Virus record (IMG/VR): IMGVR_UViG_3300005253_000273
Span: 1 to 52,257 of that record
Length of the DNA stretch: 52,257 nucleotides
Source: a virus
Lineage: Duplodnaviria; Caudoviricetes
Strand: one strand, 5' to 3'
In this document: in pieces, positions 1 through 52,257 of the stretch
How positions within the stretch are numbered: the first letter of the stretch is position 1
Layout: the number at the start of each line of letters is the position of its first letter
Made by a program: the position numbers and the translations under genes
Notes under the pieces: model-generated
The model's input: only the letters and a program-made list of their open reading frames with translations
Told to the model about the DNA's origin: nothing
The model's database searches: none

Positions 1-115
1 ACCTTGGATTCCTACTCAGGAGCTGAATTAGCTTCACTCCTAAGACAGAAGTATAAGATTAATGCAGGAGGTAATAAAGATTTACGTCATTGGGCTGGGG
101 CGGTCAGAAACGAGA
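1..115. repeat. Direct terminal repeat/assembly overlap, copy 1 (circular genome)
   Basis: 1-115 is identical to 52143-52257 except G102/A52244, a synonymous GCG/GCA change. Confidence 0.97.
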
Positions 116-426
116 TGGAAATGGTCGTCTTCGCTCGCTTCGGAATGTTCCCAATGAATATTGTAGTAGTCTGCCATGAGAAGATTTATCAGAATGAGAA
201 AACAGGAGAGATCATTCGACAGGCAGACACCTATGGAAATCTTGGCAACACATTCGGTAGAGGCTTCTCAGAAATGTACCGTATGGTTAATATTCCCAAT
301 ATAGGCCGTCAGTTACAAACCCAAAAAGATGCAATGTGGAACGCAAATTCAAAGTATGCTCCAAACCCCTGCGAGCCTAGTTATCAAGCGATAGTCGCTT
401 CAATCACGGAGGCCGAAGATGCCTAA
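1..426 (+). CDS. Sak4/AAA_24-like ATPase, C-terminal part
   Basis: Continuation of the 51774 ORF. IVVVCHE motif typical of AAA_24. Sits between an exonuclease and an SSB-like gene. Confidence 0.8.
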   Translation, partial: TLDSYSGAELASLLRQKYKINAGGNKDLRHWAGAVRNEMEMVVFARFGMFPMNIVVVCHEKIYQNEKTGEIIRQADTYGNLGNTFGRGFSEMYRMVNIPNIGRQLQTQKDAMWNANSKYAPNPCEPSYQAIVASITEAEDA

Positions 427-616
427 TTTCACCCTTAACAATCAAATGTTTTATGTTTCTTGGTCTGAAGTTTTACTTGAGGCAGATTCCGATGAAAGGT
501 TTCATATTGGTAGGGCTTTAGATAGTTTAAATGAATTGAATAAATTGGGAACTGAAATTGTTCATCGAATGATTCGAGAAGACAAAATTGATTTAACCGC
601 CAACCAAGGAGAATAA
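419..616 (+). CDS. hypothetical protein
   Basis: 65 aa ORF coupled to neighbours, GGAGG upstream. Confidence 0.65.
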   Translation: MPNFTLNNQMFYVSWSEVLLEADSDERFHIGRALDSLNELNKLGTEIVHRMIREDKIDLTANQGE

Positions 617-618
617 AA

Positions 619-1245
619 ATGGCAAAAATTGGTACTATTCCGCAAGTTGTAAATGATCCATCAAGCAGCATTGATCCTGGAATTTTCGTCTTTTCTTGTG
701 AATCAATAAAGGAGGGAGATCATAAAGATCAACTTATTTATGATTCAGTGTTCAGAGTTCAAGAACCTATCGCCTATAAAGGACAGGCTCATTTTGAACG
801 CTGGTTCATTGGAACTGATAAAGACCCCGAAGCAATACTTCCTGAAACTTGGACAAGTAAAGCTGGACACATGAAGAAAGCCTGTGATGCTATGGGAGTG
901 CCTTTTCTCGGCCAGAATCCTGATATGATTATTCAGCAAATGGTCGGAAAACTGTTCTGTGCCAAGATTGTTCACAAGCAAACAACAAAAGATGGAGTTA
1001 CTTACACTAATGCTCGTGTTGTACAATATGGACAGCATGGAACCATGACGCCGGAGGTATTCGTGTCAGACAACGGTCAGTCTCCTGTTACGGCTCCAAT
1101 AGCTCCAGCTCCATTGCCTGCTGGAGCACCCGGTGTAGGTACTCCTGTGGCTCCTCAGACGGGCATGCCTGCCAGTCCGGCAGCACTTCAACAGGGAGGT
1201 CAACAGGCACCTCTGGGCCCTCCACTGCCTCCTCAGCACCAATAA
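619..1245 (+). CDS. ssDNA-binding protein-like (DUF669/OB-fold type) with Pro/Ala/Gln-rich tail
   Basis: Follows the Sak4-like gene. Beta-rich core (GIFVFSC...KGQAHFERW...MVGKLFCAKIVH...YTNARV) plus low-complexity tail. AGGAG RBS. Confidence 0.6.
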   Translation: MAKIGTIPQVVNDPSSSIDPGIFVFSCESIKEGDHKDQLIYDSVFRVQEPIAYKGQAHFERWFIGTDKDPEAILPETWTSKAGHMKKACDAMGVPFLGQNPDMIIQQMVGKLFCAKIVHKQTTKDGVTYTNARVVQYGQHGTMTPEVFVSDNGQSPVTAPIAPAPLPAGAPGVGTPVAPQTGMPASPAALQQGGQQAPLGPPLPPQHQ

Positions 1246-1372
1246 CGAGGAGGCCACAGGCAGGAGTTGTCTGGTTGACTTGTGATGTCTGCTCTCAACA
1301 GGTGGATTCAATGCAGTTTGATGAGCATACGAACAGGCATTTGACTGATCCGAAAGATCCATATTTTGTGCA

Positions 1373-1475
1373 GGTGCGGTAGGGGAGGATGCATAGAGGC
1401 GGGCACACGTCTATAGTTCTAGCAGGGCCTCCCCGGAGATGGGATCTCCTACAACCCTGTTAGGATGCTGTACCA
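1373..1475 (+). ncRNA. Structured tRNA-like element A
   Basis: GGTGCGG/CTGTACC-A closing stem; internal GGGGAGG/CCTCCCC and GGAGAT/ATCTCC stems; non-coding. Confidence 0.5.
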
Positions 1476-1487
1476 ATAAATAATGTT

Positions 1488-1560
1488 GGTTGCGTAGTAT
1501 GAGAGTCACAATACGACATGGTCGTTCCTGTTACGCTGGGGTAGTGTCCAGCCGCAAGCC
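1488..1560 (+). ncRNA. Degenerate cloverleaf (tRNA-like) element B
   Basis: GGTTGCG-TA-GTAT/ATAC (D-like), ACA(T)GG/CCTGT (anticodon-like), GCTGG/CCAGC (T-like), CGCAA(G)CC; 73 nt; loops non-canonical. Confidence 0.55.
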
Positions 1561-1574
1561 GCTTAATAAATCAA

Positions 1575-1668
1575 GGCGGGGGTAATTTCACGGCTGGCCC
1601 GGTCGTTAGAAGTATTCAGGTCCCGCCCACTTCGCAGGTGTCAAACACCTGGATACCTCTGGGCAGGA
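1575..1668 (+). ncRNA. Structured element C with alternative pairings
   Basis: GGCGGGG/TCCCGCC, ACGGCTG/CGGTCGT, CAGGTGT/ACACCTG; alternative GTATTCAGGT/ACCTGGATAC. Confidence 0.4.
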
Positions 1669-1672
1669 ATTT

Positions 1673-1787
1673 TCAGACTGTGAGCGGCGTGGTGACTTTA
1701 GAGGGTCGGCCCTCCACGGAATCGCTATAAGGCCAGTTAAGTAAAACAAACCCGGTGACTTCTGGCAAATCCGGCCTCACAGTCTGA
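1673..1787 (+). ncRNA. tRNA-like element D (TCAGACTG scaffold)
   Basis: Perfect 12-bp closing stem TCAGACTGTGAG/CTCACAGTCTGA; T-arm-like CTGG-CAAAT-CCGG next to the 3' strand. Confidence 0.65.
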
Positions 1788-1795
1788 TTTAAATT

Positions 1796-1920
1796 TGAGT
1801 TGTGGCGGCTAATTGAAATGGGCGTGGAGGAAGTGGACCGAAAGGAAAGCATGAGCCCGCAAGATATCCGATTCTAGAGTCTGATATCGGCCGTGAGCGA
1901 ATCTCCTATCCCACAACTCA
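1796..1920 (+). ncRNA. tRNA-like element E (TGAGTTGTGG scaffold)
   Basis: 10-bp closing stem TGAGTTGTGG/CCACAACTCA; GAG-CGAAT-CTC hairpin near the 3' end; internal GATATC..GATATC hairpin. Confidence 0.65.
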
Positions 1921-1945
1921 TTTTCACTTCTAATCGGAGAAAATC

Positions 1946-2158
1946 ATGGGAATGCCCGATCCAAAAGTTAGATGCTTTAAATGTGATATACAAGTTTGGG
2001 AAGCAAATGTTGACCAGTTTGATCGCTGTCCAAACTGTGATAATTCACTATGTTCTTATTGTTGGGAGAAAGAACATATAGTTGATGATTGTTACCGATG
2101 TAATACACCAGACTCAAAAGAAAAGGTTTTGCCTAATACATATAACGGAGTTTGGTAA
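1946..2158 (+). CDS. Cys-rich zinc-finger-like hypothetical protein
   Basis: Four CxxC motifs in 70 aa; GGAG RBS. Confidence 0.7.
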   Translation: MGMPDPKVRCFKCDIQVWEANVDQFDRCPNCDNSLCSYCWEKEHIVDDCYRCNTPDSKEKVLPNTYNGVW

Positions 2159-2171
2159 GACACAAATATTT

Positions 2172-2266
2172 GCCGGGTTCCACAAGATGACCCTTGGTAG
2201 GTACGGCGCGAAGACAATGAGAGTTGGGCTCTCGTAAGACCGTGGGGACAAAACCTGCCACCCGGT
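2172..2266 (+). ncRNA. tRNA-like element F (GCCGGGT scaffold)
   Basis: GCCGGGT/ACCCGGT closing stem stacked on GGTAGGT/ACCTGCC, which encloses ACGG/CCGT and GAGAG/CTCTC stems. Confidence 0.6.
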
Positions 2267-2273
2267 TTCAAAT

Positions 2274-2319
2274 TCAGACTGGTGGAATTACTCAGGTAGG
2301 ACAATCCTGCCCAGTCTGA
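2274..2319 (+). ncRNA. Minimal tRNA-like (minihelix) element G (TCAGACTG scaffold)
   Basis: TCAGACTGG/CCAGTCTGA stacked on GTAGGA-CAA-TCCTGC; TGGTGGAATT resembles the start of a tRNA-Leu D-arm; 46 nt. Confidence 0.65.
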
Positions 2320-2328
2320 TTTAAATTT

Positions 2329-2464
2329 TGAGTTGTGGGCCACATTAGAATATACACGCCTATAATTTGCTCGTCCGGCAGTTAATTGCGAAGAGGTCTT
2401 TAATGCCCGGATACGATATCAGAGAAATAAAAGACCGTTTGTATATTCGCAGGCCCACAACTTA
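2329..2464 (+). ncRNA. tRNA-like element H (TGAGTTGTGG scaffold)
   Basis: 13-bp closing stem TGAGTTGTGGGCC/GGCCCACAACTTA, flanked on both sides by TTTAAATTT. Confidence 0.6.
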
Positions 2465-2486
2465 TTTAAATTTGAAAGGAGATTTC

Positions 2487-2669
2487 ATGAAACAATGCAT
2501 TCTATTATTTATATTCGTATTTACTCTGATTGGATGTGGTGGGAAAAGCGACACACTTGGTCAACCATGTCAGCTTTATCTTCATAGTGAGGGTACTACA
2601 GATGCCCGTGAAGCGGCGTGCGAGAAGTATAACAAGGAATACCAGAAACAGAAACAATTAGCACAGTAA
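2487..2669 (+). CDS. small lipoprotein
   Basis: AAAGGAG RBS; MKQCILLFIFVFTLIG|C lipobox. Confidence 0.75.
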   Translation: MKQCILLFIFVFTLIGCGGKSDTLGQPCQLYLHSEGTTDAREAACEKYNKEYQKQKQLAQ

Positions 2670-2687
2670 AATACATTCAAGTATATT

Positions 2688-2807
2688 GCCGGGTAAAACA
2701 TCATAAGGGTATAGGTTCTTGCTAAACCGTATACCCCAAAAAGATGGGCGGTCCCTATACAATAGGTGAAATAACTGAAGAAGGGTAGTAGCTACCTGCC
2801 ACCCGGC
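2688..2807 (+). ncRNA. tRNA-like element I (GCCGGGT scaffold)
   Basis: GCCGGGT/ACCCGGC; 3' ACCTGCCACCCGG identical to element F; internal GGGTATA/TATACCC hairpin. Confidence 0.6.
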
Positions 2808-2829
2808 TTACTTATTGGAGGATTGAGAG

Positions 2830-3006
2830 ATGAACACTTGCAAGGATTGTAAGTGGTGGAATGACATCCACAAACGCATTAAAGGGGAGTGTTCTGAGAT
2901 AGGACAGAGAGGGTTAATTAGTCATCCTGAAATTCCTTATAAGACTATTTATTCTTATGAAACCTTTAAAGACTTCGGCTGTATCCATTGGGAGAAGAAA
3001 GAATGA
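2830..3006 (+). CDS. small Cys-rich protein (CxxCKWW...C...FGC..WE family)
   Basis: Translated by hand: MNTCKDCKWW...GEC...TFKDFGCIHWEKKE; GGAGG RBS; paralogous to 7242..7475. Confidence 0.7.
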   Translation: MNTCKDCKWWNDIHKRIKGECSEIGQRGLISHPEIPYKTIYSYETFKDFGCIHWEKKE

Positions 3007-3185
3007 GTAATCATGTATGGATAGTTGAATATGGTAGTGGTAAATCTTGGAAGCCCGATCCAAATAAATATGATGAATCTTTGCATCACCCAACAAGGAA
3101 AATAGCACTGGATCACAAAGAATGTAATCACTGTGGCCACCCAAATAATCTCCGTGTCTGCAAATATGTGAGGGAAGAAAGATGA
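3003..3185 (+). CDS. hypothetical protein (CxxC)
   Basis: ATGA-coupled at both ends. Confidence 0.6.
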   Translation: MSNHVWIVEYGSGKSWKPDPNKYDESLHHPTRKIALDHKECNHCGHPNNLRVCKYVREER

Positions 3186-3778
3186 ATGATCGACTGGAAG
3201 AGATTAAGAAACGCTACATTCGGGAAACTATGGATCATGATACTGCATGGCTCATTGCAGAAGTCGAGCGGTTGCGTTGTAAAGTTGTTGGTCATGAGGT
3301 TTGCCAAAAATGGTCAAACAAAGAAATCGAATCCCTGCAATCCCAACTGGCGCAGATGGAAACGGAACGGAATAATTTAAGAAGCGTGGATTTAAGTCAA
3401 CGAGAAGCGTTACAAGAACTCGAAAATAAGCTGGCGGCAGTTGGAGAAGAGTTGGCGGCTTCCCGAGTTGTTATGGACAATCAGCAGACTGCTATTGAAA
3501 AGTGCGACAACAAGCTGGCGGAGGCTGAAGAATTTATTGAAAGTCAAAGTAAGGATATTTGTGGCTATCTAAATAAAATTGCGATGGTGGAGAAGAAGTG
3601 GGATGGCGCGGAGAAGGAAAACGCCAAGCTCGAGGAGCAGGTGGAGGAGTTGGAGAATCCAAGTATAGAAGTAAAATCAATTCAATGTGATAGGTGTGGA
3701 GAAATACTTGTAAATATTCCAAAACTTCAATTACGCCATCAATGCAACGATCCAGCGCAAGGGAGCGGAAGATTATGA
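3182..3778 (+). CDS. coiled-coil protein with C-terminal Zn ribbon
   Basis: DTAWLIAEVERLR phage motif, heptad-rich middle, CDRC..HQC. Confidence 0.75.
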   Translation: MNDRLEEIKKRYIRETMDHDTAWLIAEVERLRCKVVGHEVCQKWSNKEIESLQSQLAQMETERNNLRSVDLSQREALQELENKLAAVGEELAASRVVMDNQQTAIEKCDNKLAEAEEFIESQSKDICGYLNKIAMVEKKWDGAEKENAKLEEQVEELENPSIEVKSIQCDRCGEILVNIPKLQLRHQCNDPAQGSGRL

Positions 3779-4125
3779 CTCCAGAAAAACTAAAACAACT
3801 GGCAGAATCAGCGGCGGAGTTTTTGGGGGCTGATGAGAATAATTGTATCTGGGTGCATGAAGGCGCTTCAATTGAAATAATCCCGGACAATTTATTTGGC
3901 GTAGATAATGACAAAAGGGTTGCCCCATCATACTTCATGCACCTTGGCAAGCAGGAGATGGAGAAGCTGGGGTTTAGTATTCGCTGTGAGCATAGGCTCA
4001 ATTATCAAAGAGTTTTTATTAAGAGGGATGATCTCGAAGAGGATTGGCAACTATCTCCAGTATATGTTGAAGATGAAAATGAATTCATGGCATTCTGGAG
4101 CGCATTACTGGAGGCGGTGAAATGA
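3775..4125 (+). CDS. hypothetical phage protein (ABA-sandwich-like)
   Basis: ATGA overlap; ends SALLEAVK, similar to 4291..4650. Confidence 0.65.
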   Translation: MTPEKLKQLAESAAEFLGADENNCIWVHEGASIEIIPDNLFGVDNDKRVAPSYFMHLGKQEMEKLGFSIRCEHRLNYQRVFIKRDDLEEDWQLSPVYVEDENEFMAFWSALLEAVK

Positions 4126-4289
4126 AAAAACCAACGATTGAAGAGCTTGAAAAGATTTTATCTGATCCTGCTGAAACTATAATTATTTTGCCTAATGGGG
4201 AAGTAAGGACTACTAAGGATAAAAAAGCAAAGAGTGCTAAACCTGAAGTCCTTTCCATTGATGAGGCGTTGAAAAGGAGTACTTATTAA
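4122..4289 (+). CDS. hypothetical protein
   Basis: MKKPTIEELEKIL...; GGAGG RBS and ATGA overlap. Confidence 0.55.
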   Translation: MKKPTIEELEKILSDPAETIIILPNGEVRTTKDKKAKSAKPEVLSIDEALKRSTY

Positions 4290-4290
4290 A

Positions 4291-4650
4291 ATGACTAACG
4301 AACAATGTATAGCCGTGGCGGAGAAAGTTTGGTGGTGGGAATTTGATAAAGCTCGGGCTCTTCACACAGACGGGTTAGTTTTACTACAGCGCACAGATGT
4401 TGATGAGCAAGTTGGATTAATAGGTTTAAGAATGGATATAGAATCCTGGCAAGGCTTCGGTAGGACGTTGGAGGCTATGGAAGCAAGGGGATTTGACCTC
4501 GGTATTAATTATGAACCTTTTTTATGTTTTATTAAAGGTGACATCAGTATAGAGATTATTTGGGGCCACAAGATGATTAAACTGATCGAAGCAACTCACC
4601 TCGCCGCCCTGGAAGCTGTGAGGAAGGAGAAGGAAGATGCGGAAGTGTAA
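4291..4650 (+). CDS. hypothetical phage protein (ABA-sandwich-like)
   Basis: AVAEKV.W N-terminus, HLAALEAV C-terminus; AGGAG RBS. Confidence 0.7.
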   Translation: MTNEQCIAVAEKVWWWEFDKARALHTDGLVLLQRTDVDEQVGLIGLRMDIESWQGFGRTLEAMEARGFDLGINYEPFLCFIKGDISIEIIWGHKMIKLIEATHLAALEAVRKEKEDAEV

Positions 4651-5301
4651 ACATAGAAACTACGAGTATCTTGCCATTAAGAGCACTTGTCATTCAGTTA
4701 AGTATTGTAATGATTGCGGTGGATTAAAGTGGTCGTTTAGGAGTCGCTGGTTATTGCCTAAACGCCATCTCAAGATTATGGAGGGGAAGTAGGTTGGGAA
4801 TATTTCGTAAGATTATAGCCACTTTTATTTATTTACCGATCTGCCTATTCGGTGAATTTTTAGACGGGTTGAATTGTATATGGAGAGAAAAATGACCAAC
4901 AACGAAATCATCCATGCCGCTGTCATTGCGGCTACGAAGTATTGGGAGGAGAAGTTGTGATGAAATTATTGTGTTGACTGGGTTTTCATAACTGGGATAA
5001 ATATGGGAGGGTATGAGAAACGCAATAGGAAGACTTAAATGCTTTTTTGGACGCCATGAATACCCCAATGAGTGGCTACGTTATACAAGCAACATTAGAG
5101 CTTGGCATAAAGACTGCATCTATTGTCGGCATAAAGGAAGGATATGGAAATTCGGGTGTAAATTAAAATAGCTTATGAAACCTACGAGGAAGTGATGAAA
5201 CATTTTGTTAGAAAACTCTGTAAAAAACATGCTTATGCATATATGTACGGACGAAGGCTGTTTGTGGATAGAGTCTGTTTCTTTTTCTGTTGGAGGTGTC
5301 A

Positions 5302-7233
5302 ATGATCCAATCCAACAAACAAGTCCCAGACTGGGGTGATGCTTCATCCCGCTTCATCCTCATTGGAGAGGCTCCAGGCCAAGAGGAGGAACACCGGGGA
5401 CAGCCTTTTGTAGGAGCTTCAGGACTCAAGCTCAATGAATGGTGGGCCAGAGCAGGACTTCATCGGGGAATGTTTTATATTACAAATGTTCTTCCCTTTC
5501 GGCCTTGGAATAATGATATCTCTAAGGTTCCTCAAGAAGAACTTGATTACTGGTCGGAGCATCTCAGGAAAAAGATTAGTGGTCTGCCTGATCCTTTCAT
5601 CCTGATCCCAACAGGGAAGACAGCTCTTAGGGCTCTTCTCGGAAAAGATAATATCTCAGACCTTAGAGGATCTATACTATCTTACGAAGATGGTCATCGG
5701 ACAATCAAGATGATTCCAACTATTCATCCAGCAGCAACTTTTAGGACTAAGAAGAAGAAGTTTGAAGCCAGATGTATTTATGACTGGATGCGGATTGCAT
5801 ATGAGGGGCAGTTTCAGGAAATTAAGTTACCGAAGCGTGAACATTACACAGCACCTACCGATGCAGATTGTGCGGGTTATGCAGCATCCATTTTGGCGGA
5901 GCCTAATAAGCCGTTAGCAGTAGATATTGAGACTCATCCACAGGAAGGAATTACTTGTGTGGGATTTGCTTGGTCTAAAGATTATTCATTCACAATCCCC
6001 CTCGGAATCAGGCGTCAAATCCACCTCACCGGAAATAAACCCAAGGAAGCTAGAGAACGGGAAACAAAGAAAGCCAATGACCGTATCTCCAAAGCAGTAT
6101 TCCACAAGGAACACCCTCTTGAAAGTTACCACACAAAGAAGAGAGAATTGAATGCAATTGAGAAGTGGAGAACTCAAAAGAACCCTCTTAAGACGATTTG
6201 TAGGATTGTAGAAGAATACGAACTGGAACATAAATTACCTTCAGAACCTTGGAAATCAGATTCGGGATACTTTATTACGGTTGGTTACTGGGAAACAGAG
6301 GAGCAGAATGAAAAAGCAAAAGAGATTATCAAATCGCTCATTGAAGGAGACAATCCACTCATTTTCCACCATGGATTCTATGACACTTATTGGCTTACAG
6401 ATAAGGTTTACTGGCTTAAAGAATTTATTGGATGTGAAATAAAGAATTGGTACTGGGATACCTTGGCTATGCACCATTGTCTTGTCCCCAATGAGGAACA
6501 CACACTTGACTTTCTCGCCTCTGTCTATACCTCAGAACCATTCTGGAAAAAAGAAACCAAGGAAGCAGAAGCCAGTGGGAAGTATTACAAAAAGCAGGAA
6601 GTTCTTTGGAGGTATAACGGAAAGGATGTAGCTGTCACTTTTGAGTTGTATGAGAAGTTCCTGAAGATGCTCCAGGATTCTGGAAGGATGGATTTCTATT
6701 GGAAGCATTATTACAACTTGTTTGAGCCTCTTCTAGAGCTGTCGCTAACTGGAATCAAAGCTGATACTGAGAAGAGGGATCAGAGACGGGTGGAGTTTCG
6801 AGAAGAGCTTAATAATTTATTCATCGAGATCGAGAAGCAGGCAGGAAAGGCTCTTCATGGAAAGATTGCCCTCTCTACAAAGAAAGTCCAGGAGTACCTC
6901 TATGAAGACTTGAAGCTTCCCAAACAGAAACGCTATCGGCCGGATAAAAAGGAAAAGACTTCTACAGCTGATGAGCTGGCAATCAGGACTTTGATGCTAA
7001 GGTTTCCTGAAAAGTTAAATGTGGTAGGAGAGAAGATTCTCAGGTGTCAGAGATTGAATAAGTTATTAGGGTATCTCAAAGAAGCAAAACTTGATCCTGA
7101 TGGAAGATTAAGGAGTCAATACAAATTTAATACAACTACAGGCCGTTTAGCTTCTGGCTCTAATCCCTATGGAAGTGGCGACAATGCCCAGAACCAGGAC
7201 TTGGAATTGAGGGATATTTATGTTGCGGGATAG
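5302..7233 (+). CDS. polA: Family A DNA polymerase N-terminal subunit: family-4 uracil-DNA glycosylase + 3'-5' exonuclease + thumb/palm start
   Basis: UDG motifs IGEAPG..E...G.PFVG.SG, YITNV, TIHPAA. Exo motifs DIET, FYD, YNGKD. Pol motifs TTTGRLAS, NAQN, RDIYVA. GGAGG RBS before ATG 5302. Confidence 0.92.
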   Translation: MIQSNKQVPDWGDASSRFILIGEAPGQEEEHRGQPFVGASGLKLNEWWARAGLHRGMFYITNVLPFRPWNNDISKVPQEELDYWSEHLRKKISGLPDPFILIPTGKTALRALLGKDNISDLRGSILSYEDGHRTIKMIPTIHPAATFRTKKKKFEARCIYDWMRIAYEGQFQEIKLPKREHYTAPTDADCAGYAASILAEPNKPLAVDIETHPQEGITCVGFAWSKDYSFTIPLGIRRQIHLTGNKPKEARERETKKANDRISKAVFHKEHPLESYHTKKRELNAIEKWRTQKNPLKTICRIVEEYELEHKLPSEPWKSDSGYFITVGYWETEEQNEKAKEIIKSLIEGDNPLIFHHGFYDTYWLTDKVYWLKEFIGCEIKNWYWDTLAMHHCLVPNEEHTLDFLASVYTSEPFWKKETKEAEASGKYYKKQEVLWRYNGKDVAVTFELYEKFLKMLQDSGRMDFYWKHYYNLFEPLLELSLTGIKADTEKRDQRRVEFREELNNLFIEIEKQAGKALHGKIALSTKKVQEYLYEDLKLPKQKRYRPDKKEKTSTADELAIRTLMLRFPEKLNVVGEKILRCQRLNKLLGYLKEAKLDPDGRLRSQYKFNTTTGRLASGSNPYGSGDNAQNQDLELRDIYVAG

Positions 7234-7241
7234 GAGGACGA

Positions 7242-7475
7242 ATGTATAAAAATTTTGGGATTAGGATTAAAAAAGGCTCATCAGAAGTCACTTTTGAGAA
7301 TTGTATCATTGCTTGTTGTGGTACATGTAAGTGGTGGGCACCTTGGAGTGAGGAAGATAACTGTGATGATGGTTATTGTGAAGAAGAAACAGCCTCATTA
7401 ACAGTTAAAGTAACTGGGCCTCAATTTGGTTGTAATTATTGGGAGTCTAAGGAGTCTACAGATGTTGCTGGATAG
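7242..7475 (+). CDS. Cys-rich hypothetical protein inserted within the split polA locus
   Basis: CCGTCKWW...GYC...FGCNYWE; AGGAGG RBS. Confidence 0.7.
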   Translation: MYKNFGIRIKKGSSEVTFENCIIACCGTCKWWAPWSEEDNCDDGYCEEETASLTVKVTGPQFGCNYWESKESTDVAG

Positions 7476-7509
7476 ACAAAAATAATAATCCACCTAACGA
7501 GGAATAGTC

Positions 7510-7827
7510 ATGGCCAGGAAAAAAGAAACACAAGCACAAAAGATGGAAAAAATGATTAAGAAAGTTTTAAAGGGGCATCAAGGTACCACGGTCTCGAATA
7601 ATGTTTTTACCGGTATAAAGTTCGATGCTGAAATTGCCTCAACAATAACAGCTATAGCGGAAGGACTTATAGAAAACGCTAAGGGCCTTCGAGCATTATC
7701 GGGATTTTTAAAGGCATCCAGCGTTAGTATTGGCTCCTTATTAGAAATAGGGGCATCGCTTGCTCCAGGAGAGGTAGAAATGGAGAAGGGAGTGAGGACA
7801 TATGACACTTTTGGAGAAGAAGAATGA
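7510..7827 (+). CDS. hypothetical protein
   Basis: 105 aa ORF, ATGA-coupled to dcd. Confidence 0.7.
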   Translation: MARKKETQAQKMEKMIKKVLKGHQGTTVSNNVFTGIKFDAEIASTITAIAEGLIENAKGLRALSGFLKASSVSIGSLLEIGASLAPGEVEMEKGVRTYDTFGEEE

Positions 7828-8306
7828 TTCTGGCTGATAAACAAATTAAAGAATTACTTGTGAATCATGAATTGCTGACTCCTTACGAACTGGAGAAGAA
7901 AGTCTTCGAGGGAGTTTCTTACGGGCTTTCAAGTTGTAGTTATGATTTGAGGTTGGACAGATTTAACGGTCCTTCACATCCGTTTAATATTCTTCCAAAT
8001 CAATTTGCTCTCGGCTGTACTCTCGAACACATTAGAATGCCCAACAACATAGTAGGACTCATCAAGGATAAGTCAACTTGGGCGCGTAGAGGACTATCCG
8101 TATTCAACACTCTAATTGATCCCGGCTTCGAAGGACAAATTACCTTAGAGTTAAAGAATCAGGGGAACGACCTACTTGCACTTCCCCGGGGAATAGGCAT
8201 TGCCCAGATCATGTTCTTTGAGTGCGGAGAAGTAGAGAATCCTTACAACGGAAAATATCAGGGCCAGCAGGGAGTGACTGGTCCTATTGAGGAGACTGGC
8301 AAATGA
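7824..8306 (+). CDS. dcd: dCTP deaminase (dCD/dUTPase superfamily)
   Basis: MILADKQI, SYGLSSCSYDLRL, KSTWARRGL, IDPGFEGQITLE, GIAQIMF, YNGKYQGQ. Confidence 0.93.
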   Translation: MILADKQIKELLVNHELLTPYELEKKVFEGVSYGLSSCSYDLRLDRFNGPSHPFNILPNQFALGCTLEHIRMPNNIVGLIKDKSTWARRGLSVFNTLIDPGFEGQITLELKNQGNDLLALPRGIGIAQIMFFECGEVENPYNGKYQGQQGVTGPIEETGK

Positions 8307-8500
8307 CTGATAAAGGATTTGATGCAGGAGCAGGAATAATAATTACTCTGTTCTTTGGATTTATACTCTATATTCTCGGATATCATTTTGGCAAAGATCA
8401 AGCTCGACTTGAAATTAACGCTCTCCACACCCAAATCGAAAAACAGAATTGTGAGGAGAATACTATTCCTAGATTAAGGAAGGGGTTGTTGAAGAAATGA
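8303..8500 (+). CDS. small membrane protein
   Basis: One hydrophobic N-terminal segment; ATGA coupling. Confidence 0.65.
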   Translation: MTDKGFDAGAGIIITLFFGFILYILGYHFGKDQARLEINALHTQIEKQNCEENTIPRLRKGLLKK

Positions 8501-8685
8501 GTAAATTTGCCCTTTATTTTAAATCCACTCATTTTCCTCGAAGGCTCTTGGCAGGATACACTTTTTCAACTGAGGAAGAAGCTGAAGATTTCAAGGCACG
8601 AATGGTATCAGAGTGTTTGCGGAATGAGTATTGGGTAGAACAGATTGATATAAATTGGGATAAAGAGTTGAAGGAGCTGAAATGA
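8497..8685 (+). CDS. hypothetical protein
   Basis: ATGA coupling at both ends. Confidence 0.6.
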   Translation: MSKFALYFKSTHFPRRLLAGYTFSTEEEAEDFKARMVSECLRNEYWVEQIDINWDKELKELK

Positions 8686-9455
8686 AGCCCTTTCTGCTTG
8701 AATTGGATTTAAGCCAAGTAGAATCCCGCATCTGTTACATGCGCACAAGAAACTCTATCCTTGTGGCCCAAGCCCAGAGCCCACCTTGGGAATTTGATGG
8801 GCATACCGAGACAGCTCAGATGATCTACGGGGTGGAAAAACCTACCCCTACTCAACGATATCTAGGCAAAAAAACATCTCATGGAGTAATGAGGGGGATG
8901 CAGGGAAAGAAACTGGCTGATGAACTTTTGAAGGAAGGAACCGTAATGGCAGTCTCTGACTGTGACTGGCTGATCCAGCGGTATTTTGAAACGAAGCCAG
9001 CAATTCGAGATGTATATTTTACAGAAGTCCGTCAGCAAGTTTGGGACGAAAGAAGACTGGTTAATTCCTGGGGCCGGGTTATCGAGTGGCCTTATGATAA
9101 ATTTGGGGACGATCTCTATCGTGAGGCTTACTCGTGGCCCCTTCAGTCTGATGCTGCCGATCTGATAAATCAGCAGGGCTTGATTCCAATGTACCACTGG
9201 TTGAAAAATAGTAAAATGCATACAAAGATTCTTGCCCAAGTTCATGATTCACTTCTCTTTAATACTTGTATCGAAGAAGCCTATGATGTAGCACTGGCTT
9301 TCAAGGGATGGATTGCAAAGCCTATTGAGTATCCTGCTGGGCCGCTCTCGGTTCCAGTGACTTTTAAGATTGGAAGGACTTGGGCTGGAGATCATGAATG
9401 GAAACGATTACCGAGCAGAGAAGAATTTAATACTAAAATAGAAGAGATCATATGA
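8682..9455 (+). CDS. polA: Family A DNA polymerase C-terminal subunit (motifs A, B, C)
   Basis: Motif A LELDLSQVESR, motif B RYLGKKTSHGVMRG, Q..AAD, motif C QVHDS; AAGGAG RBS. Confidence 0.92.
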   Translation: MKPFLLELDLSQVESRICYMRTRNSILVAQAQSPPWEFDGHTETAQMIYGVEKPTPTQRYLGKKTSHGVMRGMQGKKLADELLKEGTVMAVSDCDWLIQRYFETKPAIRDVYFTEVRQQVWDERRLVNSWGRVIEWPYDKFGDDLYREAYSWPLQSDAADLINQQGLIPMYHWLKNSKMHTKILAQVHDSLLFNTCIEEAYDVALAFKGWIAKPIEYPAGPLSVPVTFKIGRTWAGDHEWKRLPSREEFNTKIEEII

Positions 9456-9661
9456 TTAAAAAACCTGCCTTAGACTCAATCGACAAACGACTTCTCCACA
9501 TGCGGAGACTGTTCAACTTCATAAAAACGCACAGGCGGAATTGCCTGATGAATGATGCTTTCAAGTCACTCAAACGAGAAGCCAGAGGGCTTGATTCCAT
9601 GATGCGTGAAGCTGTTAAATCTGGTGATGTGGAGTTCAAGCCCCGTGAAAAAAAGGTATGA
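9452..9661 (+). CDS. hypothetical basic protein
   Basis: ATGA overlap with the polymerase C-subunit. Confidence 0.55.
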   Translation: MIKKPALDSIDKRLLHMRRLFNFIKTHRRNCLMNDAFKSLKREARGLDSMMREAVKSGDVEFKPREKKV

Positions 9662-10862
9662 AACAGACACCAATTTTTTGTCTCTTTATAGATACTATTG
9701 TGGAAATACCGAAGTCCCTGAGTTGTTTCATCTCTGGAGTGGTATCAGTCTGGTAGCATCCTGCATGGGTAATAATGTCTGGATAGAGAAGTTTAAGGGA
9801 GACAGGCTTTATCCCAATCTTTATATTCTCCTAATTGGTCCTTCAGCCAGTGGGAAGGGGATAGCTATCAACAAGGCTGTTAAGTTTGCGGATTTAGAGA
9901 CCTCGATTATGAATCCTTTTAGGATGTCTGGGACCAAACGAGGAAGTATCCAACTCTTAGTGCGTCCCAGGAGGTTTCCTGATCCCTTCTATCATGGTTC
10001 CAGGATCTACATGATCTCTCCAGAACTGGTCAATGACATTGGTTCCGGTCCTCTGGCAGATGAATGGGTTCGTTGGATGACAGCCATGTTTACTGAGACG
10101 GATACCAAGTGTACGGATACTACTGGCATACATGGTATTCAGGTTCTTGAAAATCCGCTGATTAACTGGTTAGGTGGAAGCACTGAAGAATGGATGCGAA
10201 AGAGTATTTCAGAGGATGCAATTACCGGAGGATTCTTTGCTCGAACTGTAGTGGTTCCTGGAGAAGTCAACTATGAACATCGAGTACACAAGCCTACAGT
10301 TCCTTGGGATTTTGAAGAGGTCAGAAACCACCTTTCCCGGAGAATCTCATACTTCTGTCGGATATACGGACAGATGGTTCTTTCACCGGATGCAGAGCAG
10401 ATTGATGCTCAATGGTACAACAATCGGCCAGCTCCCACAGAAGAATCTCTCAGTGCGATCTGGAACAGGGAGCATGATATCATTCTCAAAGTTGCAATGG
10501 TGATTGCCATGTGTGATCTTCTGCTCTGGGATGAAAGATATGATTTTATAATCAAAAGACATCATATCCAAGTTGCCCAAAAACTGGTTGCTGATGTGCG
10601 GGCAAACGTGGGAGCTATTATTAAACTGACTACTGATACAAGGGAATCAGCCATGTTTGAGACTGTAGTAAAGTATATTAAAGATGCCAAAAACGGAGTT
10701 GCCCATACGGCTCTCCTGAAGAAAGTTTATCCTAAAGGAATAGGATCGAAGCTCTTGGCGAATCTGGTAGCAACTCTTATGGAAGCGGGGCATGTAGAGA
10801 TTGAGTTTCGAGGGGAGAGAAGGGCTAAATATTATGTATGGAAGAGGAAGAGGTTAGGGTGA
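9645..10862 (+). CDS. DUF3987/YfjI-like P-loop NTPase (putative replicative helicase) with C-terminal winged helix
   Basis: TEVPELFHLW, LYPNLYILLIGPSASGKG (Walker A), GGFFAR; likely GTG start at 9645 with GGAG RBS. Confidence 0.7.
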   Translation: MKKRYETDTNFLSLYRYYCGNTEVPELFHLWSGISLVASCMGNNVWIEKFKGDRLYPNLYILLIGPSASGKGIAINKAVKFADLETSIMNPFRMSGTKRGSIQLLVRPRRFPDPFYHGSRIYMISPELVNDIGSGPLADEWVRWMTAMFTETDTKCTDTTGIHGIQVLENPLINWLGGSTEEWMRKSISEDAITGGFFARTVVVPGEVNYEHRVHKPTVPWDFEEVRNHLSRRISYFCRIYGQMVLSPDAEQIDAQWYNNRPAPTEESLSAIWNREHDIILKVAMVIAMCDLLLWDERYDFIIKRHHIQVAQKLVADVRANVGAIIKLTTDTRESAMFETVVKYIKDAKNGVAHTALLKKVYPKGIGSKLLANLVATLMEAGHVEIEFRGERRAKYYVWKRKRLG

Positions 10863-10904
10863 TGGGTGAGATAATATTTGAGATTACTTTACAGATTTTA
10901 ATTG

Positions 10905-12815
10905 TTACTGTTCTCCTGTTATGGTTTTTCTGAAATCCTCTGCATCCTTGAAAGTTCCATCAGGTCTTTGAAGATCCGGAAAGAATTGCTCAACTGGAAG
11001 TCCTGCATCTCTGAATTGCCGAATGAACCTGCTTCGGGTTTTGGGGTCAGCTGCAATGGTTCTGGAAGCAGAGCCCACAAGAACATCTGTAATGTTCTGA
11101 GTTACTTGAGCTACCAGTGGGTGGTTGTTAGTAAGTCGCAATCCTATAGTCAGCCACTTAGTTCCAGTCTCACTTGTCAATATTTTTGCTATCATTGCTG
11201 GAGAAAGTACAATAAGTCCTTGTTTGAACCTACTTCCGCTGACTGTATTGGTTGCTAGATTCAGCATCAAACCACCCTGCCCGATATTAATCAAGTTGAA
11301 TCCAGGTTTCACACGAGCAGCTTGAGTTAATTCATCCGGTCTAAATCTCTCAGCGATTGTGGCTATGTCCTGTAGGACTTGAATCTGGTTGTTGTTGAAG
11401 ACTTGTTGGAGACTTTCCAGTTGCTGCTTGTCGAGAACTTGATTAAAGTTCTCAATGTTACCCCGACTCATTAAATCATCCGCAAAAGCTCTCTGGAACA
11501 TAGGCCAGTCACGTTCACCGACAACACTTCTTAGGGCTTTAATGTTAGTTACATCACCAGTTTGGAAAAGTCCTTTGAATAAATCCTCCGGATCTTTGCT
11601 TACAACCTTTCTTCCAAGACCAGATTTCTGAAGCTCGAGCATTTCAATGAATCTGTCTTTGGCTTCCCGCAATACTGTGAGAGCTTCTGCTTTATCTCCT
11701 GTACCTTTAAATTCAGCCGCTTCAATACTTTCCGAGATTCCTTTGAAGAGTTGTTTGACTTCACCCTCTGGAAGATTCTTTAGTTTTGCGGTCTTGGCTC
11801 CGAGACGCTTCTGAAGTTCCCTTGCCTGCTCAAAAGTTATAAACTCTGAAAGTTCTCCAACCTCTTTTGCTAGCTTCTGAACAGCTCTGAATTGGAGACC
11901 CTTTGTTACGAGACTTTCCTGCCTTAATACTTCAGTGGCAGCTTGCTTGAATGCGTCCGTTGGAATGATTTTGGATTCACCTGCTAACTCACTAGCTTTA
12001 TCGAAGAGTCTCCCAGCTTCATTGTCTAAAATTTCAATCGTGTCATCGAAGGAACTCTTTGCAAACTCTCCAAGCTCAGACATTACTTTCCTGGGACCAG
12101 TCTTGTCCAAGAACCTATTCTGAAAAGCCTTAAATAACTTGACTCTATTATTGTTAAAGCGTTTTAAGATGCCGCCGGAGAGAAGCCCCTGTTTAGCAAA
12201 ACTTTCTAATCTTCCAAGAAAAGTCCGCGAAGTAATTTCAAATGGAGTTGGCTGTATTCCCAATCTCTCAAAAGCTTCCATTGCTGCAATGTCCTCTGGA
12301 AGAAGAGAGCTTGAAAACGGAGCAAGTCCAGTATTCTTGAAGCCTCTAGCTGCTCGTACAATACCTTGACCGCCAGCTTCTGCAACTAATCCGAAGACTC
12401 CTTCCTGTCCAATTCTCTTCATAGCTTCTTCAGATGTTTGAGGAGCTTTTGGATCAGAAGTGATCTGCATGATGATCTGTTCAATTGCTTCTCCAGCAGC
12501 AGAACCTAATGAAGCAAGTCCAGCCATTGCTGGAGGACCACCAGGAATTCCAAGAATACTACCACCAGTTCCTCCAATAACAGCGCCAAGGGGAAATCTC
12601 TCTTCTTCCGGCCCCACAATAGGTTCTTGTCCAGGAACTACTGCCTGACTAGGATCAAGATTTATATCAAGCTCTGGTTCTTCAGCGAGATCAAGGTCTC
12701 CAAGTCCCTCTTCTTTTCGCTGAAGTTCAAACATTCGCTTCTTCTTACGAAGTTCTTGTAGACGGGAAAACTTTTGCTCTGTTGTCTGTTGTTGTGGAAT
12801 TACGTTATCTACCAA
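10905..12815 (-). CDS. internal virion / DNA ejection protein
   Basis: Large helical protein with Gly/Ala-rich hydrophobic stretch; last gene of the structural arm, as in podoviruses. Confidence 0.6.
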   Translation of the reverse strand: MVDNVIPQQQTTEQKFSRLQELRKKKRMFELQRKEEGLGDLDLAEEPELDINLDPSQAVVPGQEPIVGPEEERFPLGAVIGGTGGSILGIPGGPPAMAGLASLGSAAGEAIEQIIMQITSDPKAPQTSEEAMKRIGQEGVFGLVAEAGGQGIVRAARGFKNTGLAPFSSSLLPEDIAAMEAFERLGIQPTPFEITSRTFLGRLESFAKQGLLSGGILKRFNNNRVKLFKAFQNRFLDKTGPRKVMSELGEFAKSSFDDTIEILDNEAGRLFDKASELAGESKIIPTDAFKQAATEVLRQESLVTKGLQFRAVQKLAKEVGELSEFITFEQARELQKRLGAKTAKLKNLPEGEVKQLFKGISESIEAAEFKGTGDKAEALTVLREAKDRFIEMLELQKSGLGRKVVSKDPEDLFKGLFQTGDVTNIKALRSVVGERDWPMFQRAFADDLMSRGNIENFNQVLDKQQLESLQQVFNNNQIQVLQDIATIAERFRPDELTQAARVKPGFNLINIGQGGLMLNLATNTVSGSRFKQGLIVLSPAMIAKILTSETGTKWLTIGLRLTNNHPLVAQVTQNITDVLVGSASRTIAADPKTRSRFIRQFRDAGLPVEQFFPDLQRPDGTFKDAEDFRKTITGEQ

Positions 12816-14691
12816 GTTCTTTCTCCAAAGCTTCTAGTTCAGCTTCTTCCGCTGGTGTCAGGGCTGTGTTGGTTATTGGGGGTATTCCAATGATTCTCCT
12901 CCGGCTGTTGTCGATGATTCTAGCCAGCTGGCTCAGTTTCTTATCGGCTAAAGCTTTACTGTCTGGGACGACAAAAGTTTCTCCCCGTCCTGGGAGTAGT
13001 TTTGGGAAGCTCTTCCTGAAGTCTTCAGCATCAAAGTCAGTGATCCGAGCCTCACCGAACGCTCTCGCAATTGTTCTAGTGACAGCTGTTACGGTAGATT
13101 CGTAAAGAATTGCATCTGGATTCGTTTGTGTGATTTGTTGTATTGCATTGGGTCCAGCTTGTATAATTCTGTCAATGAGATCATCGTCAGTGAATAACTT
13201 CTTTGCAAGCTCTGTGATTATTTTTACGTTGTCCAAAGAGGAGTTTATATTTGCTAATGCAGTACGCATTCCAGCAGTTACAACAACACCATCAGCTTCT
13301 AGTATAGTTTTGTAATTCGTGCCAGCTTTAAATGGCGCGAAAGTTTTTGGGTTGATTATTTTAATGAGATCATTCGGATCAACAGGGAGCTTTAATCCAG
13401 CCTTGATCTTAGCTTCAGCTACAGCAACTCCTTGCTGTGCTGCTGCTTCAACTTTCCTCTTCTGGACTTTTTGGATTGCGCTCCCTACAACTGCTGCTGT
13501 ACCTTTTGGATCATCCCTCATTCCTTGTGCAAATTCTTCTGGACTCCTGAAAGTCTGTTGCAGCTCTGCTTGAACTGCTTCACTGAGTTCAAAAGCATCA
13601 ACGTCACCTTCTTGGAACAACTTCTCATGACGCTTGGAGACAAAGCCATTGAAGCGATCCACTTCATTGTTGACTGATTCTGCTAACAGTGCATTACGTT
13701 CAGCGGTTGTAGGTCTCTTTCTATTATCCTGCCGAAAGATTCCCTCTTTAATTCGAAGTCCTTGATTCACAGCTTTGTTGAACTCACGATCAAATAATGC
13801 TTTAGCTTCCTTAGAGTTCCGCATTGGACTGTTGGCAAGCAATCTCGCTTTATCTGCTGCTGTGATTCTAGGAAATGCTTTTGAGACTTCATTATTGAAT
13901 CTTATGAACTTCTGACCCAGTGTAGCATTCTTCCCAACTGTCCTAGATATGGAACCACCACCTGGAATAGTTAGAGTAACAGTAGTTGGAGAATCTATGC
14001 GGACTACGTCCAGTTGCGATATGAAATCTTGAATAGAAGCGAGTTGCTGTCCTCTCACATCTGGCTCTACAGGCTGCGGCCCTTTAACTTGAGGCGGTGG
14101 TGGGACTACAGTCGGAGTTACAATTGTAGACTGTATTGGTTGTGGTACTTCTCGCCCAAAAGTTGTAGTGTCGAAGGGAACCTGCTCTGGTCCTCCTCGA
14201 ATTAAAGGCGGACCAGTCTGAAGTGGAGGCTCTACAAACCCAGTAGTGGGGACATCAGTGATTTCAGAGATTGGGGGAGCTGATGGTCTCTCTTGAATTT
14301 GAGAAGGAACTCTTGGCTGTATTGATGGAGTTGTAACAGCCCCTAAAGTTGCTGGCTGTATTGGTACTAGTGGACCGAGTATTCCAGGTTGCTGTTGCGG
14401 TAGTTGTTGTGTTGGAGCAGGTGCTGCACCAAGACTTGGCAATCCTTGGCCCCCTAATCCTGAAATAGCTTTAAAGAATTGGTCCCTGAATTGTTGAGCC
14501 TCTAAAGCTTTTTGCTCGTCAAGTGTAAGCTGGCCTTCACGGATTTCAAGTCCACGTTCTTGAAGCCCTAATCCACGTTCCTGAAGCTCTCTCTGGCTGC
14601 GCCGGCCCTTAATCTGCTGTCCCAACTGAAGACCTTGAGCGATTCCTTGGAAGAGACTGTTTATTGTATTTCCTGTTCTTCTTCTGGCCAT
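12805..14691 (-). CDS. internal virion / DNA ejection protein
   Basis: N-terminal FQGIAQGLQLG helix, Pro-rich linker, helical C-half; position. Confidence 0.55.
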   Translation of the reverse strand: MARRRTGNTINSLFQGIAQGLQLGQQIKGRRSQRELQERGLGLQERGLEIREGQLTLDEQKALEAQQFRDQFFKAISGLGGQGLPSLGAAPAPTQQLPQQQPGILGPLVPIQPATLGAVTTPSIQPRVPSQIQERPSAPPISEITDVPTTGFVEPPLQTGPPLIRGGPEQVPFDTTTFGREVPQPIQSTIVTPTVVPPPPQVKGPQPVEPDVRGQQLASIQDFISQLDVVRIDSPTTVTLTIPGGGSISRTVGKNATLGQKFIRFNNEVSKAFPRITAADKARLLANSPMRNSKEAKALFDREFNKAVNQGLRIKEGIFRQDNRKRPTTAERNALLAESVNNEVDRFNGFVSKRHEKLFQEGDVDAFELSEAVQAELQQTFRSPEEFAQGMRDDPKGTAAVVGSAIQKVQKRKVEAAAQQGVAVAEAKIKAGLKLPVDPNDLIKIINPKTFAPFKAGTNYKTILEADGVVVTAGMRTALANINSSLDNVKIITELAKKLFTDDDLIDRIIQAGPNAIQQITQTNPDAILYESTVTAVTRTIARAFGEARITDFDAEDFRKSFPKLLPGRGETFVVPDSKALADKKLSQLARIIDNSRRRIIGIPPITNTALTPAEEAELEALEKELGR

Positions 14692-14693
14692 AA

Positions 14694-15365
14694 TTAAAAT
14701 CCAGGTCCAAAGGCTCCTGCACCGGCACCAGCCGCACCAGCAGCAACTAACGGAGTTGCAGTTCCGCCAGTTGCTAATATTGCTGCAATACTAAGAGCTG
14801 CTCCAACTCCACTAAGATCCTTACTCTCTGGTGGTTGTCCTGCTTGTATTCTATTAATTGCTTGAGCCTGGGCTCCTCCACTGACTCGGCTGAATTGTTG
14901 ACTGCCTTGAAGGGCTCCTTGAGCAAGTTGCGACTCAGCAGCAACCCTTTGAGCCAGAAGCGGGAGGAAATTCTGAATGGTATTCGTGAAAACATTCAGT
15001 GGGATTCCAGCTCTCTGACGACCAAATTCAGAACCAGTTTGCGCCAAGAGTCTGTCTATTCCAAACTGCCCTCTACCTCCTGCCTGACGAGCTCCAAACC
15101 TCTCTATATCCCCAATTGCCGATCCCTGAGCTAAGAGACTCTCTTCAGTTCCACGAGCAATAAGAGGTCTCAGGAAGCCTGTAGCCTGTCCTTGAAGAGC
15201 GTCAGTAAGTTGTTGTAAAGGTAAATCAAATCCACCAAGAGCTTCCCCTGTGGCACCTCCCCGGAGGAATTTAAGGAATTCTCCCCCAGTGCCAAGAATA
15301 TTCTGTTCTCCTTGGATATCTCTTCCTTGTGGTACAGGCTGAAAATCAGGTCCGCCGCTACTCAT
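14694..15365 (-). CDS. small ejection (pilot-like) protein
   Basis: Gly/Gln/Ala-rich with hydrophobic C-terminus; position after GNAT-like gene. Confidence 0.5.
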   Translation of the reverse strand: MSSGGPDFQPVPQGRDIQGEQNILGTGGEFLKFLRGGATGEALGGFDLPLQQLTDALQGQATGFLRPLIARGTEESLLAQGSAIGDIERFGARQAGGRGQFGIDRLLAQTGSEFGRQRAGIPLNVFTNTIQNFLPLLAQRVAAESQLAQGALQGSQQFSRVSGGAQAQAINRIQAGQPPESKDLSGVGAALSIAAILATGGTATPLVAAGAAGAGAGAFGPGF

Positions 15366-15843
15366 CTTTAGGTTTCCTCATATGCTTGAAATCATTTCTA
15401 TGAAGGGATACAATCCAGCCTGGATCGTTTCCATAAAGCTCTGGTACTATCAGACTTATATTGTATCCCAGTTTCTTGTGTATTTCCAGCAAGTCGGGTT
15501 GCTTGGTGACTCCTATGATAACTGGAGTCAGCTTGAAGGCTTCTGTCATGATCGTAAATAGATTCTTTGAGAAGCTCATTTTGAATCTCATATCCTCTCG
15601 ACACCACAGGCCCATCCAGGTTCCATTCAACCAAGGATTGAACCAGACAAGCATCCAAATTCCTTTCTCGTCTACATCGAAAAATGACATGTAGGAATTT
15701 ACCAGAAGAGTCATAAAGTCGTAGGAGCTGGTCTGTTCCTTCTCGAAGAACATCTTCTTCAGGTCGCCGGATTTTTCTAATTCCATCCATAGTTGTTGAA
15801 CCAGTAAATTATGATTATTATCCCTGCTGTTGTAAAGGAACAT
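15358..15843 (-). CDS. GNAT-fold-like virion assembly protein
   Basis: LEIHKKLGY motif; position between nozzle and ejection genes as in P22-like phages. Confidence 0.45.
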   Translation of the reverse strand: MFLYNSRDNNHNLLVQQLWMELEKSGDLKKMFFEKEQTSSYDFMTLLVNSYMSFFDVDEKGIWMLVWFNPWLNGTWMGLWCREDMRFKMSFSKNLFTIMTEAFKLTPVIIGVTKQPDLLEIHKKLGYNISLIVPELYGNDPGWIVSLHRNDFKHMRKPKDE

Positions 15844-17512
15844 TGTTTTCTCTCGGTATGTAAATATCGTAAAGGATACGGAATATCTCCACACGCTTGG
15901 AGACTGATCCCGCGAATCGAAGACTCAAACGGTTTCCGGGTTTGAGTATTCCATACTTTCTGATTGTTCTTGAAGAAGTCTTTAAGAGTGGGAGTGTCGT
16001 GGAGACTTCATTAATAAACATGGTTGGAGTCAGTGTTTCATCCTGGGTATCTGCCTCAATGAATATATTCCTGATTACTGCGTCCTTATCCGGGTCCATT
16101 GCCAGAGTAGGAATCTCCCACTCAACATCAATTGCTGTGGCATCATCAAGAACACTTCCTACATTCTCCAGCAACTGAATCTTAGCAGCAACAGTTGCTT
16201 GGAGACTGCCTGTTTCTCTTTCGTAGAATAAAGCATTTGTGCCGACTCCGACATTTCTCCAAGTTTTCTTTATTAGGTTGTAAGCAAGAGTCACTGACGT
16301 ATCAGAAATAATATACTCAGTTTCAGTAACTGTTGCAACAATTCCAGTGAAGCCTATAATGTCCTCTAGAGTTTCTCCTTTGAAGATGCCTTCAATTGGA
16401 CCTATATTCAAGGGTTCTGATTTGATTCCGTTGAATATCTGGATTGAATTCTGGCCTTGGTAGATAATTCCATCAGAAGTTTCAGCCACTGTAAAAGACT
16501 GAGTTGTTCCTGGTGCTCCTCCGATTCCATTGACAGTGAATATTCCTTCAGTGCCTGATCCAGTCACCTCGAATATGGTTGTAGGACTGAAACAGTAAAG
16601 AACTCCTTTCCAAGAAACTGCAGGATTGATTTTATCATCATCACTACTTACATCTACATTGCCTTCTACTGCCTCAGCTCGGCCTTCAGGAGAGAAAGAG
16701 ATTCTGCCTCTGGCTCCAAGAGTGGAATCATTAAACCACCACATTCTTCCGCCATGAGGACCAACACAGCCATTAAAGGCATCCAGAGGAGGAGTGTTAT
16801 CGAGTGGAAGCTCAGTCGCTCCACTGAGAGCACTATCAGGATCGTTGTCAGTAAAAATCGTAGTGACATTATCAGCAATTGTCGCCAGTAAAAAGAAACT
16901 CGTTCCACCTGATACAGTACGCCAGATTTCTCTGGCATCAACTTGGGAGTCTGAGGATACGGGGATAGATGAGAGGTCTGCCTTATCAGAGGAAAGCGTT
17001 ACAGATGCTGCTAAAGGATTTGAGTTGGAACGAGTTCCTGTGGCTGTGTTTGTGAAGGTTATCTTGTACTGATAGTCTCCAGTAAGGACTCCTGCAACTC
17101 CAACAGCTGCTGAAGGATTAGTGAGTGGAGCGTCTATACCCCACTGGGTTACTGTTCCACTGGAATTGATCTTAAAGAGGTCTCCGCCTCCGGCGACAAA
17201 TAAGCTATCCTCGACACCAAGAGTAGGAGGCATCTTGGCGAACCGGAGGCGATCTCCTGTGAGTCCTGTTTTGGCCGAGACTCCATCTCTAAAGAATATT
17301 GTAGTAGCTCCGGCAAACCGGAGATTATTGAATTCAAATAGAGAATGAGCATCTAAAGACTTTACGAGCTGGGAACCATTTCTGGACTTCATAGTAGTCA
17401 GGGAGTCTGGGTGAAGTCCCTTGTTGCGTCTCTGGGTATTATCAGGGAGCTGGTCACTCCGGCCTTCTAGGAATAGTCCACCATCAAATCTGTTGAATGT
17501 AATATCAGGCAT
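15818..17512 (-). CDS. tail nozzle / DNA stabilisation protein (P22 gp10 / T7 gp12-like)
   Basis: FDGGL N-terminus, beta-propeller-like repeats, inserted YQYKITF..SNSNP..REIWRT..FFLLATI..TTIFTD domain. Confidence 0.7.
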   Translation of the reverse strand: MPDITFNRFDGGLFLEGRSDQLPDNTQRRNKGLHPDSLTTMKSRNGSQLVKSLDAHSLFEFNNLRFAGATTIFFRDGVSAKTGLTGDRLRFAKMPPTLGVEDSLFVAGGGDLFKINSSGTVTQWGIDAPLTNPSAAVGVAGVLTGDYQYKITFTNTATGTRSNSNPLAASVTLSSDKADLSSIPVSSDSQVDAREIWRTVSGGTSFFLLATIADNVTTIFTDNDPDSALSGATELPLDNTPPLDAFNGCVGPHGGRMWWFNDSTLGARGRISFSPEGRAEAVEGNVDVSSDDDKINPAVSWKGVLYCFSPTTIFEVTGSGTEGIFTVNGIGGAPGTTQSFTVAETSDGIIYQGQNSIQIFNGIKSEPLNIGPIEGIFKGETLEDIIGFTGIVATVTETEYIISDTSVTLAYNLIKKTWRNVGVGTNALFYERETGSLQATVAAKIQLLENVGSVLDDATAIDVEWEIPTLAMDPDKDAVIRNIFIEADTQDETLTPTMFINEVSTTLPLLKTSSRTIRKYGILKPGNRLSLRFAGSVSKRVEIFRILYDIYIPRENNVPLQQQG

Positions 17513-17807
17513 TGGCTATAACTCCCAGATTTCTAAGGACCGGAAGAATTGCATTAATTGCTGTTTGGTTCTGTCCTGAAGAACCTGCTGAGTCCGATAT
17601 TGCATCTGCTTGAACTACTGGAGTTGCTGAGTAGAATCCTATTGTGGTTCCTGTATGCTTAATAGGACCGAACAGTTCTGTCGAGTATCCATCAAAGCCT
17701 TCAATCCTTTGAAGCTGAATTGTAATCCTCTGAAGGATTGTATTCAGGTCTACAACTAAATCCTGTAGATTCTCTGTTGGTTTGATTCTATAAGGTTCTC
17801 TGGCCAT
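17505..17807 (-). CDS. small tail-associated protein
   Basis: IGFYSATPVVQ...INAIL..LRNLGVI motif; ATG at 17807. Confidence 0.55.
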   Translation of the reverse strand: MAREPYRIKPTENLQDLVVDLNTILQRITIQLQRIEGFDGYSTELFGPIKHTGTTIGFYSATPVVQADAISDSAGSSGQNQTAINAILPVLRNLGVIANA

Positions 17808-18378
17808 TAAGCACCATATCAGCAAGTTGGTTGCAGACTTCAGCAAAGTCTGGATCTTGGTATTTGGATTCTTTCTGGAATTCCTTTGATACTACTTTCA
17901 GGGCAATCGGTAAATCCATCCAGTCCGGGTTCTCATTCTGGACTTTTGTATGAATAAGTCCTACAGAGTATTCAGGAAAGTCTCTTCCCAATGGTTCTCC
18001 AAGAAGAAATGCAAAGTCTTTACTTGAAATCTGGGGCTCTGGAACCAGTCTGAATTGCTTTGATGTCTCGGATTCTACTACATAGAATTCCGGTGGTCCC
18101 TTTAGATCCTTCCAGTTTCTATTGTGAACACTCATGGATGACAAGGGCTCCCTAAAGACTATTTCAGAATCATAGAACATTTCAAGGATAAGACCCACAT
18201 CATCGGGAATTGTATATTGAGAAGTTTCAGCGGTTATTTCAATAAGTCTGACATCTGTAAACAGGGGTTTCAGACTAAGCTCCTTCATCGTATTTTGATA
18301 AAAAGACTCAGTGGTTCCAGCTTCATTCTGCGTCAAGGCCATATCAGAAACCAAGGACTCTACAATTGCTTTACTCAT
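17788..18378 (-). CDS. head-tail adaptor-like protein (paralogue 3)
   Basis: SQYTIPDD, GPPEFY, LVPEP pattern. Confidence 0.6.
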   Translation of the reverse strand: MSKAIVESLVSDMALTQNEAGTTESFYQNTMKELSLKPLFTDVRLIEITAETSQYTIPDDVGLILEMFYDSEIVFREPLSSMSVHNRNWKDLKGPPEFYVVESETSKQFRLVPEPQISSKDFAFLLGEPLGRDFPEYSVGLIHTKVQNENPDWMDLPIALKVVSKEFQKESKYQDPDFAEVCNQLADMVLNGQRTL

Positions 18379-18952
18379 CTCTGTAATCTCCTAAATCCTT
18401 CTGGAGCTTTTGAATCAACTCAACAGCAGGCTTAAAGTCTCGTTGCCGAATTAAAAGTACGGCAGTAGACAGGTCACTGACAAGCGGGACTGCATGATCT
18501 GGAAGACTCATATCCTGGTCTTCTCCGGGAATCAATCCCAAGTCTTTGATATAAGTCAGAGTAACCGTTGCTGGGTCTACTAGCACAGGGTAGATCAGTA
18601 AAAGGTCTAATCCGATCTGAGCAAATACTTGGGGTTCTCCTTGAATACTTCTCGGCCATGAGATATCTACATTCTTGAGGAACTGGAAGTTTGTCTTGAC
18701 TAACTCCTCTCCGCGATAAGCAGCTTCAGTGACTATGAGAGCGTCTGTAAAGATTCCAGTTAGATCATAAATCAGTTTCTTTGGTCGAAGTGTTAAAGTT
18801 CCAGTTGTTGTGACTGATCCAGTGAACCTGTTGATGATTCTTTGAGCATGGGATATGATATCCAAAGCAAAACTTCTTGAATGACCTGCTCCAGCTTCAT
18901 CACGTACTCTTCTCAGAATCTCAGTAACAATTACTCCAGCCGTAGTCGTCAT
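18371..18952 (-). CDS. head-tail adaptor-like protein (paralogue 2)
   Basis: IYDL, GEPQVF, LIYPV, LTY pattern. Confidence 0.6.
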   Translation of the reverse strand: MTTTAGVIVTEILRRVRDEAGAGHSRSFALDIISHAQRIINRFTGSVTTTGTLTLRPKKLIYDLTGIFTDALIVTEAAYRGEELVKTNFQFLKNVDISWPRSIQGEPQVFAQIGLDLLLIYPVLVDPATVTLTYIKDLGLIPGEDQDMSLPDHAVPLVSDLSTAVLLIRQRDFKPAVELIQKLQKDLGDYRDE

Positions 18953-19899
18953 CAGGTCAAAGATGTCCAAGTTAAGAGAATATGATCCCTAGCTGTTCTT
19001 ACATCTCCCCGAAATTCACCTCGTGTAGAGCCATAAGACTCCAGAATAAACTTTGCATCCTCTACTGATTCATTATTGGCTATGAAATCTGTTCGGGCAT
19101 TTCTCCAGATAGTTCTTTGACGGGATGCCATATTTCCCCAAGTGGCTCCTACATCTGCATTTCCAGCTTCTAAGGATTGAGACATCTTGTGTTCGTAAAT
19201 ATTCATTTTGACTCCCTCAATAATCATGTAGGAGTCTATGAAATTGGGAACTTCTTGGTGGCCCTCAAACTTCTCCAGTTTTAAGTATCCTGTATAAGCT
19301 ACAAGAACATCTTCACTGGTGTACGGATAGAATTCAATAACTCGTTCTTCGTTGTCATTGATTCCTACCTCAGAAAAAATCAGTGGGCCTCCATCTCTTT
19401 GCGTTCTTCCGGGTTCTGCAAGATCAAGATCATCCAGCATGATTCTGGATATAGGAGTGTTATGCTTTAGATTCCGCATAGCTCCTATGGCACGAATGTT
19501 TTTGGGGAAGGCAATTGTACGTGGAGCTATGGTGTAGCTACTGGCAGTAACTGTATCATCGAACCAATTGGAGCGGAGAGTGATTTGGTTATTAGCGAAT
19601 CCAGCAATCTCGAACCAGCCGTTCTTGGAGTCGGCTTTGAGATATCTACCTACAAGCAAGTTACTCCAAGCAGCTTGAGCGGTAGCATCTCCAGTAACTG
19701 TCTTAGAACCCTGAGTAGCTGTCATCGTTCCTGCTGTAACTGTTGCAGGAATAGTCAACTCCAGTAACCTACGAAGAGGCTTTGCAAGCGTAGCTGTGCT
19801 GAGTTCTACAATTCGATCCGAGACCCATTTCTGGGCAAAAAGCGGATCAACTCCAACTGTGTCTCCAATAGCAGACTGAGCAGTCTCCCTGACGTTCAT
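18952..19899 (-). CDS. head-tail adaptor-like protein with inserted beta domain (paralogue 1)
   Basis: GGPLIF, IEFYPY pattern; TAGTMTATQGSKTVTG insert; directly downstream of capsid; GGAGG RBS. Confidence 0.6.
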   Translation of the reverse strand: MNVRETAQSAIGDTVGVDPLFAQKWVSDRIVELSTATLAKPLRRLLELTIPATVTAGTMTATQGSKTVTGDATAQAAWSNLLVGRYLKADSKNGWFEIAGFANNQITLRSNWFDDTVTASSYTIAPRTIAFPKNIRAIGAMRNLKHNTPISRIMLDDLDLAEPGRTQRDGGPLIFSEVGINDNEERVIEFYPYTSEDVLVAYTGYLKLEKFEGHQEVPNFIDSYMIIEGVKMNIYEHKMSQSLEAGNADVGATWGNMASRQRTIWRNARTDFIANNESVEDAKFILESYGSTRGEFRGDVRTARDHILLTWTSLT

Positions 19900-19919
19900 G
19901 AGGAACCTCCAGAGAAGGA

Positions 19920-20819
19920 TTAACCAGTGCTGCCGTAGACACCACGCCAAGAACCATGATCCCCATCGGTGTGGTTCTGGTAAACAGTAAAGACCGCATT
20001 CTTGGATCGGGGGTCATCAAAGGAATCAAAGATCGGAGTGTTCATCCACTTGAAGTGAAGATCGTGTTGATCCTTGTTAGCTAACATGAACCAATTCGTA
20101 CTAGTTGTCAGATAATGATATACAAAGATTTTCAGCTCATCGTCTACAAGGGAGTTGATCTCATTGTTTGCCGTAAAAGGTCTGGATGAAGATCCCAGGA
20201 TTTCACGGGCAACAAACCTGTTTGCAGGATCAATCAATACAATGGATGGAGACAAAAGGCTTGGAAGACCACGGCCATTGACCAGAGTTTCAAACGCTTG
20301 GATTCCATCTTGAAGTCCTGTAATTGATAACCCGATATCTACAGCTGGCCTGTTGGCAATCGTCTGACCACCTGGAGTTGTATGACTTGTTGAACATAAA
20401 GCATCACCATCAAAACCTGCAAAATTACCGTCAAAAGCATTATTAAAAACTAATGCTGCACTTACTTCCATCCGGTTTCTGGATGAACGAGCAAGCTCTT
20501 GAGACATCTGACCCATGACACCAAATAGATCTTGGTGCCACATTTCAAATGTGACTTCCATTGCCAATCCACGAGGGATTGAAGTTCGGGTTATATTGCC
20601 GCCTGCAATTGGCTGGTCGAGTGTAAACTGTTGCCCTTCAGGTTTTGTCGGCATAACTCCAAGACCGGCAAATTCTTGGTCTTGTTCATTTTGCCGAACC
20701 ATATTACTAACGTTCAGAACTTCTTTGAATTCCAGAGGCCGCTCTCTGCGGGTATCCAGATAAATCCGATCAATAGCTGGATTAAGAAGCTCCGCAAATC
20801 CACTTGTTGCGTTAATCAT
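19920..20819 (-). CDS. major capsid protein (HK97 fold, Mu gpT-like)
   Basis: GLG.MPTKPEG, FDGDALCSTSH, P.IVLI, YLTTSTNWF, WRGVYGSTG; AGGAGG RBS; follows scaffold and decoration genes. Confidence 0.85.
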   Translation of the reverse strand: MINATSGFAELLNPAIDRIYLDTRRERPLEFKEVLNVSNMVRQNEQDQEFAGLGVMPTKPEGQQFTLDQPIAGGNITRTSIPRGLAMEVTFEMWHQDLFGVMGQMSQELARSSRNRMEVSAALVFNNAFDGNFAGFDGDALCSTSHTTPGGQTIANRPAVDIGLSITGLQDGIQAFETLVNGRGLPSLLSPSIVLIDPANRFVAREILGSSSRPFTANNEINSLVDDELKIFVYHYLTTSTNWFMLANKDQHDLHFKWMNTPIFDSFDDPRSKNAVFTVYQNHTDGDHGSWRGVYGSTG

Positions 20820-20832
20820 TGCTGCCTCCTTA

Positions 20833-21306
20833 TCAAGTTGTATTCATAAGTAAAGCATCTTTGATGAATACAAAGTATACCCTACCGTTCGTTGTTCCTA
20901 TTGCGTCCTTGAAGCCAACTACCCGGACACTGGGATTGGTATTGTCGGTTTTATCCACAAACCACTCAGTGCCGGTTAACGTCATAGGATAATCCTCAAA
21001 TAAATCCACAGCTGCAATATCTCCTGCTGAAATACTGGTTCCAATGTTTCCTTCAAAGACTACTCCAGAGACATCGGCTGGAACATAGAGTGTATCTGTT
21101 CCAGTTGTTGTAGATGCAGCCGCAGTAGCAATGCCGATAATGTCTGCTACAGGTTCGTTTCCAGCTTCTTGGATTTCACCTGTTGCCAGATCAGGGATCA
21201 GAATAGATCCTCTTTCCCATGTCTGGGAAGCATCCTCCGGGCCATTTCTTATGGGAATAGCCACCAGACCCTCTAACTTACCTACTGTTATTTCTTGAAC
21301 TGCCAT
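20833..21306 (-). CDS. capsid decoration/cement protein
   Basis: Beta-rich 157 aa (IIGIATAAA, VVFEG) immediately upstream of MCP. Confidence 0.6.
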   Translation of the reverse strand: MAVQEITVGKLEGLVAIPIRNGPEDASQTWERGSILIPDLATGEIQEAGNEPVADIIGIATAAASTTTGTDTLYVPADVSGVVFEGNIGTSISAGDIAAVDLFEDYPMTLTGTEWFVDKTDNTNPSVRVVGFKDAIGTTNGRVYFVFIKDALLMNTT

Positions 21307-21308
21307 GT

Positions 21309-21992
21309 TTACCTCCTGTTGATCTGCATCCCAGGAAGATTTCCAGTCCTGAGCGCATTATCGAGTTTCATTTTGAATTCATTACCGAATAAAGAAAAGT
21401 TCGCATCGTTTTTATATTTGTTATAGGCAGCTTCTCCTCCAGCAGCATTACAGCTAAGAGCTACTTCAACCAGAGAAGAATCTGTTCCATACTGCCTTTC
21501 TAAGGACTTCCTGCGTTTCGCCAGTTCCAGAAGAGCATAGTGATCTTTACGGCAGCGCATTAGAAGAACATCTCCGATGGTACAGGTGTTCTCTGCTGAA
21601 ACCTTAAAGCCTTTAGCATCTGGATCATTACCCATAACTACACTCCAAGGATGCTTCCACTCACCGTTCACTTTAATCTTCTCAGCCAGCCTAATCTCTA
21701 CCATACGAGATGGGTGATCTACCGGGTGCTTGCATTGGGTCCAAGCATATTCAAACTTTGGATCGGCGCAAGGAGGGTATAGGAAGCCTTTGTCGATGTC
21801 ATTAAGGATTTCATTGTCAGGCTCCATCTTGGAGGGATCAACAGCAAAAGACTCATTTGATTTCTGATCGATCTGTTCTTCCAGCTGATCCGTTCTTTTC
21901 TTGAGTACCTCCTGCCTTTCATCACCAGGAGGAGGGAGATTAGGCTCTATTGGCTGTGGTAATCCGAATTCGTCTTGATTTAGTTGTACCAT
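21309..21992 (-). CDS. hypothetical head-module protein
   Basis: FEYAW...W.VV...IGDVLLMRC; located between scaffold and decoration genes. Confidence 0.6.
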   Translation of the reverse strand: MVQLNQDEFGLPQPIEPNLPPPGDERQEVLKKRTDQLEEQIDQKSNESFAVDPSKMEPDNEILNDIDKGFLYPPCADPKFEYAWTQCKHPVDHPSRMVEIRLAEKIKVNGEWKHPWSVVMGNDPDAKGFKVSAENTCTIGDVLLMRCRKDHYALLELAKRRKSLERQYGTDSSLVEVALSCNAAGGEAAYNKYKNDANFSLFGNEFKMKLDNALRTGNLPGMQINRR

Positions 21993-22864
21993 TCGAATTC
22001 CTCCTCCATTTTCTTGTTCTCGTCTTCGACTTTCTGGAGGTCTTTAAATCCGTCAGTAAATCGTTTGACTCTTTTGGATTTCAGGGTTCCATCTTCCTTT
22101 TCTTCATAGTCTCTAAAAGGCATTGAGCTTCCTACTTTTTTAAGGAACTGGTCTGCATCAATGTTTTTCTGCTCCAGAAGACTCTGAGCTCTATCACTAT
22201 AAACTTCCTCAGGTTTCTGTCCTTCATCCATCGGTTCACCTCTTCCGTTTTTGCCCCCGCCTGGAATTAAGACTCCTCCATTCTCTTCAGCTTGGCGGAG
22301 CATCTTTTCTTTCTCCTCTTTAAGGATTTCCTCCATGTGTTTCCCAGTCACATAAGCATAGGCTTCAGGAACCATAGATGGATCGGAGCTGCCTGATTTG
22401 TTGACTACCTCCATGATCTCTGACCTGTAACGTGAAAAGTGGGGCATTTTAGAGTTGGCTTCTGCCTGCTGGATTGCAAGAGAGGAAATCTGACTTCCGC
22501 CGAGTTGCTGGAGGTTGGTAATCTTTTCTTCGTGGGCTTTGGACTGGGAATCCAAGCGGTTATCGTAATACTCCATTAACTTGGAGGCATCTCCTTCATC
22601 TTGCATATGTCGGAGAGCTTCTTCTTTGGTGACTGTTGGAGTTGGGGGAAGAGGTTGCTGCTGCGTATTCTGGTTGTTCAGGGAATTAATGAGCTGGGTT
22701 TCTCGGCCCTTGTAGAGATCACGCTCCGATTGGAGTTTCTCTTCATGTTGCTTTGTGACTTCTGCAATCTTTTGATCGAGCTGCTCTTGAGTGATAGGCT
22801 GGGGGTCTTGCTGAGGTTTTTCATCAGCTTGGGCCTGCCCTTTGTTGGTTGGTTCCGTAGCCAT
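21980..22864 (-). CDS. scaffolding protein
   Basis: Charged, helical, Q/E/K-rich; between portal and capsid. Confidence 0.65.
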   Translation of the reverse strand: MATEPTNKGQAQADEKPQQDPQPITQEQLDQKIAEVTKQHEEKLQSERDLYKGRETQLINSLNNQNTQQQPLPPTPTVTKEEALRHMQDEGDASKLMEYYDNRLDSQSKAHEEKITNLQQLGGSQISSLAIQQAEANSKMPHFSRYRSEIMEVVNKSGSSDPSMVPEAYAYVTGKHMEEILKEEKEKMLRQAEENGGVLIPGGGKNGRGEPMDEGQKPEEVYSDRAQSLLEQKNIDADQFLKKVGSSMPFRDYEEKEDGTLKSKRVKRFTDGFKDLQKVEDENKKMEEEFEWYN

Positions 22865-23069
22865 GTGATTGTGACTCCTTTTGAGATTCTTCTAGTTCGA
22901 GAAGGATTTGACGGAGCACCGAAACGCAACCCTGAGTAAACTTAAGCTGTTCAGGATCAAGCCTCCAGTCTTCAAGCTGGTCTCTAAAGTGTTTGATCTT
23001 TGCTTGAATGTCCGCTTCAAAACTTTCATATGCTTCTTTATTAGACTCCAGATACGTAATCCATCTCAT
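22824..23069 (-). CDS. small protein downstream of portal
   Basis: QG...LRQIL motif; GGAG RBS. Confidence 0.6.
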   Translation of the reverse strand: MRWITYLESNKEAYESFEADIQAKIKHFRDQLEDWRLDPEQLKFTQGCVSVLRQILLELEESQKESQSHGYGTNQQRAGPS

Positions 23070-23104
23070 GATAAGTTCTCCTGTAAAGTGTATGAAAAGG
23101 TAGG

Positions 23105-24964
23105 TTAAGTGGTGGGTTGGAGGGCTCCTGCTGGATTCTGTTGGTCCAGTCCATCGAGAGCATTCATCAGGAAACCTAATTCGTTCATAGTGCTTTGATC
23201 TTGAACCGCTGCTGCCTGATCCAGTTCCTGTCCAAATTCTATTATAAACGCTTTTGGGTCTCGAATGGTATCCATTTGTCGAGCTATGCGTTCAACCAGT
23301 TCTCCGGCAGCTTTGGAAATCTTTAAAGCGATATCTCTCATTGGAGCGGGTGTTTGAGGATTCGTAGCAATAGCTCCAAGCTGAGTGATCTTCTCCCAAT
23401 ACTGTAGCATAATCTGAGATATCTGCAACAGTGATTGTAAACGGGAACCTTGAGAGGTACGGTCTGAAGTTGCTGTCAATTCTATGATTACAGACTCATC
23501 AAAGTCTTCTCGTTTGAACATGTCGATAACCATCTGGCCTCTGCCGTCTCCAAGGATATCTTTAATATGCTGACTTACAGAAGCATTCCCGGCTTTGATT
23601 TGTTCTTGGTATCTAAAAGCTCCCTGTTTTATAGAGTTTGAGAGTCCAAAACGCATGGAATCAAAAGAAGCTACAAAGCGACTGTTCTGTTGAGCGAACC
23701 CAAGCTGGGCTGTAGTAGCAGGAGTTCTGGATGACAGGATTCCACTGGGTCGTTGGGAGGTCATCTCGCTGATGCCCACTAATTCCTTTGCCATATTCAT
23801 TGAAATGATTTCAGCTTGGGGAGCGGAGTTGTAGACATCTGCCATCTGCTCCCCTTGAAGATCATCAGGATTCTGCATATTAATTTGCACTCCTGGATAA
23901 ATCGTCATATTCTCTGGAATACCCGCTCCACGTTTGACTTTCCACATTCGAGTATTTGCCAGAAGCATATTCAGGTTTCGGTAGTTATGGATGTCGGAGA
24001 TTTCCTGCTGGAAGGGTCCGAGTTTTTCCATCATTCCCATACCGTAACCTAAGAAGGCTCTTTTCTGGTAGGTCATTAGCTCTATAGGTTTCCGGTCGTA
24101 AGGATTGTACCGAAGTTTCATAATTCTTCGAGAGTGTCTGTCAAAAGTAACTAGGAGTTCTTCCTCGCATCCGTCATTGTCTATGTCATAATCTACATAG
24201 CAATCAAGGACTTCATAGATCTCCCCGGTTCGATTATGATGAGTCTTTCCGAGAGCTTCTCGTTTAGACCTGACCCAACCAACTGCGGCTGCTGGAGTTG
24301 CGACTTCAGTATTCCAGCCAAATGTTTTACGATTGAATTCCAAGTCCCACTCATTGAGATAAGAACGCAACCAGAGCCGAGGCATGTTTTGGACTGCTTG
24401 GAAAGAACCTGCCGGAAGGATTACATCCTCGATAGGCCAAGGCATGACTTGAGGATGGGAAGTAATGATCTTATGGACTTTGGTTTTCCTTCGGTTTGTG
24501 ATCCAGGGAGTAAACAGGGCTCCAGTTCCGAGTTGGATTACATCCATGAATGAATGCTCTGCTGCGTTCCTGACATCCATCTCCTGACGGACGGACCAAT
24601 TCAGAAAGTCTTCTACTGCTTTCTTGTGTTCTATGAATTCTCCGCGTCCAGGAGAGAGGGCAACTGTGATTAGAGGAGCTATGTTGAATACTGTTTGAAG
24701 GGAGATGGAATAGAAGATATCCACTCCCAGCATTCCAACAGGGATTTCTATGTTGGGAGCATTTTCAACTGGGATGTTTCTGACTTTTTGCTTGGGTTGG
24801 GCATCGTACTGACGAAGTGCTTCTCTCCAAGAGACTTCCTGTCGCCAACGTGCCGAGAGATCGTCTTCCAGATTGTTTCCGAGGAATCTTTCCAAGTCAT
24901 CAATAGCCCCCTGTTTGGGTTGGAGCTTCTCAATTTCCTGATGCGTAGTTACAATTTTCGGCAT
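23105..24964 (-). CDS. portal protein (P22/T7-like)
   Basis: ~619 aa from ATG 24964; QLGTGA, YDIDNDG.EE, GYGM...L..FQ.EI, TPATTAQ. Confidence 0.85.
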   Translation of the reverse strand: MPKIVTTHQEIEKLQPKQGAIDDLERFLGNNLEDDLSARWRQEVSWREALRQYDAQPKQKVRNIPVENAPNIEIPVGMLGVDIFYSISLQTVFNIAPLITVALSPGRGEFIEHKKAVEDFLNWSVRQEMDVRNAAEHSFMDVIQLGTGALFTPWITNRRKTKVHKIITSHPQVMPWPIEDVILPAGSFQAVQNMPRLWLRSYLNEWDLEFNRKTFGWNTEVATPAAAVGWVRSKREALGKTHHNRTGEIYEVLDCYVDYDIDNDGCEEELLVTFDRHSRRIMKLRYNPYDRKPIELMTYQKRAFLGYGMGMMEKLGPFQQEISDIHNYRNLNMLLANTRMWKVKRGAGIPENMTIYPGVQINMQNPDDLQGEQMADVYNSAPQAEIISMNMAKELVGISEMTSQRPSGILSSRTPATTAQLGFAQQNSRFVASFDSMRFGLSNSIKQGAFRYQEQIKAGNASVSQHIKDILGDGRGQMVIDMFKREDFDESVIIELTATSDRTSQGSRLQSLLQISQIMLQYWEKITQLGAIATNPQTPAPMRDIALKISKAAGELVERIARQMDTIRDPKAFIIEFGQELDQAAAVQDQSTMNELGFLMNALDGLDQQNPAGALQPTT

Positions 24965-27039
24965 TAGGCTCCTATGACCCCATGTGTCTTTAAGTCTACA
25001 ATTAAAGCTCTCAGAGCTTGTGATGTATCGGAGAGCGAGGCGTCGCCAAAGTTTGTTCGTATTTCTACTCCGGTGGTTGCAGCCCAACCAGTTTGACGAG
25101 CTGTGATTACTTGAGTTCCTTGGCGATAGAGTTCAGTTTTCATATTGATGGAACCAACACCTTTACCGCTTCCAGTAGCGTTGGAGATAATCAGACCGCC
25201 GTTGAGCCACATTTCCAACGTCCTTACAGCACTTTGCAGAGTATAAAACTCCATGTCACCAGTTCGTGTAGCGTTGGTAGCATCAATGATCGCTGATTGA
25301 ATTTCTGCATATGTGACCTCATTACTAGTGTCAGTTCTTCCTTCAAATGTTCGTTTACCCAAGATATCGTTATCAGCTGCTGTTGTACTAACACGCTTCA
25401 GCGACTCAATCGGTCCAGCAGCAGCACTATCATCAAAGCTCATGTACTCAAGAGTTGTGCCGTTCCAACGCTGTACTATATTGTTTGAGCCAGAACTTAC
25501 TAAGATAGGAGTATCACCATTAAATCCCCAGAATTGATTGTCGTCAGAATTTGTGTCGAATAAAATATCTTTGGAACCAGAGCCAATTGCACGACAATTG
25601 AAGAATTTATTGTTGGAACTTGCTGCCTGAATCCAGTAAGCAAATGTGGGTGCGTTAACAACGAGACAGTTGGTAAAACTATTGTTATCTGATCCAGTAG
25701 ATACACTGATTCCAGTTGATCCTGCTTCTGGGTTGTGTGCTTGTAAATTTACGAAGTTATTCCAGTCGCAACGATCAAACTTCAAAGACCTGCCAGCTGC
25801 CCCTACTGAAGTCATATTAGATACATTGCAATAAGCAGAACCATTCATCTGTGGACCAAATCCAGACGGTTGAGAACTTTGAATGTTGTCAATAATTGAG
25901 TTGGATAAACCCATTTGGATATCTGATTGTCCACTGGAACCACAATCATCCAAGATGATATTATTAATGCGACAGTTGTATCCAATCTGCGGACGAATGG
26001 CAGAGCCGGTAGTTCCTTTGCACCAGATATTTTCAATAGTTGCGTTTACAATGTGGGTACATTTAATGAGATTACTATTTGTTCCTGTATTGTTATTTCC
26101 GTCTAAAGTAAGATTGCGAATTGAGAAATTACTTACTGGAGTCATTGGGGCAATAGTCGCAGTATTAGCTGTAGTGAAATCGACTGCGATTGGATCATTA
26201 ACGGTGATGACACCAGATGCTGTGCTGACAACTTTCACGGTTTGTCTATCACCGGGAGTGTCTAAGAAATGTGCGTATCCGCTAGCTGTAAATCCTGATT
26301 CATCTCCTCCAGCAACTGCAATTGTTATATCTCCAATCAATGAATTAGCTGTAAGATTGACAGCAGTTCCGAGGGTTCCAGTGAAAGTTAATCCAGTGAG
26401 AGCAGAAGCTCCACCTTCCAGCATGAGAATTGTTGAAGGACCGACACCTTCAATTGTGATATTAGATTTTCCAGTCACGTTTGCATCGATAGAATAAGTT
26501 TGTCCTGCCAGTAAGACTCTGCCCCCAGATACTGGAAGTGCGTCAATTGCTGCTTGAATCGCTGCTGAGTCGTTTCCAGCTACCAGTTGGTAGGGATGAG
26601 GATTCTGAGTTCTATGGTCGTCTACATTGGTGATTGAACCACTGGCTGTAGTGACTTTCATCAAGATTGTAGAATCGGTGGGAGGAGTTGGCTTTGAGCC
26701 AGAGCCAGTATTGCGGAACAGGTAATGAGTCCCACTCTCACGAGTCCAGTCAGTAATTGCTGTAGTCGTGTCTTTGTGACAGATTACCCAGATATGGGTA
26801 GCGTCATCGGGATAGGTGATGGAGCCAGTTTCTGTGATGAAGTGGCCTCCGGGATAGGCTGTCAGAGAAGTTGGAGTATGAGTCAAACTTGCAATAGTGG
26901 CCCCAAGACCACCAGTAGCTACGAATGATTGATGGATGTCTTTGAAGCGATCTGCGTCTTCCTCCAAGAGGAAGGTATCCAAGGTATTGAAGAATGAACT
27001 ACCTTCTACTGGGCGTGGATTTATTGTTGTAGCTGTCAT
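24964..27039 (-). CDS. tailspike with right-handed beta-helix (depolymerase-like)
   Basis: DSAAIQAAIDALP..GGRV pectate-lyase-like entry motif, Asn/Ser ladder repeats, virion-anchoring N-domain. Confidence 0.8.
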   Translation of the reverse strand: MTATTINPRPVEGSSFFNTLDTFLLEEDADRFKDIHQSFVATGGLGATIASLTHTPTSLTAYPGGHFITETGSITYPDDATHIWVICHKDTTTAITDWTRESGTHYLFRNTGSGSKPTPPTDSTILMKVTTASGSITNVDDHRTQNPHPYQLVAGNDSAAIQAAIDALPVSGGRVLLAGQTYSIDANVTGKSNITIEGVGPSTILMLEGGASALTGLTFTGTLGTAVNLTANSLIGDITIAVAGGDESGFTASGYAHFLDTPGDRQTVKVVSTASGVITVNDPIAVDFTTANTATIAPMTPVSNFSIRNLTLDGNNNTGTNSNLIKCTHIVNATIENIWCKGTTGSAIRPQIGYNCRINNIILDDCGSSGQSDIQMGLSNSIIDNIQSSQPSGFGPQMNGSAYCNVSNMTSVGAAGRSLKFDRCDWNNFVNLQAHNPEAGSTGISVSTGSDNNSFTNCLVVNAPTFAYWIQAASSNNKFFNCRAIGSGSKDILFDTNSDDNQFWGFNGDTPILVSSGSNNIVQRWNGTTLEYMSFDDSAAAGPIESLKRVSTTAADNDILGKRTFEGRTDTSNEVTYAEIQSAIIDATNATRTGDMEFYTLQSAVRTLEMWLNGGLIISNATGSGKGVGSINMKTELYRQGTQVITARQTGWAATTGVEIRTNFGDASLSDTSQALRALIVDLKTHGVIGA

Positions 27040-28499
27040 AGTTTAATTATCCAGCTTAAAGATACCCAAGGTGGCATGTTTTCGTGGGCTGTGTCACTTC
27101 CAGTACTGCCAGTTTGTGGAGTAGTAAGTAAATTGTCCGCTGTATTTGATCCAGCCACTGCCCCACCGGTATCATTATATTTATTTTCTGTGTGAGTGTG
27201 TGCTGCCAGTTCTGCAACTGTTAACACATGAGTCTCCTCACCACCCGTATCACCATGAGTCGTCATGGCTGTACCGCCTGTACCAACTGCCATCATTCCT
27301 TGCAGGTCTGGAAGTGTGATAGTCTTGTCAGCCGCAAAGTCAGCTGCTGCACTTGCTCCACGACCAGTGGAGACTGCTGCTTGAGCGTCCGCCATGTTAT
27401 CCCACAACAGAGTAAAGAGTTGCTCTGTATCAGTATTTGCTCGTTCAGTTCCCCCAGAAGAACCATTACCAATTGTGTTTCCGTTCGCATGAATCCAAGC
27501 ATCGGGAGGAACTGCTGCAAAAGTACCGATCCAAGGAATAGTCATTCCAGTTGGAACAATAAGAGACACCTTGATCTTACGTTTCTTTTCTCCTGTTTGG
27601 GAATTATCTTCTATGATAAGTTCATCATCTGGAGTATCAAGATTAGAAGTAGTTTCAGTTGTTCCCGTAATGTCGAGAACAACTCCATTTGCATTAAGTG
27701 CTACTCCACCATTTGCAATCGTGTTTACTCGAAGTTTTCCCCCGGTAAATTCCATTCCAGAGGTAGTTGACAAATCCAGATCGTAGAGTAAGTCTTCATT
27801 ACCGAATGCGTTCTGGACTGTCTCTTTGATTCCGTCTCCTGCCGTGATCTTGTCTTCAAGAAATCCTGCTGTCGTGTCGTTTGCACTGACTACGGTTTTT
27901 GCGTCTGCTACGATTGTAATAGTTTCATCTGCTCCGGGGTTGGTTTCTGTAAGTGCAATACCAGAGCCAGCAGCTAACTTACTCAGAAGAAAGTTGGCAG
28001 TTGTATCGTCTGATGAGACCTTTACTTTGAACACATCATTCTGGACCGCAAATGCTGAAAGATTCCTGAGATCGGTGACTGTGGTTATTGATCCACCAGA
28101 AGTGACTACATCCATCAAGATCAATCCGCCAGCAGGAATTGTAGGCTGGGATGCAGAAACAGGATCAAAGAGGTAGTGGGTTCCAGAGACTCGAATCCAA
28201 TCTCCTCCAACAACTGTAGTCGTGTCTTTGAAGATGATTACCCAGTGGTGGGCTGTATTATCGTTGTAGACGATTACTCCGGTTTCATTGACGTAGAAAC
28301 CTTGAGGGAAGGCTGTAGTGTCTCCGGGGTCTCCTGTGAGAGAACCTCCTGTACCGTGGAGACCGTTTTCGACTACAAAAGGATTAAGGATCAGATCAAA
28401 TCGTTCTGCATCCTCTTCAGCTAAGAATGTCTGGAGATCAGCGTTGAAACTGGCTGTCCCAGCATCAGGAAGAGTATTGATTGTAGAGGTATCTACCAT
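27036..28499 (-). CDS. tail fibre with collar domain
   Basis: VPTGMTIPW, W..ANG, LPDLQG, GGEETHVLT..ELAAHTH, HENMPP...WIIK collar/tip motifs. Confidence 0.85.
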   Translation of the reverse strand: MVDTSTINTLPDAGTASFNADLQTFLAEEDAERFDLILNPFVVENGLHGTGGSLTGDPGDTTAFPQGFYVNETGVIVYNDNTAHHWVIIFKDTTTVVGGDWIRVSGTHYLFDPVSASQPTIPAGGLILMDVVTSGGSITTVTDLRNLSAFAVQNDVFKVKVSSDDTTANFLLSKLAAGSGIALTETNPGADETITIVADAKTVVSANDTTAGFLEDKITAGDGIKETVQNAFGNEDLLYDLDLSTTSGMEFTGGKLRVNTIANGGVALNANGVVLDITGTTETTSNLDTPDDELIIEDNSQTGEKKRKIKVSLIVPTGMTIPWIGTFAAVPPDAWIHANGNTIGNGSSGGTERANTDTEQLFTLLWDNMADAQAAVSTGRGASAAADFAADKTITLPDLQGMMAVGTGGTAMTTHGDTGGEETHVLTVAELAAHTHTENKYNDTGGAVAGSNTADNLLTTPQTGSTGSDTAHENMPPWVSLSWIIKL

Positions 28500-28888
28500 T
28501 ACTGATTATTCCATTCATCGACTTGGATTTCGTGTAGATCTATAACATGATTAAGCTCTACAACATGCTTTGTAACAAGGAGAAAGTCGTCCTGAGTTAG
28601 GCAACTTCTGGACTCAGATGTATGATCCCAGATAACGGCTGGACGACAGATGTAGTTTTCATGCTCTGGATTGACCATACAAGCTTCTCCAAGAGCTTTC
28701 AGTTTTTTACAAACCTCAGAACCGTTCTGAACCCATTCACAGATTTCAGGGAACTTTGAGGGCCTCTCAAACTTCTCAAGTCTTGGGAGGCTTGTCGTTC
28801 CACATCCTACAAGCACGCTCAAAATCAGAAGCAGCAGACAGATCCTTTTTATGCTCCAATTCTTTTTCAGCGACGGCTTCATCAACAT
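28499..28888 (-). CDS. lipoprotein, o-spanin-like
   Basis: LLILSVLVG|C lipobox; overlaps the 3' end of the upstream membrane gene; exact start uncertain. Confidence 0.5.
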   Translation of the reverse strand: MLMKPSLKKNWSIKRICLLLLILSVLVGCGTTSLPRLEKFERPSKFPEICEWVQNGSEVCKKLKALGEACMVNPEHENYICRPAVIWDHTSESRSCLTQDDFLLVTKHVVELNHVIDLHEIQVDEWNNQ

Positions 28889-29015
28889 TCTCCTGTATTT
28901 TAGTGGCCTTCTTGAGATTCTTGAACTTCTCCTTGGAAACCTTCAAATTAGAGATATACCAAATAGCAAGTCCCATGAACAATAAAATCCCACCAAGAAT
29001 ATAAAGGTCACTCAT
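28776..29015 (-). CDS. i-spanin-like membrane protein
   Basis: N-terminal TM followed by charged helix; overlaps the lipoprotein gene. Confidence 0.5.
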   Translation of the reverse strand: MSDLYILGGILLFMGLAIWYISNLKVSKEKFKNLKKATKIQENVDEAVAEKELEHKKDLSAASDFERACRMWNDKPPKT

Positions 29016-29121
29016 TTCTTTTTACCTTCTCATAATCCTTATACATTCGATAAATTACAAAGAGGAATGGAGCACAGAGAGCCAGAAATAGAGCAAGATA
29101 TTCCCAACCCTTACTTTGCAT
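29008..29121 (-). CDS. small membrane protein
   Basis: Hand translation MQSKGWEYLALFLALCAPFLFVIYRMYK...; coupled to neighbours. Confidence 0.45.
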   Translation of the reverse strand: MQSKGWEYLALFLALCAPFLFVIYRMYKDYEKVKRNE

Positions 29122-29278
29122 CTTCCTTGTCTTCGGATTCCTCGGATTTCTTCTCAAGTTCTATTGTAGTCTTGTCCCCTTCCTTAGAGAAGCCAAAGTC
29201 CCAATTCTTGACTTTGTCACAACCTTGAGAAAGAGTAAGAACGAATGCAATTACGAAGATCAGAAATAATCTACTCAT
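29111..29278 (-). CDS. small lipoprotein
   Basis: MSRLFLIFVIAFVLTLSQG|C; TAATG coupling; GGAGG RBS. Confidence 0.6.
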   Translation of the reverse strand: MSRLFLIFVIAFVLTLSQGCDKVKNWDFGFSKEGDKTTIELEKKSEESEDKEDAK

Positions 29279-29454
29279 TACTTTACCTCCATTTTAGCCA
29301 TTCCAGCTCTGATTGAACCTCCAAGCAGGGTTACATCTATCCACCATATCCAATCTGGAAGAACCCAACCCAAACTCTGACCAATACCAAGTACCCCGGT
29401 AGCAATCATCATAATGTAAGTTTTTTTACCTTTTAGCTTTTCCATTATATCCAT
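29278..29454 (-). CDS. holin-like protein
   Basis: MDIMEKLKGKKTYIMMIATGVLG... with two hydrophobic segments; LKGKKTY start typical of small phage holins. Confidence 0.6.
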   Translation of the reverse strand: MDIMEKLKGKKTYIMMIATGVLGIGQSLGWVLPDWIWWIDVTLLGGSIRAGMAKMEVK

Positions 29455-29819
29455 TACGTTCCACCTCCTAAACCTTGAATGTTAGCAGTTGATCCTGATG
29501 TGTTTTCCAATGATGCGTTTGATGTTCCTGCACCTGCATCAATGTCTACGTCTAAAAGCAAGAGAAGACCACCAGCATTGAGGACGATACCTGCATCAGT
29601 TTGACCATCCAAGCGGACAGTGACTTGCTGATCCGATTCAAGGAGGAGTGCTTGAATCTCAGCTAACTGATCGAGGGGTATTGCAGTAAAGCCTGCCCCG
29701 GTGGCCTTCTCGTATTTGAATTGTTGGTTTTCATCCACCTCCAACCGCCTGATCTTTGGGTATCCAGGAAGACTGCGAGAATCCAGTTCTACATTGACCG
29801 TAACCTTGAACGTAGACAT
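29454..29819 (-). CDS. virion structural protein (hypothetical)
   Basis: Beta-rich 121 aa in the late operon. Confidence 0.6.
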   Translation of the reverse strand: MSTFKVTVNVELDSRSLPGYPKIRRLEVDENQQFKYEKATGAGFTAIPLDQLAEIQALLLESDQQVTVRLDGQTDAGIVLNAGGLLLLLDVDIDAGAGTSNASLENTSGSTANIQGLGGGT

Positions 29820-29953
29820 CAGCGTTTCCTTGTCAGACGGACTGGTTGGCCGCTGCGAGAAGGCTTGACTGTATTAGTTGGTCGTGTCGGTGGATTGAAT
29901 TCACTTGATGGTGTTCTGGGTGGTTTGTTGACCAGTCCTTTTTTGATTGCCAT
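29819..29953 (-). CDS. small basic Pro-rich protein
   Basis: MAIKKGLVNKPPRTP...RLTRKR; AGGAG RBS; TGATG coupling. Confidence 0.55.
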   Translation of the reverse strand: MAIKKGLVNKPPRTPSSEFNPPTRPTNTVKPSRSGQPVRLTRKR

Positions 29954-29962
29954 GATTTTCTC

Positions 29963-30253
29963 CTATGCAAGTGTAATATAAAGAGTTCCATTATCAAGAG
30001 TCGGCACTTCAAATCCATTTACCCACCAGAGTGGTGGATTATACAAACTCTCCTCGACATAATTTGCCCCGGAGGCTGTAGTTTCCCAAAGAGTGGTATT
30101 GGTGGTTGGATCTCGAATTACCACTGCTTCGGCAGCCGCTGAAGTAGCACCACCAATCCATCTGATACTTTTGACTCGCATGTTTTTGTCGTCAATTACA
30201 TCAGCGTCTACTGTATCCACGACCCAGAGAGTATTATTCAATGCATTTACCAT
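29963..30253 (-). CDS. small virion structural protein (hypothetical)
   Basis: 96 aa beta-rich ORF with TAATG coupling. Confidence 0.6.
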   Translation of the reverse strand: MVNALNNTLWVVDTVDADVIDDKNMRVKSIRWIGGATSAAAEAVVIRDPTTNTTLWETTASGANYVEESLYNPPLWWVNGFEVPTLDNGTLYITLA

Positions 30254-30750
30254 TATCCTATTGCCTCTTTAAGTTTATTGATCTGATCGTCAATGGCTTT
30301 GAGTTGAGATTCTCGAAGTAGTATTTTGTCTTCCAGTTTTTGTAGTTCAATTCTTGCTGAGTCAAGCTTTCTTCGAACCATCTCGGATTCAGTTACCATA
30401 TTCTTCACCTCAGTTTCCAAGATTCCCAGCCTCTGTTTTTGATCCGCATCCACTCTTTTATTATGTTTTTCCCAAGCTTTGTCGATGGATTCCAAGTCCG
30501 ATCTCTGCTTCTCTTTAAACTTCTTATATTCAGTTCCAATCTCACCTTTAAGTCTTTCTTTTGCAACTTCCAGATGGGCCACAAGCTCTTCACGGTGTTT
30601 AATCTCTTTGTCCAAAGCGGCAATAATCTTCTCAGCTTCCATAGCCCCAGAGAAGATATCACGAAGAGCATTCAAGCCTGCATGCTGTTCGAGGAGATTG
30701 TGGACTGCGTTGTAGTTCTCTTTCATTGATTTCTTTTTTTCGCCTTTCAT
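30253..30750 (-). CDS. coiled-coil protein
   Basis: Heptad-rich 165 aa. Confidence 0.7.
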   Translation of the reverse strand: MKGEKKKSMKENYNAVHNLLEQHAGLNALRDIFSGAMEAEKIIAALDKEIKHREELVAHLEVAKERLKGEIGTEYKKFKEKQRSDLESIDKAWEKHNKRVDADQKQRLGILETEVKNMVTESEMVRRKLDSARIELQKLEDKILLRESQLKAIDDQINKLKEAIG

Positions 30751-30794
30751 AAGTACCTTTGTTCAAATATATTCAAAATTGATAAATTATGCAA

Positions 30795-30914
30795 CTAAGG
30801 ATTATTGGATGATCTGTGCCACTCTCTAGAACTGCGCTGAGAAAAGAAGTAGTCGAATAAGGCTACTGGAGCACCACCGCCAGCAAAACCCATGTTCATT
30901 AACCAGAGAAGCAT
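30795..30914 (-). CDS. small hypothetical peptide
   Basis: MLLWLMNMGFAGGG..., TAATG-coupled to the 820-aa gene. Confidence 0.4.
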   Translation of the reverse strand: MLLWLMNMGFAGGGAPVALFDYFFSQRSSREWHRSSNNP

Positions 30915-33376
30915 TATGCGAACCCCAAGTTGACAATCACTTCATTATCTCCTGAAACACCAGCATCATTATCCGCTACTCCTGTCGTAGCTGCAATAGT
31001 AATCGCTGTCGTGAATTCAATTCCATTGGGAATTGACAACGTAAAACCAGCTCCATTGGCATCTCCCGGACTTGGAATAGGGAATGTAAGATCGGGTACT
31101 GTGGTGCCGACAATTACTGATGCAACTGTAGCATTATAGAATTTTAGGTACCTGGGAGTAGTTGCAAGATTTATTGCATGTATCCAATACACTTGACCTG
31201 CGGTAGCTTTGACTGCATCTTCGGTCTGGTCTACATCAATATTTTTGTAAAGTGTTGTTCCCCCCGAAGTTCTTGCGCCGCTCAATCCAACATCACCTAC
31301 AAGACTACTACTAGTTTGGAGAGTAGCTTGAGTTGCAAAAGTTCCTCCGTTGTCCACAGTGATATCGTTTCCACCATCTTGAATGTTGACGGCAGCACCC
31401 GCTGCTCCATTATCTATTGTAACATTATGACCATCAGGTAGTTGACCTGCATTGATTGCAGCTAAATTGACATCATCCGTGGAAATGGAAACTCTTTGTG
31501 TTTCAGCTCCGGCATTACCTGCTCCAATATCCAATCCGTCCGAAACTTCTTGAACGGACATCTTCAAGTTACCGGCAACTGTAGCCTGTATGTTTACAAA
31601 GCTGGTACCGTTGAATGCGGAAATAACCGCACGTATTGTATTCGCCAGAGAGGCATCAGTCAGAACGTCATCAAGTCTCTGATGGTTTGTAGTAACTCCA
31701 GCTCCCCAACAATCTGTCTGTATTTGAAGATCAGTGGCCCCCGCTGTTGTTTTTGATATGTCTACAGTAATGGGTAAGTCGGCAGTACGAATAGAAGGAT
31801 TTGCTTGAAGATTTGGGTATAAAGTTCTATGAAATATAACCCAATGACCATCTGGAGCCATTGCCTCAAAACAAGTTGGAGCTGATCCCAACCAGCCAAA
31901 ACGAATACGATAGACATTGAGTTTAGTCAAGTCTATAGCTTCTGGTGTACCATCACGTGTAAATAGACTTGAAGCATCTCCCGTTAAATCATCATCACTG
32001 AAAGAGGCTTTTGCTACTGTAACATCTACAGCGTTATTTCTAGTAGTTACGCCAAATGAGGTTCCTTCAAATCCGATGAAGAATCCGTTGTTGGTATTGT
32101 AGAGTCCAATTCGCTCATAACTGCTGGCAACTCCTGCCGTGAAACGGGCAGTCCATACCATATAAACTTCAGCACCACTTCGGTAGATTACATTGGTTTC
32201 ACTGACTCCTTTAGAGGAGGCTGTTGTGTCCGCGCCACTGGAGAATAAAGCACCGCCTATATTTGAAATAGCTGTGCCGCTCCCAGTAGTTGAAACAGTT
32301 ACGAGGTTCTGCGGGGTATCCCGAAAGAATTGAACATCAACTTGATTATTTAGATTTCCAATAGTCAAACGACCAAAAGTATCATAAGTTCCAGGACCGG
32401 GAGGACCATTTGCTGTAACTACGTTGAGGTCTCCTGCAGGAGTTACAAGAGCTTGATCCGTACCGTCACCTATTTGAACATTGACAGGAGTTCCAGTTGG
32501 TGCGTCTACTGTTAGTGAATTTCCGCCGTCTTGAACATTAACCGCACTTGCTCCAGCAACATTATCCACAGTCACGTCATGTCCCGCTGTAAGTTGATTC
32601 GCGGAGGTGGCAGCACCTGCGGGCAACGGAAGAGAAGCTGCTGAGATAGGAACAAGATCGTCTGTAGCAACAGTAACTCTTTGAGTGCCTGCATCGCGTA
32701 CGCCTGTGTTCAACGAAGGAGCTACACCGTTTATTTCCTCCATAGATACTTTAAAGTTACCAGCTGTTGTAGCTTGTACCGGAACGAAATCACCCGTACC
32801 CGCAGCTTGAGCCATAGTGATTGATTTTGATAAGGTAGCTGACCTGTCAGGGTTCACGCTATCTACAAGGCGATGAATTGTAGTGCCGATGTAGACCGTG
32901 TGGAAGATAGTTTGTACGCGGAATGTTGTTTGACCTGTTCCGCCGTTAGTGTAATTTACGCGGAAATGTTGAGCAGCGATTGGAAATTGAAAGTGGCGTG
33001 CGCCGTCTGCGGCTGTGTATGTGAAACTCTCCATTTTGTCCCAATTCGAGTTATCAGTAGACCACTCAACAGTCATCCCGTCTGTTGCGCTGTCATGGGA
33101 TGAATCAAAAATAACTGCAACTGTTGAAAATTGGGAAACGTCTTCACTTGTGCCTGTGAAATTACCGCCAATTCCAAGAAGGGCTGTTGTGGAGTTGTCT
33201 GTTGAGATTGTGTTTTCTTGGCGAACAGGGAGTGGAGTTGCTGAAGATACATCTATTGCAGAACCATCTGCTCCGAATTGGACTTTGACACGTTGAACTT
33301 TGATCCCACCGCCAATGTCGTCCGTAGAGATAACATCACCACCAGTTCCTGCGTTGAGTTCTGTATTGTCTACCAT
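30914..33376 (-). CDS. large virion fibre-like protein with internal duplication and lectin-like domain
   Basis: Thr/Gly/Asp-rich; duplicated block QAT.AGN.K.S...TQRV...TDD...GH.VT.DN...AVN.QDGGN. Confidence 0.7.
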   Translation of the reverse strand: MVDNTELNAGTGGDVISTDDIGGGIKVQRVKVQFGADGSAIDVSSATPLPVRQENTISTDNSTTALLGIGGNFTGTSEDVSQFSTVAVIFDSSHDSATDGMTVEWSTDNSNWDKMESFTYTAADGARHFQFPIAAQHFRVNYTNGGTGQTTFRVQTIFHTVYIGTTIHRLVDSVNPDRSATLSKSITMAQAAGTGDFVPVQATTAGNFKVSMEEINGVAPSLNTGVRDAGTQRVTVATDDLVPISAASLPLPAGAATSANQLTAGHDVTVDNVAGASAVNVQDGGNSLTVDAPTGTPVNVQIGDGTDQALVTPAGDLNVVTANGPPGPGTYDTFGRLTIGNLNNQVDVQFFRDTPQNLVTVSTTGSGTAISNIGGALFSSGADTTASSKGVSETNVIYRSGAEVYMVWTARFTAGVASSYERIGLYNTNNGFFIGFEGTSFGVTTRNNAVDVTVAKASFSDDDLTGDASSLFTRDGTPEAIDLTKLNVYRIRFGWLGSAPTCFEAMAPDGHWVIFHRTLYPNLQANPSIRTADLPITVDISKTTAGATDLQIQTDCWGAGVTTNHQRLDDVLTDASLANTIRAVISAFNGTSFVNIQATVAGNLKMSVQEVSDGLDIGAGNAGAETQRVSISTDDVNLAAINAGQLPDGHNVTIDNGAAGAAVNIQDGGNDITVDNGGTFATQATLQTSSSLVGDVGLSGARTSGGTTLYKNIDVDQTEDAVKATAGQVYWIHAINLATTPRYLKFYNATVASVIVGTTVPDLTFPIPSPGDANGAGFTLSIPNGIEFTTAITIAATTGVADNDAGVSGDNEVIVNLGFA

Positions 33377-33377
33377 T

Positions 33378-33965
33378 CTATCTTCCCACGCCCGTTAGGA
33401 GTAGTGTACTAGATTGCAGAGTTGCTGTTGGTGCTGGCTGATTAAAAGGTAACTCTAAAACTTGATTTGGGGTAATTCCAACTGTTCGAGTAAACATACT
33501 ACCGGAATTTGAAAAAGCGAGCCTGAGAATAGCTTTGTCTCCCGCAGCAAAAGTCACTGAATTAACAAAGGGGAGAGTAACCGCTTGTAAACCAGAGTCT
33601 GTAGGAACACCTAAAGATGCTTCACTTACAATAGTTTCTTGATTAGCACAGCTTGAATTAATTCGGCATATAAAAGCATTTTCCAAAGTGACATCCATAT
33701 GCCCAGTAGTGAAGTTAAGGTTAAGTACTATATCATCCGTATCTGTTGGATTAATTACATCACTGGGGATAATAATCTCAAAAGAAAGCTCCTGTTGCCT
33801 ATCTGCGTTAGCAGCAACACTTGCCGTAAATTCCGTTGAACCCAACCCTACGCCAATCTCTGCTTGTTTACCTACTTCAACCGTCCCGCCAAGTCCTACG
33901 CAAGCGGCCTCATTGAGACCGCAAACTTGGGCGGTATCAGTTTGGTCATAATCGGTAGTAGCCAC
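33378..33965 (-). CDS. virion-associated beta-rich protein
   Basis: 195 aa; C-terminal LLLTGVG motif. Confidence 0.6.
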   Translation of the reverse strand: MATTDYDQTDTAQVCGLNEAACVGLGGTVEVGKQAEIGVGLGSTEFTASVAANADRQQELSFEIIIPSDVINPTDTDDIVLNLNFTTGHMDVTLENAFICRINSSCANQETIVSEASLGVPTDSGLQAVTLPFVNSVTFAAGDKAILRLAFSNSGSMFTRTVGITPNQVLELPFNQPAPTATLQSSTLLLTGVGR

Positions 33966-34321
33966 TATTCAGTCCAAATATGGTCAACTGCTTCCTTAGC
34001 AGTATTTTTCATCACAGCGTCAGGAACTTCCTTGCCACGCCAAACCCTTGCCCCCGGATAACGTATTTTTATTCCAGCTTCGGTGGTATTGCTACCAGAA
34101 CTCCAGATTTCACCCTCTGGATGGGGGGCTGTAAAATAATAGTCATGGCCTCCAAAGAAGCGGCGAGTAATGTCGTTAGGCGTGTCGGAGAACCGTCTAT
34201 AAACGCAAAACTCTATGACACCATCCAATGGTAAGTCGTCAAGGGTATGAGTCTTTGAATCGAAAACTTTCTTACCGTCATACCATACGCGCCAGCCTAA
34301 TATTTCTACAGTGATAGCCAT
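33965..34321 (-). CDS. hypothetical protein
   Basis: WRVWYDG...P.DGV...G.DYY...G..VPD. Confidence 0.7.
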   Translation of the reverse strand: MAITVEILGWRVWYDGKKVFDSKTHTLDDLPLDGVIEFCVYRRFSDTPNDITRRFFGGHDYYFTAPHPEGEIWSSGSNTTEAGIKIRYPGARVWRGKEVPDAVMKNTAKEAVDHIWTE

Positions 34322-34410
34322 TATCTGAACCTCAAGTAAGCAAGAAAAGCAGCACAGTCTCCGTCATAGACCATGCCACCCGGATCACCGTAGTAGATTC
34401 TCCATCTCAT
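34321..34410 (-). pseudogene. 29-codon remnant resembling the N-terminus of the next gene
   Basis: MRWRIYYGD...VYDG versus WRVWYDG..VFDS; TAATG coupling. Confidence 0.35.
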
Positions 34411-34415
34411 ACAGA

Positions 34416-35003
34416 TTAAGGAGTTCCAGCGGGAACAAATTCCCTACCAAACATTCTTCCAAAAGCTGATACTGTAATGCTTGTCAGTGGAAATCCTCCT
34501 TGATCATCTTTATGAAACAGCTTTACCCTAAATTTTGATGTAAGATGACCAGCAGCTATAGTTACTCTTGCCAATTTCTTCAAGCCTGCTTGAATACCGT
34601 AATTGTTTCCAGGTTGTCTCACCATGTTAAACTCAGGAATCATAGTTAAAATCCTAACAGGGAAAGATTTGGTATTCTTTATTCCCTGACTCTGAGTGAG
34701 TATTGGAATCCAATTACCGACTATGCTGTTCTCAATAACTGCTTGAACTGTGTAAGTAGCAGCTCCTGTTGATTCATCGGGGACCAAGGTCTCATATTTT
34801 ATAATAATATTAAGACTTGAGTAGTCACTTAGATTCATTATTTCATTACTTGTAGCAATCAATTCTTGATCTACAAATGAAACACCATTTGCCGGAAGAA
34901 AAGTTTGGTTTGTCCAGATCGTAAACTCGTCATCAGCAAATACTGTTTGAGCAAACAATAAGATTAAGAAACAGATTAATCCAATAAAACGTTTCATGGT
35001 CAT
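34416..35003 (-). CDS. secreted protein (Sec signal peptide)
   Basis: MKRFIGLICFLILLFAQTVFA|DD; AGGAG RBS. Confidence 0.7.
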   Translation of the reverse strand: MTMKRFIGLICFLILLFAQTVFADDEFTIWTNQTFLPANGVSFVDQELIATSNEIMNLSDYSSLNIIIKYETLVPDESTGAATYTVQAVIENSIVGNWIPILTQSQGIKNTKSFPVRILTMIPEFNMVRQPGNNYGIQAGLKKLARVTIAAGHLTSKFRVKLFHKDDQGGFPLTSITVSAFGRMFGREFVPAGTP

Positions 35004-35006
35004 CTC

Positions 35007-36305
35007 CTAAGTAGTAGCAGCCGCAGAGATAATAGAAGCGCCGTCTTCTGCCGGAGCCCAGATGCAGTAGTAGTCGATTTGACCAGCTGTACAGTTTGCA
35101 GTAACTGTACTTTCGATGATGTCGAGACCGTCATTAATAGCAAACATAGCACCAGAGCCAGCCACGTTTGCAACACCAACTGCCTGAGTAGCACTGACAT
35201 AGACATTACCATCGAGAATCTCATCCACTTCTTCTAGGGCAAGAAGAGCTGCTAGATTACCTGTAACACCAACTGAGATTTGTGCTGTAGCACTAACTAA
35301 AGTGGTATTACAAATTCCCCAAATGGCTTTAATGATAACATCTCCGGTTACAGTGAAGATTGTATATGGGTCATTGGCTCCAGTATCGTTGCCATGAGAG
35401 TCTCCAGTACCTCCATCAAAGACACTGGAACGATGAGCAGTAATTTGCCAGTTGAGAGTAGAGCCGGAAGTTGTAGCTAAGAGCTGTTGGGCCATAGCTT
35501 GACCATCTTCGTAGCTGAGAGTGTTGTCTCGAATGATTCCAGTAGAACCAACAGAGTTTACGATGCCACGAGCGTTGGCGTGACCGTTCCACATTCTGTT
35601 ATCTCGGATTTCTACGCTGTCGGAAGCGGCTCCTTCAAGGACAATACAACCGTCAGTCATATCGCCGGTGAATTGATTTCCAATGATTTGACATTCATCA
35701 GCTGTATCAAGACGGATAGCTTCAGCCATTCCAGCTGTACCGTTTTCAGCGATAAAGCGGCAGTTGATTACAGCTGCTCTATCTACAGCATCAATGTCGA
35801 TTGCAGTAATGAAGTCATCAGCAGTAGCATCGAAGTCGAACTCACAGTTGACGATAGAACAATCGGCTGCGTCTACATTGATTCCTACAGTTACTATCGT
35901 AACACTGGCAACGAAGACAATGTTTTCAAGAGTACAATTTGCCGTGTCCATTTCAACGGTGCCACTCGTAGCTGTGTAAGTAAGAATTGGGCGACTTCTG
36001 CCCCAACCCATGCCAATGATGCGGACTCCTGCTACGTTCATAACCAAAGAGGTGGCTGCCGAGATGTTCTCAGTGTGGCCTGGCATGACGAAGATAATAT
36101 CTCCGTTGTTGGCTGTGGTGCGACCTACAGCAAAGTTAATAGTTGAGAATGGAGTGTCTGGAGCTGAACCTTTGTCTGGGGTGTCGCCCCTGGCAGCATT
36201 GCCAGAATCAACAAAAAATATGTTACCTGTGGTGGTAAGGTCACTGGACCCTACCATTGGAATCCCGAACGATGTAATCCCATTGGGAAAATTGGTGAGC
36301 GTCAT
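35007..36305 (-). CDS. virion beta-helix protein
   Basis: MTLTNFPNGITSFGIP...GNIFFVDS...PFSTI..A...GDIIFVMPGH.E followed by beta-helix repeats; AGGAG RBS before ATG 36305. Confidence 0.75.
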   Translation of the reverse strand: MTLTNFPNGITSFGIPMVGSSDLTTTGNIFFVDSGNAARGDTPDKGSAPDTPFSTINFAVGRTTANNGDIIFVMPGHTENISAATSLVMNVAGVRIIGMGWGRSRPILTYTATSGTVEMDTANCTLENIVFVASVTIVTVGINVDAADCSIVNCEFDFDATADDFITAIDIDAVDRAAVINCRFIAENGTAGMAEAIRLDTADECQIIGNQFTGDMTDGCIVLEGAASDSVEIRDNRMWNGHANARGIVNSVGSTGIIRDNTLSYEDGQAMAQQLLATTSGSTLNWQITAHRSSVFDGGTGDSHGNDTGANDPYTIFTVTGDVIIKAIWGICNTTLVSATAQISVGVTGNLAALLALEEVDEILDGNVYVSATQAVGVANVAGSGAMFAINDGLDIIESTVTANCTAGQIDYYCIWAPAEDGASIISAAATT

Positions 36306-36421
36306 GATGTGCTCCTGGTGTTGGGACACCTAAAAGGTGCCTGATAGTATTTGACCTATCTTTACCCAAGGAGTAAAGAGGCTGAATTTAGGTGAAGGGT
36401 ATGTAAAGGAAGGGAAGGATG

Positions 36422-36583
36422 TTACTTTTGTTTGGTGCCTTGCGTAGAACGGTTGATACCACCGCCTTTTCGGGGATTGGTCTTGAGGCCTTTCTTGCGA
36501 GTGATGATTGGACCTCCACCAGTCTGTCCCATTGAGAATTGGTTCTTTTCTCTGAAATTTGATGCTTTCGGTGTTGCAGTCAT
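36422..36583 (-). CDS. small basic Gly/Lys-rich protein
   Basis: MTATPKASNFREK...RKKGLKTNPRKGGG...; AAGGAGG RBS. Confidence 0.6.
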   Translation of the reverse strand: MTATPKASNFREKNQFSMGQTGGGPIITRKKGLKTNPRKGGGINRSTQGTKQK

Positions 36584-36596
36584 TTTGACCTCCTTA

Positions 36597-36815
36597 TTAT
36601 TTATCTTGTTTAGTATCTATCCTTTTGTGAATCCTGTCAAGTTGGGTATCTAGCTCTATACGAGTTGAACGTTCTGCCACCATCTCTGTAAGATGTTCAT
36701 GACCTTCCTGAAGTCTTGTGATATCAGGCTTTATCTCTGTTTGAAGATATTGCATAACAGACATTTTCTCGCCCCCGTTCAGAAGTTTTCTTGCTATTCT
36801 AATAAGCCAATCCAT
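36597..36815 (-). CDS. hypothetical coiled-coil protein
   Basis: TAATG-coupled to the terminase nuclease gene. Confidence 0.6.
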   Translation of the reverse strand: MDWLIRIARKLLNGGEKMSVMQYLQTEIKPDITRLQEGHEHLTEMVAERSTRIELDTQLDRIHKRIDTKQDK

Positions 36816-37492
36816 TAACTACCTCCCCGGACAAGTTGGAGATAGTCATCCATTGTATTAATCTGAAGGTCATCTCGTGAACGAATTCTAGACTGCTGTT
36901 CGATGTATTCCATTGGAGCTCCTGAGTTTCTGAGGTAATCCAAATAGGCTTGAGTTTCGTCTGAAGCCTTGGAGATGAATATCTGCTTGGGAAGGATGCT
37001 GACTGCTGAAGCTAGAGCGTCAATGATGTCTTTGATGGTGGACATGGGGAAGTCCAGGACTTCTTCCAAGAGGGCATACTGGGATTTCTTGACAAAGAGA
37101 CGGCCTTGGGAGACCACTGGCTGAAGGTGAGTTCTGATCCTGAAATCCTTGTTCATGGAGGTAGGATGGATTATGGATTGGGAAGGGAGGTTGATTCCTT
37201 TTTCGTAAGCGTCTAGGGAGACCGAATCAGCAAAGAGTCCTTGTTGGGCGTTGCCTTCGATTCCGAAGACTTCGGGTTTGTATCTAACGTTGAACTCGTA
37301 GATTTTCTGGTAGATTTTCTGGGTGGCACAGCGTTCAGCCCACACATCTCGGACGAATATTCGGTTGGCTGCGTCCGAGGAGACAGCTACAATGGCAGAT
37401 CGGGCTTTGGTTTTCTGCTTGTTCTCCTTGCCGCCTGCCGGATCTAGGAAGCAGACTGTGGAGATGAGGTAGTCTCTTGAGAGTTTCTGCAT
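36815..37492 (-). CDS. terL: terminase large subunit, RNase H-like nuclease domain (separate gene)
   Basis: FLDPAGG, SAIVAV, IEGNAQQ, K..RI, FP...DIIDALA; start at ATG 37492 or TTG 37510. Confidence 0.85.
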   Translation of the reverse strand: MQKLSRDYLISTVCFLDPAGGKENKQKTKARSAIVAVSSDAANRIFVRDVWAERCATQKIYQKIYEFNVRYKPEVFGIEGNAQQGLFADSVSLDAYEKGINLPSQSIIHPTSMNKDFRIRTHLQPVVSQGRLFVKKSQYALLEEVLDFPMSTIKDIIDALASAVSILPKQIFISKASDETQAYLDYLRNSGAPMEYIEQQSRIRSRDDLQINTMDDYLQLVRGGS

Positions 37493-37704
37493 GAGTCGAT
37501 TTCGGGCCAAGACATTCTTGGGACTGGTTGCTTATCCGGAACTTCCTTAAAGCTTGGATGTGAGAGGATAATATGGACTGCATTGTGTTCGTGAATAAAA
37601 GCACCAGAGTGGATATTTACAATCTTCACATTCTCCGGTAGATCAAGAATCTCCTCTAAATATTTAAATGTCAATCTCCCGTATACAACATTATTCGAGT
37701 CCAT
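37444..37704 (-). CDS. hypothetical protein inside the split terL locus
   Basis: 86 aa; its 3' end overlaps the nuclease gene. Confidence 0.55.
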   Translation of the reverse strand: MDSNNVVYGRLTFKYLEEILDLPENVKIVNIHSGAFIHEHNAVHIILSHPSFKEVPDKQPVPRMSWPEIDSCRNSQETTSSPQSAS

Positions 37705-38266
37705 GAATTTTCTCCCCGGTTAATATTTCATAAAGCTTTCTGGTTGCCTTGATATCCTCTAATGCGTCATGGGCATCAAGGTCTATTCCGAAGTGATGAC
37801 AGACAGTTTCCAGCTTTTGATTTGGAAGGCTGGTATCTGTTTCTATTAGATACTTGGCAAGGAATGATTGAACGTCCAACTTGGCCCACATGATGTAGGA
37901 ACCGTAGTAGTCGTTCTTGTTTCTTTTGAATGAAGCCCGGAGGAATTTGTCGTCAAAGCCTACATTGTATCCAGCAAGCACGAATTTGTCTCTGGAATCA
38001 AATCGGTCTATATGACGTTGGAGGGCTGTCTCGAACTTGTAGAGTCCTTCTTCTTGGGATTGAAAACTTTCAAAGTCTTTTTCGGTGAACTTATTCTTCA
38101 TGAGAGCTTCTGGAGAGATAATTGAATTGGGACCGGGCTTCATGAGGATTTCTGAGGATTCCACCATTTGGCCGTCTACTTCAATCAAATAACCGATTTG
38201 GATGATGTCATTTCTAAACGCATCAACTCCAGTGCATTCTGTATCGAGCCATAGCAGTTTTCCCAT
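37691..38266 (-). CDS. DEDDh 3'-5' exonuclease (DnaQ/RNase T-like)
   Basis: WLDTECTG, LAGYNVGFD, HDALEDI. Confidence 0.9.
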   Translation of the reverse strand: MGKLLWLDTECTGVDAFRNDIIQIGYLIEVDGQMVESSEILMKPGPNSIISPEALMKNKFTEKDFESFQSQEEGLYKFETALQRHIDRFDSRDKFVLAGYNVGFDDKFLRASFKRNKNDYYGSYIMWAKLDVQSFLAKYLIETDTSLPNQKLETVCHHFGIDLDAHDALEDIKATRKLYEILTGEKIHGLE

Positions 38267-38267
38267 A

Positions 38268-39464
38268 TCAACAAAACTTCCCAGTCATCCATGCACCTCT
38301 TTTGTCTATAAGATCAGCCCATGAATTGTATTCTGTGTACTCAGGTTTCTTTGGAGTCTCCTCTTTCTCGGACTCACCAAGCATCAAGGCTACCATACTT
38401 TGATCCCTCTCGTCATCCTCAAAAATGAAATCATTGCCGACTTCTTCGTAAAAGCGGAGGTCGGATTCCCGGAAGTCTGTGAGTCCTGCGTCGCGGGGAT
38501 TGTTGAGATAGAGCAGGGAGAAGAGGGGACCAAGGGACTCCTTGAGATTATGGATTGCTTGTTTAGAGAACTCTTCCGGGAAGATTATCTTCCCGTTTTC
38601 AATTAATGATCTTTTATAGACTGAGACTGTAGGATCATTATCAATCATCTCCGCATAGAGATCATTAGTAGCCCAATGAGTACCCACCGTAACTTCCTGC
38701 GAAATATCCAAGTCTTCCATCAATGGACGAGAGACTCGTTGCCACTCTTTAGCAGTTTCCATTACAGACTCTGAACCACGAGCTTCAAGGGAAATCAAGT
38801 CATCGTTATGGAGATCAGTGAAGTGACCGCCGGTGATAGCACCGCCTACTCCGATTCCCTGCATCGTGGGGTCAGACTGCTCAAATGATAAGTCTCTGGG
38901 GAGGAAGAACATGGAGCTGTTCCATTTCCTTGCCTGTCTACGTGGAGCATCCCAGCATTTGTCGGGCCAGAGGGCTCTGAGAAGCGCGTTCCGCTCGAAG
39001 TGCTGCTGAATCCATTGAATGTGTTTGCTTGCGTGATGCTCAGTTTCACATGAAAGAAGCAACTTAGTTTCCAGTCCATCATGTCCAGGCCAATAGACAT
39101 TGTTCTCCTTGGGTTGAATAAACTTATGAACAGGAAGACCCTTGGAGACTATCGTAGACTTGAAACAATCACGCGGGAGCATGATAAGTTTTCTGTACGG
39201 AGGAATCTTTTGAATGAATTCACAGACTTCCCGGTGGAGATGGTTTGTAAGTCGGGTGAGACCAAGGATGGCTTTACAGAAGAAGTGGAGATCTTGTTCA
39301 GCTTTCTTTTTGACGAGCTTTAGAAGGCGACCATTCGGATCTGTGGTTCCTGCCTGTCGGGGTTCTCCATTTTTCTGGATGACGATTTCACGATTCAAGA
39401 GTCGTTTGGGGGGTGGAGGAGTGTACTCTGGCGATTCCTTAGCGAGTGTGTCTAGAATATCCAT
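38268..39464 (-). CDS. terL: terminase large subunit, ATPase domain (separate gene)
   Basis: LPRDCFKST (Walker A), GVGGAITGGH, LHNDDL (Walker B), GTHW...DLY, LLYLNNP. Confidence 0.88.
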   Translation of the reverse strand: MDILDTLAKESPEYTPPPPKRLLNREIVIQKNGEPRQAGTTDPNGRLLKLVKKKAEQDLHFFCKAILGLTRLTNHLHREVCEFIQKIPPYRKLIMLPRDCFKSTIVSKGLPVHKFIQPKENNVYWPGHDGLETKLLLSCETEHHASKHIQWIQQHFERNALLRALWPDKCWDAPRRQARKWNSSMFFLPRDLSFEQSDPTMQGIGVGGAITGGHFTDLHNDDLISLEARGSESVMETAKEWQRVSRPLMEDLDISQEVTVGTHWATNDLYAEMIDNDPTVSVYKRSLIENGKIIFPEEFSKQAIHNLKESLGPLFSLLYLNNPRDAGLTDFRESDLRFYEEVGNDFIFEDDERDQSMVALMLGESEKEETPKKPEYTEYNSWADLIDKRGAWMTGKFC

Positions 39465-39700
39465 CAGCGTTCAACTCTCTTCAATTCATGTTCACCACAC
39501 CAATAATCTTGAGCTACTTTTGGAAACTCTTTATGATTAGGTGATTTCCTTTGACAGGTACTTTGACGTATTTCTGTCGATCCCTCATTTTCTGGTTTCT
39601 TCCAATGCTTACTGGGAAAGTAACTATCAAAACCCGTCCAATAAGAAACTTCAATACCCAGAAACTTACAATTTTTGCAGTTATCTACTTGAGGATTCAT
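39464..39700 (-). CDS. Cys-rich hypothetical protein
   Basis: CKNCKF...CQR..P...FP.V..DYWCGEH. Confidence 0.7.
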   Translation of the reverse strand: MNPQVDNCKNCKFLGIEVSYWTGFDSYFPSKHWKKPENEGSTEIRQSTCQRKSPNHKEFPKVAQDYWCGEHELKRVER

Positions 39701-39924
39701 CAGCGTTCACTTCTTCCTATGGAGATACCATCCAGTATAAAATTTAATTCTCGCCATGACTTGAGCGCGGGAATGCTTTTTCTTTTAACGAAGCCAGCTC
39801 TAATAGTTTCTCCATATGAATGCTTGCTCAAAGCTCTTTCCAGTCCTAATTTACAGAGTTTCTTGGATGAGACTGTCTTTCGGAGTCCACCTTTCGGATT
39901 GAAAACTCTTACTTGATAGATCAT
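39700..39924 (-). CDS. hypothetical basic protein
   Basis: TGATG-coupled. Confidence 0.55.
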   Translation of the reverse strand: MIYQVRVFNPKGGLRKTVSSKKLCKLGLERALSKHSYGETIRAGFVKRKSIPALKSWRELNFILDGISIGRSER

Positions 39925-39927
39925 TGT

Positions 39928-40098
39928 CTACCCCCGTTTTTTCCTCTTCGTGCTTCGTTCCTTCACCTGCCGGATCAGTTCCGTTGGAGACGGCGGTTGG
40001 GCTTCCGCCCGGCCCCCAAACTCGTCCTTCTGGTTCTCCAATTGCTTGATCCGCTGGTTGACTGTTGGATTCCTTCTTTCTTTAGTGGTATGCGGCAT
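39928..40098 (-). CDS. small charged protein
   Basis: Hand translation MPHTTKERRNP...KRKKRG; AGGAG RBS. Confidence 0.45.
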   Translation of the reverse strand: MPHTTKERRNPTVNQRIKQLENQKDEFGGRAEAQPPSPTELIRQVKERSTKRKKRG

Positions 40099-40101
40099 TA
40101 T

Positions 40102-40680
40102 TTATTTCTCCTTTTCTTGATTAATTTCCCCTTCCAACAAATCTATCACTTCTTCATCGGATTTTCCAGTGAGTTGCTGAGGATCTATCTTCATGTTATC
40201 TGCAAGTGCTAGAGCCAAGTTCTGAATAGAGTCCCCAAATTCAATTATCGTGGTTTCTTCGTGCTTGGTCTTGGTGACTTTAGGCATTGATCGGTCCAGC
40301 AGACTTGTGCCAGCTGTTACCTGAACATTCTCCGATTCTGCGTTCTCCGATAAGTATTCTAATCTACGAAGAAGTTTTGGAGTGATTCGGTCTAGATATT
40401 TTACGGCATCAAAGACTGATTCCTCCTCAACCTGTTTTCTTAGATCACCGACATAGACTTTATAGATTGGAGAACTTTTGACCCGGTAGATGGTCATTTC
40501 GTGGCAGTCAAGTTCTCTTGCGATTTGGCGATTCTTGTAACCCATGATTTCCATTTGAGCGATTGCTCTATGGCGGTCATTGAGTTCTTCGATGGGAGCG
40601 TAGGACAGGGGAGGGGTGGATGCAAGCTCTGGGAAGGCTTGGATGGCGGGGAGTTCGTGATTTGGAGTTGGTTCAGTCAT
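40102..40680 (-). CDS. terS: terminase small subunit (HTH)
   Basis: HTH GYKNRQIARELDCHEMTIYRV, helical oligomerisation region (SENVQVTAGTSLLDR); upstream of TerL. Confidence 0.65.
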   Translation of the reverse strand: MTEPTPNHELPAIQAFPELASTPPLSYAPIEELNDRHRAIAQMEIMGYKNRQIARELDCHEMTIYRVKSSPIYKVYVGDLRKQVEEESVFDAVKYLDRITPKLLRRLEYLSENAESENVQVTAGTSLLDRSMPKVTKTKHEETTIIEFGDSIQNLALALADNMKIDPQQLTGKSDEEVIDLLEGEINQEKEK

Positions 40681-40943
40681 GAGTTAACTGTTACCCACTC
40701 AGTAGTTCCTTCTGGAAAAGTGGCTGTTACAGTCCAGACTTGAGGAACCACTGAATCCTTGCCGTGATCGACACGAACATAGCCTGAAGTTGCATAACCA
40801 ATCTTCTCAGCACCTTTCTTCACATTCTCAAGACAGAAAGGATTCTTTTCCTTGGCAATCAATATTCCCGGAACAGTAATCACCGCTCCCAAACAAGCAA
40901 TTGATCCAAGTGCAAGTCTCAGAAATTCTCTTCGGGTTTTCAT
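40677..40943 (-). CDS. protein with twin-arginine (Tat)-like signal
   Basis: MKTRREFLR followed by a hydrophobic stretch. Confidence 0.6.
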   Translation of the reverse strand: MKTRREFLRLALGSIACLGAVITVPGILIAKEKNPFCLENVKKGAEKIGYATSGYVRVDHGKDSVVPQVWTVTATFPEGTTEWVTVNS

Positions 40944-41268
40944 TCGTAAATCTCCTTGTGAAGGTCATAGAAGGCTTTTTCAAGATTAGTGATTGCCATC
41001 TCAAGTATCTTCCTTTTGAATCCAGTAGTGTTTCCTACCAGAGTATTCAGGTGGCAATGAAGAAGTTCGTGAATAATAATTCTGTCTAATCCTCCATCTT
41101 CAATATGTTCTTTTGGGTTCTGGAGATGTACAGGATTTTCAATTTTAAAATGGCTTGTGAAATACTCTCCCTGATTAAATGAACCAGTTCACAGGTAATC
41201 TCCCAATGATCGAGCTTTAGAATCTTCTGCCAGTATTTGACTTTGCGTTCAAGTTGCTTCTGGTTCAT
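40940..41268 (-). pseudogene. frameshifted HExxH metallopeptidase-like gene
   Basis: N-half (YWQKILKLDHWEI) in one frame; C-half (...LDRIIIHELLHCHL...IYE*) in the -1 frame, ending with ATGA overlap on the next gene. Confidence 0.6.
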
Positions 41269-41512
41269 CTGAGGACTCCTCTGCCATATCATTAACGGTA
41301 ACTACTTCAGATTGTTCTATTCGGCTTGCATTAGGGTCAATTAATCCTGAGAAACTGGGGTCTTCCTCATTAAGTTTCTGGGATATATAAGGAATCTCAC
41401 GTTGATACAATTCACTACGGCACCATGGACAGTAGTCAATGTGGATCATTCCAATTGCTTCTTGGAAAAGTTCTCCAGCTGCTTTCCAATCATGACAGGT
41501 ACAGGAGTTCAT
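41249..41512 (-). CDS. Zn-ribbon hypothetical protein
   Basis: CTC..W...YCPWC; paralogue of 42385..42666. Confidence 0.65.
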   Translation of the reverse strand: MNSCTCHDWKAAGELFQEAIGMIHIDYCPWCRSELYQREIPYISQKLNEEDPSFSGLIDPNASRIEQSEVVTVNDMAEESSDEPEAT

Positions 41513-41754
41513 TTTAATCTGCCCTCTGCAACTGTAGATACTATAGAATCTAACTTATCTTGTATCTCACTAACTTCTATTAATTCGTGTTCAAGATGCC
41601 TGATTTTAGTAACTAACCATTCCATATCTGCTTCGATTTCTTTAGCCACTTCTTCTTCACAAGTTAGATATATACAAGGTATTCTACGTTCAATTTTATC
41701 CAACTTATCAGCATCAGACATCCTATACACTCTCCTTCTTACTGGTCTTATCAA
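41509..41754 (-). CDS. hypothetical protein
   Basis: DMEWLVTKIR motif akin to 3182..3778; start uncertain. Confidence 0.6.
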   Translation of the reverse strand: MIRPVRRRVYRMSDADKLDKIERRIPCIYLTCEEEVAKEIEADMEWLVTKIRHLEHELIEVSEIQDKLDSIVSTVAEGRLK

Positions 41755-41956
41755 CAGGAATCCTTAATGGCACACAGGATAGTATAGCTCCTTTAGGAAT
41801 GTTCTCCATTCCAATTCTGGGGATTTCATCCCTTTCTCTGTAATTGTTCATTATGGAGATGCACCTCTGTTCCCCGTGGATAGTCTCGATGTGGATGATA
41901 TCACGGATATCTCCAGGGCGGTTGAAGAGGAGGATGATGAGGAGGAAGTAGGTCAT
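41723..41956 (-). CDS. hypothetical protein with hydrophobic N-terminus
   Basis: ATGA-coupled. Confidence 0.55.
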   Translation of the reverse strand: MTYFLLIILLFNRPGDIRDIIHIETIHGEQRCISIMNNYRERDEIPRIGMENIPKGAILSCVPLRIPVDKTSKKESV

Positions 41957-42134
41957 TTAATCAACTCCACTTGAGGATAGGTATACAGTATTTCGCAACC
42001 ATCTTCATCTAGTTCTCCGGTAATTAAGTAGCCGCGTATCTCAGCTTTAATAACACCACCGTCATAGCCAAAGTATAATCCATAGCCAGCTTTTTTATCT
42101 CCACTACCCGACCAATAAAGTGTTTTATCTTCCT

Positions 42135-42383
42135 TCATACCGTTACCCAACCCTTACCGTCGCAACCGTGACAACGTTTTATTGCTGGTCCAAGAGTTGT
42201 TGAAAGAGAGCCAGTACGATACTCACCATCTCCATTACACACTGGGCATTTGTGGGGCTTGGGTGAACCGTTCGGCCACTCAAAATTAGTTCCTGAAACA
42301 GTCGTAGAAACAGGGTCAGGGCATTCGCACTCAGAAAATTTATGGCCACAAAAACAGCAGTACGAACCAACCCGCATATTCAT
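42135..42383 (-). CDS. DnaJ-type Zn finger protein
   Basis: CPVCNGDG...CHGCDGKG. Confidence 0.75.
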   Translation of the reverse strand: MNMRVGSYCCFCGHKFSECECPDPVSTTVSGTNFEWPNGSPKPHKCPVCNGDGEYRTGSLSTTLGPAIKRCHGCDGKGWVTV

Positions 42384-42384
42384 A

Positions 42385-42666
42385 TCAATTCCTCCCCTCT
42401 TTCACATAATCTTCCATTACACATTCAGGTGAGCAGAAGTTCTTTTCATCTTCCCAGTAAAGAGTATTCCCGGTCTTTTCATTTGATGGAGAGCCACAAT
42501 GCCGGCAGGGAGAGACCAGTCTGACTCCGCACCAGGGACAGAAGAGGAAAATATAATCCTGGTCAAATTGATATTGACCACCTGACCTAAGTGATTGCAG
42601 ATGAATAGGACCACTAACAGCTTTAATCCCCTTTTCCCATTGATCGCATGTGCAGTAGCGGGTCAT
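42385..42666 (-). CDS. Zn-binding hypothetical protein
   Basis: CTC, FCPWCG, CRHC, FCSPEC. Confidence 0.7.
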   Translation of the reverse strand: MTRYCTCDQWEKGIKAVSGPIHLQSLRSGGQYQFDQDYIFLFCPWCGVRLVSPCRHCGSPSNEKTGNTLYWEDEKNFCSPECVMEDYVKEGRN

Positions 42667-42918
42667 TTAAACACTAGTAAAAGGAAACCAACAATGCTGG
42701 CGACTAAAAAGACAAAGCCGAGAATTGCTTTATTCTCCAGATCCTCCGCACCGTGGTGGGAACCCCAGCCGCTCATTTCTGCTCCTTGACCAGTTTGCTT
42801 AAACTAACCCAATTAATCGTCGGCGGAGTCATTGATTTTATAATAAGTGGAGTCATCAGTTTTGTGATCTTGTGTGTAGTGTTTATGAGTTTGAGCCAAA
42901 CCTTTTCTTCTCTTTCTG

Positions 42919-43128
42919 TCATTTCTCCTCCTCCACAAGTTTCTTCAGTTCGAGGTTCCAGTCAGTTAGGCCGAGTAGACACATAGCTTCTTGAAGAGCA
43001 TCTAAAGTTAGTGCTCCAGGTTTTGTTAGTCGATTACTTGTTCCACTGAAATGCAGACACTTAAAAACAGGAAGCCCACAACTGGTGCAGATGATTGTCT
43101 TGGAACCTTTACGTAGGTCCATAATCAC
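42919..43128 (-). CDS. hypothetical protein (first gene after the late-arm promoter)
   Basis: CTSC; GAGG RBS. Confidence 0.55.
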   Translation of the reverse strand: MIMDLRKGSKTIICTSCGLPVFKCLHFSGTSNRLTKPGALTLDALQEAMCLLGLTDWNLELKKLVEEEK

Positions 43129-43148
43129 ATCCTCACTTTCTCCCCTGA

Positions 43149-43177
43149 AAGATAGTCCCCCACCCTCCTGGTGTCAA
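43149..43177 (-). promoter_or_regulatory. sigma70-type promoter for the leftward arm
   Basis: TTGACA-N17-TATCTT on the minus strand. Confidence 0.6.
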
Positions 43178-43490
43178 GTCTAAAGTGGACAAGATTGACA
43201 GTGTGTGTAATTTTATTCCGAATCTGAAAAAATAGTGCGCGCGAGAAAATTTGGGTGGAGAGTGCGAAAGGAATTGTAATTCTATCCCGAATCTCGGAAT
43301 TTGGTGGCTGTTTGGAAATTCACCTTCATCCGCATCTCCAAGCCTCCGGTTGGGGGTCCGGGGGGGTCTATTATTTACATTGACACTCCACCAGCACTGT
43401 GATCCATTGGACTACACTGACAGTGATACTGAAGCATGGAGTATCCAGGCTCAAGGCTTGACTGAGAGCCTTGAGAAGGGGCTGAAAAGC

Positions 43491-43898
43491 TCAAGCGATA
43501 AACTTTATGTCTTCAGCCTCTAATCGCCTGATTAAGCCTCTGAGGGCTTCAGGAGTATCAACTATGATGGCATTGGTGAGTGAAGTCTGGAGGGAATAAC
43601 TAAGGCTTTCAAAGTCTTCTCGAAGCCACAAGCTTACATGGACTGTCTTGCGTCTTGCCTTGGCTTGTATAATATATTGTTTCTTAAGTTCTAATGTATC
43701 AAACATCTTGCGTCCGGCTGTAAGATTGCAGTCTACACAGCATGGAACCAAATTTGATTCATCATCAGACTCACAGTAGCACCAGGGAATAAAATGATCC
43801 AGTAAAACAGCCTTTTCTCCGCAATAATAACAACATCTGCCAAGTTCTTTCAAGAGTTTTTCAGTTTTAATTGGTCCTAGAGTCTGTCTCTTTACCAT
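43491..43898 (-). CDS. HNH endonuclease
   Basis: CYYCG...LDHFIP...NLVPCCVDCN. Confidence 0.88.
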   Translation of the reverse strand: MVKRQTLGPIKTEKLLKELGRCCYYCGEKAVLLDHFIPWCYCESDDESNLVPCCVDCNLTAGRKMFDTLELKKQYIIQAKARRKTVHVSLWLREDFESLSYSLQTSLTNAIIVDTPEALRGLIRRLEAEDIKFIA

Positions 43899-43906
43899 AA
43901 TAATCC

Positions 43907-43935
43907 ATTTTAAGCAATTTTGACCTAGATGTCAA
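43907..43935 (-). promoter_or_regulatory. sigma70-type promoter for HNH
   Basis: TTGACA-N17-TAAAAT, ending ~8 nt before the ATG. Confidence 0.6.
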
Positions 43936-44038
43936 TAAAAAGGCCCTGATTTCGCCTCTCGATCGGAAAAGAATTCATATTAACAGCCAAATACAGTATT
44001 CTAAACACCAAACCAAGCATCACACTTCTATTAGAACC

Positions 44039-44522
44039 CATATTAACAGTTAAGCTACTGATTTATAGTAGCTTAGGACTAAGTTCTAAAGTTCTTTTTG
44101 AAATAAGTAACTCATATTAACAGTTAAACCCATGATTCTAAAGGGTGGAAGACTATCTTCTAAAGTTACTAAGTTCTTTCTTACTACCTCCCCGCAGGAA
44201 ACCCTATGAGTGACTTGCTAAGAAGCTAAGCAAGCGAGTAAAATCTCCCAAGAGTAATCCTCGGACAAAGCACCTAAGTAGTTGTAGTATATAATGTTTT
44301 TTTATATAATAATTTATATACTTATACTTATTCTTACTTTCTTAACAAGTCGTTCATATACTTTCCTGGGATCAGGCATACAGAAAGAACTTAGTGACCT
44401 TAGAACTTAGTGTTTTCGCCTATGGATTCATACATTTAGCTGTATATATGACTTCCAAAAACCATTAGAACTTAGAGAACTTAGTCCTAACTCCTATTAA
44501 ATCAATACTAAATATGTTAATA
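44039..44522. repeat. nested inverted repeat (2+2 units of ~74 bp) around an AT-rich core; candidate replication origin
   Basis: 44039-44180 aligns with the reverse complement of 44383-44522; units carry CATATTAACAG and tandem CTAAGTTCT boxes. Confidence 0.7.
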
Positions 44523-44726
44523 AAGTATCTTTTTGTCTTCTTTCTATTTCAAGACATAACAGGCAACAGAGTTATTCTATTGTTTCCAAAGGTCTTGCAG
44601 GTACAATCCCACTAAGGGACTTGCTTAGCACCACTAAATCATACATACCCTAATCTAACCCTCCAAGGGTATTTTTATACCCCAATAGATTTACAGTAGG
44701 GCAAGTGGTAAATGTAACAGTTAGAC

Positions 44727-44885
44727 TGACAATATTTGTCGCTGGTGTGACGTAAGTTGTCATAGATAACTATATGATTTGATTGGATATCTTCTCAAGT
44801 ATGACAATTATTGACACTTTCGCTGAATTTTCAATAGTGTAAGTCCTTGATTTTATTCATTTGTGGTTTTGGCATGGTGATTGCA
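44727..44885 (+). promoter_or_regulatory. sigma54 promoter with upstream palindromic sites and IHF site
   Basis: TGGCATGGTGATTGCA (GG-N10-GC) at 44870-44885; AATCAAggacTTA on the minus strand at 44840-44852; TGAC-N7-GTC(A/G) at 44727 and 44748. Confidence 0.7.
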
Positions 44886-44900
44886 TGTCTTTATAGTATT

Positions 44901-45146
44901 ATGAGAACAACCTGCATTGATCCAGACTTCAGGCGCGATCCGAAATCAGACTTTTTCTGTTATCGATGCCAAAAGTCATTGAATGGCAAAAAGCACCGCT
45001 GGATTTATGTCGACCCTGAGTGCAACCTTACAGCGATTCATCCTGAAGATGCTGAGGGAATTGAGCCGGTGCCTGTAGGTCTGGACTGTGCAAAGCGGAT
45101 AGGACTGGAATTTAGCTTTATTATCAATTCAACGCAAGGGAGATAA
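44901..45146 (+). CDS. Cys-containing early protein
   Basis: FCYRCQK...PVGLDCAKRIG; ATG 44901 just after the sigma54 site. Confidence 0.7.
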   Translation: MRTTCIDPDFRRDPKSDFFCYRCQKSLNGKKHRWIYVDPECNLTAIHPEDAEGIEPVPVGLDCAKRIGLEFSFIINSTQGR

Positions 45147-45147
45147 G

Positions 45148-45351
45148 ATGATTATTAGAATCCATAATGGAGACAATGAAGCTGATCCAATCATCTGTGA
45201 TTATGAGGCTGTAGGATCATTTGAGCAATGCGAAGCTGGAGCAAGGGTTAAGTGCAGTTCAAAACCAGGGATTGACGGTAAGCGCGTCTATGTCAGATTT
45301 ATCAACCGCGAAATGGGCATTTCAACAACCAGAATATTCAACCTCGTTTAA
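45148..45351 (+). CDS. hypothetical early protein
   Basis: GGGAG RBS. Confidence 0.6.
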   Translation: MIIRIHNGDNEADPIICDYEAVGSFEQCEAGARVKCSSKPGIDGKRVYVRFINREMGISTTRIFNLV

Positions 45352-45428
45352 CCCTCAACCGAAGCCCCTCTATCCTGGGAGGGTTTTAGCTGGGAGTTAA
45401 TACTCACTATTGAAGGGAGGATAAGATA

Positions 45429-45647
45429 ATGGAAATTGTAGAGCGAAAGATATATCGAGGCAAGCTTAGAACGCTTGTCAGAATCCAAGTCAAACGTGCT
45501 TGTGGGCATATGAGGCCAGTTGTCCTTAATCTTGATAACGTGCCATCCTATAAACCGGACCCAAAGGAATTGTGTCCTGATTGCTTACAGAAGATATTAA
45601 CAGGCAACATGAAGAAAATGTTCGGAGGGAATAATATTGTTCTCTGA
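45429..45647 (+). CDS. hypothetical Zn-binding early protein
   Basis: ACGH...CPDC; GGGAGG RBS. Confidence 0.65.
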   Translation: MEIVERKIYRGKLRTLVRIQVKRACGHMRPVVLNLDNVPSYKPDPKELCPDCLQKILTGNMKKMFGGNNIVL

Positions 45648-45887
45648 ATCTCAATTTCTAATCCGCTTATCAATATACTCTTACATCTTCACAATGGCCG
45701 GATTCAGGCCGTTGGAGTATTAATGATGGAACATTTATTTTATTTATTTGGATTTTTCTGTTGCCTCAAATATCTCCTGAGTGACTGGCGATGACACCCT
45801 GGGAAATCCTTGAAACTCTGATCTTTTTTGCTTTGATCTGCTTAATGGCTGTGCTTATATTAACGCTTTGAAGGGAGCTGGGAGAAG

Positions 45888-46115
45888 ATGACTAAAACAG
45901 CAAGACAAATAATGGAAAGTGTTACAAAAGGACCTGAAAAATGTGTTGTTTGTGGAAGTTGTGATTGTGATTGGAAGCTTAAATTGACTGGAAGCCCCCC
46001 ATTCTATACAACAACCTGTAATTGGTGCGGTTCAAAATGGATTGAATGCTTAGGCTTCACTCATATTGAAGGACTAGAAATAGGACAATGGGAGCTAGAA
46101 AACAATGAAAGTTAG
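45888..46115 (+). CDS. Zn-ribbon early protein
   Basis: CVVCGS...CNWCGSKW. Confidence 0.65.
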   Translation: MTKTARQIMESVTKGPEKCVVCGSCDCDWKLKLTGSPPFYTTTCNWCGSKWIECLGFTHIEGLEIGQWELENNES

Positions 46116-46388
46116 AAATATGATTTCGAGTCGAAGTGGAAAGGCTGTTGCCAATCAGTTTATTATTCAAGATATTGATCCTATCAATAGCCGAATAAAG
46201 GTAGAATATTTCCAGTCTTACGATACGACAATTGTAATGCGGAAGATGTCGGGCATCAAACTTGACCGTGATAACTGGGATTACTCCGTCACGACCGGAC
46301 GTTACCGCAACCAATTCCTGGGTGAGACCAAGCGGAGACCCAAAAAAAGATCGACTCCGGCGAGTATGAGCTTGTTGATCTTAATTAA
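46105..46388 (+). pseudogene. conserved-looking phage early protein with 1-nt frameshift near 46332
   Basis: VANQF..FQSY..WDYSVTT.RYRNQFLGETK then AETQKKIDSGEYELVDLN* in the -1 frame. Confidence 0.55.
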
Positions 46389-46404
46389 CTGTAATGGGGA
46401 ATCA

Positions 46405-46515
46405 ATGAAACAATGCAAGCATCCACCCAAGAGACTCTTTATATGGTGGGTAGGTGAAATACTTTGTATTTGTTGCTGTGAATGTGGAGCCGTCTTAAAG
46501 GGTGGAGCTAAATAA
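46405..46515 (+). CDS. small Cys-rich protein
   Basis: MKQCKHP...CCCECG; GGGGA RBS; fused to the upstream frame in the ORF track. Confidence 0.5.
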   Translation: MKQCKHPPKRLFIWWVGEILCICCCECGAVLKGGAK

Positions 46516-46549
46516 TTAATCAACTCACAATTCGAGTAAGGGGGTAATT

Positions 46550-46885
46550 ATGGAAACTAAAAATGCAATTATTGAAGGGGCAATAATCACCAACGATGAT
46601 CACGGATGTTTGACTGCATGGCTTCATTTAGGTTATGGCGGATCAGGACAAGGCTTTGGTGGCCATTCTCTATACCTTCCCAAATCCTTTAAGCATCATA
46701 AAGTGGATAGTGGATATGCGGGTCATTTTATATGGCGTGTTATGGAAATTGCCGATGTATCAGAATGGGGTAAACTCAAAGGGAAAACCATTAGAGTTAA
46801 ATCAAGTCATTCCAAGGTTGAAGCTATTGGTCATATTACTAAAGATGATTGGTTTAACCCTGGAGCTGATTTCAATAAAGATTAA
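46550..46885 (+). CDS. conserved-looking phage hypothetical protein
   Basis: DHG.LT.WL.L.YGG.GQGFGG...W..LKGK.IRV...AIGH...DDWF.P. Confidence 0.8.
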
Positions 46886-46926
46886 CACCGCCTCGCCGCT
46901 AATGGCTGGCACTGAAAGGAGAGTTT

Positions 46927-47145
46927 ATGCTTACAGTTTATGCTAAAGGGATGGTTTGCTGTTCGGTTTGTACTGATTTAAACAATCTAAAGGAAATTGA
47001 ATTTGCAACTAACGTACAAAACCCAACAGAGATTGAATCAAAATGGAAAATTTCCGGCGAGAAAACTTTCAAGGGTGGGCAGTCAATGCCATGCCCTTGC
47101 CATGATAACCCGGAGACTCATAAACATTATTTATTGAATTGTTGA
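46927..47145 (+). CDS. hypothetical Cys-containing protein
   Basis: SVCT...NPT.I...W...PCPC...HYLLNC; AAAGGAG RBS. Confidence 0.75.
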   Translation: MLTVYAKGMVCCSVCTDLNNLKEIEFATNVQNPTEIESKWKISGEKTFKGGQSMPCPCHDNPETHKHYLLNC

Positions 47146-47173
47146 TTAACCGCCTCCCGGTACGGCGGATTTT

Positions 47174-47256
47174 GGTTGTGGCGACTCCAGCACAAATTGG
47201 ACGCACTGGAGCATTAACGGCAATGTGCTAGGCAGGTGAGAGACCTGTCCACAACC
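47174..47256 (+). ncRNA. tRNA-like cloverleaf element J (GTTGTGG scaffold)
   Basis: GGTTGTGG/CCACAACC closing stem, CTCCAG/CTGGAG, GCATT/AATGT, GCAGGT-GAGAG-ACCTGT stacked T-like arm. Confidence 0.65.
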
Positions 47257-47344
47257 TAATAGTCCGGGCTTACTCCCTTGGGCTGGCCCCTTGAACTTGG
47301 GTTCCTGGGGCTGGCTTTGAGAGGAACTTTAGAAAGGAGGAACA

Positions 47345-47608
47345 ATGAAGACGGCAATTTATATTGAAGACGGTGTGACTCAACTGGTTATCACGCCGGA
47401 AACAGAGTTTGAAAAAAACTCACTGAATACCTTTGACGGTAAGGAAATGAACTGCAAATTGTTTACTGGATCGTTTTATGATTGCCGTGGTGGTTGGGTC
47501 TGCCAAAACAGTTATTATGCGGGTAATATGTTTGGTACTCTTGGTGGCACAAGTAAAGATGACAGTAGTTTAATTATTACGTTAAGGGAGCGGGAGACTA
47601 ATGAGTGA
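47345..47608 (+). CDS. hypothetical phage protein
   Basis: MKTAIYIEDG..QLVITPE..FEK; AAAGGAGG RBS. Confidence 0.8.
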   Translation: MKTAIYIEDGVTQLVITPETEFEKNSLNTFDGKEMNCKLFTGSFYDCRGGWVCQNSYYAGNMFGTLGGTSKDDSSLIITLRERETNE

Positions 47609-47759
47609 AGATACCGAGGCCCCTGAGTTCATCGAGATTTCCTTGACAGCGGAGCAAACCAAGTGGTTCATTGACCAGTTGTGTAGAGCGTTGGAAAGAT
47701 CTCAATTGGAGGCTGAAATGCTCAGGAATCAACTGGAAAGGAGCAAAGCCAATGAGTAA
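47601..47759 (+). CDS. hypothetical protein
   Basis: Hand translation MSEDTEAPEFIEISL...; overlaps neighbours. Confidence 0.45.
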   Translation: MSEDTEAPEFIEISLTAEQTKWFIDQLCRALERSQLEAEMLRNQLERSKANE

Positions 47760-48027
47760 CGAGACTGAGATTAAACAAGTACCATCTTATAATAGGAATG
47801 GTGGGTATGTTTATCCGCATACTCTTCAACATTTACAGGAAATTGGATACGGGATAAGTCTTGGCATCACCCGGCGCGACTGGCTGGCTGGGCTGGCGAT
47901 GCAGGGACTTTTATCTAAACCCAGTTTATTAGCTAATGAGGGTGAGATGTTGGAGGGTAAGGTATTATCAGTTGCATCTTATGAAATAGCCGACGCCATG
48001 ATAGCCGAAGGCAAGAAGGGGGAGTGA
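47752..48027 (+). CDS. conserved phage protein (RDWLAGLAMQG family)
   Basis: GITRRDWLAGLAMQGLL...SYEIADAMI; AAAGGAG RBS. Confidence 0.8.
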   Translation: MSNETEIKQVPSYNRNGGYVYPHTLQHLQEIGYGISLGITRRDWLAGLAMQGLLSKPSLLANEGEMLEGKVLSVASYEIADAMIAEGKKGE

Positions 48028-48171
48028 TGGATTTTAATAATTTCCTACTGCTCTTCAATTTTATTTTGTTTGCTGTATATTCTTTTCGGTTTTGGATATT
48101 GGAAAAACCAGACAGAGAAGGTATTTTTGCTATTATATGTCTTATTCTTTTACATTTATTGGGGGAATGAA

Positions 48172-48402
48172 ATGAAAGGTCTCAAACTCACTCAAATAAA
48201 ATCCCACGGCTTCCATCTCAACTTTAATCGTTACCAGCTCTGGGAACATGACTTAATACCCCAGCACAACCGGAAACCTTTTTGGATGCCTGGCAGGATT
48301 ATCCACCACTTGAGAACAGGAGCTGAGGCTGATGAGTATTTTAACGTTTTGGCTCCGCATTATGATGATTTAGAGATTGAATTATGGGAGCAGATGACAT
48401 GA
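48172..48402 (+). CDS. hypothetical protein
   Basis: ATG 48172 with GGGGG RBS; ATGA coupling downstream. Confidence 0.55.
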   Translation: MKGLKLTQIKSHGFHLNFNRYQLWEHDLIPQHNRKPFWMPGRIIHHLRTGAEADEYFNVLAPHYDDLEIELWEQMT

Positions 48403-48719
48403 CTCACACAATTAAAGTCGAAATGTGGGAAAAGGTTCCAGAGGCAGTTCTGGGCCTTCCTAAAAACTGGAAGATCATTTTCAAGGATTTTGATGAGGAG
48501 CATGAGGATAATCGCTTAGCCAAGTACGATAAGGAGGAGGAGAAGTATTATGTTGAGTATTCTATAAGATCTTACTCCGGTGAGAGTATTGCTCCGCTGC
48601 TTTTTAAGTATGAAGTGGAGAAGCTCCGGGAGTTGCTTGAGATGCAAGTTAAAACATGGGGAAGAAACCAGTATCGGGGAGTTTTGAAAAAGATTGAGGA
48701 TTGTCTTAGTGGATATTAA
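48399..48719 (+). CDS. hypothetical protein
   Basis: ATGA coupling. Confidence 0.6.
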   Translation: MTHTIKVEMWEKVPEAVLGLPKNWKIIFKDFDEEHEDNRLAKYDKEEEKYYVEYSIRSYSGESIAPLLFKYEVEKLRELLEMQVKTWGRNQYRGVLKKIEDCLSGY

Positions 48720-48942
48720 ATTCATCATAGACCAGACAGGATACAAGCTCCAGACTTTCCTTAACGGTAAACGTATCCATGCCATTATTTCCAAGTCACA
48801 TTTGAAGGAAATCAAGAATGTGTCCAGCATGGCACACTTAGAGGATTTGGTGGAGTACGCTAACTACCTGAAAAGAAACAACTTCTGGGACATTGGTCTT
48901 GTTGGAAAAGAATACGAGATTTTTTACCGGAAAATAACTTGA
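48694..48942 (+). CDS. hypothetical protein
   Basis: ORF track; start uncertain. Confidence 0.5.
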   Translation: MRIVLVDIKFIIDQTGYKLQTFLNGKRIHAIISKSHLKEIKNVSSMAHLEDLVEYANYLKRNNFWDIGLVGKEYEIFYRKIT

Positions 48943-48966
48943 CAATGGGTGACAAATGACTATACT
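48939..48966 (+). promoter_or_regulatory. sigma70-type promoter for the recombination/replication operon
   Basis: TTGACA-N16-TATACT. Confidence 0.55.
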
Positions 48967-49002
48967 TTCTAACACTGTGAAATTTTGTAGGGGAGTCCAA
49001 AG

Positions 49003-49320
49003 ATGAATCCTGACTTTAAACCGCATATGATTACCGACAAGTTCCTGAAAGCCTGCGAAGAACAGGTGCAGAAGTATTTTGGTGAACGGGAGATGGATTC
49101 AGGATGCCTTATATGCCCAGCGATTCCACTCGGTAATTGTTATATATGCCCATTAGGTGATGGTGTCAAGGAATTGGCGTGTATTTACGATCCAACTTAT
49201 CTTGATTCTTGCCAACGCCGGACAGCAAAAAAATCTGAACTCTTAGCTCGTGGCAACCGCCTGATTAAAATCATGGATGAGCATGGCATCGAGATTTATG
49301 ACGCAAAGGTGAAGTCATGA
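49003..49320 (+). CDS. Cys-rich protein (paralogue of 49540..49902)
   Basis: CLIC...CYICPL...C. Confidence 0.7.
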   Translation: MNPDFKPHMITDKFLKACEEQVQKYFGEREMDSGCLICPAIPLGNCYICPLGDGVKELACIYDPTYLDSCQRRTAKKSELLARGNRLIKIMDEHGIEIYDAKVKS

Positions 49321-49547
49321 CAACCCTCATTGACACGCCTGTGAACAGAGAACGATATCGAGCTACGACCATCAGGAAATTCCCGGATTCATTGAAAGAG
49401 AGGCTTTGGAAAATTAAAGAGGAAACTGACAAGCAGGTTACCCTGGAAACTATTATTGTAGAAGCCTTGAAGATTGGACTGCCAAAGATTGAGCATAGAA
49501 TACTTTTCAGGATACCTGATTTTGTGGAGGAGCCGAGGGATGATTAG
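49317..49547 (+). CDS. ribbon-helix-helix-like DNA-binding protein
   Basis: TIRKFPDSLKERL...TLETIIVEAL pattern. Confidence 0.55.
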   Translation: MTTLIDTPVNRERYRATTIRKFPDSLKERLWKIKEETDKQVTLETIIVEALKIGLPKIEHRILFRIPDFVEEPRDD

Positions 49548-49902
49548 GACAAGTAAGAAGATGCGTAATCTATATGCAAAGCATTTGAATAAACTTTATG
49601 ATTATGCGGATGAAAAGTTTAATGACGATGAGTGTTATTTATGCAGTGCAGCAAATCAGCATCCAAAGGCCAGACCATACAACAAAAGAGAATTTAACGG
49701 GGATTGTAATTTTTGCCCTCTGACTACTGGGGATACGTGTGCTAGTAGCCTAAGACATATAAATCTACGCCGTAAAATTACCGACGTTTCTGTTTCTAGT
49801 TATAATCTTGCAACTCCTGATTCGATCCGCAAGCATGCTCAATGGATTGAGAAACAAATAATCGAAAAGACTGACTGTGAATTTTACTGGACCACAAAAT
49901 GA
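49540..49902 (+). CDS. Cys-rich protein
   Basis: CYLC...CNFCPL...C. Confidence 0.7.
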   Translation: MIRTSKKMRNLYAKHLNKLYDYADEKFNDDECYLCSAANQHPKARPYNKREFNGDCNFCPLTTGDTCASSLRHINLRRKITDVSVSSYNLATPDSIRKHAQWIEKQIIEKTDCEFYWTTK

Positions 49903-50861
49903 CAATCCTCATTGACAACTCCACAATGGAAAAAACTGCTTCCTGCCATACAGCAGTTGCAATGGAACGAGTGCTTCATCTCAAGCCTAAAGCCGGTAGC
50001 CCTGCACTCGAAGCCGGTACTGCCGTGCACAAGGCATGGGACAAATTCTTTAACGGAGAGGATGTGGAAGTCTGTATCCTGGCTCTGCGTGAGTATTATT
50101 CCTCGAAGCTTCCTTACTTTGAAGAAGTCAAACCTACCTATGATCTAGCCAATCTTGAAAACCTCTTCAGGATATGGGCTTCCAAACATCATTCCAGAGA
50201 GTTTGCTTGGACCTCTCAGCATGTAGAAAAAGGATTTCAAGTGAAACTGTTTCCTGATTTAGGAGTTGACCTGATTGGGAAGATGGATACATTCGGAGCT
50301 GATGGAACAGGGTCTTACTGCGTAGTAGATTGGAAGACTACTGGATATAACTTGGATCAACGCTGGTTCCGTAAAGTTCAGAACGGTTCTCAAGTGAGTG
50401 CATACCTCTATGCAATGCAGAGACTCTTTGGATTATCTGTCTGGGTATTCTATATTATGGCCCTCAAGATGAAAGTAGTTCCGATGTCCAGTCGGACTTG
50501 TAAAGAGCATAATATGAAATACTGGGATTCCAGGAAGAATGAAGGCTGTTACATGGAGCATGTGGATTACAAGGTAGAATCTGCTTATCGCAATAAAACT
50601 CAACTCCTTGGATGGTATCAGGACGCTAGGTTGATTACCCGGGATTACTTAAATATTCTGGACAAGGTAAAATCCATTGACGATATAGGAAGAGTTCCAA
50701 TGCAAGGGGTTTTTAATAACTCTTGTCAGGATTGTAGCTATCGGGAATTCTGTCACACATTCAACAGAAATCCCAAATCAGCAGAACAGTTGTTTGATTA
50801 CAAGCCTTGGAGTCCTTTGCTGGATATGGATAAGGAGGATATCTTTTATGAAAATGAATAG
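49899..50861 (+). CDS. PD-(D/E)xK exonuclease (RecB/Cas4-like)
   Basis: GTAVH, VE, GKMD, VVDWKTT, QVSAY, C..C.YREFC. Confidence 0.88.
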   Translation: MTILIDNSTMEKTASCHTAVAMERVLHLKPKAGSPALEAGTAVHKAWDKFFNGEDVEVCILALREYYSSKLPYFEEVKPTYDLANLENLFRIWASKHHSREFAWTSQHVEKGFQVKLFPDLGVDLIGKMDTFGADGTGSYCVVDWKTTGYNLDQRWFRKVQNGSQVSAYLYAMQRLFGLSVWVFYIMALKMKVVPMSSRTCKEHNMKYWDSRKNEGCYMEHVDYKVESAYRNKTQLLGWYQDARLITRDYLNILDKVKSIDDIGRVPMQGVFNNSCQDCSYREFCHTFNRNPKSAEQLFDYKPWSPLLDMDKEDIFYENE

Positions 50862-51042
50862 AGAAATGATAGAGTTTCTTTTTGATTTTTCTGGTTTGGA
50901 TTTTACGGAATCAGACAGAATGGAACGAGATAGGCTAGTAGGAGGAGAAATATTTGAATGGAATGAGGCTATATTTACTATTAAAGCGGATAAGGTAGAA
51001 CATCTGTTGAACAAGTTAAGAATGATGGCCGAAGAATCGTGA
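50848..51042 (+). CDS. hypothetical protein
   Basis: AAGGAGG RBS before ATG. Confidence 0.55.
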   Translation: MKMNREMIEFLFDFSGLDFTESDRMERDRLVGGEIFEWNEAIFTIKADKVEHLLNKLRMMAEES

Positions 51043-51338
51043 AAAAGCAACTGACCATGACGGAACTAACGGTTCTTTGCTGGTTATGTAAGAAACCAAG
51101 AAGGCCGGATAAGATAGAAGCTCCCATGATACTTACTCTAGCTTCTGTTGCCTCTTTGATTCAACGATTGAGGAGAGCAGGTTTTGTTGCTGGCAAGTTT
51201 ATGGAAAAACGTGAGATTTACTTTTTGAGGAGGCCAAGGAAGATGTACAAGATTACTGCTGCAGGCAGAATGGCTGTAGAACGACAAATGAAACTGGTGG
51301 GACAACAACTGAGTTATTTGAGGGGGTTGGTGAGATGA
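51039..51338 (+). CDS. winged-helix (PadR-like) transcription regulator
   Basis: SVASLIQRLRRAGFV...RPRKMYKITAAGR. Confidence 0.7.
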   Translation: MKKQLTMTELTVLCWLCKKPRRPDKIEAPMILTLASVASLIQRLRRAGFVAGKFMEKREIYFLRRPRKMYKITAAGRMAVERQMKLVGQQLSYLRGLVR

Positions 51339-51529
51339 ACGAGCAATGTGTGAGTTATTGTAACTGGTGCAGTAGTAAGTTTAATGGCATTGATGTTATT
51401 TATAAGGGGTATCATCAACATTGTTGGGATAGGAATAAAGACAGAATTGAGGGGTTGGCTCAAACTCTCGAAGAGCGGGTAGAATTATTAGAGGAACGTG
51501 TTCGAGAACTTGAAGAGGAGAATTCCTAA
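51335..51529 (+). CDS. hypothetical protein
   Basis: CNWC..HQHC plus coiled coil. Confidence 0.6.
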   Translation: MNEQCVSYCNWCSSKFNGIDVIYKGYHQHCWDRNKDRIEGLAQTLEERVELLEERVRELEEENS

Positions 51530-51777
51530 TGAAAATAAATAAAGTAAAGAGTCTGGGGAGTAAAAATAAAGAAGTGCGATATGGCGATTTATTACCCAGT
51601 GATTGTTTTCTTGCTTATCCAGGCGATGATACTATTCGCATGAAAACAGATCAAGGTAATTACTGCTTTCGGGAAAGAATGCACTTTTTAGATAATGATG
51701 GAGCTTACTCCACGGACGCAATAATTATTCCTGTAGAGGTTGAGATCAACTGGTGCTACAAGGAGCCTACCCAATGA
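51529..51777 (+). CDS. hypothetical protein
   Basis: Coupled at both ends; GAGGAG RBS. Confidence 0.65.
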   Translation: MKINKVKSLGSKNKEVRYGDLLPSDCFLAYPGDDTIRMKTDQGNYCFRERMHFLDNDGAYSTDAIIIPVEVEINWCYKEPTQ

Positions 51778-52257
51778 AAATCCCACCCCTCCACATCCTC
51801 ATTGTAGGAGAACCCTTTGCAGGTAAGAGTACCTTTTGTAGAACAATGCCCACCCCGAATCTGATCTTTTTCTTTGATCCCATTGGCAAGGATGAAGCCT
51901 ATCTTGAATGTGGCACCATCCAAAAGGAAGACGATAAAGGTAATCCTCTTCTTAATCTTCAAGGTTGTCCTATGAAAAGAATTTGGAAAGGAGACCAACT
52001 TCTATTCCAACTTGAATACTATCATGATGAACAATGGACTGAGGGTTCTCAAGGAGCCCTTGAACCTAATCCATCAGCTTTTGAGAATTTCTGTAAAAGA
52101 CTTGTAAGTATCGAGCAGGAATTTAATCTTTGGGAAACTATGACCTTGGATTCCTACTCAGGAGCTGAATTAGCTTCACTCCTAAGACAGAAGTATAAGA
52201 TTAATGCAGGAGGTAATAAAGATTTACGTCATTGGGCTGGGGCAGTCAGAAACGAGA
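51774..52257 (+). CDS. Sak4/AAA_24-like ATPase (recombinase), N-terminal part; continues across the circular junction
   Basis: ATG 51774 overlaps the upstream TGA. Reads MKIPPLHILIVGEPFAGKST (Walker A) ... ETMTLDS (Walker B). In frame with ORF 4..426, about 264 aa in total. Confidence 0.8.
   Translation, partial: MKIPPLHILIVGEPFAGKSTFCRTMPTPNLIFFFDPIGKDEAYLECGTIQKEDDKGNPLLNLQGCPMKRIWKGDQLLFQLEYYHDEQWTEGSQGALEPNPSAFENFCKRLVSIEQEFNLWETMTLDSYSGAELASLLRQKYKINAGGNKDLRHWAGAVRNE
52143..52257. repeat. Direct terminal repeat/assembly overlap, copy 2
   Basis: Matches 1-115 with one mismatch; lies inside a reading frame that continues into 4..426. Confidence 0.97.

What the first reader, a model, noticed from the sequence alone, without database searches (positions are those of the whole stretch)
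1373..2807. Array of tRNA-like RNAs with reused closing stems and unrelated interiors
Seen: about nine GC-rich, self-complementary elements in tandem, separated by short AT spacers (TTTAAATTT three times; AATAAAT twice). Three scaffolds each occur twice with unrelated interiors. TCAGACTG..CAGTCTGA: 1673-1787 (115 nt) and 2274-2319 (46 nt). TGAGTTGTGG..CCACAACT(C/T)A: 1796-1920 and 2329-2464. GCCGGGT..ACCTGCCACCCGG: 2172-2266 and 2688-2807. Several place a T-arm-like helix (GGTAGG/CCTGCC, or loops CAAAT/CGAAT) next to the 3' strand of the closing stem. Established: acceptor stem plus T-arm is what RNase P, RNase Z and the CCA-adding enzyme recognise. Inference: a phage small-RNA cassette system in which tRNA-mimic ends allow processing and stabilisation of variable cargo RNAs (decoys for anticodon nucleases or other defence proteins, antisense RNAs, or aptamers). 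None has a canonical TTC T-loop or anticodon loop, so tRNA finders would probably miss them.
Basis: partly seen in the sequence, partly recalled or inferred. Interest (0 to 1): 0.9.

Follow-up and report, generated by a model that had tools for sequence, protein, structure and literature searches.

The report
Phage RNA modules with reused stems
An uncultivated marine-sediment phage carries a row of folded, non-coding RNA-like modules whose closing stems are kept letter for letter while their insides differ completely; they are not tRNAs, and what they do is still unknown.

Summary
Nine stem-closed, GC-rich modules lie at 1368-2807 on the + strand. Three stem types (A, B, C) each occur twice with interiors that show no similarity. 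A related phage (L001/L011) has the same three stem types, again with different A and B interiors.

The modules are selected structures. Stems show compensatory changes, the + strand folds much better than the - strand, and interiors have 39-59% GC against 31% at four-fold sites. ARAGORN and Rfam find nothing, and no module has a T-loop, so tRNA mimicry is not shown here.

Small ORFs come and go between modules in co-occurring relatives, and one module (E1) is missing from an otherwise identical genome.

My best reading (0.45): these are independently folding RNA modules in the early operon. Sequence-specific stem "handles" and AU-rich linkers would serve as processing or boundary signals, and the bodies are free to change. 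No RNA data exist, so processing and function are inferred.

Side finding: distant relatives carry non-canonical tRNA-like elements. In L086, two tandem copies share an identical tRNA-Leu-like acceptor/D/T scaffold around unrelated bodies.

The parts
1275..1382 (+). Small ORF (35 aa, TTG start, AGGAG 8 nt upstream) with a C-x2-C...H-x3-H pattern. Its last codons form the 5' strand of E1's closing stem.
   Evidence: The same ORF is present in L001. In 1337-1373 the 2 differences from L001 are both synonymous (my reading).
1368..1473 (+). Module E1, a Y-shaped fold. A 12-bp helix (AGTTCTAGCAGG / CCTGTTAGGAT) has 3 compensatory double changes against L001. The homologous 99 nt are absent from L011.
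   Evidence: helix 3: 12 pairs, 3 double changes, 2 single, 0 broken. for the 99-nt gap; interior z 9.3.
1484..1566 (+). Module E2. It is stem-closed in both phages but the interior cannot be aligned.
   Evidence: 106 of 200 shuffles score at least as high.
1573..1670 (+). Module E3, the best conserved module. The blocks CGGCTGGCCCRGTCGTTAG and CTCTGGGCAGGAATTTT are shared with L001. A 14-bp helix has 2 double changes.
   Evidence: helix 10; z 30.
1673..1787 (+). Module A1. Handle TCAGACTGTGAG / CTCACAGTCTGA (12 bp, then a C bulge and GGC/GCC) around a 75-nt body.
   Evidence: I4; z -2.82; the handle strands are identical in L001.
1788..1795 (+). AU-rich linker TTTAAATT between A and B. Together with both flanking strands it forms a 31-nt block identical in L001.
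   Evidence: ATTTAAATTTGA occurs only at 1787 and 2464 in the window.
1796..1920 (+). Module B1. Handle TGAGTTGTGG / CCACAACTCA (10 bp) around a 105-nt body.
   Evidence: I15..
1946..2158 (+). Protein gene inside the array (70 aa, Cys-rich zinc-ribbon type).
   Evidence: 2 homologues at 75% and 64%; the seven shared Cys and His44 invariant.
2172..2266 (+). Module C1. P1 GCCGGGT / ACCCGGT, P2 CAAG / CTTG, P3 GGTAGG / CCTGCC stacked on the 3' strand of P1.
2274..2319 (+). Module A2, the minimal A module (46 nt): a 9-bp handle plus the hairpin GGTAGGA-CAA-TCCTGCC.
   Evidence: I9; z -2.61.
2329..2464 (+). Module B2. A 13-bp handle (one G.U) around a 110-nt AT-richer body.
   Evidence: I10; z -5.0, 0 of 200 shuffles fold as well.
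2487..2669 (+). Protein gene inside the array (60 aa). It starts with a signal peptide and a LIGC lipobox-like motif; AAGGAG lies upstream.
   Evidence: my reading. No Pfam hit.
2688..2807 (+). Module C2. P1 GCCGGGT / ACCCGGC, P2 CATC / GATG, P3 GGCGG / CTGCC. Its body is homologous to the C module of L001.
   Evidence: 142 bits here, 114 bits in L001; z 6.3.
2830..3006 (+). Small Cys-bearing ORF just after C2. Its ends are conserved and its middle is replaced in relatives.
   Evidence: joints 2846, 2859, 2861 and 2863 to 2971-2977.

Best explanation
The region is an array of independently folding RNA modules embedded in the rightward (+) early/replication operon of a roughly 52-kb tailed phage, probably podovirus-like.

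Each module has two parts. The first is a sequence-conserved closing stem, the "handle" (three types: A, B, C). The second is a body, which is either conserved (E1, E3, C2) or free to be replaced (A, B, C1, E2).

Modules are joined by 8-12-nt AU-rich linkers or by small SD-led accessory genes.

Inferred mechanism: the long transcript folds module by module. Host endoribonucleases, or a sequence-specific factor, act at the handles and AU-rich linkers. This would release stable structured RNAs and leave each small mRNA capped by stable structures. The same conserved handles and linkers serve as recombination points at which ORFs and bodies are exchanged among co-infecting relatives.

Shown: structure under selection, + strand sense, handle conservation, cassette turnover.
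Inferred: transcription, cleavage, and any cis or trans function.
For: 1. Stems are real and far above chance.

2. Pairing is selected.
- E1-E3 against L001: 71 pairs, all paired in both sequences, 8 with changes on both sides. Only 2 of 500 shuffles reach this.
- B-stem extensions covary: GTGG/CCAC, GTGGGCC/GGCCCAC, GTGAGGG/CCCTCAC.
- C P2 covaries: CATC/GATG against CAAG/CTTG (reading).

3. The + strand is the folding strand.
- Consensus energy is -78.6 kcal/mol on the + strand and -47.1 on the - strand.
- G.U pairs in B2, C1 and C2-P3 would be A.C on the other strand.

4. Handle sequence is invariant in 3 of 3 copies of each type (2 paralogues plus L001). Four-fold sites between the two phages are only 48-53% identical. 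The A3'-linker-B5' block is 31 nt identical.

5. Bodies are not at mutational equilibrium: 39-59% GC against 31% at four-fold sites and 34% in another non-coding region.

6. Turnover happens at module boundaries.
- L001 has an ORF between E3 and A. The window has ORFs between B and C.
- The E1 homologue (99 nt) is missing from L011, which is otherwise 100% and 99.98% identical to L001 over 1084 and 5762 nt.
- Contigs of one run (X3) join 1680 to 2312, 1796 to 2787, 1804 to 2674 and 2824 to 3003. A contig of run X4 shows yet another sequence after the same 5' strand at 1680.

7. No promoter or terminator excess in 400-5400: 10 promoter-like sites against 10.6 expected, and 1 terminator-like site against 3.5. 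All neighbouring genes are on the + strand. This fits read-through transcription.

8. A distant relative (L044) also has long stem-closed elements between small early ORFs.
Against: - There are no RNA data at all, so transcription, ends and stability are unshown.
- Only two independent genomes carry the array, plus 30-letter glimpses of others. Covariation therefore rests on two or three sequences, and the tested structure was predicted from those same sequences.
- Fold z-scores of 5 of 9 modules are weak (-0.2 to -1.7).
- The 31-nt identical block is only the 6th longest identical run between the two phages.
- With neutral sites near saturation, "unrelated" interiors between genomes could be drift plus indels rather than replacement.
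- A purely cis boundary role does not explain five modules in a row without ORFs. It also does not explain the conserved bodies of E1, E3 and C2.
- The phage encodes no recognisable RNA-processing or RNA-binding enzyme.
Confidence: 0.45

Rival explanations
1. The modules are tRNA mimics: the handle plus the adjacent helix imitates acceptor stem plus T-arm. RNase P, RNase Z and the CCA-adding enzyme then excise and stabilise variable cargo RNAs that act in trans as decoys, antisense RNAs or aptamers.
For: - Type C has a 7-bp P1 with a 5-6-bp helix abutting its 3' strand without a gap, about 12 stacked bp. It also has a 4-bp P2 placed 4 nt after the 5' strand. These are tRNA-like helix lengths (reading).
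- A2 has a 7-bp hairpin abutting its 3' strand.
- Position -1 is U before all three C modules.
- The design exists in this phage supergroup. L086 has two tandem Rfam tRNA hits (35.7 and 34.9 bits) whose 28-nt 5' and 37-nt 3' parts are identical and whose 62- and 79-nt bodies are unrelated.
- Acceptor plus T-arm motifs occur 12 times on the + strand and 0 times on the - strand of 80 relatives. Shuffles give a mean of 0.95.
Against: - In the window no module has a 7-nt T-loop or the TTCRA motif. My acceptor plus T-arm scan finds 0 in the window and 0 in L001.
- ARAGORN finds 0 at default settings and with introns. Its relaxed-threshold hits (2 and 4) are at or below shuffled means of 3.15 and 5.4.
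- Rfam tRNA gives no hit up to E=10.
- No encoded CCA.
- A and B handles are continuous 9-15-bp stems with multi-branched interiors, not a top half.
- The CAAAT and CGAAT loops are 5-nt loops on 3-4-bp stems. That 5-mer pattern is expected about 3 times by chance in 1.4 kb (my estimate).
Confidence: 0.18
2. The feature acts at the DNA level. The conserved inverted repeats and linkers would be recombination linkers (PeSL-like), hairpin-forming single-stranded DNA sites, or relics of small palindromic mobile elements. On this view the RNA folds are a by-product.
For: - Cassette order and content differ among co-occurring genotypes, with break points at handles and linkers.
- The E1 indel in L001 is flanked by a 4-nt direct repeat (GATA), as expected for slippage across a hairpin.
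- The ORF insert in L001 is flanked by GACT.
- A protein-coding cassette (2830-3006) shows the same pattern of conserved ends and a variable middle.
- PeSLs are described as points of exchange between unrelated sequences in hyperplastic regions (abstract of PMC4122927).
Against: - Compensatory changes inside stems, G.U-only pairs and the strong strand asymmetry of folding point to a single-stranded + sense molecule.
- No integrase, transposase, HUH protein or reverse transcriptase was found among the 96 ORFs scanned.
- Copies are confined to one locus, with no dispersed copies.
- No target-site duplication around A, B or C.
- No promoter or terminator signal at the junctions.
- The high GC of the bodies is unexplained by this model.
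Confidence: 0.15
3. The modules are decaying remnants, for example of former tRNA-like or other RNA genes, or of deleted ORF cassettes. Only local hairpins would still matter (mRNA 3' protection, RNase III-type sites), and the bodies would have no function.
For: - E1 is dispensable: it is absent from L011 and from a second genotype.
- A2 has almost no body.
- The A, B and E2 bodies show no conservation.
- Neutral divergence is near saturation.
- Relatives do carry tRNA-like genes at comparable positions.
Against: - Bodies keep 39-59% GC against 31% at neutral sites.
- E1, E3 and C2 bodies are conserved well above neutral (z 9.3, 30 and 6.3).
- B2 and the B module of L001 fold far better than shuffles (z -5.0 and -4.15).
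- Handle sequences are invariant across paralogues.
Confidence: 0.12

Closest known systems
Phage T4 RNA C and RNA D (small stable RNAs in the tRNA gene region)
   Same: Non-tRNA small RNAs encoded in a phage RNA-gene cluster among small ORFs, with unknown roles. [quoted passage not shown]
   Different: The T4 RNAs sit among true tRNA genes. This window has no tRNA at all. Nothing like reused handles with swapped bodies is described in the passages I saw.
PeSLs (promoter-early stem-loop motifs) of T4-like phages
   Same: Short conserved intergenic motifs that flank indels and replacements of small accessory genes in hyperplastic regions, and serve as points of exchange (abstract of PMC4122927; search listing of PMC2839356).
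   Different: PeSLs are composite terminator/promoter sequences. Here no promoter or terminator signal lies at the junctions. The conserved strands are the two halves of long-range stems that enclose 28-154 nt of non-coding, GC-rich sequence.
RNase III processing hairpins between early genes of phage T7 (recalled, not checked in a paper here)
   Same: Structured intergenic elements in a polycistronic early transcript of a phage with a T7-type replication and terminase module. They lie just upstream of ribosome-binding sites. A2 (9-bp stem, one-sided internal loop, 7-bp stem) resembles such a site in outline.
   Different: T7 sites are single irregular hairpins of about 50-60 nt. Most modules here are multi-branched and 95-180 nt long, occur several in a row without genes, and have sequence-invariant stems.
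tRNA-linked cargo RNAs (murine gammaherpesvirus 68 tRNA-miRNA genes; recalled) and the L086 pair found here
   Same: A processing scaffold reused with different cargo. L086:1891-2003 and 2021-2150 share identical tRNA-Leu-like acceptor, D and T arms around unrelated bodies.
   Different: The window's handles have no T-loop or D-arm and fail every tRNA test.
Integron attC sites
   Same: Imperfect inverted repeats of variable length and interior that punctuate arrays of small cassettes and act as folded single strands.
   Different: The R''/R' core motifs (RYYYAAC / GTTRRRY, recalled) are not matched and would be in the wrong order. No tyrosine recombinase was found. Several modules lie in a row without ORFs.

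Membership tests
tRNA / tRNA-like (Rfam RF00005) | Cloverleaf detectable by tRNA finders | tested here: not met
   ARAGORN finds 0 genes in the window and 0 in L001, and 0 with introns allowed. Relaxed-threshold hits (2 and 4) do not exceed shuffled means of 3.15 and 5.4.
tRNA / tRNA-like (Rfam RF00005) | Match to the tRNA covariance model | tested here: not met
   No tRNA hit at gathering score or up to E=10 in 1250-2900 and L001:5380-6480.
tRNA / tRNA-like (Rfam RF00005) | T-arm: 5-bp stem with a 7-nt TTCRANY loop abutting a 7-bp acceptor stem | tested here: not met
   My pattern scan finds 0 in the window and 0 in L001, against 12 in the 80 relatives.
tRNA / tRNA-like (Rfam RF00005) | About 12 bp of coaxial acceptor plus T-stem helix | tested here: inconclusive
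   Type C has 7 + 5-6 bp without a gap in 3 of 3 copies, and A2 has 9 + 7 bp (reading). The loops are 3 nt or more than 40 nt, not 7 nt.
tRNA / tRNA-like (Rfam RF00005) | Cleavage by RNase P or RNase Z, and CCA addition | not testable with these tools
   No encoded CCA follows any of the 9 modules. No RNA run holds the region.
Any Rfam 15 family (ribozymes, Y RNA, GOLLD, ROOL, riboswitches and others) | Covariance-model match | tested here: not met
   0 of 4227 families at gathering score in the whole window. Only 3 and 1 chance-level hits (E 0.32-9.5) in permissive mode.
PeSL | Composite early promoter plus terminator stem-loop | tested here: not met
   No sigma-70-like site at the A/B junctions. 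One weak site at 2658-2687. One terminator-like site, on the - strand. The scan is simple and the host is unknown.
PeSL | Flanks indels and replacements between close relatives | tested here: met
Integron attC | Integron integrase plus R''/R' core sites | tested here: not met
   No recombinase among the 96 ORFs scanned. The core motifs are recalled and were compared by eye only.
MITE or other palindromic mobile element | Dispersed copies with terminal inverted repeats and target-site duplication | tested here: not met
   Handle motifs occur only in this locus. No duplication around A, B or C. Interiors are unrelated.
T7-type RNase III site | Intergenic irregular hairpin cut by RNase III | not testable with these tools
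   The position fits and A2 resembles such a site in outline. Cleavage was not tested.

The most novel reading that the evidence does not exclude
These phages may use a general "handle plus swappable body" RNA cassette system. Short sequence-specific stems (types A, B and C here; a complete tRNA-Leu-like acceptor/D/T scaffold in L086) would be the invariant part read by processing or stabilising machinery. The bodies would be exchanged or would diversify quickly within the population as trans-acting RNAs in the phage-host arms race, for example as decoys or inhibitors of host RNA-targeting defences. This would sit beside equally hypervariable small zinc-binding proteins in the same locus.
Probability: 0.17. 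Interest if true: 0.85.

Novelty: new variant of a known kind. Interest (0 to 1): 0.55.

Why it matters
Phage non-coding RNAs other than tRNAs are poorly known. An array in which stems are held constant in sequence while bodies turn over would be a natural example of modular RNA design, combining a processing or stability handle with a cargo. It lies in the early, hypervariable part of a phage genome, where host-takeover and anti-defence functions usually sit.

The side finding may be the easier entry point. ARAGORN misses all of the 9 non-canonical elements, and only the two L086 copies reach the Rfam tRNA cut-off. They are tRNA-like elements with canonical acceptor and T arms and aberrant bodies, found in 8 distinct relatives. 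Their scaffolds make clear biochemical predictions for RNase P, RNase Z and CCA addition.

If instead the modules are only boundary or recombination elements, they extend the PeSL idea beyond T4-like phages to long-range RNA stems.

Tried and rejected
RNA evidence
- Only DNA-type runs hold the stretch, so no RNA holder is listed. Laying four runs gave contigs only.

More homologues
- 0 viral loci for the protein encoded at 619-1245, the gene just upstream of the array.
- only L011.
- 11 of 12 hits were unrelated coding DNA.
- only L014.
- 0.
- 0 in genome contigs.
- 11 of 11 were chance matches in GC-rich genomes.
- no phage record; best PolA hit 31% (a Microcystis phage).
As a result I could not fetch the JGI and Logan contigs that carry closer PolA relatives (P0008-P0014) or the 50,174-bp contig of P0129.

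Models and scans
- Covariance model R1 (C2 plus the C module of L001) does not recover C1. C1 therefore shares only its ends.
- The scan for inverted-repeat clusters in relatives was confounded by AT-rich low complexity (L047). After a GC filter only a few loci remain.

Ideas dropped
- Bacteroidetes-type -7 promoter box (TAnnTTTG, recalled) in TAAATTTG: dropped because every ORF here has a strong Shine-Dalgarno sequence.
- Archaeal TATA box: same reason, plus a lipobox gene.
- CRISPR-like array: only 2 direct copies, 532 nt apart.
- Hammerhead-like CUGAU...CGAAU in B1: by eye only, no Rfam support.
- Antisense pairing of A2 with the start of ORF 2830 (8-9 nt, I6): chance level by my estimate.
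- A single large RNA such as GOLLD or ROOL: no Rfam hit.
- An alternative E3 helix (GGCGGG/CCCGCC, with one double change against L001) conflicts with helix 10. This is left unresolved.

Literature
- Searches found no description of such arrays.
- In PMC10690425 I saw passages only. Its supplementary table of about 10,000 candidate RNAs was not opened and could list this motif.

Full report
WHAT THE WINDOW IS

The assembly holds only this 52,257-bp contig. It is a tailed-phage genome. Its genes include an SU10-type portal and adaptor, a capsid protein, a T7-type terminase domain and an HNH endonuclease (43494-43898, - strand). They also include a PD-(D/E)XK nuclease, a DUF3987 (putative primase/helicase-type) protein and a family A DNA polymerase fused to a UDG domain. 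The polymerase is split into 5290-7233 and 8682-9455.

No reverse transcriptase, integrase, transposase, RNA ligase, CCA-adding enzyme or Ro60 homologue appeared among the 96 ORFs scanned. The best GenBank phage match to the polymerase is 31% identical, so this is an uncultivated lineage. Runs that hold the sequence are marine-sediment metagenomes.

An AT-rich region with iterons at about 43,900-44,850 separates leftward genes from rightward ones. The finding lies inside the rightward block, which runs across the contig end to about 10,860.

THE OBSERVATION

I name the nine modules as follows:
- E1: 1368-1473
- E2: 1484-1566
- E3: 1573-1670
- A1: 1673-1787
- B1: 1796-1920
- C1: 2172-2266
- A2: 2274-2319
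- B2: 2329-2464
- C2: 2688-2807

The closing stems are 12 bp (A1), 10 bp (B1), 9 bp (A2), 13 bp with one G.U (B2) and 7 bp (C1, C2).

Perfect inverted repeats of 10 bp or more with a 20-200-nt loop number 3 in this 1.4 kb. Shuffles give a mean of 0.2, and there are 8 in the other 50.8 kb. The handle motifs occur nowhere else in the genome.

Same-type interiors are no more alike than shuffled sequence. GC is 0.52-0.54 here against 0.39-0.43 around it.

- The B1-C1 and B2-C2 gaps hold real, SD-led genes. ORF 1946-2158 has homologues at 75% and 64% identity with the seven shared Cys and His44 invariant. ORF 2487-2669 begins with a lipoprotein-type signal.
- E1 overlaps the end of a conserved 35-aa ORF (1275-1382).
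- The order of elements is periodic: A B orf C, A B orf C, orf.

NOT A KNOWN RNA

ARAGORN finds no tRNA or tmRNA in the window or L001, and none with introns allowed. At strongly relaxed thresholds it gives 2 and 4 hits, against shuffled means of 3.15 and 5.4.

Rfam 15 gives 0 hits at gathering score for the whole window. In permissive mode it gives only chance-level hits (E 0.32-9.5).

A RELATIVE

The protein encoded just upstream of the array (619-1245) has only 5 homologues besides itself among 5.8 billion clusters. One lies on a marine-sediment contig, fetched as L001. The same phage is in IMG/VR as a 50,385-bp contig (L011/L014).

The proteins are 75-89% identical, but four-fold degenerate sites are only 48-53% identical. 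Neutral sequence is therefore close to saturation.

Against that background:
- Window 1201-1684 aligns to L001 at 72.6%. The E1 and E3 bodies are clearly homologous (z 9.3 and 30), as are C2 and the C module of L001 (z 6.3).
- L001 has A, B and C modules with the same handles as the window: GACTGTGAGCGGCGTGG...CCTCACAGTCTGA, TGAGTTGTG...CACAACTCA, and GCCGGGT...CCGCCACCCGG. The A and B bodies, of 113 and 154 nt, are unrelated to either window copy.
- The A3'-linker-B5' block is identical over 31 nt. That is notable but not unique, since it is the 6th longest identical run in about 14 kb of aligned sequence.

STRUCTURE IS SELECTED, ON THE + STRAND

For E1-E3 the RNAalifold consensus has 71 pairs, all formed in both phages. 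Eight of them changed on both sides, and 2 of 500 column shuffles reach that value. Sliding the partners by 1-3 columns gives 0-3 such pairs. The tested structure was derived from these same two sequences, which flatters it.

The best single helix is in E1. It has 12 pairs: 3 double changes, 2 single changes and none broken.

The reverse strand folds to -47.1 kcal/mol, against -78.6 for the + strand.

By direct reading:
- The inner extensions of the B handle covary: GTGG/CCAC, GTGGGCC/GGCCCAC, GTGAGGG/CCCTCAC.
- P2 of type C covaries: CATC/GATG in C2 and L001, CAAG/CTTG in C1.
- Several pairs are G.U on the + strand only: position 2 of B2, pair 1 of C1 and of the L001 C module, and P3 of C2.

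The outer 8-10 bp of each handle are invariant in 3 of 3 copies. The constraint is therefore on sequence, not only on pairing.

BODIES

All nine bodies have more GC (39-59%) than four-fold sites (31%) or the other large non-coding region (34%). Some fold far better than shuffles: B2 z -5.0 and the L001 B module z -4.15, the latter with GNRA-type loops. Others do not (B1 -0.84, C1 -0.66).

The bodies are therefore not neutral filler. For A, B, C1 and E2, however, their sequence is not conserved. Between genomes, drift plus indels could produce this. The paralogues within one genome, with their perfectly kept handles, argue for constraint on handles only, or for replacement of bodies.

TURNOVER

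L011 is identical to L001 over 1084 nt and 99.98% identical over 5762 nt. It lacks exactly the 99 nt that correspond to E1, and the break is flanked by GATA on both sides.

L001 has a 49-aa ORF inserted between E3 and A. The ORF's stop codon forms the base of the A stem. L001 has B directly followed by C, and C followed by a different gene order.

Logan contigs of the sediment runs show further genotypes:
- Contigs of run X3 join 1680 to 2312, 1796 to 2787, 1804 to 2674 (depth 177) and 2824 to 3003.
- A contig of run X4 shows another sequence after the same A 5' strand at 1680.
- Two kinds of contig lack E1 after 1373.
- At least four alternative middles exist for ORF 2830-3006, whose Cys-bearing ends are kept.

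The locus is a hyperplastic region, and its break points lie at module boundaries.

HOW IT MOST LIKELY WORKS (INFERENCE)

All genes here are on the + strand. There is no excess of promoter-like or terminator-like sites, so the array should be transcribed through.

The linkers are AU-rich: AAUAAAUAAU, UUAAUAAAUCAA, AAUUU, UUUAAAUU, UUCAAAUU. They lie between stable stems. In known bacterial polycistronic precursors such linkers are typical RNase E-type entry sites (established knowledge, recalled). Each ORF's SD lies 8-25 nt after a handle, and each stop codon lies 12-18 nt before the next handle.

I therefore read the modules as RNA-level punctuation. Handles and linkers direct cleavage, or block exonucleases. 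This would give stable structured RNAs and structure-capped mini-mRNAs. The same conserved sequences would let recombination swap what lies between them.

The invariance of handle sequence suggests a sequence-specific reader. The small zinc-binding proteins encoded in and next to the array are candidates, but this is pure speculation.

The conserved bodies of E1, E3 and C2 suggest that at least these have a function of their own, in cis or in trans.

Confidence in this overall reading is 0.45. Rivals:
- The tRNA-mimic cargo model: 0.18.
- A DNA-level recombination or hairpin element: 0.15.
- Decaying remnants with only local hairpin function: 0.12.

RELATIVES AND THE tRNA IDEA

The 80 loci found through the polymerase (25-44% identity) share no sequence with the array. 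ARAGORN finds 3 tRNAs in 3 of the 60 loci L015-L074. It finds 0 in a second batch of 21 loci, L075-L094 plus L014.

A scan for an ORF-free, GC-rich gap singled out L086:1789-2244. Rfam finds two tRNA hits there (35.7 and 34.9 bits) in which 43 and 72 nt replace the anticodon arm.

The two L086 copies are identical over 28 nt at the 5' end, covering the acceptor and a tRNA-Leu-like D arm. They are also identical over 37 nt at the 3' end, covering the GGTTCGAATCC T arm, the acceptor and the trailer. Their bodies, of 62 and 79 nt, are unrelated: 296 of 300 shuffles score at least as high.

A pattern scan for a 7-bp acceptor plus canonical T-arm, 40-320 nt apart, gives 12 rows on the polymerase strand and 0 on the other strand. 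Shuffles give a mean of 0.95. Of the 12 rows:
- One is a true tRNA (L015).
- One is a composite spanning both L086 copies.
- L066 and L068 are the same sequence.

That leaves 9 non-canonical elements of 57-168 nt in 8 distinct phages. ARAGORN calls none of them, and only the two in L086 reach Rfam's cut-off.

The design "scaffold kept, body swapped" therefore does exist with a real tRNA scaffold in this phage supergroup. The window's own modules fail the same scan (0 hits), so they cannot be filed as tRNA-like.

NOVELTY

No Rfam family matches and no similar phage record exists. My literature searches found no description. Supplements were not opened.

The nearest known things are T4 RNA C and RNA D, PeSLs, T7 RNase III sites and tRNA-linked viral cargo RNAs. 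The array shares something with each and is a member of none. I rate it a new variant of a known kind (structured phage intergenic or small RNAs).

The interest is moderate to good. It is limited by the very small number of genomes and the absence of any expression data.

Noticed in passing
L086:1891-2003 and L086:2021-2150 (+): Two tandem tRNA-Leu-like genes with identical 28-nt 5' and 37-nt 3' scaffolds (acceptor, D arm, canonical T arm, trailer). Unrelated 62- and 79-nt bodies replace the anticodon arm. Rfam tRNA scores are 35.7 and 34.9 bits; ARAGORN calls neither.
   Followed up: partly
L016:6006-6062, L031:1025-1105, L037:2107-2173, L039:4473-4536, L057:2459-2626, L066:665-761 (same sequence in L068), L090:3619-3747: Elements with a 7-bp acceptor-like stem and a canonical T-arm but aberrant length (57-168 nt) and body. 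All lie on the polymerase strand, 2-7 kb upstream of the polymerase gene. Neither ARAGORN nor Rfam at gathering score calls them. L057 looks like a tRNA-Leu-type D arm split by an insert of about 55 nt.
   Followed up: partly
L001:5530-5628 against L011: A 99-nt module (the E1 homologue) is present in one assembly and exactly absent from another that is otherwise identical. The break is flanked by a 4-nt direct repeat.
   Followed up: yes
window 2830-3006: A small ORF whose Cys-bearing N- and C-terminal ends are conserved while the middle is replaced. L001 has a longer, different middle, and contigs of run X3 show at least four alternative joints.
   Followed up: partly
window 43900-44850: An AT-rich (34% GC), ORF-free region between leftward and rightward genes. 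AGAACTTAG-type repeats occur in both orientations, CATATTAACAG occurs three times, and there is a 122-nt imperfect inverted repeat (44109-44230 / 44333-44454). It is probably the divergent control region and/or the origin.
   Followed up: no
window 5290-7233 and 8682-9455: The family A DNA polymerase (with an N-terminal UDG domain) is split into two genes. Five other ORFs, one of them a dCTP deaminase-like gene (7824-8306), lie between them. The closest relatives are also about 633 aa, while more distant ones are about 900 aa in one piece.
   Followed up: partly
window 36815-37510 and 37691-38266 (-): The terminase large subunit may also be in two ORFs separated by about 180 nt. Only the RNaseH-like half gave a Pfam hit.
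   Followed up: no
window 2487-2669: A 60-aa ORF that begins with a signal peptide and a LIGC lipobox-like motif. It is a possible phage lipoprotein (superinfection-exclusion type) and points to a bacterial host.
   Followed up: no
L044:3866-3960 and 4172-4283: A distant relative also has long stem-closed non-coding elements (for example a stem of about 15 bp around 45 nt) between small early ORFs. No T-run follows them.
   Followed up: partly
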